Of a stretch of 37,118 nt of DNA, positions 1 through 37,118 are shown one piece after another; within the stretch, counting starts at the first letter, position 1; each line of letters starts with the position of its first letter. The translations under genes and the position numbers were made by a program. The notes below the pieces were generated by a model. The model was not told where the DNA came from. It worked only from the letters and a program-made list of their open reading frames with translations, and did not search any database. The stretch lies in contig WFPU01000038.1 in NCBI GenBank assembly GCA_015487435.1, forward strand, positions 1 to 37,118. The letters are read 5' to 3'. The stretch comes from Sulfurimonas sp. Its GTDB lineage: Bacteria; Campylobacterota; Campylobacteria; Campylobacterales; Sulfurimonadaceae.

Positions 1-411
1 CTTTTATACTATCCACTTAAAAATGAGGTAGATATAAGAAAAACAATTATAAAATTGCGTAAAAACAATGAGATATTGTTACCATTTATGCAAAATGAAA
101 GTTTTAAGGTAGTACCATTTAGATTGCCGCTACGAAAAAAGAAATTTAATATATATGAAGCGGGTAATAGTTTAAGAAAAAATAATAATATTGATATAGC
201 CATAGTACCAATAGTAGGGCTTGATGGTAATTTACAAAGAATAGGGTTTGGGAAAGGGATGTATGATCGTTTTTTTGCAAAATTAAAAAAGAAACCATAC
301 ACAATTTTTATACAAATGGATCTATGTTTTACAAAAAAGTTTATATGTGACTCATACGATGTTAAGTGTGACATACTACTAAGTACGACTAAAAGGCTTG
401 TCAAAAGATAG
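1..411 (+). CDS. 5-formyltetrahydrofolate cyclo-ligase (5' truncated by window edge)
   Basis: Frame is open from base 1 (LLYYPLKNEVD...). Contains the family motif IVPIVGLD...RIGFGKGMYDRF and sits directly upstream of rny. Confidence 0.9.
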   Translation, partial: LLYYPLKNEVDIRKTIIKLRKNNEILLPFMQNESFKVVPFRLPLRKKKFNIYEAGNSLRKNNNIDIAIVPIVGLDGNLQRIGFGKGMYDRFFAKLKKKPYTIFIQMDLCFTKKFICDSYDVKCDILLSTTKRLVKR

Positions 412-419
412 GATTAAAA

Positions 420-1988
420 ATGTTAACAGAGATATTACTTGGTGGCTTTTTAGCTACAGCTGGTGGTGTCGTTGGTTTTTTTATCTCTAGAAGAATTAGT
501 AATGCTAATTTTAATATATTTGTAGATCAAGCAAAAGCAAAAGCAAATGTTATTGAACATGAAGCACAAAATATTTTAAATAAAAGTAATTTAAAAGCTC
601 AAGAGATAGAACTAAAAGCGACAAAATTATATGAAAATGCAAAATCAAAAGCTAAAATTGATATGCGTCAAAGAGAAGATGAAGTTATTCAAAAAGAGCA
701 AATTTTTAAGCGTTTTAAAAAAAATGAAGAAAAAAGAATACAAGAAGAGAGCATTGCTTTAAAAGCAAGAAAAACTGATTTAAAAAGAAATGAAAAATCA
801 CTTGAATTATTAAAACAAAAGTATAAAAATAAAATTGATGAAGCACTGCATGCTATGGAGCATAGTGCTGGCATGACAAAAGATGAAGCAAAAAAGATAT
901 TGCTTGAGAAAGTTGAAGAACAATCTCGCTCAGATATTGCTCATATTGTCCGTAAATATGAAAATGAAGCTAGAAAAACAGCTAAACAAAAAGCTAATTA
1001 TATAATAGCTCAAGCTACAAGTAAGTTTGCAGGCGAATTTGCACAAGAAAAACTTACCAGTTTAATTCATTTAGATGATGACAGTTTAAAAGGTCGTATA
1101 ATTGGTAAAGAGGGTAGAAATATAAAGTCTCTTGAGACAATACTTGGTGTTGATATCGTTATTGATGATACTCCAAATGCGATTTTAGTGAGTAGTTTTA
1201 ATCTTTATCGTCGAGCAATTGCTATTAAAACTATAAAGTTACTTATTGAAGATGGCCGTATTCAGCCTGCACGAATTGAAGAGATATTTAAAAAAGTAAA
1301 TGAAGAGTTTGAGGATTCAATATTAACAGAGGGTGAAGATTTAATTTCTGAAATGAATGTTGGAGTGATGAATCCTGAATTAGTGAAGTTAATTGGTAAA
1401 TTAAGATATCGTGCAAGTTATGGTCAAAATTCACTTGCACATACTCTTGAAGTTGCACATCTTGCTGGTGTTATGGCTGGCGAGATGGGTGGCGATGTTA
1501 AACTTGCAAAACGAGCAGGTCTTTTACACGATATTGGAAAAGCACTAACTCATGATTATGATGGTAATCATGTTGATTTAGGTGGAGAACTTTGTACGAA
1601 ATATAATGAACATCCTGTTGTAATAAATGCAATTTATGCTCATCATGGTCATGCGGAGATGGAGACTATAGAGTGTGCTGCTGTATGTGCAGCAGATGCT
1701 CTCTCAGCTGCCAGACCAGGTGCTAGAAGAGAGGTGCTCGAGAGTTTTTTAAAACGTGTAACAGAGATAGAGGAGATAGCTTCAGAGCATATTGGAGTAA
1801 AACAAGCTTATGCAATAAATGCTGGTCGTGAAGTTAGAGTTATTGTAAATGCTTTGCTTGTAAATGATGATGAGTCTATATTGTTAGCAAAAGAGATAGC
1901 AAAAGAGATAGAAGAAAAAGTTCAATACCCAGGTGAAATAAAAGTAAATGTTATTCGTGAGAGCAGAGCTACAGAGTTTGCCAAATAA
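420..1988 (+). CDS. rny: Ribonuclease Y
   Basis: N-terminal TM segment, coiled coil, KH domain (KGRIIGKEGRNI), HD domain (LLHDIGKA), C-terminal QYPGEIKVNVIRE. Confidence 0.97.
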   Translation: MLTEILLGGFLATAGGVVGFFISRRISNANFNIFVDQAKAKANVIEHEAQNILNKSNLKAQEIELKATKLYENAKSKAKIDMRQREDEVIQKEQIFKRFKKNEEKRIQEESIALKARKTDLKRNEKSLELLKQKYKNKIDEALHAMEHSAGMTKDEAKKILLEKVEEQSRSDIAHIVRKYENEARKTAKQKANYIIAQATSKFAGEFAQEKLTSLIHLDDDSLKGRIIGKEGRNIKSLETILGVDIVIDDTPNAILVSSFNLYRRAIAIKTIKLLIEDGRIQPARIEEIFKKVNEEFEDSILTEGEDLISEMNVGVMNPELVKLIGKLRYRASYGQNSLAHTLEVAHLAGVMAGEMGGDVKLAKRAGLLHDIGKALTHDYDGNHVDLGGELCTKYNEHPVVINAIYAHHGHAEMETIECAAVCAADALSAARPGARREVLESFLKRVTEIEEIASEHIGVKQAYAINAGREVRVIVNALLVNDDESILLAKEIAKEIEEKVQYPGEIKVNVIRESRATEFAK

Positions 1989-2035
1989 AGTTAATAGATT
2001 TTGGGTAGAATTTCAAAAACTATATAAGGATTATT

Positions 2036-2332
2036 ATGAGTAAGTATGATGCACTTTTTGAAGATGAAGATGATATTTTTGCAGGTACACCAGTTTCAAA
2101 ATATTGGGAAATATCAAATCAAGTAAGTGATGATTTGATGAAAGATGAATTTGATAAGTTAGTTGAGCGTTTAGTAGTTATGGAGATTTTACTATCTCAA
2201 ACTCATGATGAAAATAATTTTGATTCTATCATTAGAAATTATGCTCTTACAAACTATGAAGAGTTAGAGCAATTAAAAAAGAGTAAGTATATAGACTTAA
2301 CAACTCAACTTATATATCGAGTTCCTGAATAA
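2036..2332 (+). CDS. Small acidic conserved hypothetical protein (DUF2018-like)
   Basis: 98 aa, AAGGA SD, N-terminal EDEDDIFAGTP.SKY resembles the Campylobacterota DUF2018 family. Confidence 0.7.
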   Translation: MSKYDALFEDEDDIFAGTPVSKYWEISNQVSDDLMKDEFDKLVERLVVMEILLSQTHDENNFDSIIRNYALTNYEELEQLKKSKYIDLTTQLIYRVPE

Positions 2333-2337
2333 TAGAA

Positions 2338-2377
2338 AAAAAGAGTTTGGCTTGCTTTAAGCAGTTATTCTCTTTTT
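2338..2377. terminator. Probable bidirectional intrinsic terminator
   Basis: Imperfect hairpin AAAAAGAG...TGC-TTTAA-GCA...CTCTTTTT between convergent genes. Confidence 0.5.
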
Positions 2378-2383
2378 ATAATT

Positions 2384-2492
2384 GGGCTCTCTGAACAATT
2401 AGCTATTAGATTCTGGATCAAGTCCAGAATGACGAAACAATCGTCATTCCAAGCTTGACTTGGAATCTAACTTATAATTAATCAGAGGTCTC
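2384..2492. mobile_element. Putative MITE (109 bp) containing an inverted pair of palindromic repeat units
   Basis: Imperfect terminal inverted repeats: left GGGCTCTCTGAACAATTAG, right (reverse complement) GAGACCTCTGATTAATTAT. AATT flanks both sides (2380-2383, 2493-2496). Repeat units at 2407-2434 and 2442-2469. Confidence 0.55.
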
Positions 2493-2494
2493 AA

Positions 2495-3388
2495 TTAGTA
2501 TCTATCTTCATCCTCATTTATCTCTGAATCATCATAAGGATCCATATGAATTATAATATGGGTTTTTTTATCATCAAATAATTTTTTCATAGCATCTTCT
2601 AGTTTATCTGAAACTAAGTGCGCATCATATAAAGATATGCTTATATTAAATACAGCATGTACACTTATAAATATATGTGAACCAGATTTTCTAGTTTGCA
2701 AAAAGTGATAATCTGTAATTCCATTCTCATTTTTTAAAATATTTTCTATTTTTATAATATCTTCTTCTGGAAGTGCAACATCTAAAAGCATTAACACCCC
2801 CTCTTTTATGATTGGAAATGATGAGTAAATCATATAAATAGCGATAGCAACACCCAATATTGAATCTATTAGTTGTTCACCTGTAAAGTATATAAGAGTA
2901 AGTGCAACAAGTACAGCTCCGTTTGAAAATAGATCTGTTTTATAGTGAAGAGCATCTGCTTTAATAACCATGTTGTTGGTTTTTTTAGCTACACTATTTA
3001 GGTACATTACTAAAAGTGCTGTGATTACTATGGAGACTAGCATGACCCAAATAGATTCAGACATATATGCCATTTCACGAGGATGAAAGATTTTTATGAG
3101 AGCTTCATATAAAATAAATAATGCTGATAGAGATATAACAGTACCCTCCATTACAGCTGCTAGAGGCTCCATCTTTCCTCTTCCAAAATTAAAGCTTTTA
3201 TCTGCTGCTTTTTCTGATGTATTTAGGGCAAAGTAGTTAAACATTGATACAATTAAATCTAACAAACTATCAATTGCAGATGCTAAAACAGCGATAGAAC
3301 CACTAAGTACCCCAACTGTCATTTTTATTACAACAAGCAATGCGGCAACGCTAGTTGAAACAACAGTAGCTTTTTTTTCTAATCTCAA
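2495..3388 (-). CDS. Cation diffusion facilitator (FieF/YiiP-like) metal efflux transporter
   Basis: Multiple hydrophobic segments, SIAVLASAIDSLLD, FGRGKMEPLA, ADALHYKTD and C-terminal IIIHMDP motifs. TTG start. Confidence 0.93.
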   Translation of the reverse strand: MRLEKKATVVSTSVAALLVVIKMTVGVLSGSIAVLASAIDSLLDLIVSMFNYFALNTSEKAADKSFNFGRGKMEPLAAVMEGTVISLSALFILYEALIKIFHPREMAYMSESIWVMLVSIVITALLVMYLNSVAKKTNNMVIKADALHYKTDLFSNGAVLVALTLIYFTGEQLIDSILGVAIAIYMIYSSFPIIKEGVLMLLDVALPEEDIIKIENILKNENGITDYHFLQTRKSGSHIFISVHAVFNISISLYDAHLVSDKLEDAMKKLFDDKKTHIIIHMDPYDDSEINEDEDRY

Positions 3389-3463
3389 TATTAGTCCTCT
3401 TTATAAAATAAGTAAACTCTTTTAGGTACAATTATATTAAAATTTAGATATAAAAAGCATAAA

Positions 3464-4351
3464 ATGAACTTAGAACAATTAAGAATAGATAGACAAAAGT
3501 GGATGACATGGAAAAATATTAAACCACTTCGTGATGCACTAGATAGTTTAGAAGATGGCTCTTGGGATGTAAAAATAAGCGATACAATTACCATCAATGG
3601 AGATAAGCCAAAAAATATTTTAGAGATAGCTAAATTACTGATGCCTTGGAGAAAAGGTCCTTTTGAATTTTTTGATATATTTATAGACACAGAATGGCAA
3701 AGTAATATAAAATATAATCTAATTCGTAAACATTTTAATTTAAAAGATAAAAGAGTTGCCGATATAGGTTGTAACAATGGATACTATATGTTTCGTATGC
3801 TTGAAGATAATCCAGCATCAATAGTTGGTTTTGATCCATCTCCAGTTTATAAAACACAATTTGATTTTATAAACCATTTTGTAAAGAGTGACATAGTTTA
3901 TGAACTTTTAGGAGTTGAGCATATTGAATTTTATGAAGAAAGATTTGACACTATATTTTGTTTAGGTGTGCTTTATCATAGAAGTGATCCTGTTGCAATG
4001 TTAAAACAACTTTTTAAGGGGCTTGATAAAAAAGGTGAAGTTATTTTAGACACTTTTTATATAGATGCAGAAGGGGAGATGGCACTATGTCCTGAATCTT
4101 CTTACTCAAAAATACCAAATATATATTTTATACCTACAATAAAAGCTTTAAAAAACTGGTGTTTACGTGCTGGATTTGAGTCTTTTGAAGTATTAGAGAC
4201 TTCAAAAACTGACTCAAATGAGCAAAGAAAAACTTCTTGGATAGAAGGGCAGTCATTGAAAGATTTTTTAGATCCAGAAGATGATACTAAAACAGTAGAG
4301 GGTTACCCAGCTCCACAAAGAGTCTATGTAAAATTAATAAAGGATAGATAA
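3464..4351 (+). CDS. cmoB: tRNA U34 carboxymethyltransferase CmoB
   Basis: [42 protein letters not shown] motifs. Confidence 0.95.
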
Positions 4352-4860
4352 TGGCGCAAGAGAATGAAAATGAAAATCAAGAAAAAGAAAAAGAAGAAGA
4401 TTTTGATTTAGAGCTTAATGAATATCTTATAAAAGAGCAAGAGGTTATTTTACAAACTCATGGTAAAATAAATAGTGATTATAGTGGTAAAATTACAAAT
4501 CAAGAAAAAGGTCGTGTAGAATTAACATTAGAGACAATTTCAGAAATGCTTGCTGATGAGATGGGATTAATTCACAGTGGGTTTATTTTTGGAGCTGCTG
4601 ATTATGCTGCTATGGCTGCTGTTAATGAGAGAAATGTGGTGCTTGTAGCTAGCGATTCTCAGTTTTTGTCACCAGTTAAACTAGGTGATCATGTTAATTT
4701 TATAGCTACTGTTAGACATAAAGAGGGTCGAAAAAGAAATGTAAATGTTATTGGTAATGTTTTAGATATTAAAGTGTTTGAGGGGGTGTTTAAAACAGTA
4801 ATTACAGAGAGGCATGTTTTAAAACTTAAACTTCTCTCAGATGAAGATGAAGAGAGATAG
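4351..4860 (+). CDS. Hotdog-fold (PaaI-like) thioesterase
   Basis: GLIHSGFIFGAADYAAMAA and FLSPVKLGD motifs. TAATG overlap with the cmoB stop. Confidence 0.85.
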   Translation: MAQENENENQEKEKEEDFDLELNEYLIKEQEVILQTHGKINSDYSGKITNQEKGRVELTLETISEMLADEMGLIHSGFIFGAADYAAMAAVNERNVVLVASDSQFLSPVKLGDHVNFIATVRHKEGRKRNVNVIGNVLDIKVFEGVFKTVITERHVLKLKLLSDEDEER

Positions 4861-4868
4861 ATAAGCCC

Positions 4869-5462
4869 TTATAAATTTTGTATCCAGTAATCAGAATATT
4901 GTTGTTCCTCTTTAATGCTAGTTGGATTTCCATGCCCAGGATACACTACCATATCAAAATCAAGCTTTTTAAATCTTTGAAGACTTTTTTTCATGTCAGC
5001 TGGGTTTGAATATGGCAAATCACATCGTCCAATTGATTTGTTAAATATAAAATCACCACTAAACATAACTCCAGCAATCTCTATCATAGAACATCCTGGA
5101 CAATGTCCACTAAAGTGATGAAATTTAACTTTTACACCATCAAAATCAAATTCTTGATTTGGTTTTACTAATACATCTGGAGTTGATGGTGGAAGATCTG
5201 GCATCCATTCATTTTTTTTTAAAAGCATCACATCATCTTGTGGAGTGTAAAGTGGTATATATAATTTTTTTTGCAGTTCATCATTTGACCAAACATGATC
5301 AAAATGCCCATGTGTATTTAAAATAGCTACTGGATTTGTAGTGTTTTGTATAACCCATTCAGTTGCACCAATTCCTGGATCAATTATAAAATCTTTACCA
5401 TCTACACTTATTATGTAACAATTTGTTTGATAATCACCCATAGGTTTTGTTTTAATATTCAT
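4869..5462 (-). CDS. MBL-fold metallo-hydrolase (glyoxalase II-like)
   Basis: THGHFDH, GHCPG, FSGDFIF, YPGHG motifs. Start moved to ATG 5462 because of the GAGGT SD. Confidence 0.92.
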   Translation of the reverse strand: MNIKTKPMGDYQTNCYIISVDGKDFIIDPGIGATEWVIQNTTNPVAILNTHGHFDHVWSNDELQKKLYIPLYTPQDDVMLLKKNEWMPDLPPSTPDVLVKPNQEFDFDGVKVKFHHFSGHCPGCSMIEIAGVMFSGDFIFNKSIGRCDLPYSNPADMKKSLQRFKKLDFDMVVYPGHGNPTSIKEEQQYSDYWIQNL

Positions 5463-5530
5463 ATCTACCTCTCTTTGAATCAAATTGTATCGAAGATATA
5501 TAAATATGTAGAAAAATTACAGATTTTAAA

Positions 5531-5570
5531 TTTTATTTTATTTTATTAATTTAGATATTTTAGATATAAT
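5531..5570 (+). promoter_or_regulatory. Probable sigma70 promoter of the nadE operon
   Basis: GATATAAT (TATAAT at 5565-5570) preceded by periodic T-tracts, typical of Campylobacterota promoters. Confidence 0.55.
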
Positions 5571-5596
5571 AATCCAAATAATTTTAAGGGTTGGTA

Positions 5597-6403
5597 TTGA
5601 GTAAATATAGTCAAATCACAAAATTTTTACACTATTTTTTAGAAAATGAAGTTAACAAAACTGGTTTTGAAAATGTAGTGATTGGATTAAGTGGTGGTTT
5701 GGACTCGGCTGTTGTTGCTGTTTTAGCTCAAGAAGTATTTAAAGATAAACTACTTTGTGTGAAAATGCCATCTAATTATTCATCGCAAAGTTCACTAGAT
5801 GATGCAGATGAGTTATGTTGCGATTTTAACTTAAGATCTGAAATTGCATCAATTGAATCTATGTTAAAAGCATACGAAAAAATAAATCCAAATATGGATA
5901 ATTTAAGAAAAGGTAATTTCTCATCTCGTATGCGCATGGCTACTCTTTTTGATATATCAGCAAGAGAGAATGCACTGGTTTTAGGGACTAGTAACAAAAG
6001 TGAGCTGATGTTGGGTTATGGGACACTCTATGGCGATTTAGCAAGTGCAGTTAATCCTATTGGTGATCTATATAAGAGTGAGGTATATGATTTGGCAAAA
6101 TATTTAGGTGTTTCAAAAAGCATCATATCTAAAGCACCATCAGCGGATCTATGGGATGGTCAAAGTGATGAAGATGATTTAGGTTATACTTATGAGCAGT
6201 TAGATGAAGCTATGAAGTTATATGTAGAAGATAGACTCACTAAAGAAGAGATTATTGAATCTGGTGTTGATAGAGATATGCTAGAGATGATTATAGATAG
6301 AATATTTCGTAATCATTTTAAAAGAAAGATGCCAGTAATTGCAAAATTAACATCACGAACTATAAATCATGATTTTAATTATCCAAGAGATATTAGACTT
6401 TAA
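5597..6403 (+). CDS. nadE: NH3-dependent NAD+ synthetase
   Basis: GLSGGLDSAV, GTSNKSE, GYGTLYGD, APSADLW motifs. TTG start at 5597 fits the AAGGG SD (alternative start 5591). Confidence 0.96.
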   Translation: MSKYSQITKFLHYFLENEVNKTGFENVVIGLSGGLDSAVVAVLAQEVFKDKLLCVKMPSNYSSQSSLDDADELCCDFNLRSEIASIESMLKAYEKINPNMDNLRKGNFSSRMRMATLFDISARENALVLGTSNKSELMLGYGTLYGDLASAVNPIGDLYKSEVYDLAKYLGVSKSIISKAPSADLWDGQSDEDDLGYTYEQLDEAMKLYVEDRLTKEEIIESGVDRDMLEMIIDRIFRNHFKRKMPVIAKLTSRTINHDFNYPRDIRL

Positions 6404-6412
6404 AGGAAAAAA

Positions 6413-7534
6413 ATGAAAGTACCATTTTACAGATATGAAAATACAGTTGATGAGCATTCAAGCGTTAGTGATGTATTAGATGGTGACAATATTGACCAAG
6501 TTGAATTACTAGAAGGAGAGTTTTGTGAATATATTGGTGCTGACTACTCTATAGCTACCTCTCATGGTACATCTGCACTTCATTTAGCAATGCTAGCATT
6601 AGATTTAAAACGTGGAGATAAAGTTGTTTGTTCTGTAAACTCACATCCTAATGTTCCCGAAGTTATCAGACATTTTGATGCTGAGCCCGTTTTTATAGAT
6701 ATAGAGGAAAATTATTATAATATTAATCTTGATAAAGTAGAAAAATATTTACAAGAAAATAAATCAAAAAAATTAAAAGCTGTATTAGTTACTCATATCG
6801 CTGGTATCACAATTGATTTAGATAGACTTTATGATATGGGTGTGTCGTATGGCGTAAGAATTGTTGAAGATGCTTGTGACGCTTTAGGTTCTACATATAA
6901 TGGTAAAAAAATTGGCTCAACAGGAGCATGTATTACATGTTTTAATTTTTCTTCACATCTAAGAGAGAGTATTTGTAATGGTGGTATGTTAGTTACAAAT
7001 GATGAAAAAATTATGGAGCGTGCTAGATTGTTAAATAATCATGCAATGGTAAAAAAAGAAGATGCATTAGAATATATTTATGATGTGATTGATATTGGAA
7101 ATGATTATTCTATGAGTCAGCTTGATGCTGCATATATTCGTGCACAGGTAAAAAAACAAGATAAAAATATAATAAGACAACAAGAGATAGCAAAAATCTA
7201 TACAGACTCTCTTAAAGTCACTGCTCATATAACATTACCAGCATTAGACGGCGTAGAATCTCCAGATACATTGTACATCATTAAGATTGATAAAAACCGA
7301 GATTCATTTGCATTAGAGTTAAAAAATATTGGTGTTTGTACTGGGGTTCATTTTATTCCATTACATCTTATAACCTACTATAAAGCTAAATATGCGTTAA
7401 AAGTAAATGCATTCCCTGTTGCTCTTCGCGCATTTCAACAGGTATTATCACTCCCAATCTATGCAAGTATGACTGATAAAGAGATAAAATATGTAATTGA
7501 GTGTGTTAAAGAAGTAGCCAAAACTAGAGTATAA
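6413..7534 (+). CDS. DegT/DnrJ/EryC1/StrS aminotransferase-family protein lacking the catalytic lysine
   Basis: GTSALHLA, IVEDAC, GGMLVTND, LSLPIY motifs. The PLP-lysine loop reads FNFSSHLRESICNGG, with no K. Confidence 0.88.
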   Translation: MKVPFYRYENTVDEHSSVSDVLDGDNIDQVELLEGEFCEYIGADYSIATSHGTSALHLAMLALDLKRGDKVVCSVNSHPNVPEVIRHFDAEPVFIDIEENYYNINLDKVEKYLQENKSKKLKAVLVTHIAGITIDLDRLYDMGVSYGVRIVEDACDALGSTYNGKKIGSTGACITCFNFSSHLRESICNGGMLVTNDEKIMERARLLNNHAMVKKEDALEYIYDVIDIGNDYSMSQLDAAYIRAQVKKQDKNIIRQQEIAKIYTDSLKVTAHITLPALDGVESPDTLYIIKIDKNRDSFALELKNIGVCTGVHFIPLHLITYYKAKYALKVNAFPVALRAFQQVLSLPIYASMTDKEIKYVIECVKEVAKTRV

Positions 7535-8446
7535 GTGAAAAGCTCTTTCGTATTTTGGATTGAAGGATATCTCTACAATCCAAATCTCTTTCAAAAATTA
7601 TTATCATTTTTATTATTGCCACTTAGTTGGATATATTGTTTTAGTATGTGGATTAGATTTAAAACAAAAACGCAAGAAGATTTTGGTGTAGATATAGTTA
7701 GTGTTGGAAATCTTAATGTTGGTGGCAGTGGTAAAACTCCATTGGTAACTGCTCTATCTTTAAAGTATAAAAATGTAGCAATTATACTTCGTGGATATGG
7801 ACGAAAATCACGAGGTTTATATCTAATTAGTGATGGTAAAAATATATTGCAAGATGTAGATATTAGTGGTGATGAAGCTATGATTTATGCAACAAAAGTT
7901 CCACATGCTAAAGTTATAGTAAGTGAAGATAGAAAAAAAGCGATACTTAAAGCAAAAGAGTTAGGTGTAGATATCATTTTTATGGATGATGCTTATTCTA
8001 AGCATGATATAAAAAAACTTGACTTGCTTATAGATGTACAAATATCAAATAATAGATGTTTACCCTCAGGTGCTTTTCGTGAAAGACTTTGGAGTTCTAA
8101 AGAGGTAGTTATATTAAAAGATGGTGTAGATTTTAAGCGAAAAACATCTCTTAAAGATAGATGTGATAAGATGTCACTAATAACAGCAATAGCCCGACCA
8201 CAACGGTTAGATGAATTCTTGCCAGATGTAGTTAGTAAAAATTATTTCCAAGACCATCACAATTTTACCAAAAGTGAAGTTCAAGATATTTTAACTCATG
8301 ATGGAAGTAATAGTGCTTTAGTTACATACAAAGATTATGTAAAATTAGAAAAATTTGACCTTCCATTGTCTCTTTTAGATTTAGAGGTTGAGGTTGATAA
8401 TAAAATATTTAAAATTATAGAGGATTACCGTGCAAAAAAAGATTGA
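7535..8446 (+). CDS. lpxK: Tetraacyldisaccharide 4'-kinase
   Basis: SVGNLNVGGSGKTP, LRGYG, GDEA, MDDA, LPSGAFRE, FQDHH motifs. GTG start. Confidence 0.95.
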   Translation: MKSSFVFWIEGYLYNPNLFQKLLSFLLLPLSWIYCFSMWIRFKTKTQEDFGVDIVSVGNLNVGGSGKTPLVTALSLKYKNVAIILRGYGRKSRGLYLISDGKNILQDVDISGDEAMIYATKVPHAKVIVSEDRKKAILKAKELGVDIIFMDDAYSKHDIKKLDLLIDVQISNNRCLPSGAFRERLWSSKEVVILKDGVDFKRKTSLKDRCDKMSLITAIARPQRLDEFLPDVVSKNYFQDHHNFTKSEVQDILTHDGSNSALVTYKDYVKLEKFDLPLSLLDLEVEVDNKIFKIIEDYRAKKD

Positions 8447-9281
8447 AACAGTAAAAACACTACTTGATGCCCTTCCATTTATCAAAGAATTTAACAAAGA
8501 GATTGTAGTTATAAAATACGGTGGATCAGCACAAACTTCGCCACAACTAAAGGAAAAATTTGCAGAAGATATTTTACTTATGTACCTAGTTGGAATTAAG
8601 CCAGTTATCGTGCATGGTGGCGGTAAAAAGATTACTGAGATGTTAGATGCTCTAAATATTGAAACATCATTTATAGATGGTCAACGTGTAACTACTAAAG
8701 AGGTTATGAATATAGCTGAGATGATTTTAAGTGGAGGAATAAATAAAGAGATAGTGTCACTTTTAAATTCACATGGTGCTAAAGCTATAGGTGTAAGTGG
8801 TAAAGATGCACATTTTATATCCGCTGAAGCTAAAAACTTTAGCAAATGGGGTTTAACCGGAAATATTACTGAGGTAAAAGAAGATGTTATTGCAAATCTA
8901 ATTTATGAAAAATTTGTACCAGTGATTGCACCAATTGCAGCTGGCAAAGAGATGGGTCATCCAGGATTTAATATAAATGCAGATTTGTGTGCATCTCAAG
9001 TCGCAAAAGCGATAGGAGCCAATAAGATAATCTTTTTAACAGATACCCCCGGTGTATTAAACAGTGATAAAGAATTATTAGCAACTCTTACTAAGGCTGA
9101 AGTAGAAGCTTTAAAAGAGGATGGAACAATTCACGGTGGAATGGTTCCAAAAGTTGACGCTTGTCTTGAAGCAATAGATGGTGGAGTAGCAAAAGCGCAT
9201 ATAATTGATGGAAGATTAGAGCATTCAATGTTGCTAGAACTATTTACATCAGAGGGTGTAGGAACTCAAATAATTAAATAA
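8430..9281 (+). CDS. argB: Acetylglutamate kinase
   Basis: IKYGGSA, VHGGG, NINAD, GGMVPKV, IIDGRLEHS motifs. Confidence 0.97.
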   Translation: MQKKIETVKTLLDALPFIKEFNKEIVVIKYGGSAQTSPQLKEKFAEDILLMYLVGIKPVIVHGGGKKITEMLDALNIETSFIDGQRVTTKEVMNIAEMILSGGINKEIVSLLNSHGAKAIGVSGKDAHFISAEAKNFSKWGLTGNITEVKEDVIANLIYEKFVPVIAPIAAGKEMGHPGFNINADLCASQVAKAIGANKIIFLTDTPGVLNSDKELLATLTKAEVEALKEDGTIHGGMVPKVDACLEAIDGGVAKAHIIDGRLEHSMLLELFTSEGVGTQIIK

Positions 9282-9285
9282 TAAT

Positions 9286-10113
9286 TTGAAAAGTAATATT
9301 GTAAAAGATATCTTAGCTGATATAACTAAGATTTTAAATCCACATATCCCAAGAGCCCCAAGAGAGGCTCAACTTCTTTTAATGAATTTTCTTAAAGTAG
9401 ATGAACTTTGGCTTTTAACAAACCAAAATATTGAGATACAAAATACTCAAGAACTATATAAAATGACAGAGCGTCGCTCAAAAAATGAACCACTAGAATA
9501 TATAACAAATAGTGTAAGTTTTTATAGTGAAGAGTTTTACATTGCAAATGGTGCTTTAATTCCTCGTCCTGAAACTGAAATTTTAATAGATGAAGTGATA
9601 AAAAATATACCAAAAAAAAATACTAAACTAACAATTGCTGAAGTTGGTGTTGGTAGTGGAATAATATCAATTATGTTAGCACTTAAATTTCCAAATGCAA
9701 AAATAATTGCTGTAGATATTTCACAAGATGCTATTGAAATTGCTAAAATAAATATTAAAAAGTTTGGTTTACAAGAGAGAATAGAGCTACGCTTAGGATC
9801 ACTTTTAGAACCAATAGATGAGTCAATAGATTATTTAGTTTCAAACCCTCCATATATTGAATATGGTGCAAAATTAGAATCAAACTTAGATTATGAACCG
9901 CAAAATGCACTATTTGGCGGAGAGATTGGTGATGAGATAATAAAAGAGTTGCTTGATGAAGTCTTAAATAGAAAGATTAAGTTTTTTTCCTGTGAGATAG
10001 GTTATGATCAAAAGGATAGAATTGCGTTGTATTTAAAAGATACAAAAATTAAAAGCTTAAAGTTCTATAAAGATTTAGCAAATTTTGATAGAGGCTTTAC
10101 ACTAAGGTTATAA
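9286..10113 (+). CDS. prmC: Release factor glutamine methyltransferase
   Basis: EPLEYI, LIPRPETE, EVGVGSG, VSNPPYI motifs. Confidence 0.95.
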   Translation: MKSNIVKDILADITKILNPHIPRAPREAQLLLMNFLKVDELWLLTNQNIEIQNTQELYKMTERRSKNEPLEYITNSVSFYSEEFYIANGALIPRPETEILIDEVIKNIPKKNTKLTIAEVGVGSGIISIMLALKFPNAKIIAVDISQDAIEIAKINIKKFGLQERIELRLGSLLEPIDESIDYLVSNPPYIEYGAKLESNLDYEPQNALFGGEIGDEIIKELLDEVLNRKIKFFSCEIGYDQKDRIALYLKDTKIKSLKFYKDLANFDRGFTLRL

Positions 10114-10116
10114 TAT

Positions 10117-10602
10117 TTGAAACGAAATATTTATATTGATTTTACTTACTTAATAATTTTGGCTGCTACATTTGGTGGCGTTATGGTACTAGGAGTATTA
10201 GTCGCACCTGTTATTTTTTATACTGATGGGATTATTGTTGATGTAGTACTTGATAGATATAACTCTGGAATTATTATGGCAGAAATTTTTAGTCGATTTG
10301 CCACATGGCTTTATGTAGTTGTATTTATAGTACTTAGCTATGAGGCAATTATGTACAAGATGGGTCAAAAAGATAGATATCTATTTGTTGGTGCATTTCT
10401 TGTAGTTTTTTCATCTTTAATGTTTAGTGGAGTATATGTACCTAAAATCTTAGCTATGCAAGATATGGGTAGAGAAGCAACTCAGAGTGATACATTTGCA
10501 ACTATTCATGCTGCAAGTGAGATTGATTTTAAAATATTAGCAGTTGGTTTATTGGTTTTATTTGTTAGAAGGTTGATGTTGCTTAGTACAAAAGCAAATT
10601 AA
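10117..10602 (+). CDS. DUF4149-like membrane protein
   Basis: Four hydrophobic segments with VAPVIF and F..IH..SE, typical of DUF4149/TMEM205-like proteins. Confidence 0.75.
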   Translation: MKRNIYIDFTYLIILAATFGGVMVLGVLVAPVIFYTDGIIVDVVLDRYNSGIIMAEIFSRFATWLYVVVFIVLSYEAIMYKMGQKDRYLFVGAFLVVFSSLMFSGVYVPKILAMQDMGREATQSDTFATIHAASEIDFKILAVGLLVLFVRRLMLLSTKAN

Positions 10603-10608
10603 AAGGAG

Positions 10609-10628
10609 TGAAGCCGAAAAAGGCTTCA
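10609..10628. terminator. Hairpin after the nadE-DUF4149 operon (possible terminator or stability hairpin)
   Basis: TGAAGCC-GAAAAA-GGCTTCA, 6 nt after the stop codon. No strong U-tract on the plus strand. Confidence 0.45.
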
Positions 10629-10657
10629 ATGAATTTGACTTCTTGGAATCTAGCCTC

Positions 10658-10701
10658 TTGCATAACTTAGATTCTGAATCAAGTTCAGAATGACAAAACT
10701 T
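10658..10701. repeat. Palindromic dispersed repeat, locus 2
   Basis: TAGATTCTGAATCAAGTTCAGAATGAC core at 10668-10694. 42/44 identical to 28919-28962. A partial inverted unit lies at about 10636-10653. Confidence 0.85.
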
Positions 10702-10757
10702 GAACTAAGGTGGACATTTTTCTGTGAAAAACATTCCTACATTGGAGATAAGGGCAT

Positions 10758-11876
10758 CTAATCCTGTTGTCTTCTCATATATGATGGCACATCTAGATAG
10801 TTCTCATCCATCTCTCCACCAACTACAAGCATTGGTCTTGATTTAACAGTTGGTTGAGGATTTTCACTTACAAAATCACTATTGTTTCCAGTTTTTTTAT
10901 CATCGGCATGTTCAAAACCAGTAGCAATTATTGTTATTTTCACATAATCTTCTGCTAAATCATCATCAGTAGAGGTTCCAAAAATAATGTCAGCATTATC
11001 ATCAGCACTTTCATTTACAACTTCCATAGCTGCATAAATTTCCATTGTTGGAAAGTTTGAGTGCATACTAAAGTGAACCAAAACGCCCATCGCTCCGTTG
11101 ATGCTCATATTATCAAGTAGAGGGGACTCAATTGCAGACTTTATAGCTTCATAAGCAGCATTATCACCCTCATGTTCGCCAACACCCATGAGTGCCATAC
11201 CACGATGCTGCATAACAGTTTTTAGATCGGCAAAATCCAGATTGATATCATTTGTACCACTTGAAAGGATTACACCAGATGTACCACTAACAGCTTGTGC
11301 TAGAACACTGTCTACTATCTTAAAACTATCTTTTAAGCCTAGTTTTCTATCTATTATTGATAAAAGTTTATCATTAGGAATAACTACTATAGAATCACTT
11401 TCACGCTTAAGTTCCTCAAGACCAGCCTCAGCTAGTTTAAGACGCTTTTTACCCTCAAAAGAGAAAGGTTTAGTTACTATTGAGATAGTTAAAGCTCCAA
11501 CATCCTTGGCAATTTGTGCAACAACAGGAGCAGCTCCAGTTCCAGTTCCACCACCAAGACCAGCAGAGATAAATACGATATCAGCACCTTCAAGAGCAGT
11601 TCTAATCTCATCATAACTCTCTAATGCAGACTCTTTACCAATTTCAGGTTTCATACCAGCACCAAGACCTTTCGTAAGTTTTGCACCAATTTGAATTTTA
11701 GATGAGTCACTATCGTTTAAAACCTGAGCATCAGTATTTATACTAATCATCTCAATACCAGAGATTCCTTCGTTTAGCATGTGACCAATCATGTTTCCAC
11801 CACCGCCACCAACACCGACAGCTACAATTCTAGCACCGTTTATACCTTGTACTTCTTCTACTACGAATGGTTCCAT
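10758..11876 (-). CDS. ftsZ: Cell division protein FtsZ
   Basis: GVGGGGGN, GLGGGTGTG, INLDFAD motifs and C-terminal LDVPSYMRRQ peptide. Confidence 0.99.
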   Translation of the reverse strand: MEPFVVEEVQGINGARIVAVGVGGGGGNMIGHMLNEGISGIEMISINTDAQVLNDSDSSKIQIGAKLTKGLGAGMKPEIGKESALESYDEIRTALEGADIVFISAGLGGGTGTGAAPVVAQIAKDVGALTISIVTKPFSFEGKKRLKLAEAGLEELKRESDSIVVIPNDKLLSIIDRKLGLKDSFKIVDSVLAQAVSGTSGVILSSGTNDINLDFADLKTVMQHRGMALMGVGEHEGDNAAYEAIKSAIESPLLDNMSINGAMGVLVHFSMHSNFPTMEIYAAMEVVNESADDNADIIFGTSTDDDLAEDYVKITIIATGFEHADDKKTGNNSDFVSENPQPTVKSRPMLVVGGEMDENYLDVPSYMRRQQD

Positions 11877-11888
11877 ATCTTCACTCCT

Positions 11889-13247
11889 TTAAAATAATTG
11901 GGTAGCCCAATTCCAAAATTTACTAATAGATGACGCTTCATCACTTTTTTTCTCTTTTTTTGATGGAAGAGTTACTAATTTCTCTTTAGCATCTTCATCA
12001 AATGCTGGAGCTATAGGAATCTCTGGTTCATTTGAAAAATCTACACTACTATCTTCTTGAGGCTTTTCATTTGAATGCCTAATATGTTTATTTACATCTA
12101 TTTCATAAGGTGTATAGTTTGAAGATGAGTACATTACGAGTCCAATAGCACTTGCATACTCTGGACCTTTTAAGTCTTCAAATAAACCTTCCATAACTTT
12201 TGGTTTAGCAAGCCTTACCGGACCACTATCAAAAGTTGCAACTGCTAGTTCACGAATACCTGGTATTTTTGATAATCCACCAGTTAAAACTATACCAGCA
12301 CCAAGCTTATCTTTTAAGCCACTATTTTCAATAAACTGTGCTAAAATCATTAGTGTCTCTTCAACTCTAGCATAGATAACATTGTAAACTACCTCTAAAG
12401 AAACTTCATGTGTATTATTGTCATCGCCGATTAATGGTAGCTCTATTAAATCATTATTAGGAGATAGTAGGGAACCAAAATCTATCTTTACATTATCGGC
12501 AACATTTAGCGGAGTGTGTAATGCCATAGATAAATCATTTGTAATATGGTTAGAGCCTACACCTAAAAATTCATTATGTCTTATTGCATTTCCCGAGTGT
12601 ATAATTAAATTTGAAGTATTTCCACCCATATCTATAACTGCCACACCTAACTCTTTTTCATCTTCATTAATTGTTGATATTGACGCAGCATAACCACTTA
12701 ATATAATATTATCAACTTCGATATCTGCCCCACGAACAGCTTTTTTAAGGTTATTAAGATTTGATTTTTGAGTTGTAATTATATGAGTTTCAACTTCAAG
12801 TCTTGAAGCATTCATCCCCAGTGGATCTTCTATATAGTCTTGATCATCAACTTTAAAATTATATGGTAAGGCATGTAATACTTCATATTCATTTGGGATA
12901 TTGGCATTATAAAGGGATGTTTGCATAACTCGTTCAATCTCTTTAAAACTAATCTCTTTGTTTTGAATATTTACAATTCCAGTTGAATTTAGGCTTTTTG
13001 TATAACTACCAGATATTGAAACTATAGCACTTTTTACATCTGTAGCTGCTACTCTTTTAGCATCATTTACAGCTTGTTTAATAGATCTAGATGCGAGTTC
13101 AATATTTGTTATAGTCCCTCGTTTTAAACCCTGTGCTTTATTTATTCCAGCACCAATAATTGCAATCGAGCCACTATCCTCAACTCTTGCTATTATCGCG
13201 CATATTTTTGTAGAGCCAATATCAATGGCTAATACAGTTTTCCCCAA
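11889..13247 (-). CDS. ftsA: Cell division protein FtsA
   Basis: IDIGSTKI, IDMGGNTS, GIVLTGG motifs, C-terminal amphipathic KFWNWATQLF, upstream of ftsZ. TTG start. Confidence 0.97.
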   Translation of the reverse strand: MGKTVLAIDIGSTKICAIIARVEDSGSIAIIGAGINKAQGLKRGTITNIELASRSIKQAVNDAKRVAATDVKSAIVSISGSYTKSLNSTGIVNIQNKEISFKEIERVMQTSLYNANIPNEYEVLHALPYNFKVDDQDYIEDPLGMNASRLEVETHIITTQKSNLNNLKKAVRGADIEVDNIILSGYAASISTINEDEKELGVAVIDMGGNTSNLIIHSGNAIRHNEFLGVGSNHITNDLSMALHTPLNVADNVKIDFGSLLSPNNDLIELPLIGDDNNTHEVSLEVVYNVIYARVEETLMILAQFIENSGLKDKLGAGIVLTGGLSKIPGIRELAVATFDSGPVRLAKPKVMEGLFEDLKGPEYASAIGLVMYSSSNYTPYEIDVNKHIRHSNEKPQEDSSVDFSNEPEIPIAPAFDEDAKEKLVTLPSKKEKKSDEASSISKFWNWATQLF

Positions 13248-13248
13248 T

Positions 13249-14574
13249 TTATAGTCCTTCTATAAAAATCTCTGTTTTATACTCATTTTTTAAAGTGTTG
13301 ATTAAACCAACATTAAACATGGAGTTTTTAAGTCTTGAAATTGTCAGGTTTTCTTGAGTATTAGCAAGCATTTTTTGTTCCAAAATATTATAAAGAACAA
13401 TCTTTCCACTTTCAAGAGTAATAAAATCTCTCTTTTTTTGATTTACAAATAATTGACTTAAAAAATCTGCAGTATCAGTTTCATCTAATTCAGGAAAAAC
13501 ATTTGTATCCATTTGTGTAATAAAACCAGTAGATTGACCTTTAAATGTTGCCAATGAGTTTTGCGCTAGCTCCACAAGTTTTCTTTTCTTTTGCTCATTA
13601 ACATATACTGGCAGTACTAATTTTTTTGCTTGCTCATATGTTTTAGAATATGATGGATTTACTTTTTCAAGTTTAATACTATAGTAAGTATCGCCTATCA
13701 TAATTGGTTTCATGAATGGAGAAGTTGATGTAAGTTTAGATATTTTTGTAAAAGTTTCATCATTAAAAATATTGTTGGATGCTGAAACATTTGCGCTTGT
13801 AATCACAACATCATCAGATAATTTTCCTTTTTTGAAATCTATATAATCTCTAAGTGCATCTTTTTTTTCACCACCAGTATTTTGGATGTAACTTATATCA
13901 TAACTTACTTCATTCATATAGTTTTGTTGCGTCATCTCCCAAAATGGTTTTAGCTTTTCATCAGATGTATCGATAACTATTTGAGAGTTGTCTAGTACTT
14001 TGTAGTTTATCTTATCTGCTATATTTGTTACATAGTTTAATATTTTTTCTTCATTTTCATTAGTTTGTACAGGTAAAAGTTTTAATGTTTTTTGGATTAG
14101 AAGCTCTTTTTTCATATCTGCTTCATATTCTTTTATGCTTAAATTATTTCTTGAAAGCGCAGACTTATAAATATCTTTATTAAATACACCATCTTTATAG
14201 AAAAAATCTTGTGATTTAATCTCATTTAATAGTTCAGCATCACTAATTGATAAACTGTAAGATTCAGCTAAATTTAGAATTAGTGCTTGGTCTATTAATT
14301 GTTTTAATGCTTGACTTTGTAGTCCAAAACTTTTTGCTTTTTCCTCATCAAAGTTACCTTGAAACATCTCATTGTATTGTTTATAAAGTCTTGAATAACT
14401 TTTTTGTAAATCACCCATGCTAATCTCTACATTACCAACTTTAGCAACAGATCCTGCTTTGTCTCCGTAAGAGTATTGACCCCAGCCAACAAAACCAGCT
14501 CCAACAAATGCTATTGTTGAAATCCAAACTGTAATAATTAGGTATTTTTTATGTCTTTGCATCCATGTAATCAT
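13249..14574 (-). CDS. PpiD/SurA N-terminal-domain periplasmic chaperone (peptidylprolyl isomerase family)
   Basis: MITWMQ...WISTIAFVGAG N-terminus, VAKVGNVEIS, GVFNKDIY. Located ahead of ftsA as in other Campylobacterota. Confidence 0.85.
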   Translation of the reverse strand: MITWMQRHKKYLIITVWISTIAFVGAGFVGWGQYSYGDKAGSVAKVGNVEISMGDLQKSYSRLYKQYNEMFQGNFDEEKAKSFGLQSQALKQLIDQALILNLAESYSLSISDAELLNEIKSQDFFYKDGVFNKDIYKSALSRNNLSIKEYEADMKKELLIQKTLKLLPVQTNENEEKILNYVTNIADKINYKVLDNSQIVIDTSDEKLKPFWEMTQQNYMNEVSYDISYIQNTGGEKKDALRDYIDFKKGKLSDDVVITSANVSASNNIFNDETFTKISKLTSTSPFMKPIMIGDTYYSIKLEKVNPSYSKTYEQAKKLVLPVYVNEQKKRKLVELAQNSLATFKGQSTGFITQMDTNVFPELDETDTADFLSQLFVNQKKRDFITLESGKIVLYNILEQKMLANTQENLTISRLKNSMFNVGLINTLKNEYKTEIFIEGL

Positions 14575-14733
14575 TTGAATATAAGCCTTGTTGTTTATTT
14601 TTTTGTATTTTATGTAAATTCGCCTTTAAGCTTGCTAAATAAGGGGATTATATCGTTAAAACAATCAATAAATTTGTCTACTTAGTAAACTTGTGATAGT
14701 ATAACAAAATTTAAAAAATGGTGAGTACTACAA

Positions 14734-16032
14734 ATGAAAAATATTGAATTAAAAAATAGAGATTTAGATGTACTCTGGCATCCGTGCACTCAGATGAAAG
14801 ACCATGAAACACTCCCTCTTATTCCCATTAAAAAGGCGCATGGTGTCTATTTGGAGGATTTTGAGGGAAACAAATATATTGATGCAATAAGTTCTTGGTG
14901 GGTAAATATGTTTGGACATACTAACAAATATATTAATGACAAGATAAAAGAGCAATTAGATACATTAGAACATGTTATTTTAGCTGGATTTACACATGAA
15001 CAAGTTGTAATATTATCTGAAAGATTAGTTAAATTAACTCCAGATGGACTCGATAAATGTTTTTACTCAGATAATGGTTCAAGTGCAGTTGAAGTGGCAC
15101 TAAAGATGAGTTATCATGCTCACTTAAATGATGGTAATGGAGATAAAAATATATTTGTATCTCTAAAAAATTCTTATCATGGTGAGACAATTGGAGCTTT
15201 GAGTGTTGGAGATGTAGAGCTATATAAAGATACATATAAACCACTTTTATTACAAACGCTTCAAACAGCAGTTCCAAAAGATATGAGTATAAAATCAGCT
15301 AAAATCGCTGCATCTGGTTTTGAAGAATTATGTAAAGAAAAAGCAGATGAGATAAGTGCGATTATACTTGAACCATTAATTCAAGGGGCAGGGTATATGC
15401 ATATGTATCATCCTCAATTTTTAGTGCTTATTCGAGAGATATGCACTAGATACAATGTCCATCTAATCGCAGATGAAGTTATGGTTGGTTTTGGTAGGAC
15501 AGGTGAGCTTTTTGCGTGCGAAAAAGCAAATATTACACCTGATTTTATAGTTCTATCAAAAGGATTAACTGGTGGTTACTTACCCCTTTCAGTAGTACTT
15601 ACTTCAAATGAAATCTATGCTAAATTTTATTGTGATTATAACGAACATAAAGCATTTTTACACTCCCACTCATACACAGGAAATGCATTAGCATGTGCCG
15701 CTGCAAATGCAACATTAGATATATTTGAAAATGACAATGTTATAGAAAAAAACAAAGATATAGCAAGATATATGGGTAAAAAACTACAAAAATTTTCAGA
15801 GCTTGAAAATGTAGCTGAAGTTAGACAAACAGGTATGATATGTGTAGTGGAGTTAAAAGGTTATAGCTCTGAAGAAAGAATAGGTTTAAAAGTTTATGAC
15901 TATGGACTTAAAAACGGTGTGCTACTTCGTCCACTAGGGCATATTGTATATTTTATGCCTCCATATATCATAACAAATGAAGAGATTGATAAGATGATGG
16001 ATACGGCTTATGAGGCTATAAGGGATATATAA
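14734..16032 (+). CDS. bioA: Adenosylmethionine-8-amino-7-oxononanoate aminotransferase
   Basis: LWHPCTQM, DAISSWW, SYHGET, IADEVMVGFGRTG, SKGLTGGYLPL, LLRPLG motifs. Confidence 0.96.
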   Translation: MKNIELKNRDLDVLWHPCTQMKDHETLPLIPIKKAHGVYLEDFEGNKYIDAISSWWVNMFGHTNKYINDKIKEQLDTLEHVILAGFTHEQVVILSERLVKLTPDGLDKCFYSDNGSSAVEVALKMSYHAHLNDGNGDKNIFVSLKNSYHGETIGALSVGDVELYKDTYKPLLLQTLQTAVPKDMSIKSAKIAASGFEELCKEKADEISAIILEPLIQGAGYMHMYHPQFLVLIREICTRYNVHLIADEVMVGFGRTGELFACEKANITPDFIVLSKGLTGGYLPLSVVLTSNEIYAKFYCDYNEHKAFLHSHSYTGNALACAAANATLDIFENDNVIEKNKDIARYMGKKLQKFSELENVAEVRQTGMICVVELKGYSSEERIGLKVYDYGLKNGVLLRPLGHIVYFMPPYIITNEEIDKMMDTAYEAIRDI

Positions 16033-17204
16033 TGACTACATTTGAGAGCTTAAAATTACTAGAAAATGATATGAAAGAGTACAGACACTACTTTCATCAG
16101 TATCCAGAGACTGCTTTTGAAGAGCATAATACATCAAAATATTTAGTAAAAAAACTTACTTCATTTGGTTTGGAAGTGCATCAAGGTTTAGCTAAAACTG
16201 GTGTAGTAGCTACTTTAAAAGTAGGGAGTAGTGATAAAAAGATAGCTCTTCGTGCAGATATGGATGCACTAAACATGCAAGAATATGGCGACTTGGAGTA
16301 TAAGTCAAAAAATGAAGGCAAGATGCACGGATGTGGTCATGATGGGCATATGGCAATGCTTTTAGGGGCAGCAAAGTATCTAAGTAAGAGTAAAAACTTT
16401 GATGGCACTGTTTATTTTATTTTTCAACCAGCTGAAGAGATAAAAGGTGGTGCTAAAAAGATGATAGAAGATGGTCTTTTTAAACTATTTGAAGCTGATA
16501 GTGTATGGGGGATGCATAATTTTCACGGATTTGGTGTTGGTACTTTTGCTATAAAAAGTGGTGCGATGATGGCTTCATTTGATACATTTGAAATAGAGAT
16601 CAGTGGTGTAGGGTGTCATGCAGGTATGCCACATTTAGGGCGTGACCCTATTGTAGCATCTGCACAAGTAATAACTGCGATGCAAAGCATAGTAAGTAGA
16701 ACTACTGATCCACTTGATTCAGTTGTGGTTAGTGTTACACAAATTCAAGGTGGTACTACTTGGAATGTAATTCCAAAATCTGTAACATTAAGGGGAACAT
16801 TTCGAACTCTAAAAAAAGAGGTCATATCTGATGTTAAAAGAGAGATAGATAAAGTAGCATCTTTAACTTGTGAAGCATTAGGGCTAGATGCAAAAGTAAA
16901 GTTTAATCCTGAAAATTCCGCTTATCCAGTTACTTACAACCCTAAAAAAGAGGCAAATATAGCAAAAGAGGTTGCAAAAAATCTTGCGGGTGAACAAAAT
17001 GTTGTGAGTGAATTTAACCCAAGCATGGGTGCAGAAGATTTTTCTATGATGTTAGATGAAAAACCTGGATGTTTTATATGGGTTGGAAATGGAGAGATAA
17101 AAAATAATTGTGTACTTCATAACACACAGTATGATTTTAATGATGATGCCCTTGTATGGGGAGCATCTTATTGGGTGGATTTGACTAAAAAGCTTTTAAA
17201 TTAG
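16032..17204 (+). CDS. M20D family amidohydrolase (hippurate hydrolase-like)
   Basis: HQYPETAFEE, LRADMDAL, MHGCGHDGH, FQPAEE, GAEDF, LHN.QYDFND motifs. Confidence 0.92.
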   Translation: MTTFESLKLLENDMKEYRHYFHQYPETAFEEHNTSKYLVKKLTSFGLEVHQGLAKTGVVATLKVGSSDKKIALRADMDALNMQEYGDLEYKSKNEGKMHGCGHDGHMAMLLGAAKYLSKSKNFDGTVYFIFQPAEEIKGGAKKMIEDGLFKLFEADSVWGMHNFHGFGVGTFAIKSGAMMASFDTFEIEISGVGCHAGMPHLGRDPIVASAQVITAMQSIVSRTTDPLDSVVVSVTQIQGGTTWNVIPKSVTLRGTFRTLKKEVISDVKREIDKVASLTCEALGLDAKVKFNPENSAYPVTYNPKKEANIAKEVAKNLAGEQNVVSEFNPSMGAEDFSMMLDEKPGCFIWVGNGEIKNNCVLHNTQYDFNDDALVWGASYWVDLTKKLLN

Positions 17205-17791
17205 TCGAAATTATAATTGGCTTTATGGTTATCTAACATAAGCAATCTACAGCTTTTCTCTAAGATGGCAAGTTTATTTGCCATCTCATGAATATCACGA
17301 TTATAAGAGTAAACACCATACCCTTTTATTATCATAATATCAGTTTTATTACTTTGAAAATAGTGCGCTATCTTACTTTGAGCTCTTTCATACCAATCAT
17401 CAAATTGTCCTGGATCAACGATTTCAATAGAGCCTAATTCTTTATAACCAAAGTAATCTTTTGGAGAGATGATATTATGCTCAAGTGAGTAAGCTGTTGT
17501 AAAAGGTGGCATAGAAAAACATATAAATTTTGCATCTGATAGTTGAGAGTATATACTATGGTGGATGGTGGCATCTATACTTGCTTGGTTCCATCTATAA
17601 TCTTTTTTGAAATATAACTCAATTAGATTACTTTCATCTATAGCATCAAAGATAGCTTCTTTTGTGTTTATAATAAAACGGTTAGATTCCACTTTTGCAG
17701 AGATAGAACCGTGGTAAATTCCGAAAAAGTCTTTTCTAAACATTGATAGGGCTAGGGTTGAAAGTTTTTTCTTTATATTCTCTCTATTCAT
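17201..17791 (-). CDS. Class II aldolase/adducin-head family protein lacking Zn-binding histidines
   Basis: GSISAK, IHHSIY...DAKFI, PPFTTAYS follow the class II aldolase pattern. HxH is replaced by FSM and xHG by GYG. Confidence 0.8.
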   Translation of the reverse strand: MNRENIKKKLSTLALSMFRKDFFGIYHGSISAKVESNRFIINTKEAIFDAIDESNLIELYFKKDYRWNQASIDATIHHSIYSQLSDAKFICFSMPPFTTAYSLEHNIISPKDYFGYKELGSIEIVDPGQFDDWYERAQSKIAHYFQSNKTDIMIIKGYGVYSYNRDIHEMANKLAILEKSCRLLMLDNHKANYNFD

Positions 17792-17819
17792 TTTATAGCC
17801 CTTTGTTTATATTAATTGA

Positions 17820-17839
17820 AAAAGGAAGTAATTCCTTTT
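17820..17839 (-). terminator. Probable intrinsic terminator downstream of dnaJ
   Basis: Perfect AAAAGGAA-GTAA-TTCCTTTT hairpin ending in a T-run on the minus strand. The stem is weak and AT-rich. Confidence 0.45.
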
Positions 17840-17888
17840 AGTACATTAGCCACTCAAACTCTAAAGTTAGACTATAAAGAGATAAGAT

Positions 17889-19007
17889 TTACTTAAACCA
17901 GCTTTTCATTTTCTCTATTGCAGAATCTAAAACACCCTCATGAGGTTTTGATTCAATTCCAAAAGACTCTTGAAGTTGTTTTAAAAGTTCTTTTTGTTCA
18001 GAGTTTATTTTATTAGGGTAAGTTAAATTTACTTGCGCAATTAAGTTACCTTTTCCGTGACCATGAACATCATCAATACCTTCGCCTCTAAAAGTGAAAT
18101 GTTGTTTATCTACAGTTCCAACATCAAGTTTAAGCTCAAGCTCACCTGTTAAAGATGGTATTGTCAATGTTTCGCCAGTAATTGCTTGAGTGAAAAATAC
18201 AGGTATCTCTATATATATATCGTTCCCATCACGGATGAAGTGTTTATCTTTGGATACTGAAAAAGTAACATATAGATCGCCACGATTTCCATGTTTACCA
18301 GTATTTCCTTGACCTGAAACTCTTAGACGGTTTCCGTTGTCTATCCCCTTAGGGACTTTAATAGTCACCTTATTTTCTTTCTTAGTATAACCTGCACCAT
18401 GACACTCATCACATCTAGTAGTAGCAGCAGCACCAGTCCCTTCACACTCTGGACATGTTTGTGAAAATGTCATAAAACCTTGTTTCATATAAATTTGACC
18501 TTGACCATTACAACCTTTACAAGCAGATAGTTTACCATCTTTTGCACCAGTAGCTTTACACGGTTTACAAGCATCTTTATATTGAAACTCTACCTCTTTT
18601 TCGCAACCAAAAATTGCTTCATGAAATGATATTTTCATATTTACATTCATATCTAATGGGTATTTGTCAAAATCTGCTGGATTTTGACGCCCAGATCTTC
18701 CTCCACCGCCAAAGCCATTGAACATATCTTCAAACATAGAGCTTAGGTCGTCAAATCCACCAGATGAACGACGAGCGCCACCTTGAAGACCCTCTTTTCC
18801 ATAACGGTCATATATGCTTCGTTGTCGCTCGTCAATTAAACATTGGTACGCTTCATTGCATAATTTGAATTTACGTTCAGCCTCTGAATCACCAGCATTT
18901 TTATCTGGATGATATTTTTTTGCCATAGCTCTATATGCTTTTTTTATAACTGATTTGTCTGCACTGCGCTCAATTTCTAAAATATCGTAGTAACATAAGT
19001 CTTTCAT
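17889..19007 (-). CDS. dnaJ: Chaperone DnaJ
   Basis: J domain with HPD, G/F-rich linker, four CxxCxxxG zinc-finger repeats, C-terminal domain. Confidence 0.98.
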   Translation of the reverse strand: MKDLCYYDILEIERSADKSVIKKAYRAMAKKYHPDKNAGDSEAERKFKLCNEAYQCLIDERQRSIYDRYGKEGLQGGARRSSGGFDDLSSMFEDMFNGFGGGGRSGRQNPADFDKYPLDMNVNMKISFHEAIFGCEKEVEFQYKDACKPCKATGAKDGKLSACKGCNGQGQIYMKQGFMTFSQTCPECEGTGAAATTRCDECHGAGYTKKENKVTIKVPKGIDNGNRLRVSGQGNTGKHGNRGDLYVTFSVSKDKHFIRDGNDIYIEIPVFFTQAITGETLTIPSLTGELELKLDVGTVDKQHFTFRGEGIDDVHGHGKGNLIAQVNLTYPNKINSEQKELLKQLQESFGIESKPHEGVLDSAIEKMKSWFK

Positions 19008-19046
19008 GTGTCTAAATTATCCTAACAAATATATTGATTTTTCGAA

Positions 19047-19071
19047 ATTATACCGTTTTTTTTACTATAAT
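19047..19071. promoter_or_regulatory. Back-to-back -10 boxes for dnaJ (minus) and mltA (plus)
   Basis: ATTATA at 19047-19052 (GGTATAAT on minus) and TATAAT at 19066-19071 on plus. Confidence 0.55.
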
Positions 19072-19078
19072 GCTATCT

Positions 19079-20209
19079 ATGAAATATATACTTAGTTTTT
19101 TAATAATATTTATCTTTTTTTCAGGATGTTCTAAAGAACCTTTACCAACATCATTAAAAGATATCAACTTAACTAATGCTTGCGTTACATATGATTGTTT
19201 GCCAAAAACTCTTTTACAAGAGAGATCTTTTGAAGATCTTCCAAATTGGGATGAAGAAAATTATGATGAAGCATTACAAAATTTTCAAAATAGTTGTTAT
19301 AGTTCAAAAACTAAAAAGTTTTATCAAGACCTTTGTAAAAATATAGAAAAAGTAACTAATTCTAAACAGTTTTTTACATCAAATTTTATCCCTTATGAGA
19401 TAAATAAGGAAGATGGGAATGTAACAGGGATGCTAACTGGATATTATGAACCATATTTAAAAGGTTCACTAACTAAACATGGAAAATATATCTATCCTGT
19501 ATATGAAACACCAAATGATTTAATTACAGTAGATTTAAGCTCTATCTATCCAGATTTGAAAAATTATAGACTTCGTGGACAGATTAAAGGGAATAAGCTT
19601 ATCCCTTATCATACAAGAGAACAAAGTTCAAAAATAGATGTAGATGCTAAGGTTATTTGTTATGTGGATTCTAAAATTGATCTTTTCTTTTTAGAAGTTC
19701 AAGGTTCTGGTCGTGTACTTTTAGATACTGGAGAGACTATTTTTATAGGATTTGGAAATCAAAATGGACATAAATATAAATCTATAGGTCGCTACCTTGT
19801 AGACATAGGTGAAATTCCATTAGAAGATATATCTATGCAAAGTATTCGTGCGTGGTTTGTGAAAAATCCTTCAAGAGTAGACGAAGTACTTAATCACAAC
19901 AAATCAGTTGTATATTTTAAACAAAGTCAACAAGCAGCAACTGGTTCTTTAGGGATACAACTTACTCCAAAACGCTCAATAGCTGTTGATAAACGCTTTA
20001 TTCCACTTGGTAGTATGCTTTATTGTAGTGCTGAACAAACTAATGTTAAATTTAATCGTATAGTTCAAGCCCAAGATACAGGTGGAGCTATAAAAGGAAC
20101 TATTAGGGCTGATATGTTTTTAGGATTTGGCGATTATGCAAGAGAGATTGCTGGTAGATTAAAAGCACCACTAAAACTTTGGATATTATTACCAAAAGAT
20201 CTCAAATGA
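19079..20209 (+). CDS. mltA: Membrane-bound lytic murein transglycosylase A (lipoprotein)
   Basis: Lipobox FSGC, TGYYEP, FFLEVQGSG, SIAVD, QDTGGAIKG..RADMFLG 3D-domain motifs. Start at ATG 19079 gives a proper signal peptide. Confidence 0.93.
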   Translation: MKYILSFLIIFIFFSGCSKEPLPTSLKDINLTNACVTYDCLPKTLLQERSFEDLPNWDEENYDEALQNFQNSCYSSKTKKFYQDLCKNIEKVTNSKQFFTSNFIPYEINKEDGNVTGMLTGYYEPYLKGSLTKHGKYIYPVYETPNDLITVDLSSIYPDLKNYRLRGQIKGNKLIPYHTREQSSKIDVDAKVICYVDSKIDLFFLEVQGSGRVLLDTGETIFIGFGNQNGHKYKSIGRYLVDIGEIPLEDISMQSIRAWFVKNPSRVDEVLNHNKSVVYFKQSQQAATGSLGIQLTPKRSIAVDKRFIPLGSMLYCSAEQTNVKFNRIVQAQDTGGAIKGTIRADMFLGFGDYAREIAGRLKAPLKLWILLPKDLK

Positions 20210-20769
20210 AATTAGAAAAATTTAATAACCTTGTTGAATCATTACAAAGCTTACCAACTATTGGTAAAAAATCAGCTACAAGACTTGCCTATTACATGAT
20301 TATGAGCGATAGTTATTCTGGTATGAAGATTTCACACGCTATAGAGGATGCACTTGGGTGTTTAAAAAAATGTAGCGTATGTGGTGGTATGAGTGAAGAT
20401 GAACTCTGTTTTATTTGTTGTGATGAGCGTAGAGATGAAACTATTTTATGTATAGTTGAGAGTGCTAAAGATATCTTACTCTTAGAAGAAAATGGGCTTT
20501 TTGATGGTAAATATTTTGTTTTAGATTCACTTGAAGAATTAAGAATAAATCATCTTGAAAAAATAGTTAAAAATGGGATAACAGAATTGATTTTTGCAAT
20601 TACTCCATCTATCTCAAACGATGCAGTAATACTCTACATCGAAGATAAACTGCAAAAATACAATATTAACTTTTCAAAAATTGCTCAAGGAGTTCCAACT
20701 GGAGTAAGTTTAGAGAATATTGATCTTCTATCACTCACTAGAGCGATAGAAGATAGGGTTAAAGTTTAA
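20206..20769 (+). CDS. recR: Recombination mediator RecR
   Basis: LPTIGKKSATRLA HhH, C4 zinc finger CSVC...CFIC, Toprim region with IAQGVPTG. ATGA overlap with the mltA stop. Confidence 0.95.
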   Translation: MKLEKFNNLVESLQSLPTIGKKSATRLAYYMIMSDSYSGMKISHAIEDALGCLKKCSVCGGMSEDELCFICCDERRDETILCIVESAKDILLLEENGLFDGKYFVLDSLEELRINHLEKIVKNGITELIFAITPSISNDAVILYIEDKLQKYNINFSKIAQGVPTGVSLENIDLLSLTRAIEDRVKV

Positions 20770-21559
20770 AACTTTTTTGCATATACTTACGTATATCTTC
20801 TTTTTTTAACTCTTTATTTACAAATAACTCGTTTGCCAATATACCTTGACCTAAAAGCATATCTGCTCCATCTTTATAAGTGATATTTTTTTCATTTGCA
20901 AGTTTTAAGAATGGTGTTAATTTTCCATATATTGCATCAGCTACAAAGTTAGTGTTGTTTAACACCTCTTCTATCAACGCTTTTGGAGCTGGTAAATTTT
21001 CATCTTTTAAGCCAGCACTTGTAGTGTTTACGACTAAGTCGTATTTTTCACATTTAAAGCTATCCCATGTATGGTATGTTGGAGTGATTTCTGTAAAATC
21101 ATTTAAACGATTCTTGCTACGATTTAGAACTGTTACATCGATATTGTCTTGTACAAATCTTGAGGTTAATGCTTTTGAAGTTCCCCCAGCTCCTAATATA
21201 AGAACTTTTTTGATATTACCAAACTCTTTTATACAAAACATAAACCCATCAGCATCTGTATTGTAACCAATCAATTTTCCATTTTCATTTATGATAGTAT
21301 TTACAACACCAACAATATTAGCAAAACCTCTGATTTCATCACAAGCTTGAAAGCCTGCTTCCTTATGAGGAACTGTAATATTAGCACCAGATAATCCAAG
21401 TGCTATAAATGTTTCACGCAGTTTATAGCCATCTTCTAAGTGGACTCTTATGTAACATGCTGGATAGTTTAAGTTTTTAAATACACAGTTATGCATAATT
21501 GGAGAGCGAGAATGTGAGACAGGGTTGCCAAAAATAGCAAAAAGTTGTTTATTATCCAT
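20759..21559 (-). CDS. aroE: Shikimate dehydrogenase
   Basis: GNPVSHSRSP, GANITVPHK, GYNTDADG, GAGG motifs. Confidence 0.96.
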   Translation of the reverse strand: MDNKQLFAIFGNPVSHSRSPIMHNCVFKNLNYPACYIRVHLEDGYKLRETFIALGLSGANITVPHKEAGFQACDEIRGFANIVGVVNTIINENGKLIGYNTDADGFMFCIKEFGNIKKVLILGAGGTSKALTSRFVQDNIDVTVLNRSKNRLNDFTEITPTYHTWDSFKCEKYDLVVNTTSAGLKDENLPAPKALIEEVLNNTNFVADAIYGKLTPFLKLANEKNITYKDGADMLLGQGILANELFVNKELKKEDIRKYMQKSFKL

Positions 21560-21560
21560 T

Positions 21561-22964
21561 TTAATCTAAATCCTCAAGAGAGTGAACTAATGCACCAAGT
21601 TTATTTGCAACTTCTTGATATTCTGACTCTTTTACGGAATCAGCTACTATCCCAGCTCCAGCTTGAAGAATTACTTTATCTTCTTTTACCATTGCAGTTC
21701 TTATTGTAATAGCAGTGTCCATATTTCCATCAAATCCAAAGTAACCTATACTTCCACTATAAAACCCTCTTTTTATACCCTCAAATTCAGCAATCAATTC
21801 CATAGCACGAATTTTAGGAGCACCAGTCATGGTACCTGCTGTAAATGTTGCCATAAACAAGTCAAACATATCTTTGTTTTCATCAAGCTCTGCTGTTACA
21901 TCCGATACAATATGCATAACATGAGAAAATTTTTCTATATGCATCATATCTTCTACTTTTACAGTCCCGGTCTTAGCTACACGACTTACATCATTCCTAC
22001 CTAAATCTATGAGCATAAGATGTTCTGCAAGCTCTTTAGGGTCTGCTAAAAGTTCATCTTCAAGTTCTTTATCTTTAAGCTTTGTTTTTCCACGCTTACG
22101 AGTTCCAGCAATTGGACGCAGAAGAAGTTCCCCCTCACTAAGCCTAACCATAACTTCAGGAGAGCTTCCAACAATATTAAAATCTTCATATTCCATTAAA
22201 AACATATATGGAGATGGATTTTTAGTACGTAAAATTCTATAAAAACTAAATGGATCAACTTTTATATTTCTTGTAAAACGGTTTGTCATTAAAATTTGAA
22301 AAACATCACCACTTTTAATCATCTCTTTAGAATCATCAATCATCTTGAAAAATTTCTCTTTTGAGTGGGCAAAATTACCTTTATCTTCACCAGTATTTTT
22401 AACTAGTTCAATATATGGTGATGGCTGTTTTAGCTTATTTTCAATTTTATTAAAATCATCCCCAAATTCTTCTAGGGTTGATACAAGAGTTATTTTATGA
22501 TCTTTATGTGAGTAAACTAGAACTAATTTTGGAAGTATTAAATCCAAATCTGGAGTATTTAGTTCATCTTTCAGATTATCCATATTTGAGTCAAGTTTTG
22601 GCTCAAATATCTTAACCATATCATAACCAATATAACCTATAAATCCATCTACATAACCAATTTTAAGTTCAGATATAGCTTTTTTATAAACAGCTGTATC
22701 AATATTATTGTAGTAAGTTTTTAAAAATTCAAAGGGAGATTCATCAACTACATTTTTTGAACCATTTGAATCAGTATATATTGTTTTTGAGTTTTTGTAT
22801 TGTAGTCTTTGTCTTGCCCCAATAACGATGAAACTGTAGTTACCATCACTTTGTCCAGCACTCTCAAAGAGGAAACTAATCTCATCTTTATAGAGTTCTT
22901 TAATTTTTGCATAAACTGCAATTGGTGTGAGTAGATCTTGTGTAAATTCTTTAGAGTATATCAA
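21561..22964 (-). CDS. trpE: Anthranilate synthase component I
   Basis: FLFES, NPSPYMF, GSSPE, PIAGTRKRG, EHLMLIDLGRND, TGAPKIRAM motifs. TTG start. Confidence 0.9.
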   Translation of the reverse strand: MIYSKEFTQDLLTPIAVYAKIKELYKDEISFLFESAGQSDGNYSFIVIGARQRLQYKNSKTIYTDSNGSKNVVDESPFEFLKTYYNNIDTAVYKKAISELKIGYVDGFIGYIGYDMVKIFEPKLDSNMDNLKDELNTPDLDLILPKLVLVYSHKDHKITLVSTLEEFGDDFNKIENKLKQPSPYIELVKNTGEDKGNFAHSKEKFFKMIDDSKEMIKSGDVFQILMTNRFTRNIKVDPFSFYRILRTKNPSPYMFLMEYEDFNIVGSSPEVMVRLSEGELLLRPIAGTRKRGKTKLKDKELEDELLADPKELAEHLMLIDLGRNDVSRVAKTGTVKVEDMMHIEKFSHVMHIVSDVTAELDENKDMFDLFMATFTAGTMTGAPKIRAMELIAEFEGIKRGFYSGSIGYFGFDGNMDTAITIRTAMVKEDKVILQAGAGIVADSVKESEYQEVANKLGALVHSLEDLD

Positions 22965-22973
22965 ATTTTTTCT

Positions 22974-23615
22974 TTATATTTTAGTTACAAAAGCTCCAGC
23001 TTCTATACTGTTTCTAATGGCTCTTAAAGCTGTTCTTGCCTTTTTATCATTAGAGAACGGACCAATTAAAACTTTATTTAGGGTACCTACTTTATGAAAT
23101 TTATATCTATAACCTTTATCTGTTATAGATTTTAAAAATTTTTTATTTGGCTCATATTTTGAAAAAGAACCAACTTGAACATAGTAAGAACCATATGAGT
23201 CAGTTTTTTTAGTTACAACTTTTTTAACTGGTTCAACTTTTTTAGTTTCAGTTTTTTTAACTTCCACTTTTTTTACAGGTGCTTTATTAGATTCAGCTAA
23301 ACTTTCTTCTTTTAGTTTTTGTGCAATTTGTTCAAGGTTGTTGCTATCTACAGCATCTTCTTGAATTACTTCAACCTCTTCAAAAAGTGGTTCTTCCTCA
23401 TTTGCAATTTGAGATTCTACAGTTTGTGGAGTTGGAAGTGGAACAGGCTTTGGTAAATTATCCACGCCATTAGAATTAAGTGTATTCATTAACATCACTA
23501 CAATAATAAGAACTACACCAAGTGTAGCTACTGCTAGTATTATCTTTTTATTTGAACCCGAAGAGTTGCCTTTATTTAAAATAATATCATTTAATTCGTT
23601 TTTTTCTTCTTCCAT
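22974..23615 (-). CDS. SPOR-domain cell division protein (FtsN/DedD-like)
   Basis: Single TM helix, Pro/Lys/Glu-rich linker, C-terminal YYVQVGSF...VLIGPF SPOR domain. Confidence 0.88.
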   Translation of the reverse strand: MEEEKNELNDIILNKGNSSGSNKKIILAVATLGVVLIIVVMLMNTLNSNGVDNLPKPVPLPTPQTVESQIANEEEPLFEEVEVIQEDAVDSNNLEQIAQKLKEESLAESNKAPVKKVEVKKTETKKVEPVKKVVTKKTDSYGSYYVQVGSFSKYEPNKKFLKSITDKGYRYKFHKVGTLNKVLIGPFSNDKKARTALRAIRNSIEAGAFVTKI

Positions 23616-23698
23616 AATTTCTCCTTTTAGTGTATTTTTAAGTCACTTCGCAACTGATATTTTGTACATCAGTTTTGATTTGAGTCTAAAAATGAGTC

Positions 23699-24241
23699 TC
23701 ACATATGTTTTGACCAAGAAGCACCACGCTCCTTAGAATAAACCTCATATGGTAATGTTAAAATATTGTACTCATCTGGCATATCTGCATTTGGAAACAT
23801 CCGCCACTGCTTAGGTTGTTTAGCAGCTAGTTTCATACTTATAACTTTACCAAGTTGTATAGCCTCCTGTAAAGTAGTGTGACCTTTGTGTACATAAAGA
23901 TGCAGATGACCATCTGTTTTAGTTTTGTAGGCCGTAAAATTTATATATCCCTCTTCACGAAGCAAAAGTTGTGCCTTATGGTAAAATCGCTCAGGATCAC
24001 GACCATTATAATCAATTACGATGTTTTCAACTTTATTGCGGTCGTTTACTAAAGAGTGAGCTACTGTGATTTCACCCTTTATATGTTGATTTATTATTGC
24101 TTGATTTAGTGGAGCATTCACTTTCTCAAACTTATTATAAAAAGTCCTACCTTTAAATGTTAGTTTATCAACTACTTTATCTCTTTTAATCCAGTAGTGA
24201 TTAGTTACCATTTTTATAAGTTTTAGATCCATCGCTGTCAT
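23699..24241 (-). CDS. DUF1882 (HP0184-like) protein with primase-polymerase-like fold
   Basis: [21 protein letters not shown] motifs. Lies directly downstream of glyA as in Helicobacter and Campylobacter. Confidence 0.85.
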
Positions 24242-24250
24242 AGTTTTACC

Positions 24251-25498
24251 CTAGTAAGTAGGTTGATTATAGATTACAAAGTTTTGAGCCAAAGCTTTTA
24301 ACTCTTCTTTGATACTAGCTTGTAATTGAGTATTATTGATATCATCAAGAACATCAGCCATTTTGTTAGCAATTAGCTCAAACTCTTTTTCTTTCATACC
24401 ACGACTTGTAAGGGCTGGAGAACCAACTCTAATTCCTGAAGTAACAAATGGACTTCTTGTTTCACCTGGAACAGTGTTTTTGTTGATAGTGATACCAGCA
24501 TTACCAAGAGCAGCATCTGCATCTTTACCGCTTATCTCACGACCTACAAAAGATACTAAGATTAAGTGGTTATCTGTTCCGCCTGAAACTACATCATAAC
24601 CTCGTTTAACTAGAACTTCACCAAGAATTTTAGCATTTGCTTTTACTTGCTTAGCGTAATCTTTCCACTCTGGAGAAAGGTTGTACTTAAAACCAACTGC
24701 TTTTGCAGCGATCACATGAACAAGTGGACCACCTTGAAGTGCAGGAAAGATTGCAGAGTTCATTTTTTTAGCTATATCCTCATCATTAGTCATAATCAAA
24801 CCACCACGAGGACCAGCAAGAGTTTTATGCGTTGTAGTTGTTACAACATGAGCATGTGGGAATGGGCTAGGGTGCTCGTTTGCTGCTACAAGACCTGCAA
24901 TGTGTGCAATATCAGCAAAAAGGATAGCACCAACTGCATCAGCAATCTCACGAAACTTTTTGAAGTCAATTTCACGAGCATAAGCAGAAGCACCACATAC
25001 GATGATTTTTGGTTTAACGATTTGAGCAATATCTAAAACTCTTTCATAGTTGATACGCCCATCAAGTTCAACACCATAAGTAAATGAAGAGTAGTTTTTG
25101 CCAGAAAAACTTGGCTTAGAACCGTGTGTTAAGTGACCACCATGGCTTAAATCCATACCTAAAATCTTATCACCTGCTTTAATCAATCCTGCATAAACAG
25201 CACCATTAGCTTGAGAACCTGAGTGAGGTTGTACATTTGCATAGTTACATCCAAAAAGCTTACATGCACGGTCTATAGCTAGTTGTTCAACACCATCTGC
25301 ATATTCACAACCACCATAATAACGCTTACCAGGATAACCCTCAGCATACTTGTTAGTAAATACAGAACCCATAGCTTCCATAACTGCTGGAAGTGTAAAG
25401 TTTTCTGATGCAATCATCTCTAAATGATCAGTTTGACGCTCTAACTCTTTTTCGCATAAATCAAATATTTCGCTGTCATATTCTTTTAAAAAACTCAT
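24251..25498 (-). CDS. glyA: Serine hydroxymethyltransferase
   Basis: [35 protein letters not shown] motifs. Start moved to ATG 25498 (AAGGA SD). Confidence 0.98.
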
Positions 25499-25582
25499 AG
25501 TGTAAAATTCCTTGTTAAAATTAGTCCCATTGTACAAAAAAATTGATAATAATAGGCTGAATAATTGTTCTCTATATTATTC

Positions 25583-27865
25583 TTAATCATCTAATTCTGC
25601 TTTAACAATATTAACAGCTTTAACCATATTTTTTAAGCTAGGTATCACTTCATCCCATTTTCTAGTCTTCAAACCACAATCTGGATTTATCCAAAGTTGC
25701 TCTTTTGGAAGAACCTCTAATAAAAGCTTTATCTGTGTTACAATTTCACTTACTGATGGAATTCTAGGTGAGTGAATATCATAAACACCAGGTCCTACCT
25801 CTTGTTTGTAGCCAATTTTTTTAAATATTTTAAGTAGTTCATTTCCACTTCTAGCAGTCTCAATAGATATTACATCTGCATCCATAGCCTCAATAGTTTT
25901 TATAATATCATTAAATTCGCTATAACACATATGGGTATGTATCTGGGTCTCTTGTTTTGCGGAACTAACAGCAATTTTAAAATCTCTAATAGCCCAGGTT
26001 TCATAAGATTTTATATTTTTTTCTCTAAGTGGATAACCCTCTTTAAATGCTGCTTCATCAACTTGAATAATTTTTATTCCTGCATTTTGTAAATCATCTA
26101 TCTCATCGCTTAAAGCTATTGCTATCTGTTTTGAGACTTCATCTCTTGGTTTATCATCTCTTACAAATGACCAGTTTAAAATAGTAACGGGACCTGTAAG
26201 CATCCCTTTCATTATTTTAGTTGTTTTACTTTGTGAATATATCATCCAATCTAGTGTCATAGGCTTAGGGCGTGATATATCACCATATATGAAAGGCGGT
26301 TTTACACATCTACTTCCATAACTTTGTACCCAACCATTTTCGGAAAATCCATAACCTTTAAGTTGTTCACCAAAATACTCAACCATATCGTTACGCTCTG
26401 GTTCCCCATGAACTAAAACATCTAAGCCACAATCTTCTTGAAATTTTATACAATTATCTATATATCGTTTTATCTGTTTGTTATAATTTTCTTTTGTAAT
26501 AAGTCCATTTTTAAAATCTCGTCTTGCATTTCTAATCTCAAGTGTTTGAGGAAAAGAGCCAATAGTAGTAATGGTTAAATCTTTGTATCCTAAACGTTTT
26601 TTTTGAATTTTTATTCTATCTTCATATTTACCATCTCTACTTAGTTTTGTGAAGTTCTTAATTCTGGTTTGAACAAAATTATCATGGATAAGAGATGAAG
26701 TTTTTCTACTTTCATTAGCAGCAGTGTTAGAGTTTAAATTTATAAAATCTTTACTATCTAAATTGTCAATGCCGTTAAAAAATATTTTTGAAATAAGTGA
26801 AATTTCATCTAATTTTTCTACTGCAAAAGAGAGCCAATTTTTTATCTCATTGTCCATTTTATCTTCATATTTTAGAGTAAAAGGGGTGTGCAAGAGAGAA
26901 CATGATGAAGATATAATGATATTATTTTTTGCAACTGTTTTAGTGATTTTTTCTAAAAGAGAGATTGTATTTAAAATATCATTTTTCCAAATATTTCTCC
27001 CATCTACAACACCAGCAATCAGTTTTTTACCTGACTTAGCAATGATACTTAAAGAGTTTATATTTTCTTTTGCATGTAAAAAATCAAGAGCTAATCCATA
27101 GATTGGTGTATGGACTAAAATTTTTGTTGCTTCATTTGAATGTTCAAAATAACTAGCTACTATTATATTAATATTATCACTAATGTTAGTTAGTTTATCG
27201 TAAGTTGGTTTTATAAGGCTAAGTAGCTTTACCTCATTATCTTTAACAAAAATCGGTTCATCAATTTGTATAGTTATATCACTGTCTAAATTTGATATTT
27301 CAACTAGTAACTCTTCATAGATTGGTATTATTTTACCGTATAGCTCATATGTATCACCAGCATCTACCCTTTTTGATAACCCTAAAAATGTTAAAGGACC
27401 TATGATATTGATTTTTGTTTTTATACCTAAATTTTTTGCTTCTTTATATTCATCTAATATTTTTGTAGCATCTAATTTATACTCATCAACAACTGAAAGC
27501 TCAGGAACAATATAGTGATAGTTTGTATTAAACCACTTTGTCATCTCCATAGCGATATTGGTTTTATCTCCCCTTGCCATGCTAAAATATAGCTCTTCAT
27601 CTTTTAGATCTCTAAATCTTTTTGGGATTGCTCCAAGCATTACAGCAGTATCTAGCATATTATCATATAGTGAAAAATCATTTGAACTTATAAAATCGAT
27701 TTCAGCTTCTTTTTGATAATTCCAGTGTCTTTTTTTAAGTTTATATGCAACTTGTTGCACCTCTTTAAATGAGCATTCTTTTGCCCAAAATTTTTCTAAT
27801 ATTTTTTTAAGCTCTCTTTGCTCACCAATTCTTCCAAATCCAATTATGTAATTTTTATTTGACAT
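25583..27865 (-). CDS. metE: Cobalamin-independent methionine synthase
   Basis: MTKWFNTNYHYIVPE, TTIGSFPQT, HGEPERNDMVEYF, HTHMCYSEF, NPDCGLKTR (Zn ligands intact). Confidence 0.98.
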   Translation of the reverse strand: MSNKNYIIGFGRIGEQRELKKILEKFWAKECSFKEVQQVAYKLKKRHWNYQKEAEIDFISSNDFSLYDNMLDTAVMLGAIPKRFRDLKDEELYFSMARGDKTNIAMEMTKWFNTNYHYIVPELSVVDEYKLDATKILDEYKEAKNLGIKTKINIIGPLTFLGLSKRVDAGDTYELYGKIIPIYEELLVEISNLDSDITIQIDEPIFVKDNEVKLLSLIKPTYDKLTNISDNINIIVASYFEHSNEATKILVHTPIYGLALDFLHAKENINSLSIIAKSGKKLIAGVVDGRNIWKNDILNTISLLEKITKTVAKNNIIISSSCSLLHTPFTLKYEDKMDNEIKNWLSFAVEKLDEISLISKIFFNGIDNLDSKDFINLNSNTAANESRKTSSLIHDNFVQTRIKNFTKLSRDGKYEDRIKIQKKRLGYKDLTITTIGSFPQTLEIRNARRDFKNGLITKENYNKQIKRYIDNCIKFQEDCGLDVLVHGEPERNDMVEYFGEQLKGYGFSENGWVQSYGSRCVKPPFIYGDISRPKPMTLDWMIYSQSKTTKIMKGMLTGPVTILNWSFVRDDKPRDEVSKQIAIALSDEIDDLQNAGIKIIQVDEAAFKEGYPLREKNIKSYETWAIRDFKIAVSSAKQETQIHTHMCYSEFNDIIKTIEAMDADVISIETARSGNELLKIFKKIGYKQEVGPGVYDIHSPRIPSVSEIVTQIKLLLEVLPKEQLWINPDCGLKTRKWDEVIPSLKNMVKAVNIVKAELDD

Positions 27866-27926
27866 TACAATATCCTTTATATTTAATATTTTTTATTTTG
27901 TTGTGATTTTTGTATTAAAGATAAAA

Positions 27927-28256
27927 TTAGAGGGGTGGATGTACACCAGTACGGCGAAATGCAAAATATGTCGTGTAGTAAGGACATCTTGGTATATAGT
28001 GGTGTATAAGCAGTGCAATTTTTGTTTTTAGTTTAAAGAAAAAGTTGCAGCAACAAGGTCTAGTGTTTAGCTCAAAAAGTATTTCATTTATCTCTTCAGG
28101 TGGGGATTCATCAATCTCATCATTATCTTTAGGTATTTTACTATTTAAATATAGCGTATACGAGGTTTCACGACTTTGTAAAGTTGCAGATACACTATGA
28201 GCTAATATAGATGTAAATGTAAAATATTTTTTTCCAAAGCCAAGAGGAGATTTCAT
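27927..28256 (-). CDS. Putative metE leader ORF (109 aa, C-terminal RRTGVHPPL)
   Basis: Fills the gap between the lipoprotein stop (3 nt away) and metE (61 nt away). The SD (AAGAAG) is weak. No recognised family. Confidence 0.5.
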   Translation of the reverse strand: MKSPLGFGKKYFTFTSILAHSVSATLQSRETSYTLYLNSKIPKDNDEIDESPPEEINEILFELNTRPCCCNFFFKLKTKIALLIHHYIPRCPYYTTYFAFRRTGVHPPL

Positions 28257-28259
28257 TTT

Positions 28260-28829
28260 TTACTTCTTATGTAAATTTTTTATATCGTTAAAGATACTGT
28301 TTGCAAGAGCATCAATAAATTGTATCTCATCTGCTTTTAAATTTAATTTTTTTGCTATAATTTGTCGAGTTAGAGTAAGATTACCCTTGAATGGAAATTT
28401 ACTCTTTTGAATTTTTATTAATGATTTAGTATGGCTTTTTACATCAATAGTATATTCAAAACTAGGGTATGAAAGTGAGTTAGAAGGGATAGGTGTTTTA
28501 TCTCCAACAAATCTACGCTCATACACTGCATCTATCATCAAAAAATTTGCATCTATTTTTGTTGATAATAAGTTATTTTTTTCAAGTAAGCTACGAAGTT
28601 TTTCATTTAATAATAGTTCTAATTCCTTATCTGAATGGTATTTTTTGTCAGAATCTATAAGTTGAATAACATCTAAGTTCGCTTTGTAAAATTGAAATTT
28701 TTTACTTATTTTTTTCTCTATTTTTGTAGTTACTGGTGTAGTTTGTGTAGTTGGTGTACTTAGTGTTGTACAACCTGTTATACCAATAACTAATGCTATT
28801 AACAATACTTTTAAACTAAAATTTTTCAT
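28260..28829 (-). CDS. Hypothetical lipoprotein
   Basis: MKNFSLKVLLIALVIGITG-C lipobox followed by a Thr/Pro-rich tether. AAGGGA SD supports the ATG at 28829. Confidence 0.8.
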   Translation of the reverse strand: MKNFSLKVLLIALVIGITGCTTLSTPTTQTTPVTTKIEKKISKKFQFYKANLDVIQLIDSDKKYHSDKELELLLNEKLRSLLEKNNLLSTKIDANFLMIDAVYERRFVGDKTPIPSNSLSYPSFEYTIDVKSHTKSLIKIQKSKFPFKGNLTLTRQIIAKKLNLKADEIQFIDALANSIFNDIKNLHKK

Positions 28830-28863
28830 AAATGTATCCCTTGAATTCAAATATTTTACCTAA

Positions 28864-28872
28864 ATTATACCA
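28864..28872 (-). promoter_or_regulatory. Extended -10 promoter (TGGTATAAT) for the lipoprotein gene, possibly reading on into leader and metE
   Basis: ATTATACCA on plus = TGGTATAAT on minus, 34 nt upstream of the ATG. Confidence 0.6.
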
Positions 28873-28918
28873 TGATTTATAATTGATTGATATTTTAATT
28901 TAGATTATATTAAATTTT

Positions 28919-28962
28919 TTGCATAACCTAGATTCTGAATCAAGTTCAGAATGACGAAACTT
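28919..28962. repeat. Palindromic dispersed repeat, locus 3
   Basis: TTGCATAACCTAGATTCTGAATCAAGTTCAGAATGACGAAACTT, 42/44 identical to 10658-10701. Confidence 0.85.
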
Positions 28963-29240
28963 TAAGTATATTGTCTAAAATATGAAGATTTGGTGTTATA
29001 CCAATGCCCACTTACTTATAGTAGATATTATGGTTCAACACTATTACAAAAAATATATAAAGACCAAAATAAACTTGATGAGATGCAGTTAGTTTTTACT
29101 AAAATGGAGATATTGTGTTAATTATGTGTCGAGCAATGCCAATTTTGCCAGAAGTGAGTTGTTGATTATCTTGGTTTGCATTTTTTAAAAAATTAAAAAA
29201 GACAAAGTAAATAAATCTTTATAGAAAAAGAGGAGTATTT

Positions 29241-30755
29241 TTACTCTTCTTCTGTAGTTTTGGCTTCATGATGAATTGGTTTCATTGCGGGAAAGAGTAA
29301 AACATCTCTAATTGAGTGTTCATTAGTTAAAAGCATAACAAGCCTATCTATACCTATCCCTTGACCAGCTGTTGGTGCCATTCCGTAGCTAAGTGCATCG
29401 ATGAAATCTTCATCCATCTCGTGTGCTTCATCATCACCAGCATCTTTAGCATCAACTTGATCTTTAAATCTTTCGTATTGATCTATTGGGTCGTTTAACT
29501 CAGAAAATGCGTTTGCAATCTCACGGCCAGCTATAAAAAGCTCAAATCTTTCAGTGATTGCTGGGTTTTTATCGCTTCTTCTTGCTAGTGGAGAGATTTC
29601 AACTGGATATTCAGTAATGAATGTTGGGTTTATCAATTTTTCTTCAACAAACTCATCAAAAAGTTCCCCTTGAAGTTGCCCTAAATTCATTCCGGGTTTA
29701 ACAGCTATATTTTTAGATTTTAAGTAAGCAATTATTGAATCTTTATCGTTACATAATTCGCTAGGAATACCACCAACAGTAGTCAGAGATTCTATAAGTG
29801 GAAGTTCTGTGAAATTTTCAAAGTTTACTTCCATATCTCCGTAAGGAAGTATAGTTGGTAGGTTTAGGTGTTCAAAAAGATATTGAAAATATTCTTTAGT
29901 AATCTCAATTAAATCTTTGTAAGTTTTGTAAGCCCAGTAAAATTCAATTGAGGTAAATTCAGGATTATGAGTAGCATCCATACCTTCATTTCTAAAGTTA
30001 CGGTTAATCTCAAATACTGCCTCAAATCCACCAACGATTAATCTTTTAAGATAAAGCTCTGGTGCAATTCTTAAAAATCTATCAATTCCAAGTGCATTGT
30101 GATGAGTAACAAAAGGTTTAGCATTTGCTCCACCGGCAATAGGGTGCATCATAGGAGTTTCAACTTCTAAAAATCCTTTATCTTCAAAGAATCTTCTAGT
30201 TAAAGAGATAACTTTTGAACGGGTTTGAAAAGTTTTACGAACTTCAGAATTCATAATTAAATCTAAATATCTTTTTCTATATCTAATCTCTTTATCTGTT
30301 ACACCATGAAATTTTTCAGGAAGTGGGGCGATAGCTTTTGTTAAAAGCCTTAGAGCAGTTGCATGGATAGACAGTTCACCTTTTCCAGTTACAAATGGGT
30401 AACCCTCAATCTCAACTATATCACCAACTTCAATATTTTTTTTAAAAGTATTGTTATAGAATCCTTCAGGTAGATTATCACGAGCTATGTAAGCTTGCAA
30501 CATTCCACTTTCATCTTCTATTTTGATAAAACTTGCTTTACCCATAATACGAAAAAATTTAATACGACCACTCACTATATAGTGTCTGTTTTCATCTCTC
30601 TTATTTTCTTTGTTATTAATGTCAGAGTTTACATTTAAAAATTTATCAATAGTTGTATTTCTTTTACACTCATTTGAGTATGGATTAAAACCAGCATCTT
30701 TTAAGAGCTGTGCCTTTTCAATTCTTTGTTGGACGAATTTATTTTCAAAAACCAA
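29241..30755 (-). CDS. lysS: Lysine--tRNA ligase (class II)
   Basis: OB-fold (MGKASF), [42 protein letters not shown] motifs. TTG start. Confidence 0.98.
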
Positions 30756-30828
30756 TATATTTCCTTGTTTTTATTTTACTGCGCTTGAACCGCTGTGGTC
30801 ACTAAAGCTAGCTTCTTGATGAAGCATA

Positions 30829-31305
30829 TTATTTTTGTTGACAGCTTTGGCAAATACCATATATTTGCATAGAATGATCTAGCATTTTAAAGCCAAGCTT
30901 GTCTGCTATTTGGTGCTGTTTTTTTTCTATTTGATCATCTACAAACTCTGTTATATCTCCACACTCAGTACAAATAAGATGATCATGGTGATCTTTTGCA
31001 CCAAGTTCATATTTTTTACCTTGCGCACCAAAAGATAAGGATGTAACTATTTTGGAATCTTCAAGTAGTGATAAAGTTCTATAAACAGTAGCTATACCTA
31101 TCTTTAAATCAGGATATTTGTTTTGCAAAATATTATGTAATGATTCTGGAGTTAAATGTTCGTCTGAATTATATAGACACTCAAGAATTACTTCACGTTG
31201 AATAGTGAATTTTAAATTATTATTTTTAAGTAATACTTTAAAATCTAGTAAAAGTTGTTCGTATTCAATTGTGCGTTCGGTGAAGTTTGTTGAAATTTCT
31301 GACAT
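30829..31305 (-). CDS. fur: Ferric uptake regulator
   Basis: TIQRE, IGIATVYRTL, HHDHLICTEC and C-terminal CQSC. cvpA-fur-lysS order as in Campylobacter. Confidence 0.93.
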   Translation of the reverse strand: MSEISTNFTERTIEYEQLLLDFKVLLKNNNLKFTIQREVILECLYNSDEHLTPESLHNILQNKYPDLKIGIATVYRTLSLLEDSKIVTSLSFGAQGKKYELGAKDHHDHLICTECGDITEFVDDQIEKKQHQIADKLGFKMLDHSMQIYGICQSCQQK

Positions 31306-31955
31306 TACTTATTTCCTAGTTCAGTTTTATTTTGATCAAATTGTTCTTTGATTTTTTCTTTTACTTCATCTATTATTATTTTTGATTTATCAATGATTAT
31401 TTCATCTGTTTTTTCTTCAATTAACTCAGTAGTTTCTTCTATTGTTGCGTTTATATCATTAGTTATCTCAACTGGATCAATTTTCATTATTACAGAACCA
31501 CTTTTTTCAAGTATTGGAAACAACACACTATTTTTCATCATAGAATCAACTGTTCCCCTTAATGCTTGTATATTGTAAACAGCATGCGCAATTACAGCAG
31601 CTATTAAAAAAAACTTACTTGCTCCAAATACAAACCCAAGTATACGATCATACACTCCAAGTCCGCTAAGTTTGCCAAGTTTTTTAAACACAAAGCCAAT
31701 AAAAATCATAATTAACCAAAAAACACCAAGTGTTATTAAAAAACCAGTGAAAGAAACAGCACCATTATTATCAAAGTTAAAAATTAGATTATTTAAATAG
31801 TCTCCAACATCTGAACCAAATCTAGATGCTATAAAAATACCACCAATAATTCCAATCAATCCAAATACCTCTTTAAAAAAACCGTTTAAGATCCCTTTTA
31901 ATCCTAAAAGTAGGATGATTATTGATGCTATAAGGTCAAAGTAGTTAAATTCCAT
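31305..31955 (-). CDS. cvpA: CvpA family membrane protein
   Basis: YFDLI...KGILNGFFKE, DRILGFVFG motifs and four hydrophobic segments. Confidence 0.9.
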   Translation of the reverse strand: MEFNYFDLIASIIILLLGLKGILNGFFKEVFGLIGIIGGIFIASRFGSDVGDYLNNLIFNFDNNGAVSFTGFLITLGVFWLIMIFIGFVFKKLGKLSGLGVYDRILGFVFGASKFFLIAAVIAHAVYNIQALRGTVDSMMKNSVLFPILEKSGSVIMKIDPVEITNDINATIEETTELIEEKTDEIIIDKSKIIIDEVKEKIKEQFDQNKTELGNK

Positions 31956-31956
31956 A

Positions 31957-32871
31957 TTATGATAACTCCAAGTTTAATTGGTTTTTTCCATTACGTTTGG
32001 ATGTGTAGAGTGCTTTATCCGCTCTTGATAAAAATGAATCCGGAGTGTCACCGAGTCTGAATTTACTTATACCAATGCTAGCAGTTACAGCAATATCATT
32101 ACCCATATAGATAAGATTATTGCCACTTATTAGTTTTAGTATTCTATTTCCAATATTAATAGAATATTTTTCATCAATTCTATTTAAAATTACAACGAAT
32201 TCTTCTCCACCAAATCTAAATATTTTATCTCCATCACGAAGTGTTTTCTTTAAAATATTTGATACATATATCAATATTTTATCCCCAGCTACATGTCCAA
32301 AAGTATCATTTATTTTTTTAAAATTATCTAAATCTAGTATTAGCATATATATGTCGTATTCAGTAGTTGCATTTGAGCATAAATCATTTAAATAAGTATT
32401 TAACGAGCCTCTGTTATAAACTTTTGTTAAAGAATCTATATTAGACTTTTCTTTTAAAGTTTGCACTTGTCGTGTTAACTCTGTAATCATTTCGTTTGCA
32501 CGATTTACTTCACTTACCATATGTGTTTGAATCTCTGTGAACTTACCTGTTATTTTATTAACATCTATTTGATTCCCTGAACATTCCACCAAAGTTTCTG
32601 CATGTATTTGTGATAGTTCAGAAAATTTAGAATTTGTTTGTTCGTATGCATGCAAACATTTATCAGCAATCTCTTTGAACTCTTTTTCAAGTGTATTTTT
32701 TGATTTTTGATATGATTGAAGTTCATTTTGAGATACACCAGATATAAGAGACGCTGAGTTTAAAAGAAATTCAGCAAGACTCTCTTTTGATAAGTCATCA
32801 TGGTTTTCAATTAAGTCACTAAGACTAGAGCACATATCTTCTACTAGCGGTTTTAATTCGGTATTAGCCAT
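31957..32871 (-). CDS. Diguanylate cyclase (helical/coiled-coil N-terminus + GGDEF)
   Basis: DSLTKVYNR, DLDNFKKIND.FGH..GD, RxxD I-site (RDGD), RFGGEEF, RADKALY..K..GKN. Confidence 0.93.
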   Translation of the reverse strand: MANTELKPLVEDMCSSLSDLIENHDDLSKESLAEFLLNSASLISGVSQNELQSYQKSKNTLEKEFKEIADKCLHAYEQTNSKFSELSQIHAETLVECSGNQIDVNKITGKFTEIQTHMVSEVNRANEMITELTRQVQTLKEKSNIDSLTKVYNRGSLNTYLNDLCSNATTEYDIYMLILDLDNFKKINDTFGHVAGDKILIYVSNILKKTLRDGDKIFRFGGEEFVVILNRIDEKYSINIGNRILKLISGNNLIYMGNDIAVTASIGISKFRLGDTPDSFLSRADKALYTSKRNGKNQLNLELS

Positions 32872-32888
32872 TAATTAACTCTTTTTTT

Positions 32889-32916
32889 GAAATATATTAT
32901 CATTATCGCTATTATA
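32889..32916 (-). promoter_or_regulatory. -10 box (32911-32916) followed by a putative Fur box (32889-32907)
   Basis: Minus strand reads TATAAT-AGC-GATAATGATAATATATTTC, a 15/19 match to GATAATGATAATCATTATC. Confidence 0.55.
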
Positions 32917-33000
32917 CTACATTAAGCTTTAATAGAGAATAAACTATAATTTAGGAACATTTGTGTAGAATACAAAAAAAATAATTTTAAGGTACTAAAC

Positions 33001-34350
33001 ATGGGCACTTGGACACCAGATAGCTGGAGAAGCAAACCGATCTTACAACAACCAATCTATCCTAATCAAGATGAATTAGATAAAGTTTTAAAAGAGTTAA
33101 AATCTTATCCGCCACTTGTTTTTGCGGGGGAAGCTAGAAGATTAAAAGATCAACTTGCAGAAGTTGCAAATGGTGAAGCTTTTTTACTTCAAGGTGGAGA
33201 TTGTGCTGAAAGTTTTGCCGAATTTCATGCAAATAATATTCGTGATACTTTTAAAGTTTTAATGCAAATGGCTGTAGTTATGACTTATTCTGCGGGTGTT
33301 CCAGTTGTAAAAGTTGGTCGTTTAGCTGGTCAATTTGCTAAACCTCGTTCATCAAATACTGAAATACTTGATGGAGTTGAATTAGACTCTTACCGAGGAG
33401 ATATAATAAACGGTGTAGAGTTTACTAAAGAAGCTCGTACTCCTAATCCACAAAGGATGATACAAGCATATAACCAAGCATCAGCTACTCAAAATCTACT
33501 TCGTGCATTTGCTACTGGTGGGATGGCTGATCTACATCAAGTTCATAGTTGGAATTTAGACTTCGCACACAAAAGTGAAGTTTCAGAACAGTATGAAAAA
33601 CTTGCAGAAGAGATTGAGCGTTCTTTAAAGTTTATGAAAGCGTGTGGAATCACTTCTAAAACATATAGAAATCTTCGTGAGACAGACTTTTATACATCAC
33701 ATGAAGCACTACTACTTCCTTATGAAGAAGCTTTTACTAGAAAAGATTCACTAACTGGTGAGTGGTATAATACTGCTGCACATATGGTTTGGATTGGTGA
33801 TAGGACTCGTCAACTAGATGGTGCTCATATTGAATATATGAAAGGTATTAATAACCCTATTGGTATTAAAGCTGGTCCAACAATGAATCTTGAAGATTTA
33901 GTTAGATTATGTAATACATTAAATCCTAAAAATGAAGCTGGGCGTATGAATATTATTGTTCGCATGGGTGCTGATAAAGTTGGTGATGGTATGCCTAAAC
34001 TTATTCGTGCTATTGAAGCTGAGGGTATGAATGTAGTTTGGTCTTGTGATCCAATGCACGGAAATACTATTAAATCTTCAAATAATTATAAAACTCGCCC
34101 CGTAGATTCTATTTTAACAGAGATGAAACAGTTTTTTCAAGTTCATAAAGCTGAGGGAACTTATGGTGGTGGTGTCCATTTAGAGATGACGGGTAAAAAT
34201 GTAACTGAATGTATTGGTGGTAGTTTTACTGTAACTGAAGAAGATTTAAGCTCTCGCTACCATACTCATTGTGATCCCCGTCTTAATGCTGATCAATCTT
34301 TAGAATTAGCTTTTTTAATTGCAGATACTTTAAAAGAAGCAAAAAAATAA
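33001..34350 (+). CDS. 3-deoxy-7-phosphoheptulonate (DAHP) synthase class II
   Basis: [49 protein letters not shown] motifs. Confidence 0.97.
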
Positions 34351-34354
34351 TCTT

Positions 34355-34396
34355 AATGACGATAGTTTCGTCATTTTGAACTTGATCTAGAATCTA
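34355..34396. repeat. Palindromic dispersed repeat, locus 4 (one inverted unit plus a truncated partner)
   Basis: The reverse complement of 34365-34396 is TAGATTCTAGATCAAGTTCAAAATGACGAAAC. Hairpin AATGACGA-TAGTT-TCGTCATT at 34355-34375. Confidence 0.8.
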
Positions 34397-34490
34397 TTAG
34401 CTATAAGAGAGTTTAATTTATTTATATGCTAACACTGCATTAAGAAAAAATATGTATACTTTTATTATCTTTAAAAATAAAAGGTACAGA

Positions 34491-34727
34491 ATGAAACAAA
34501 TTGACGGATTAGTTCTAGATGAAAATAATGTAGCCTTTCATCCAATGATGGGGAACTCTTATCAATTAAATTTTTTAGCTAAAGAGATAATAGGTCTACT
34601 TAAGTTAAATAAAAATAAAAATGAAATAATTGATGAGATATATAATAAATATGAAGTCTCCAAAGAAGATCTATTTATAGATGTTAATGATTTTTTTACT
34701 AAACTAAAAATATATGGATTAGTATAG
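34491..34727 (+). CDS. Stand-alone PqqD-family / RiPP recognition element protein (78 aa)
   Basis: YQLN..A.EII.LL...EII..I...YEVS.E....DV..F...L...GLV follows the PqqD winged-helix pattern. AAGG SD before ATG 34491. Confidence 0.85.
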   Translation: MKQIDGLVLDENNVAFHPMMGNSYQLNFLAKEIIGLLKLNKNKNEIIDEIYNKYEVSKEDLFIDVNDFFTKLKIYGLV

Positions 34728-35743
34728 TGAAAGTTGCTGTAAGTGGATTGAACAATACAGATAATCCTGCCCCTGGAATTCCCGTAATAAAAAGTCTTCA
34801 AAAAAAAAATTCTTTAATAGGTTTTGCATATAACCCAAATGAACCTGGTAGCTACATGCCTGAAATGGTTGATAAAACCTATCTAATGCCATATCCATCT
34901 TTAGGATTTGAAGAGTTAAAAACAAGACTTTTAGAGATTAAAGAGAAAGAAAATATTGAAGCAATTATTCCTAATTTAGATGCTGAATTACCTCTTTATA
35001 TAAAGTATGCTAAAGAGATAGAGGATATGGGAATAAAGCTTTGTCTACCTAGTTATGACAACTTTGAACTTAGAAATAAAAATAAATTAGATTCATTATC
35101 AAAAAAATTAAATATATCTTACCCAAAAACATATGAGATAGGTTCAATATCAGAATTAGAAAAAATTATTGATAAATCAAAGTTTCCCTTAATGGTTAAA
35201 GGAAACTATTATAAAGCTTATATGGTAGAAAATAAGGAGAGTGCTATTGAGAGTTTTTACAATATCTCAAATGAGTGGGGTTTTCCAATTTTAATTCAAG
35301 AGGTTGTTAAAGGTGAAGAGATAAATCTTGTAGGTGTAGGTGATGGCAATGGTGAATTAAAAGGTGCAGTAGCCATTAAAAAGCTTACAACAACGGAGAT
35401 AGGGAAAATTTGGACTGGAGTAACTATAGCAAATGAAAGACTTATGCAAATAGCAAAAGATTTTATTAAACTTACTTCATGGAGAGGACCATTTGAACTT
35501 GAATGTATTATAAATATGAATCAAATATATATGATTGAAATAAATCCACGTTTTCCTGCATGGGTATATTTTGCGACTGAAATAGGTGTTAATTTACCTC
35601 AAATGGTTTTAGATATTATGCAAAAAAAAGAGATTAAACAAAAATTAGAATATCCACAAAACAAGATGTATATAAGATATACTGGTGAATTTGTAACTGA
35701 TTTTACAGATTTTATAAAATTATTATCGACAAAGGAGCTTTAG
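34727..35743 (+). CDS. ATP-grasp domain ligase of unknown substrate
   Basis: FPLMVKG, ILIQEVVKGEE, GPFELE, MIEINPRF motifs. GTG start overlaps the upstream TAG. Confidence 0.9.
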   Translation: MKVAVSGLNNTDNPAPGIPVIKSLQKKNSLIGFAYNPNEPGSYMPEMVDKTYLMPYPSLGFEELKTRLLEIKEKENIEAIIPNLDAELPLYIKYAKEIEDMGIKLCLPSYDNFELRNKNKLDSLSKKLNISYPKTYEIGSISELEKIIDKSKFPLMVKGNYYKAYMVENKESAIESFYNISNEWGFPILIQEVVKGEEINLVGVGDGNGELKGAVAIKKLTTTEIGKIWTGVTIANERLMQIAKDFIKLTSWRGPFELECIINMNQIYMIEINPRFPAWVYFATEIGVNLPQMVLDIMQKKEIKQKLEYPQNKMYIRYTGEFVTDFTDFIKLLSTKEL

Positions 35744-35744
35744 C

Positions 35745-37073
35745 ATGTCAAAATTAAAATATGAAATACCAACAATAAATAAAATAGATTTTGCAATGGC
35801 TTCAAAATATGGAAGCCCTCTAAAGAGCCAGAGAGTAAGGACTGAGATTGATGGTTTAAAAATAAGTGAATTAGTGAAAGAGTATGGAAGCCCAATATTT
35901 GTTTTTTCTCAACGTCAGATAGAGGAAAAGTATAATATTCTATATAATGCTTTTTCATCAAGATATCCAGATGTAAAATTTGCTTGGAGTTATAAAACAA
36001 ACTATCTCAATGAGATATGTAAGATATACCATGATTTAGGCTCACTCTCAGAGGTAGTAAGTGAATTTGAGTATCAAAAAGCCAGAGCTTTAGGTGTAGA
36101 GGGCAAGGATATAATATTTAATGGTCCCTATAAACCAAAAGTAGATTTAAAAATAGCGGTACAAGAGGGTGCTAAAATTCATGTAGATAATCTGTTTGAA
36201 TTAAATGATCTTCATGAGATAGCTGATGAATTAAATATTAAAATACCTGTAGCTATACGTATAAATATGGATACAGGAACATATCCTCAATGGAGTAGGT
36301 TTGGATTCAATTATGAAAATGGTGATGCTTTTGAAGCTATTAAACATATGTATGATACAGGTAAAGTTTATTTAGTTGGGATACATTCACATATTGGGAC
36401 ATTTATATTAGATACAAATGCTTATAGATTAGCTACTATGAAAATCATGCAACTAAAAGAAGAGGTAGAAAAAAAGTTTAACTCAGAGATAGAGTATATA
36501 GATTTGGGTGGTGGATTTGCTTCTAAGAGTAATCTAAAAGGTATATATCAATCTGCTGAAGTTGTAGTGCCAACTGCTGATGATTATGCTGAAGCGATAA
36601 CTAATACAATTTATGAGTTTAATAAAAGCAAAAAATTGCCAAAACTTTATCTTGAAACAGGTAGGCATCTCATAGATGAAGCTGGATACCTTTTAACTTC
36701 AGTTTGTGGGCATAAGCGATTTCCTGATGGTAAGAAAGGTTATATCTTGGATGCTGGAGTAAATTTATTGTATACATCTACATGGTATAACTTTAATATA
36801 GAGTTAGATAAACGCTACGAGGGTGATAATGAACCTAGTATGTTAAATGGACCTTTATGTATGAATATAGATGTAATAGAGGAAAATTTGATGTTACCAC
36901 CACTAGATAGAGGAAGAGTTATAACAATATCTCCAGTTGGAGCATATAATTATACTCAAGCTATGCAGTTTATACGTTATAAACCAGCAGTAATACTTAT
37001 AGATAAAAGTGGAGAGGTTAGATATATAAAAGAGGTTGATGATTTAGCTACTGTAAATTACAAAGAAGTATAG
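35745..37073 (+). CDS. PLP-dependent fold-type III decarboxylase (DAP/ornithine decarboxylase family), non-canonical
   Basis: YGSPIFVF, SYKTN (PLP Lys), IIFNGPYK, HSHIGT, DLGGGF, ETGR, GPLC, GAY motifs. Confidence 0.9.
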   Translation: MSKLKYEIPTINKIDFAMASKYGSPLKSQRVRTEIDGLKISELVKEYGSPIFVFSQRQIEEKYNILYNAFSSRYPDVKFAWSYKTNYLNEICKIYHDLGSLSEVVSEFEYQKARALGVEGKDIIFNGPYKPKVDLKIAVQEGAKIHVDNLFELNDLHEIADELNIKIPVAIRINMDTGTYPQWSRFGFNYENGDAFEAIKHMYDTGKVYLVGIHSHIGTFILDTNAYRLATMKIMQLKEEVEKKFNSEIEYIDLGGGFASKSNLKGIYQSAEVVVPTADDYAEAITNTIYEFNKSKKLPKLYLETGRHLIDEAGYLLTSVCGHKRFPDGKKGYILDAGVNLLYTSTWYNFNIELDKRYEGDNEPSMLNGPLCMNIDVIEENLMLPPLDRGRVITISPVGAYNYTQAMQFIRYKPAVILIDKSGEVRYIKEVDDLATVNYKEV

Positions 37074-37075
37074 AT

Positions 37076-37118
37076 TTGAGTATAAATAGATATAAAAGTT
37101 ATTTGTATAGTATTGTAA
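37076..37118 (+). CDS. Possible start of a fourth operon gene (3' truncated)
   Basis: TTG 2 nt after the decarboxylase stop. The frame (MSINRYKSYLYSIV) stays open to the window end. Confidence 0.4.
   Translation, partial: MSINRYKSYLYSIV

What the first reader, a model, noticed from the sequence alone, without database searches (positions are those of the whole stretch)
34491..37118. Candidate uncharacterised system: stand-alone PqqD/RRE + ATP-grasp ligase + DAP-decarboxylase-fold enzyme
Seen: three co-oriented genes with minimal spacing (TAG/GTG overlap at 34727, 1-nt gap at 35744), a TATACT -10-like box at 34455-34460, and a repeat element separating them from the housekeeping DAHP synthase. 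Established: PqqD/RRE domains present peptides to modifying enzymes in RiPP pathways and ATP-grasp enzymes form amide/ester bonds. In butirosin synthesis, the ATP-grasp BtrJ and the fold-type III decarboxylase BtrK act on Glu tethered to the carrier BtrI. No pqqB/C/E, radical SAM, lasso cyclase or precursor peptide is in the window, so this does not look like PQQ or a standard RiPP class. Inference: the RRE delivers a peptide or protein, the ligase attaches an amino acid or diamine to it, and the PLP enzyme decarboxylates that unit or makes the amine. The product could be a new modified peptide or an envelope/protein modification. I know of no characterised pathway with this trio.
Basis: partly seen in the sequence, partly recalled or inferred. 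Interest (0 to 1): 0.88.

Follow-up and report, generated by a model that had tools for sequence, protein, structure and literature searches.

The report
Lysine-tail assembly line, possible natural nylon
The three genes are the front half of a widespread, apparently undescribed six-gene bacterial operon that likely builds an amide chain, probably of GABA units as in nylon-4, on a fixed lysine in one enzyme's own tail and would export it through a urea-channel-like pore.

Summary
The trio is real. It is the cytoplasmic half of an operon: PqqD/RRE, ATP-grasp ligase, fold-III decarboxylase, urea-transporter/M23 fusion, 14-stranded barrel, TPR protein. The contig break after the window is bridged in two public runs. 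The genome has a separate true LysA. No free precursor peptide was found. Instead the decarboxylase carries a lasso-like leader motif ([YW]xxPxI) and a conserved lysine 14-15 residues further on. Two natural variants constrain the chemistry. In 2 genomes a sirtuin (lysine deacylase family) replaces M23 and the lysine stays. In 4 genomes the same membrane module sits with unrelated enzymes: an Rv2531c-type glutamate decarboxylase, another ATP-grasp and a C45 hydrolase. Best model (0.42): glutamate is ligated to the tail lysine and decarboxylated to a GABA unit, repeatedly as closthioamide CtaD/CtaF do with aspartate, then cut off and exported. Every chemical step is inferred; none was shown. 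Ten literature searches found no description. This scan has reported the operon, the lysine-tail idea and the sirtuin variant before on other DNA; the glutamate-decarboxylase variant was in none of the notes I saw.

The parts
34355..34375 (.).
   Evidence: 8-pair stem, scored on the minus strand, 1 found vs 0.0 in shuffles
34429..34444 (+). Direct repeat CTAAC-N6-TTAAG with 11-bp period, likely an OmpR-family operator, ahead of a -10-like TATACT at 34455-34460
   Evidence: 27 of 48 related loci vs shuffle mean 0.4; 23 of 28 loci with the operon's atypical response regulator vs 4 of 20 without
34491..34727 (+). Stand-alone RRE (PqqD family), 78 aa, lasso-B1-like
34727..35743 (+). ATP-grasp ligase, 338 aa, PRK12767/ATPgrasp_Ter-like; E259, E271, N273, R275 invariant
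35745..37073 (+). Fold-type III PLP decarboxylase, 442 aa, FigC/FslC-like (K84, C372, M373 invariant), with a 30-residue N-terminal tail
35760..35777 (+). Leader-like motif Y6-x-x-P9-x-I11 in the decarboxylase tail, the predicted RRE-binding site
   Evidence: aromatic 75 of 75, Pro 75 of 75; 116 of 117 further homologues
35805..35807 (+). Lys21 of the decarboxylase tail, the predicted carrier lysine
   Evidence: KxG at +14/+15 in 72 of 75; 112 of 116 vs shuffle mean 2.6; Lys at +15 in both sirtuin-variant loci
37076..37118 (+). First 14 codons of the urea-transporter/M23 fusion (about 675 aa). The gene ends on contig C134, followed by the barrel and TPR genes
   Evidence: one contig in each of runs X5 and X6 covers both ends with 1651 bases between

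Best explanation
The three genes are the cytoplasmic half of a conserved six-gene operon in which the RRE likely grips the decarboxylase's own YxxPxI tail, the ATP-grasp enzyme likely ligates glutamate by its gamma-carboxyl to tail Lys21, and the PLP enzyme would decarboxylate it to a tethered GABA unit. Repeating the two steps on the new amine would grow an uncharged, unbranched GABA amide chain (a nylon-4 oligomer), as closthioamide CtaD/CtaF grow tri-beta-alanine on a carrier protein. The M23 domain at the inner mouth of the urea-transporter-fold protein would cut the chain free, the pore would pass it, and the TPR protein and 14-stranded barrel would carry it across the outer membrane. Shown: gene content and order, family identities, tail motif and lysine conservation, intact catalytic residues, the two variants. 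Inferred: RRE-tail binding, lysine acylation, glutamate as substrate, iteration, release, direction of transport. My split: carrier-lysine mechanism with any unit about 0.55; GABA as the unit, given that, about 0.75; long polymer rather than short oligomer about even.
For: (1) Linkage: UT-M23 in 34 of 35, barrel 29 of 30, TPR 28 of 29 genome loci with room. All 48 ATP-grasp-positive genomes of 401 are among the 50 decarboxylase-positive ones. (2) Tail: motif and lysine counts. YxxP is described as an RRE-engagement motif on a 21/22-mer scaffold peptide modified at its end (PMC13622209, abstract and passages). (3) Sirtuin variant: in G661 and G590 a half-UT/Sir2 fusion (Sir2 E 6e-36, 4e-40) replaces UT-M23 beside RRE, double ATP-grasp and decarboxylase, and both tails keep Lys at +15 while losing the Gly. 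That sirtuins deacylate lysines is recalled. (4) Three genomes with Thr for Lys have no UT-M23 found. (5) GABA variant: in G240, G276, G834 and G891 UT-M23 and TPR (barrel seen in 2 of the 4 loci, a weak partial hit at a third locus's edge) sit with an Rv2531c-type decarboxylase (E 2e-185 to PDB 9n0o), a PRK06524 ATP-grasp and a C45 hydrolase (C45 seen in 3 of 4, one contig ends). Rv2531c is a glutamate decarboxylase (PMC13506015, abstract, passages, section 9). Its K406, R576, T606, R718 and N731 are kept in all 4. These UT-M23s need at least 2 changes on two quick trees. (6) In 5 plasmid PRK06524 loci read of 25 records: C45 in 5, the long decarboxylase in 4, gabT in 2, an arginine-to-GABA route in 1. 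(7) Active site: Met follows the catalytic Cys as in FigC, not the acid that binds a free amine, and FigC's citrate binders H357/R387 are Ile/Gln, so a neutral amide-linked substrate fits. (8) No helix separates TM10 from M23 in the model (pLDDT 93); loop charges put that side inside; zinc ligands are invariant in 66 of 66. (9) Precedent: CtaD/CtaF and BtrJ/BtrK (PMC7183216, passages).
Against: No biochemical step is shown. G866 has Arg at +15 with intact UT-M23, and 1 of 116 further homologues (P0282) lacks the lysine motif altogether. The nearest solved enzyme is FigC, which acts on free N-citryl-ornithine (E 1e-60), far closer than BtrK (E 5e-25). The barrel is nearest to CymA, OmpG, FadL and Omp33 (Z 19-21), mostly uptake channels by recall, and further from polysaccharide secretins (Z 11.6-12.9). 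M23 is intact in the GABA variant, where no RRE-type enzymes were found, so its substrate cannot be only an acyl-lysine. The sirtuin variant has only half a UT match and no barrel in the locus, so it may do something else. Displaced enzyme sets need not make the same product. The GABA variant is 4 genomes in 2 lineages, and the one-clade test did not finish. The three Thr genomes are kin of unknown completeness. Whether a polyamide can thread a UT pore is untested.
Confidence: 0.42

Rival explanations
1. Adaptor only: the RRE clamps the tail to hold ligase and decarboxylase together, and they make a free small amide by the FigA/FigC route (acylate ornithine or lysine on the side chain, then decarboxylate to an N-acyl-diamine), which leaves through the pore.
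For: FigC is the nearest solved structure and shares Cys-Met and the Thr on the specificity helix; FslC is the top NCBIfam hit, below cut-off; the ligase has a weak PylC-like N-domain; a small product suits a UT pore.
Against: It does not explain a lysine fixed at +14/+15, the sirtuin swap, a cytoplasmic amide hydrolase on the pore, or the glutamate-decarboxylase variant.
Confidence: 0.2
2. Same carrier-lysine line but another unit: aspartate giving beta-alanine chains (nylon-3, as in closthioamide), or diaminopimelate or aminoadipate giving lysine or aminovalerate units.
For: All tail, sirtuin and M23 evidence applies equally; CtaD/CtaF polymerise beta-alanine from aspartate (PMC7183216 passages); LysA is the second NCBIfam hit.
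Against: The variant enzyme set centres on a glutamate decarboxylase with the glutamate-binding residues kept.
Confidence: 0.14
3. Sensing or uptake: barrel and UT let a small amide or amine in, and acylation of Lys21 (written by the ligase, erased by M23 or the sirtuin) is a regulatory mark read through the RRE.
For: The barrel resembles uptake channels. The RRE is fused to a TetR-type domain in Mariprofundaceae. An atypical OmpR-type gene lies in 19 of 28 loci.
Against: The regulators differ between lineages and are absent from many loci; an ATP-dependent ligase plus an intact decarboxylase points to synthesis; the variant swaps in biosynthetic enzymes.
Confidence: 0.12
4. Envelope modification: the enzymes attach a diamine or amino acid to peptidoglycan or a surface protein, and M23 remodels the wall.
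For: M23 enzymes usually cut peptidoglycan (one search hits); the operon has envelope parts.
Against: M23 is predicted on the cytoplasmic side and is replaced by an NAD-dependent sirtuin in one variant.
Confidence: 0.06
5. A conventional RiPP with a free precursor peptide encoded elsewhere.
For: Lasso-B1-like RRE; short precursors are easily missed (PMC13622209 passages).
Against: No conserved short YxxP ORF in 74 loci (3 unrelated hits), while the decarboxylase carries the motif in 75 of 75.
Confidence: 0.03

Closest known systems
Closthioamide CtaD/CtaF/CtaE (PMC7183216, passages read)
   Same: An ATP-grasp enzyme loads a dicarboxylic amino acid by its side-chain carboxyl, a PLP decarboxylase removes the alpha-carboxyl, and the pair iterates to a short omega-amino-acid polyamide on a carrier.
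   Different: Its carrier is a phosphopantetheinyl PCP (thioester). No such gene recurs in the conserved operon; the proposed carrier is a lysine in the decarboxylase's tail, reached through an RRE, and there is a membrane release and export module.
Butirosin BtrI/BtrJ/BtrK (as described in PMC7183216 and PMC7857480 passages)
   Same: Glutamate ligated to a carrier and decarboxylated to GABA by a fold-III enzyme.
   Different: ACP thioester carrier, one cycle, transfer to an aminoglycoside; BtrK is only distantly related (E 5e-25).
Rhizoferrin FigA/FigC (FslA/FslC) (PMC7857480, passages read)
   Same: Nearest solved decarboxylase (7KH2, E 1e-60), shared Cys-Met loop; ligate-then-decarboxylate order.
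   Different: Uses an NIS synthetase and free substrates; the citrate binders H357/R387 are absent here; score 241 vs cut-off 500.
Lasso-peptide B1 RREs and RRE-scaffold pathways such as fosfazinomycin FzmZ (PMC13622209, abstract and passages)
   Same: Discrete RRE, YxxP motif, modified residue near position 21-22 of a scaffold. The tail also fits the lasso register Y-17/P-14/L-12/G+1 (register recalled).
   Different: The 'precursor' is fused to a 442-aa enzyme; no B2 protease or cyclase; Lys stands where lasso leaders have Thr-2 (recalled).
Synthase-dependent polymer export (AlgK/AlgE, PgaA, BcsC; recalled)
   Same: Inner-membrane protein, hydrolase, periplasmic TPR protein and plug-less outer-membrane barrel in one operon.
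   Different: No glycosyltransferase; UT-fold pore; 14-stranded barrel nearer to CymA/OmpG.
Urea transporters (dvUT/Yut)
   Same: Same fold (Foldseek E 4e-14), both PxxTxPF-type signatures and both Asn kept.
   Different: Fused to M23 plus an unnamed beta-rich domain; the pore-helix Gln/Glu of dvUT are Ser/Ala/Thr; score 126 vs Yut cut-off 275.

Membership tests
PQQ biosynthesis | PqqD equivalog with pqqA/B/C/E alongside | tested here: not met
   TIGR03859 17.7 bits vs cut-off 46; conserved neighbours are ligase, decarboxylase, UT-M23, barrel, TPR
RiPP (RRE-dependent) | RRE domain | tested here: met
   PF05402 above cut-off; TbiB1/TfuB1 nearest solved
RiPP (RRE-dependent) | Separate short precursor peptide in the cluster | tested here: not met
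   3 of 74 loci with an SD plus [YW]xxPx[ILV] short ORF, unrelated to each other; none in window 30001-37118. Other leader motifs were not searched
RiPP (RRE-dependent) | RRE binds a leader and delivers it to the modifying enzyme | not testable with these tools
   Needs binding assays; the motif is conserved in the decarboxylase tail
Lasso peptide | B2 protease and asparagine-synthetase-like cyclase conserved in the cluster | tested here: not met
   The seven recurring gene families in 44 loci include neither
LysA (diaminopimelate decarboxylase) | TIGR01048 above cut-off; acid after the catalytic Cys | tested here: not met
   219 vs 297.9; Cys-Met; true LysA on C168 scores 511
FslC/FigC | NF041039 above cut-off, citrate-binding residues, NIS synthetase partner | tested here: not met
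   241 vs 500; H357/R387 absent; the partner is an ATP-grasp
Noncanonical thiotemplated pathways (Cta/Btr) | ATP-grasp plus PLP decarboxylase in one cluster | tested here: met
Noncanonical thiotemplated pathways (Cta/Btr) | Phosphopantetheinyl carrier protein in the cluster | tested here: not met
   The only small conserved gene is the RRE; no PP-binding profile was run over all neighbours
Noncanonical thiotemplated pathways (Cta/Btr) | Iterative loading and decarboxylation of tethered substrate | not testable with these tools
   Needs in vitro reconstitution
Synthase-dependent polymer export | TPR protein plus outer-membrane barrel linked to an inner-membrane component | tested here: met
   barrel 29 of 30, TPR 28 of 29; barrel model
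Synthase-dependent polymer export | Barrel of the AlgE/PgaA/BcsC type | tested here: inconclusive
   Those chains score Z 11.6-12.9 against 19-21 for CymA/OmpG/FadL/Omp33
Synthase-dependent polymer export | Membrane glycosyltransferase synthase | tested here: not met
   The membrane protein is a UT-M23 fusion
Yut urea transporter | TIGR03441 above cut-off; urea flux | tested here: not met
   126 vs 274.6; flux itself not testable

The most novel reading that the evidence does not exclude
Bacteria make and secrete nylon-4. This operon is a dedicated poly-GABA synthesis and export machine: an RRE-recruited lysine in the decarboxylase's tail primes the chain, glutamate is added and decarboxylated unit by unit, and a repurposed urea channel, TPR protein and porin extrude it. 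A second, unrelated enzyme set (glutamate decarboxylase, PRK06524 ATP-grasp, C45 hydrolase) reaches the same polymer from free GABA. This would also supply a natural substrate for the dedicated polyamide-4 hydrolases of soil and marine bacteria.
Probability: 0.22. Interest if true: 0.96.

Novelty: categorically new. Interest (0 to 1): 0.82.

Why it matters
If the carrier model holds, RiPP leader recognition has been reused to load a swinging-arm lysine on an enzyme's own tail, a carrier type I found in no paper searched, and a urea-channel fold has been turned into a release-and-export device. The family is large (at least 7996 decarboxylase clusters at E <= 1e-60) and is annotated as LysA, biotin carboxylase and urea transporter, so it distorts metabolic reconstructions of vent and other environmental bacteria. 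If the product is a GABA polyamide, it would be a biological nylon with obvious use in bioplastics. It would give a function to the orphan PRK06524/C45 pair and a possible natural substrate for polyamide-4 hydrolases (PMC13269358, passages). The claim is cheap to test: three soluble proteins and mass spectrometry of one peptide.

Tried and rejected
Complex prediction of RRE + tail (1-36) + ligase + ATP gave no verdict (score 0.01, no contacts) and is not used either way. The profile search of representatives never ran. The Atlas did not hold the window's ligase or the barrel; a homologue gave clusters commonest in Bacteroidota and Campylobacterota. The one-clade test for the GABA-variant UT-M23s did not finish, so 'two origins' rests on quick trees; the second tree used 22 of 47 rows, and the 47 kept every third Campylobacterota-like row. 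Viral contigs gave 10 distant ATP-grasps without the partners. Plasmids gave no operon. The barrel has no Pfam or NCBIfam family above noise. No RNA holder was listed. The UT-M23 C-terminal domain (about 520-675) was not folded alone and stays unassigned. G236's decarboxylase looked like a variant but is a lone, tailless copy. Literature: searches returned 0 papers for combinations of PqqD, ATP-grasp, diaminopimelate decarboxylase, urea transporter, M23 and biotin carboxylase. Searches returned listings with no description of this operon, of the PRK06524/C45 pair or of natural poly-GABA synthesis (listings only; one search showed 20 of 29). Searches were background look-ups. Subscription journals are not covered, and I opened no supplements; Table S4 of PMC7183216 (CtaD homologues) could bear on novelty. 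Rejected: housekeeping LysA, PQQ, lasso peptide, cleavage of the tail at K-x|G (the Gly is lost in the sirtuin variant while the Lys stays).
Full report
Observation. The three ORFs, the TAG/GTG overlap, the 1-nt gap and TATACT are at the stated places. Pfam confirms PqqD, ATP-grasp and fold-III decarboxylase; none of the three reaches an NCBIfam cut-off. The genome holds a true LysA and SpeA elsewhere (511 and 655 bits, above cut-off), so the decarboxylase is an extra copy. The upstream 'repeat' is a terminator-like hairpin plus a direct repeat shared by relatives.

The unit is six genes. In 42 genome loci, titled almost all Campylobacterota plus one Magnetococcales and one Mariprofundaceae bin, the order is RRE, ligase, decarboxylase, a 675-aa urea-transporter/M23 fusion, a barrel, a TPR protein and often an atypical OmpR-type regulator. 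Counting loci long enough to hold each gene: 39 of 39, 40 of 40, 34 of 35, 29 of 30, 28 of 29 and 19 of 28. The window ends in the first 14 codons of UT-M23; the rest, the barrel and the TPR gene open contig C134. One contig in each of two runs from different studies covers both ends with 1651 bases between, the size the gene needs.

Range. In the window's phylum 13 of 151 genomes have a UT above cut-off, and all 13 lie beside ligase and decarboxylase, one with broken frames. In the window's genus only 2 of 25 genomes carry the ligase orthologue, so the operon is patchy. In the phylum of G182, 48 of 401 genomes have the ligase and all are among the 50 with the decarboxylase. In 40 stretches fetched from 39 of them the RRE was in 39 of 39, the decarboxylase in 40 of 40 and UT-M23 in 34 of 38. 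The best 80 of 533 metagenome loci agree. These sets overlap and contain kin, so they are not independent. Named decarboxylase homologues come from Elusimicrobiota, Bacteriovoracaceae, Melioribacteraceae, Rickettsiales and Thiomargarita (no context seen), and Atlas clusters of the ligase are commonest in Bacteroidota.

The RRE's likely client. Its nearest solved relatives are lasso B1 proteins. No conserved short precursor was found. Every decarboxylase starts with [YW]xxPx[ILMF] (75 of 75), and K-x-G follows 14-15 residues after the aromatic in 72 of 75, amid variable residues. In 120 further homologues, 117 had a full N-terminus, 116 had the leader and 112 of those the K-x-G, against a shuffle mean of 2.6 and maximum 8; these are relatives of one query. 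YxxP is the motif by which RREs engage a 21/22-residue scaffold in fosfazinomycin assembly (PMC13622209, abstract and passages). Earlier scan notes pointed me to the tail; I then found the lysine, and later notes agree. Binding itself was not shown.

Enzymes. The ligase keeps the E-x-N-P-R catalytic set in 75 of 75. The decarboxylase is nearest to FigC. It shares the Met after the catalytic Cys that replaces the amine-binding acid, but lacks FigC's citrate-binding H357 and R387 (PMC7857480 passages). Its invariant pocket residues are neutral (N340, T344, W347, N374, Q405, Q408). This fits an alpha-amino acid tethered through a neutral amide.

Membrane module. The model of UT-M23 (pLDDT 93) has the dvUT fold and no helix between TM10 and M23. 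Lys/Arg counts are high on the loops of that side and low on three of the four opposite loops; dvUT termini being cytoplasmic is recalled. So the peptidase is predicted to sit in the cytoplasm, away from peptidoglycan, with zinc ligands invariant in 66 of 66. The barrel has 14 strands and no plug and is nearest to CymA, OmpG, FadL and Omp33.

Variant with a sirtuin. Following earlier notes I searched 400 genomes of G269's class for UT (15 hits) and fetched the 10 with long or partial frames: 6 were the standard operon, 2 the GABA variant and 2 had TPR, RRE, double ATP-grasp, decarboxylase and a half-UT/Sir2 fusion. Both tails keep Y-x-P-P-x-I and Lys at +15 but lose the Gly. A lysine deacylase family standing where M23 stands is the best indirect sign of an acyl-lysine. 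Three kin genomes with Thr for Lys have no UT-M23 found. Against this, G866 has Arg at +15 with UT-M23 intact.

Variant with a glutamate decarboxylase. Of 59 UT-positive genomes among 401 I fetched 5 that lacked the decarboxylase: 3 were stand-alone transporters, and 2 (G240, G276) had UT-M23 and TPR, with the barrel in G240, around three unrelated genes. No ligase or decarboxylase of the window's type was found in those two genomes. The genes are a long fold-I decarboxylase, a PRK06524-like ATP-grasp (514 bits, below its cut-off of 684) and a C45 hydrolase. G834 and G891 repeat the arrangement on a different branch of the UT-M23 tree (quick trees). The decarboxylase matches Rv2531c at E 2e-185, shown to be a glutamate decarboxylase making GABA (PMC13506015, abstract, passages and section 9), and all four copies keep its five named substrate-site residues. 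On plasmids the PRK06524/C45 pair sits with this decarboxylase in 4 of 5 loci read and near GABA or glutamate genes in all 5. The simplest reading is that the membrane module handles a GABA amide, reached either from free GABA or from tethered glutamate.

Mechanism. Closthioamide CtaD/CtaF iterate aspartate loading and decarboxylation to build tri-beta-alanine, and butirosin does one such cycle with glutamate (PMC7183216 passages). I infer the same chemistry here on Lys21, giving an uncharged linear amide that M23 releases and the pore, TPR protein and barrel export. A carrier makes little sense for producing free GABA, which costs no ATP by direct decarboxylation, so a chain is more likely than a monomer. 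Confidence 0.42; rivals are adaptor-only small-amide synthesis 0.20, another unit 0.14, sensing or uptake 0.12, wall modification 0.06 and a conventional RiPP 0.03.

Novelty. It works like the Cta/Btr carrier pathways but fails their carrier test, uses an RRE but has no free precursor, and has the layout of a polymer exporter without a glycosyltransferase. The searches listed under Tried and rejected found no description. The scan itself has met this operon many times; those notes are leads, not support. Dedicated polyamide-4 hydrolases exist in soil and marine bacteria (PMC13269358 passages), which is compatible with, but no evidence for, a natural GABA polymer.

Noticed in passing
L241:410-9584, L242:8468-16697, L251:1-8653, L252:71-6166; plasmid loci L246-L250: An orphan trio of Rv2531c-type glutamate decarboxylase, PRK06524 ATP-grasp and C45 hydrolase, often beside gabT or glutamate dehydrogenase, and without the membrane module on plasmids of Rhizobium, Roseobacter and Chondrinema. 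It could be a cyanophycin-like GABA-amide store (synthetase plus hydrolase).
   Followed up: partly
L259:1639-9691, L260:1886-9440: Variant with long TPR protein, RRE, tandem double ATP-grasp, decarboxylase and a half-UT/sirtuin fusion.
   Followed up: partly
L111:9969-10799 and most Mariprofundaceae-type loci; P0121-P0183: The RRE is fused behind a TetR-type DNA-binding domain (about 268 aa), which suggests feedback control through the decarboxylase tail.
   Followed up: partly
L021:13885-14379, L025:14032-14646, L060:11175-11753: Operon-linked OmpR-type regulator with a degenerate receiver domain (Asn where the phospho-Asp is expected); its presence tracks the upstream direct repeat (23 of 28 vs 4 of 20). 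It is not beside the TPR gene in the window's genome (L058).
   Followed up: partly
L135:7645-10481, L136:553-3386, L142:3083-6036: Trio with Thr in place of the tail lysine and no UT-M23 found in these genomes; possibly a decayed or repurposed form.
   Followed up: partly
L124:2072-5335, L115:1897-5071, L144:1894-3567: In this lineage a second frame with a half-UT match (with TPR similarity in L124 and L144) lies near the operon; in L124 and L115 a frame starting MCGIAA, which looks like an asparagine-synthetase/glutamine-amidotransferase by recall, follows UT-M23.
   Followed up: no
L237:9128-10543: A lone, tailless, AT-rich copy of the decarboxylase among WD40, MoxR-like and TIR-like genes in a GC-rich genome.
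   Followed up: no
L084:6968-11000: In G100 both the decarboxylase and UT-M23 are split into several frames: a pseudogenised operon or assembly errors.
   Followed up: no
L016:11900-12384 (UT-M23 residues about 520-675): A confidently modelled beta-rich C-terminal domain with no family or fold hit in the whole-protein searches.
   Followed up: no
window 34785-34820: The A-run at the ligase's 5' end differs at several places in three other runs, so the window's strain or assembly differs there; the frame stays open.
   Followed up: no
window 28260-28850 (-) and 31957-32871 (-): A lipoprotein-like ORF with no Pfam family, and a GGDEF protein with an unnamed helical N-terminal part; the latter also precedes the operon in close relatives L016 and L035.
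   Followed up: no
L147-L156: Ten viral contigs carry distant ATP-grasp relatives (23-35% identity) without the partner genes.
   Followed up: no
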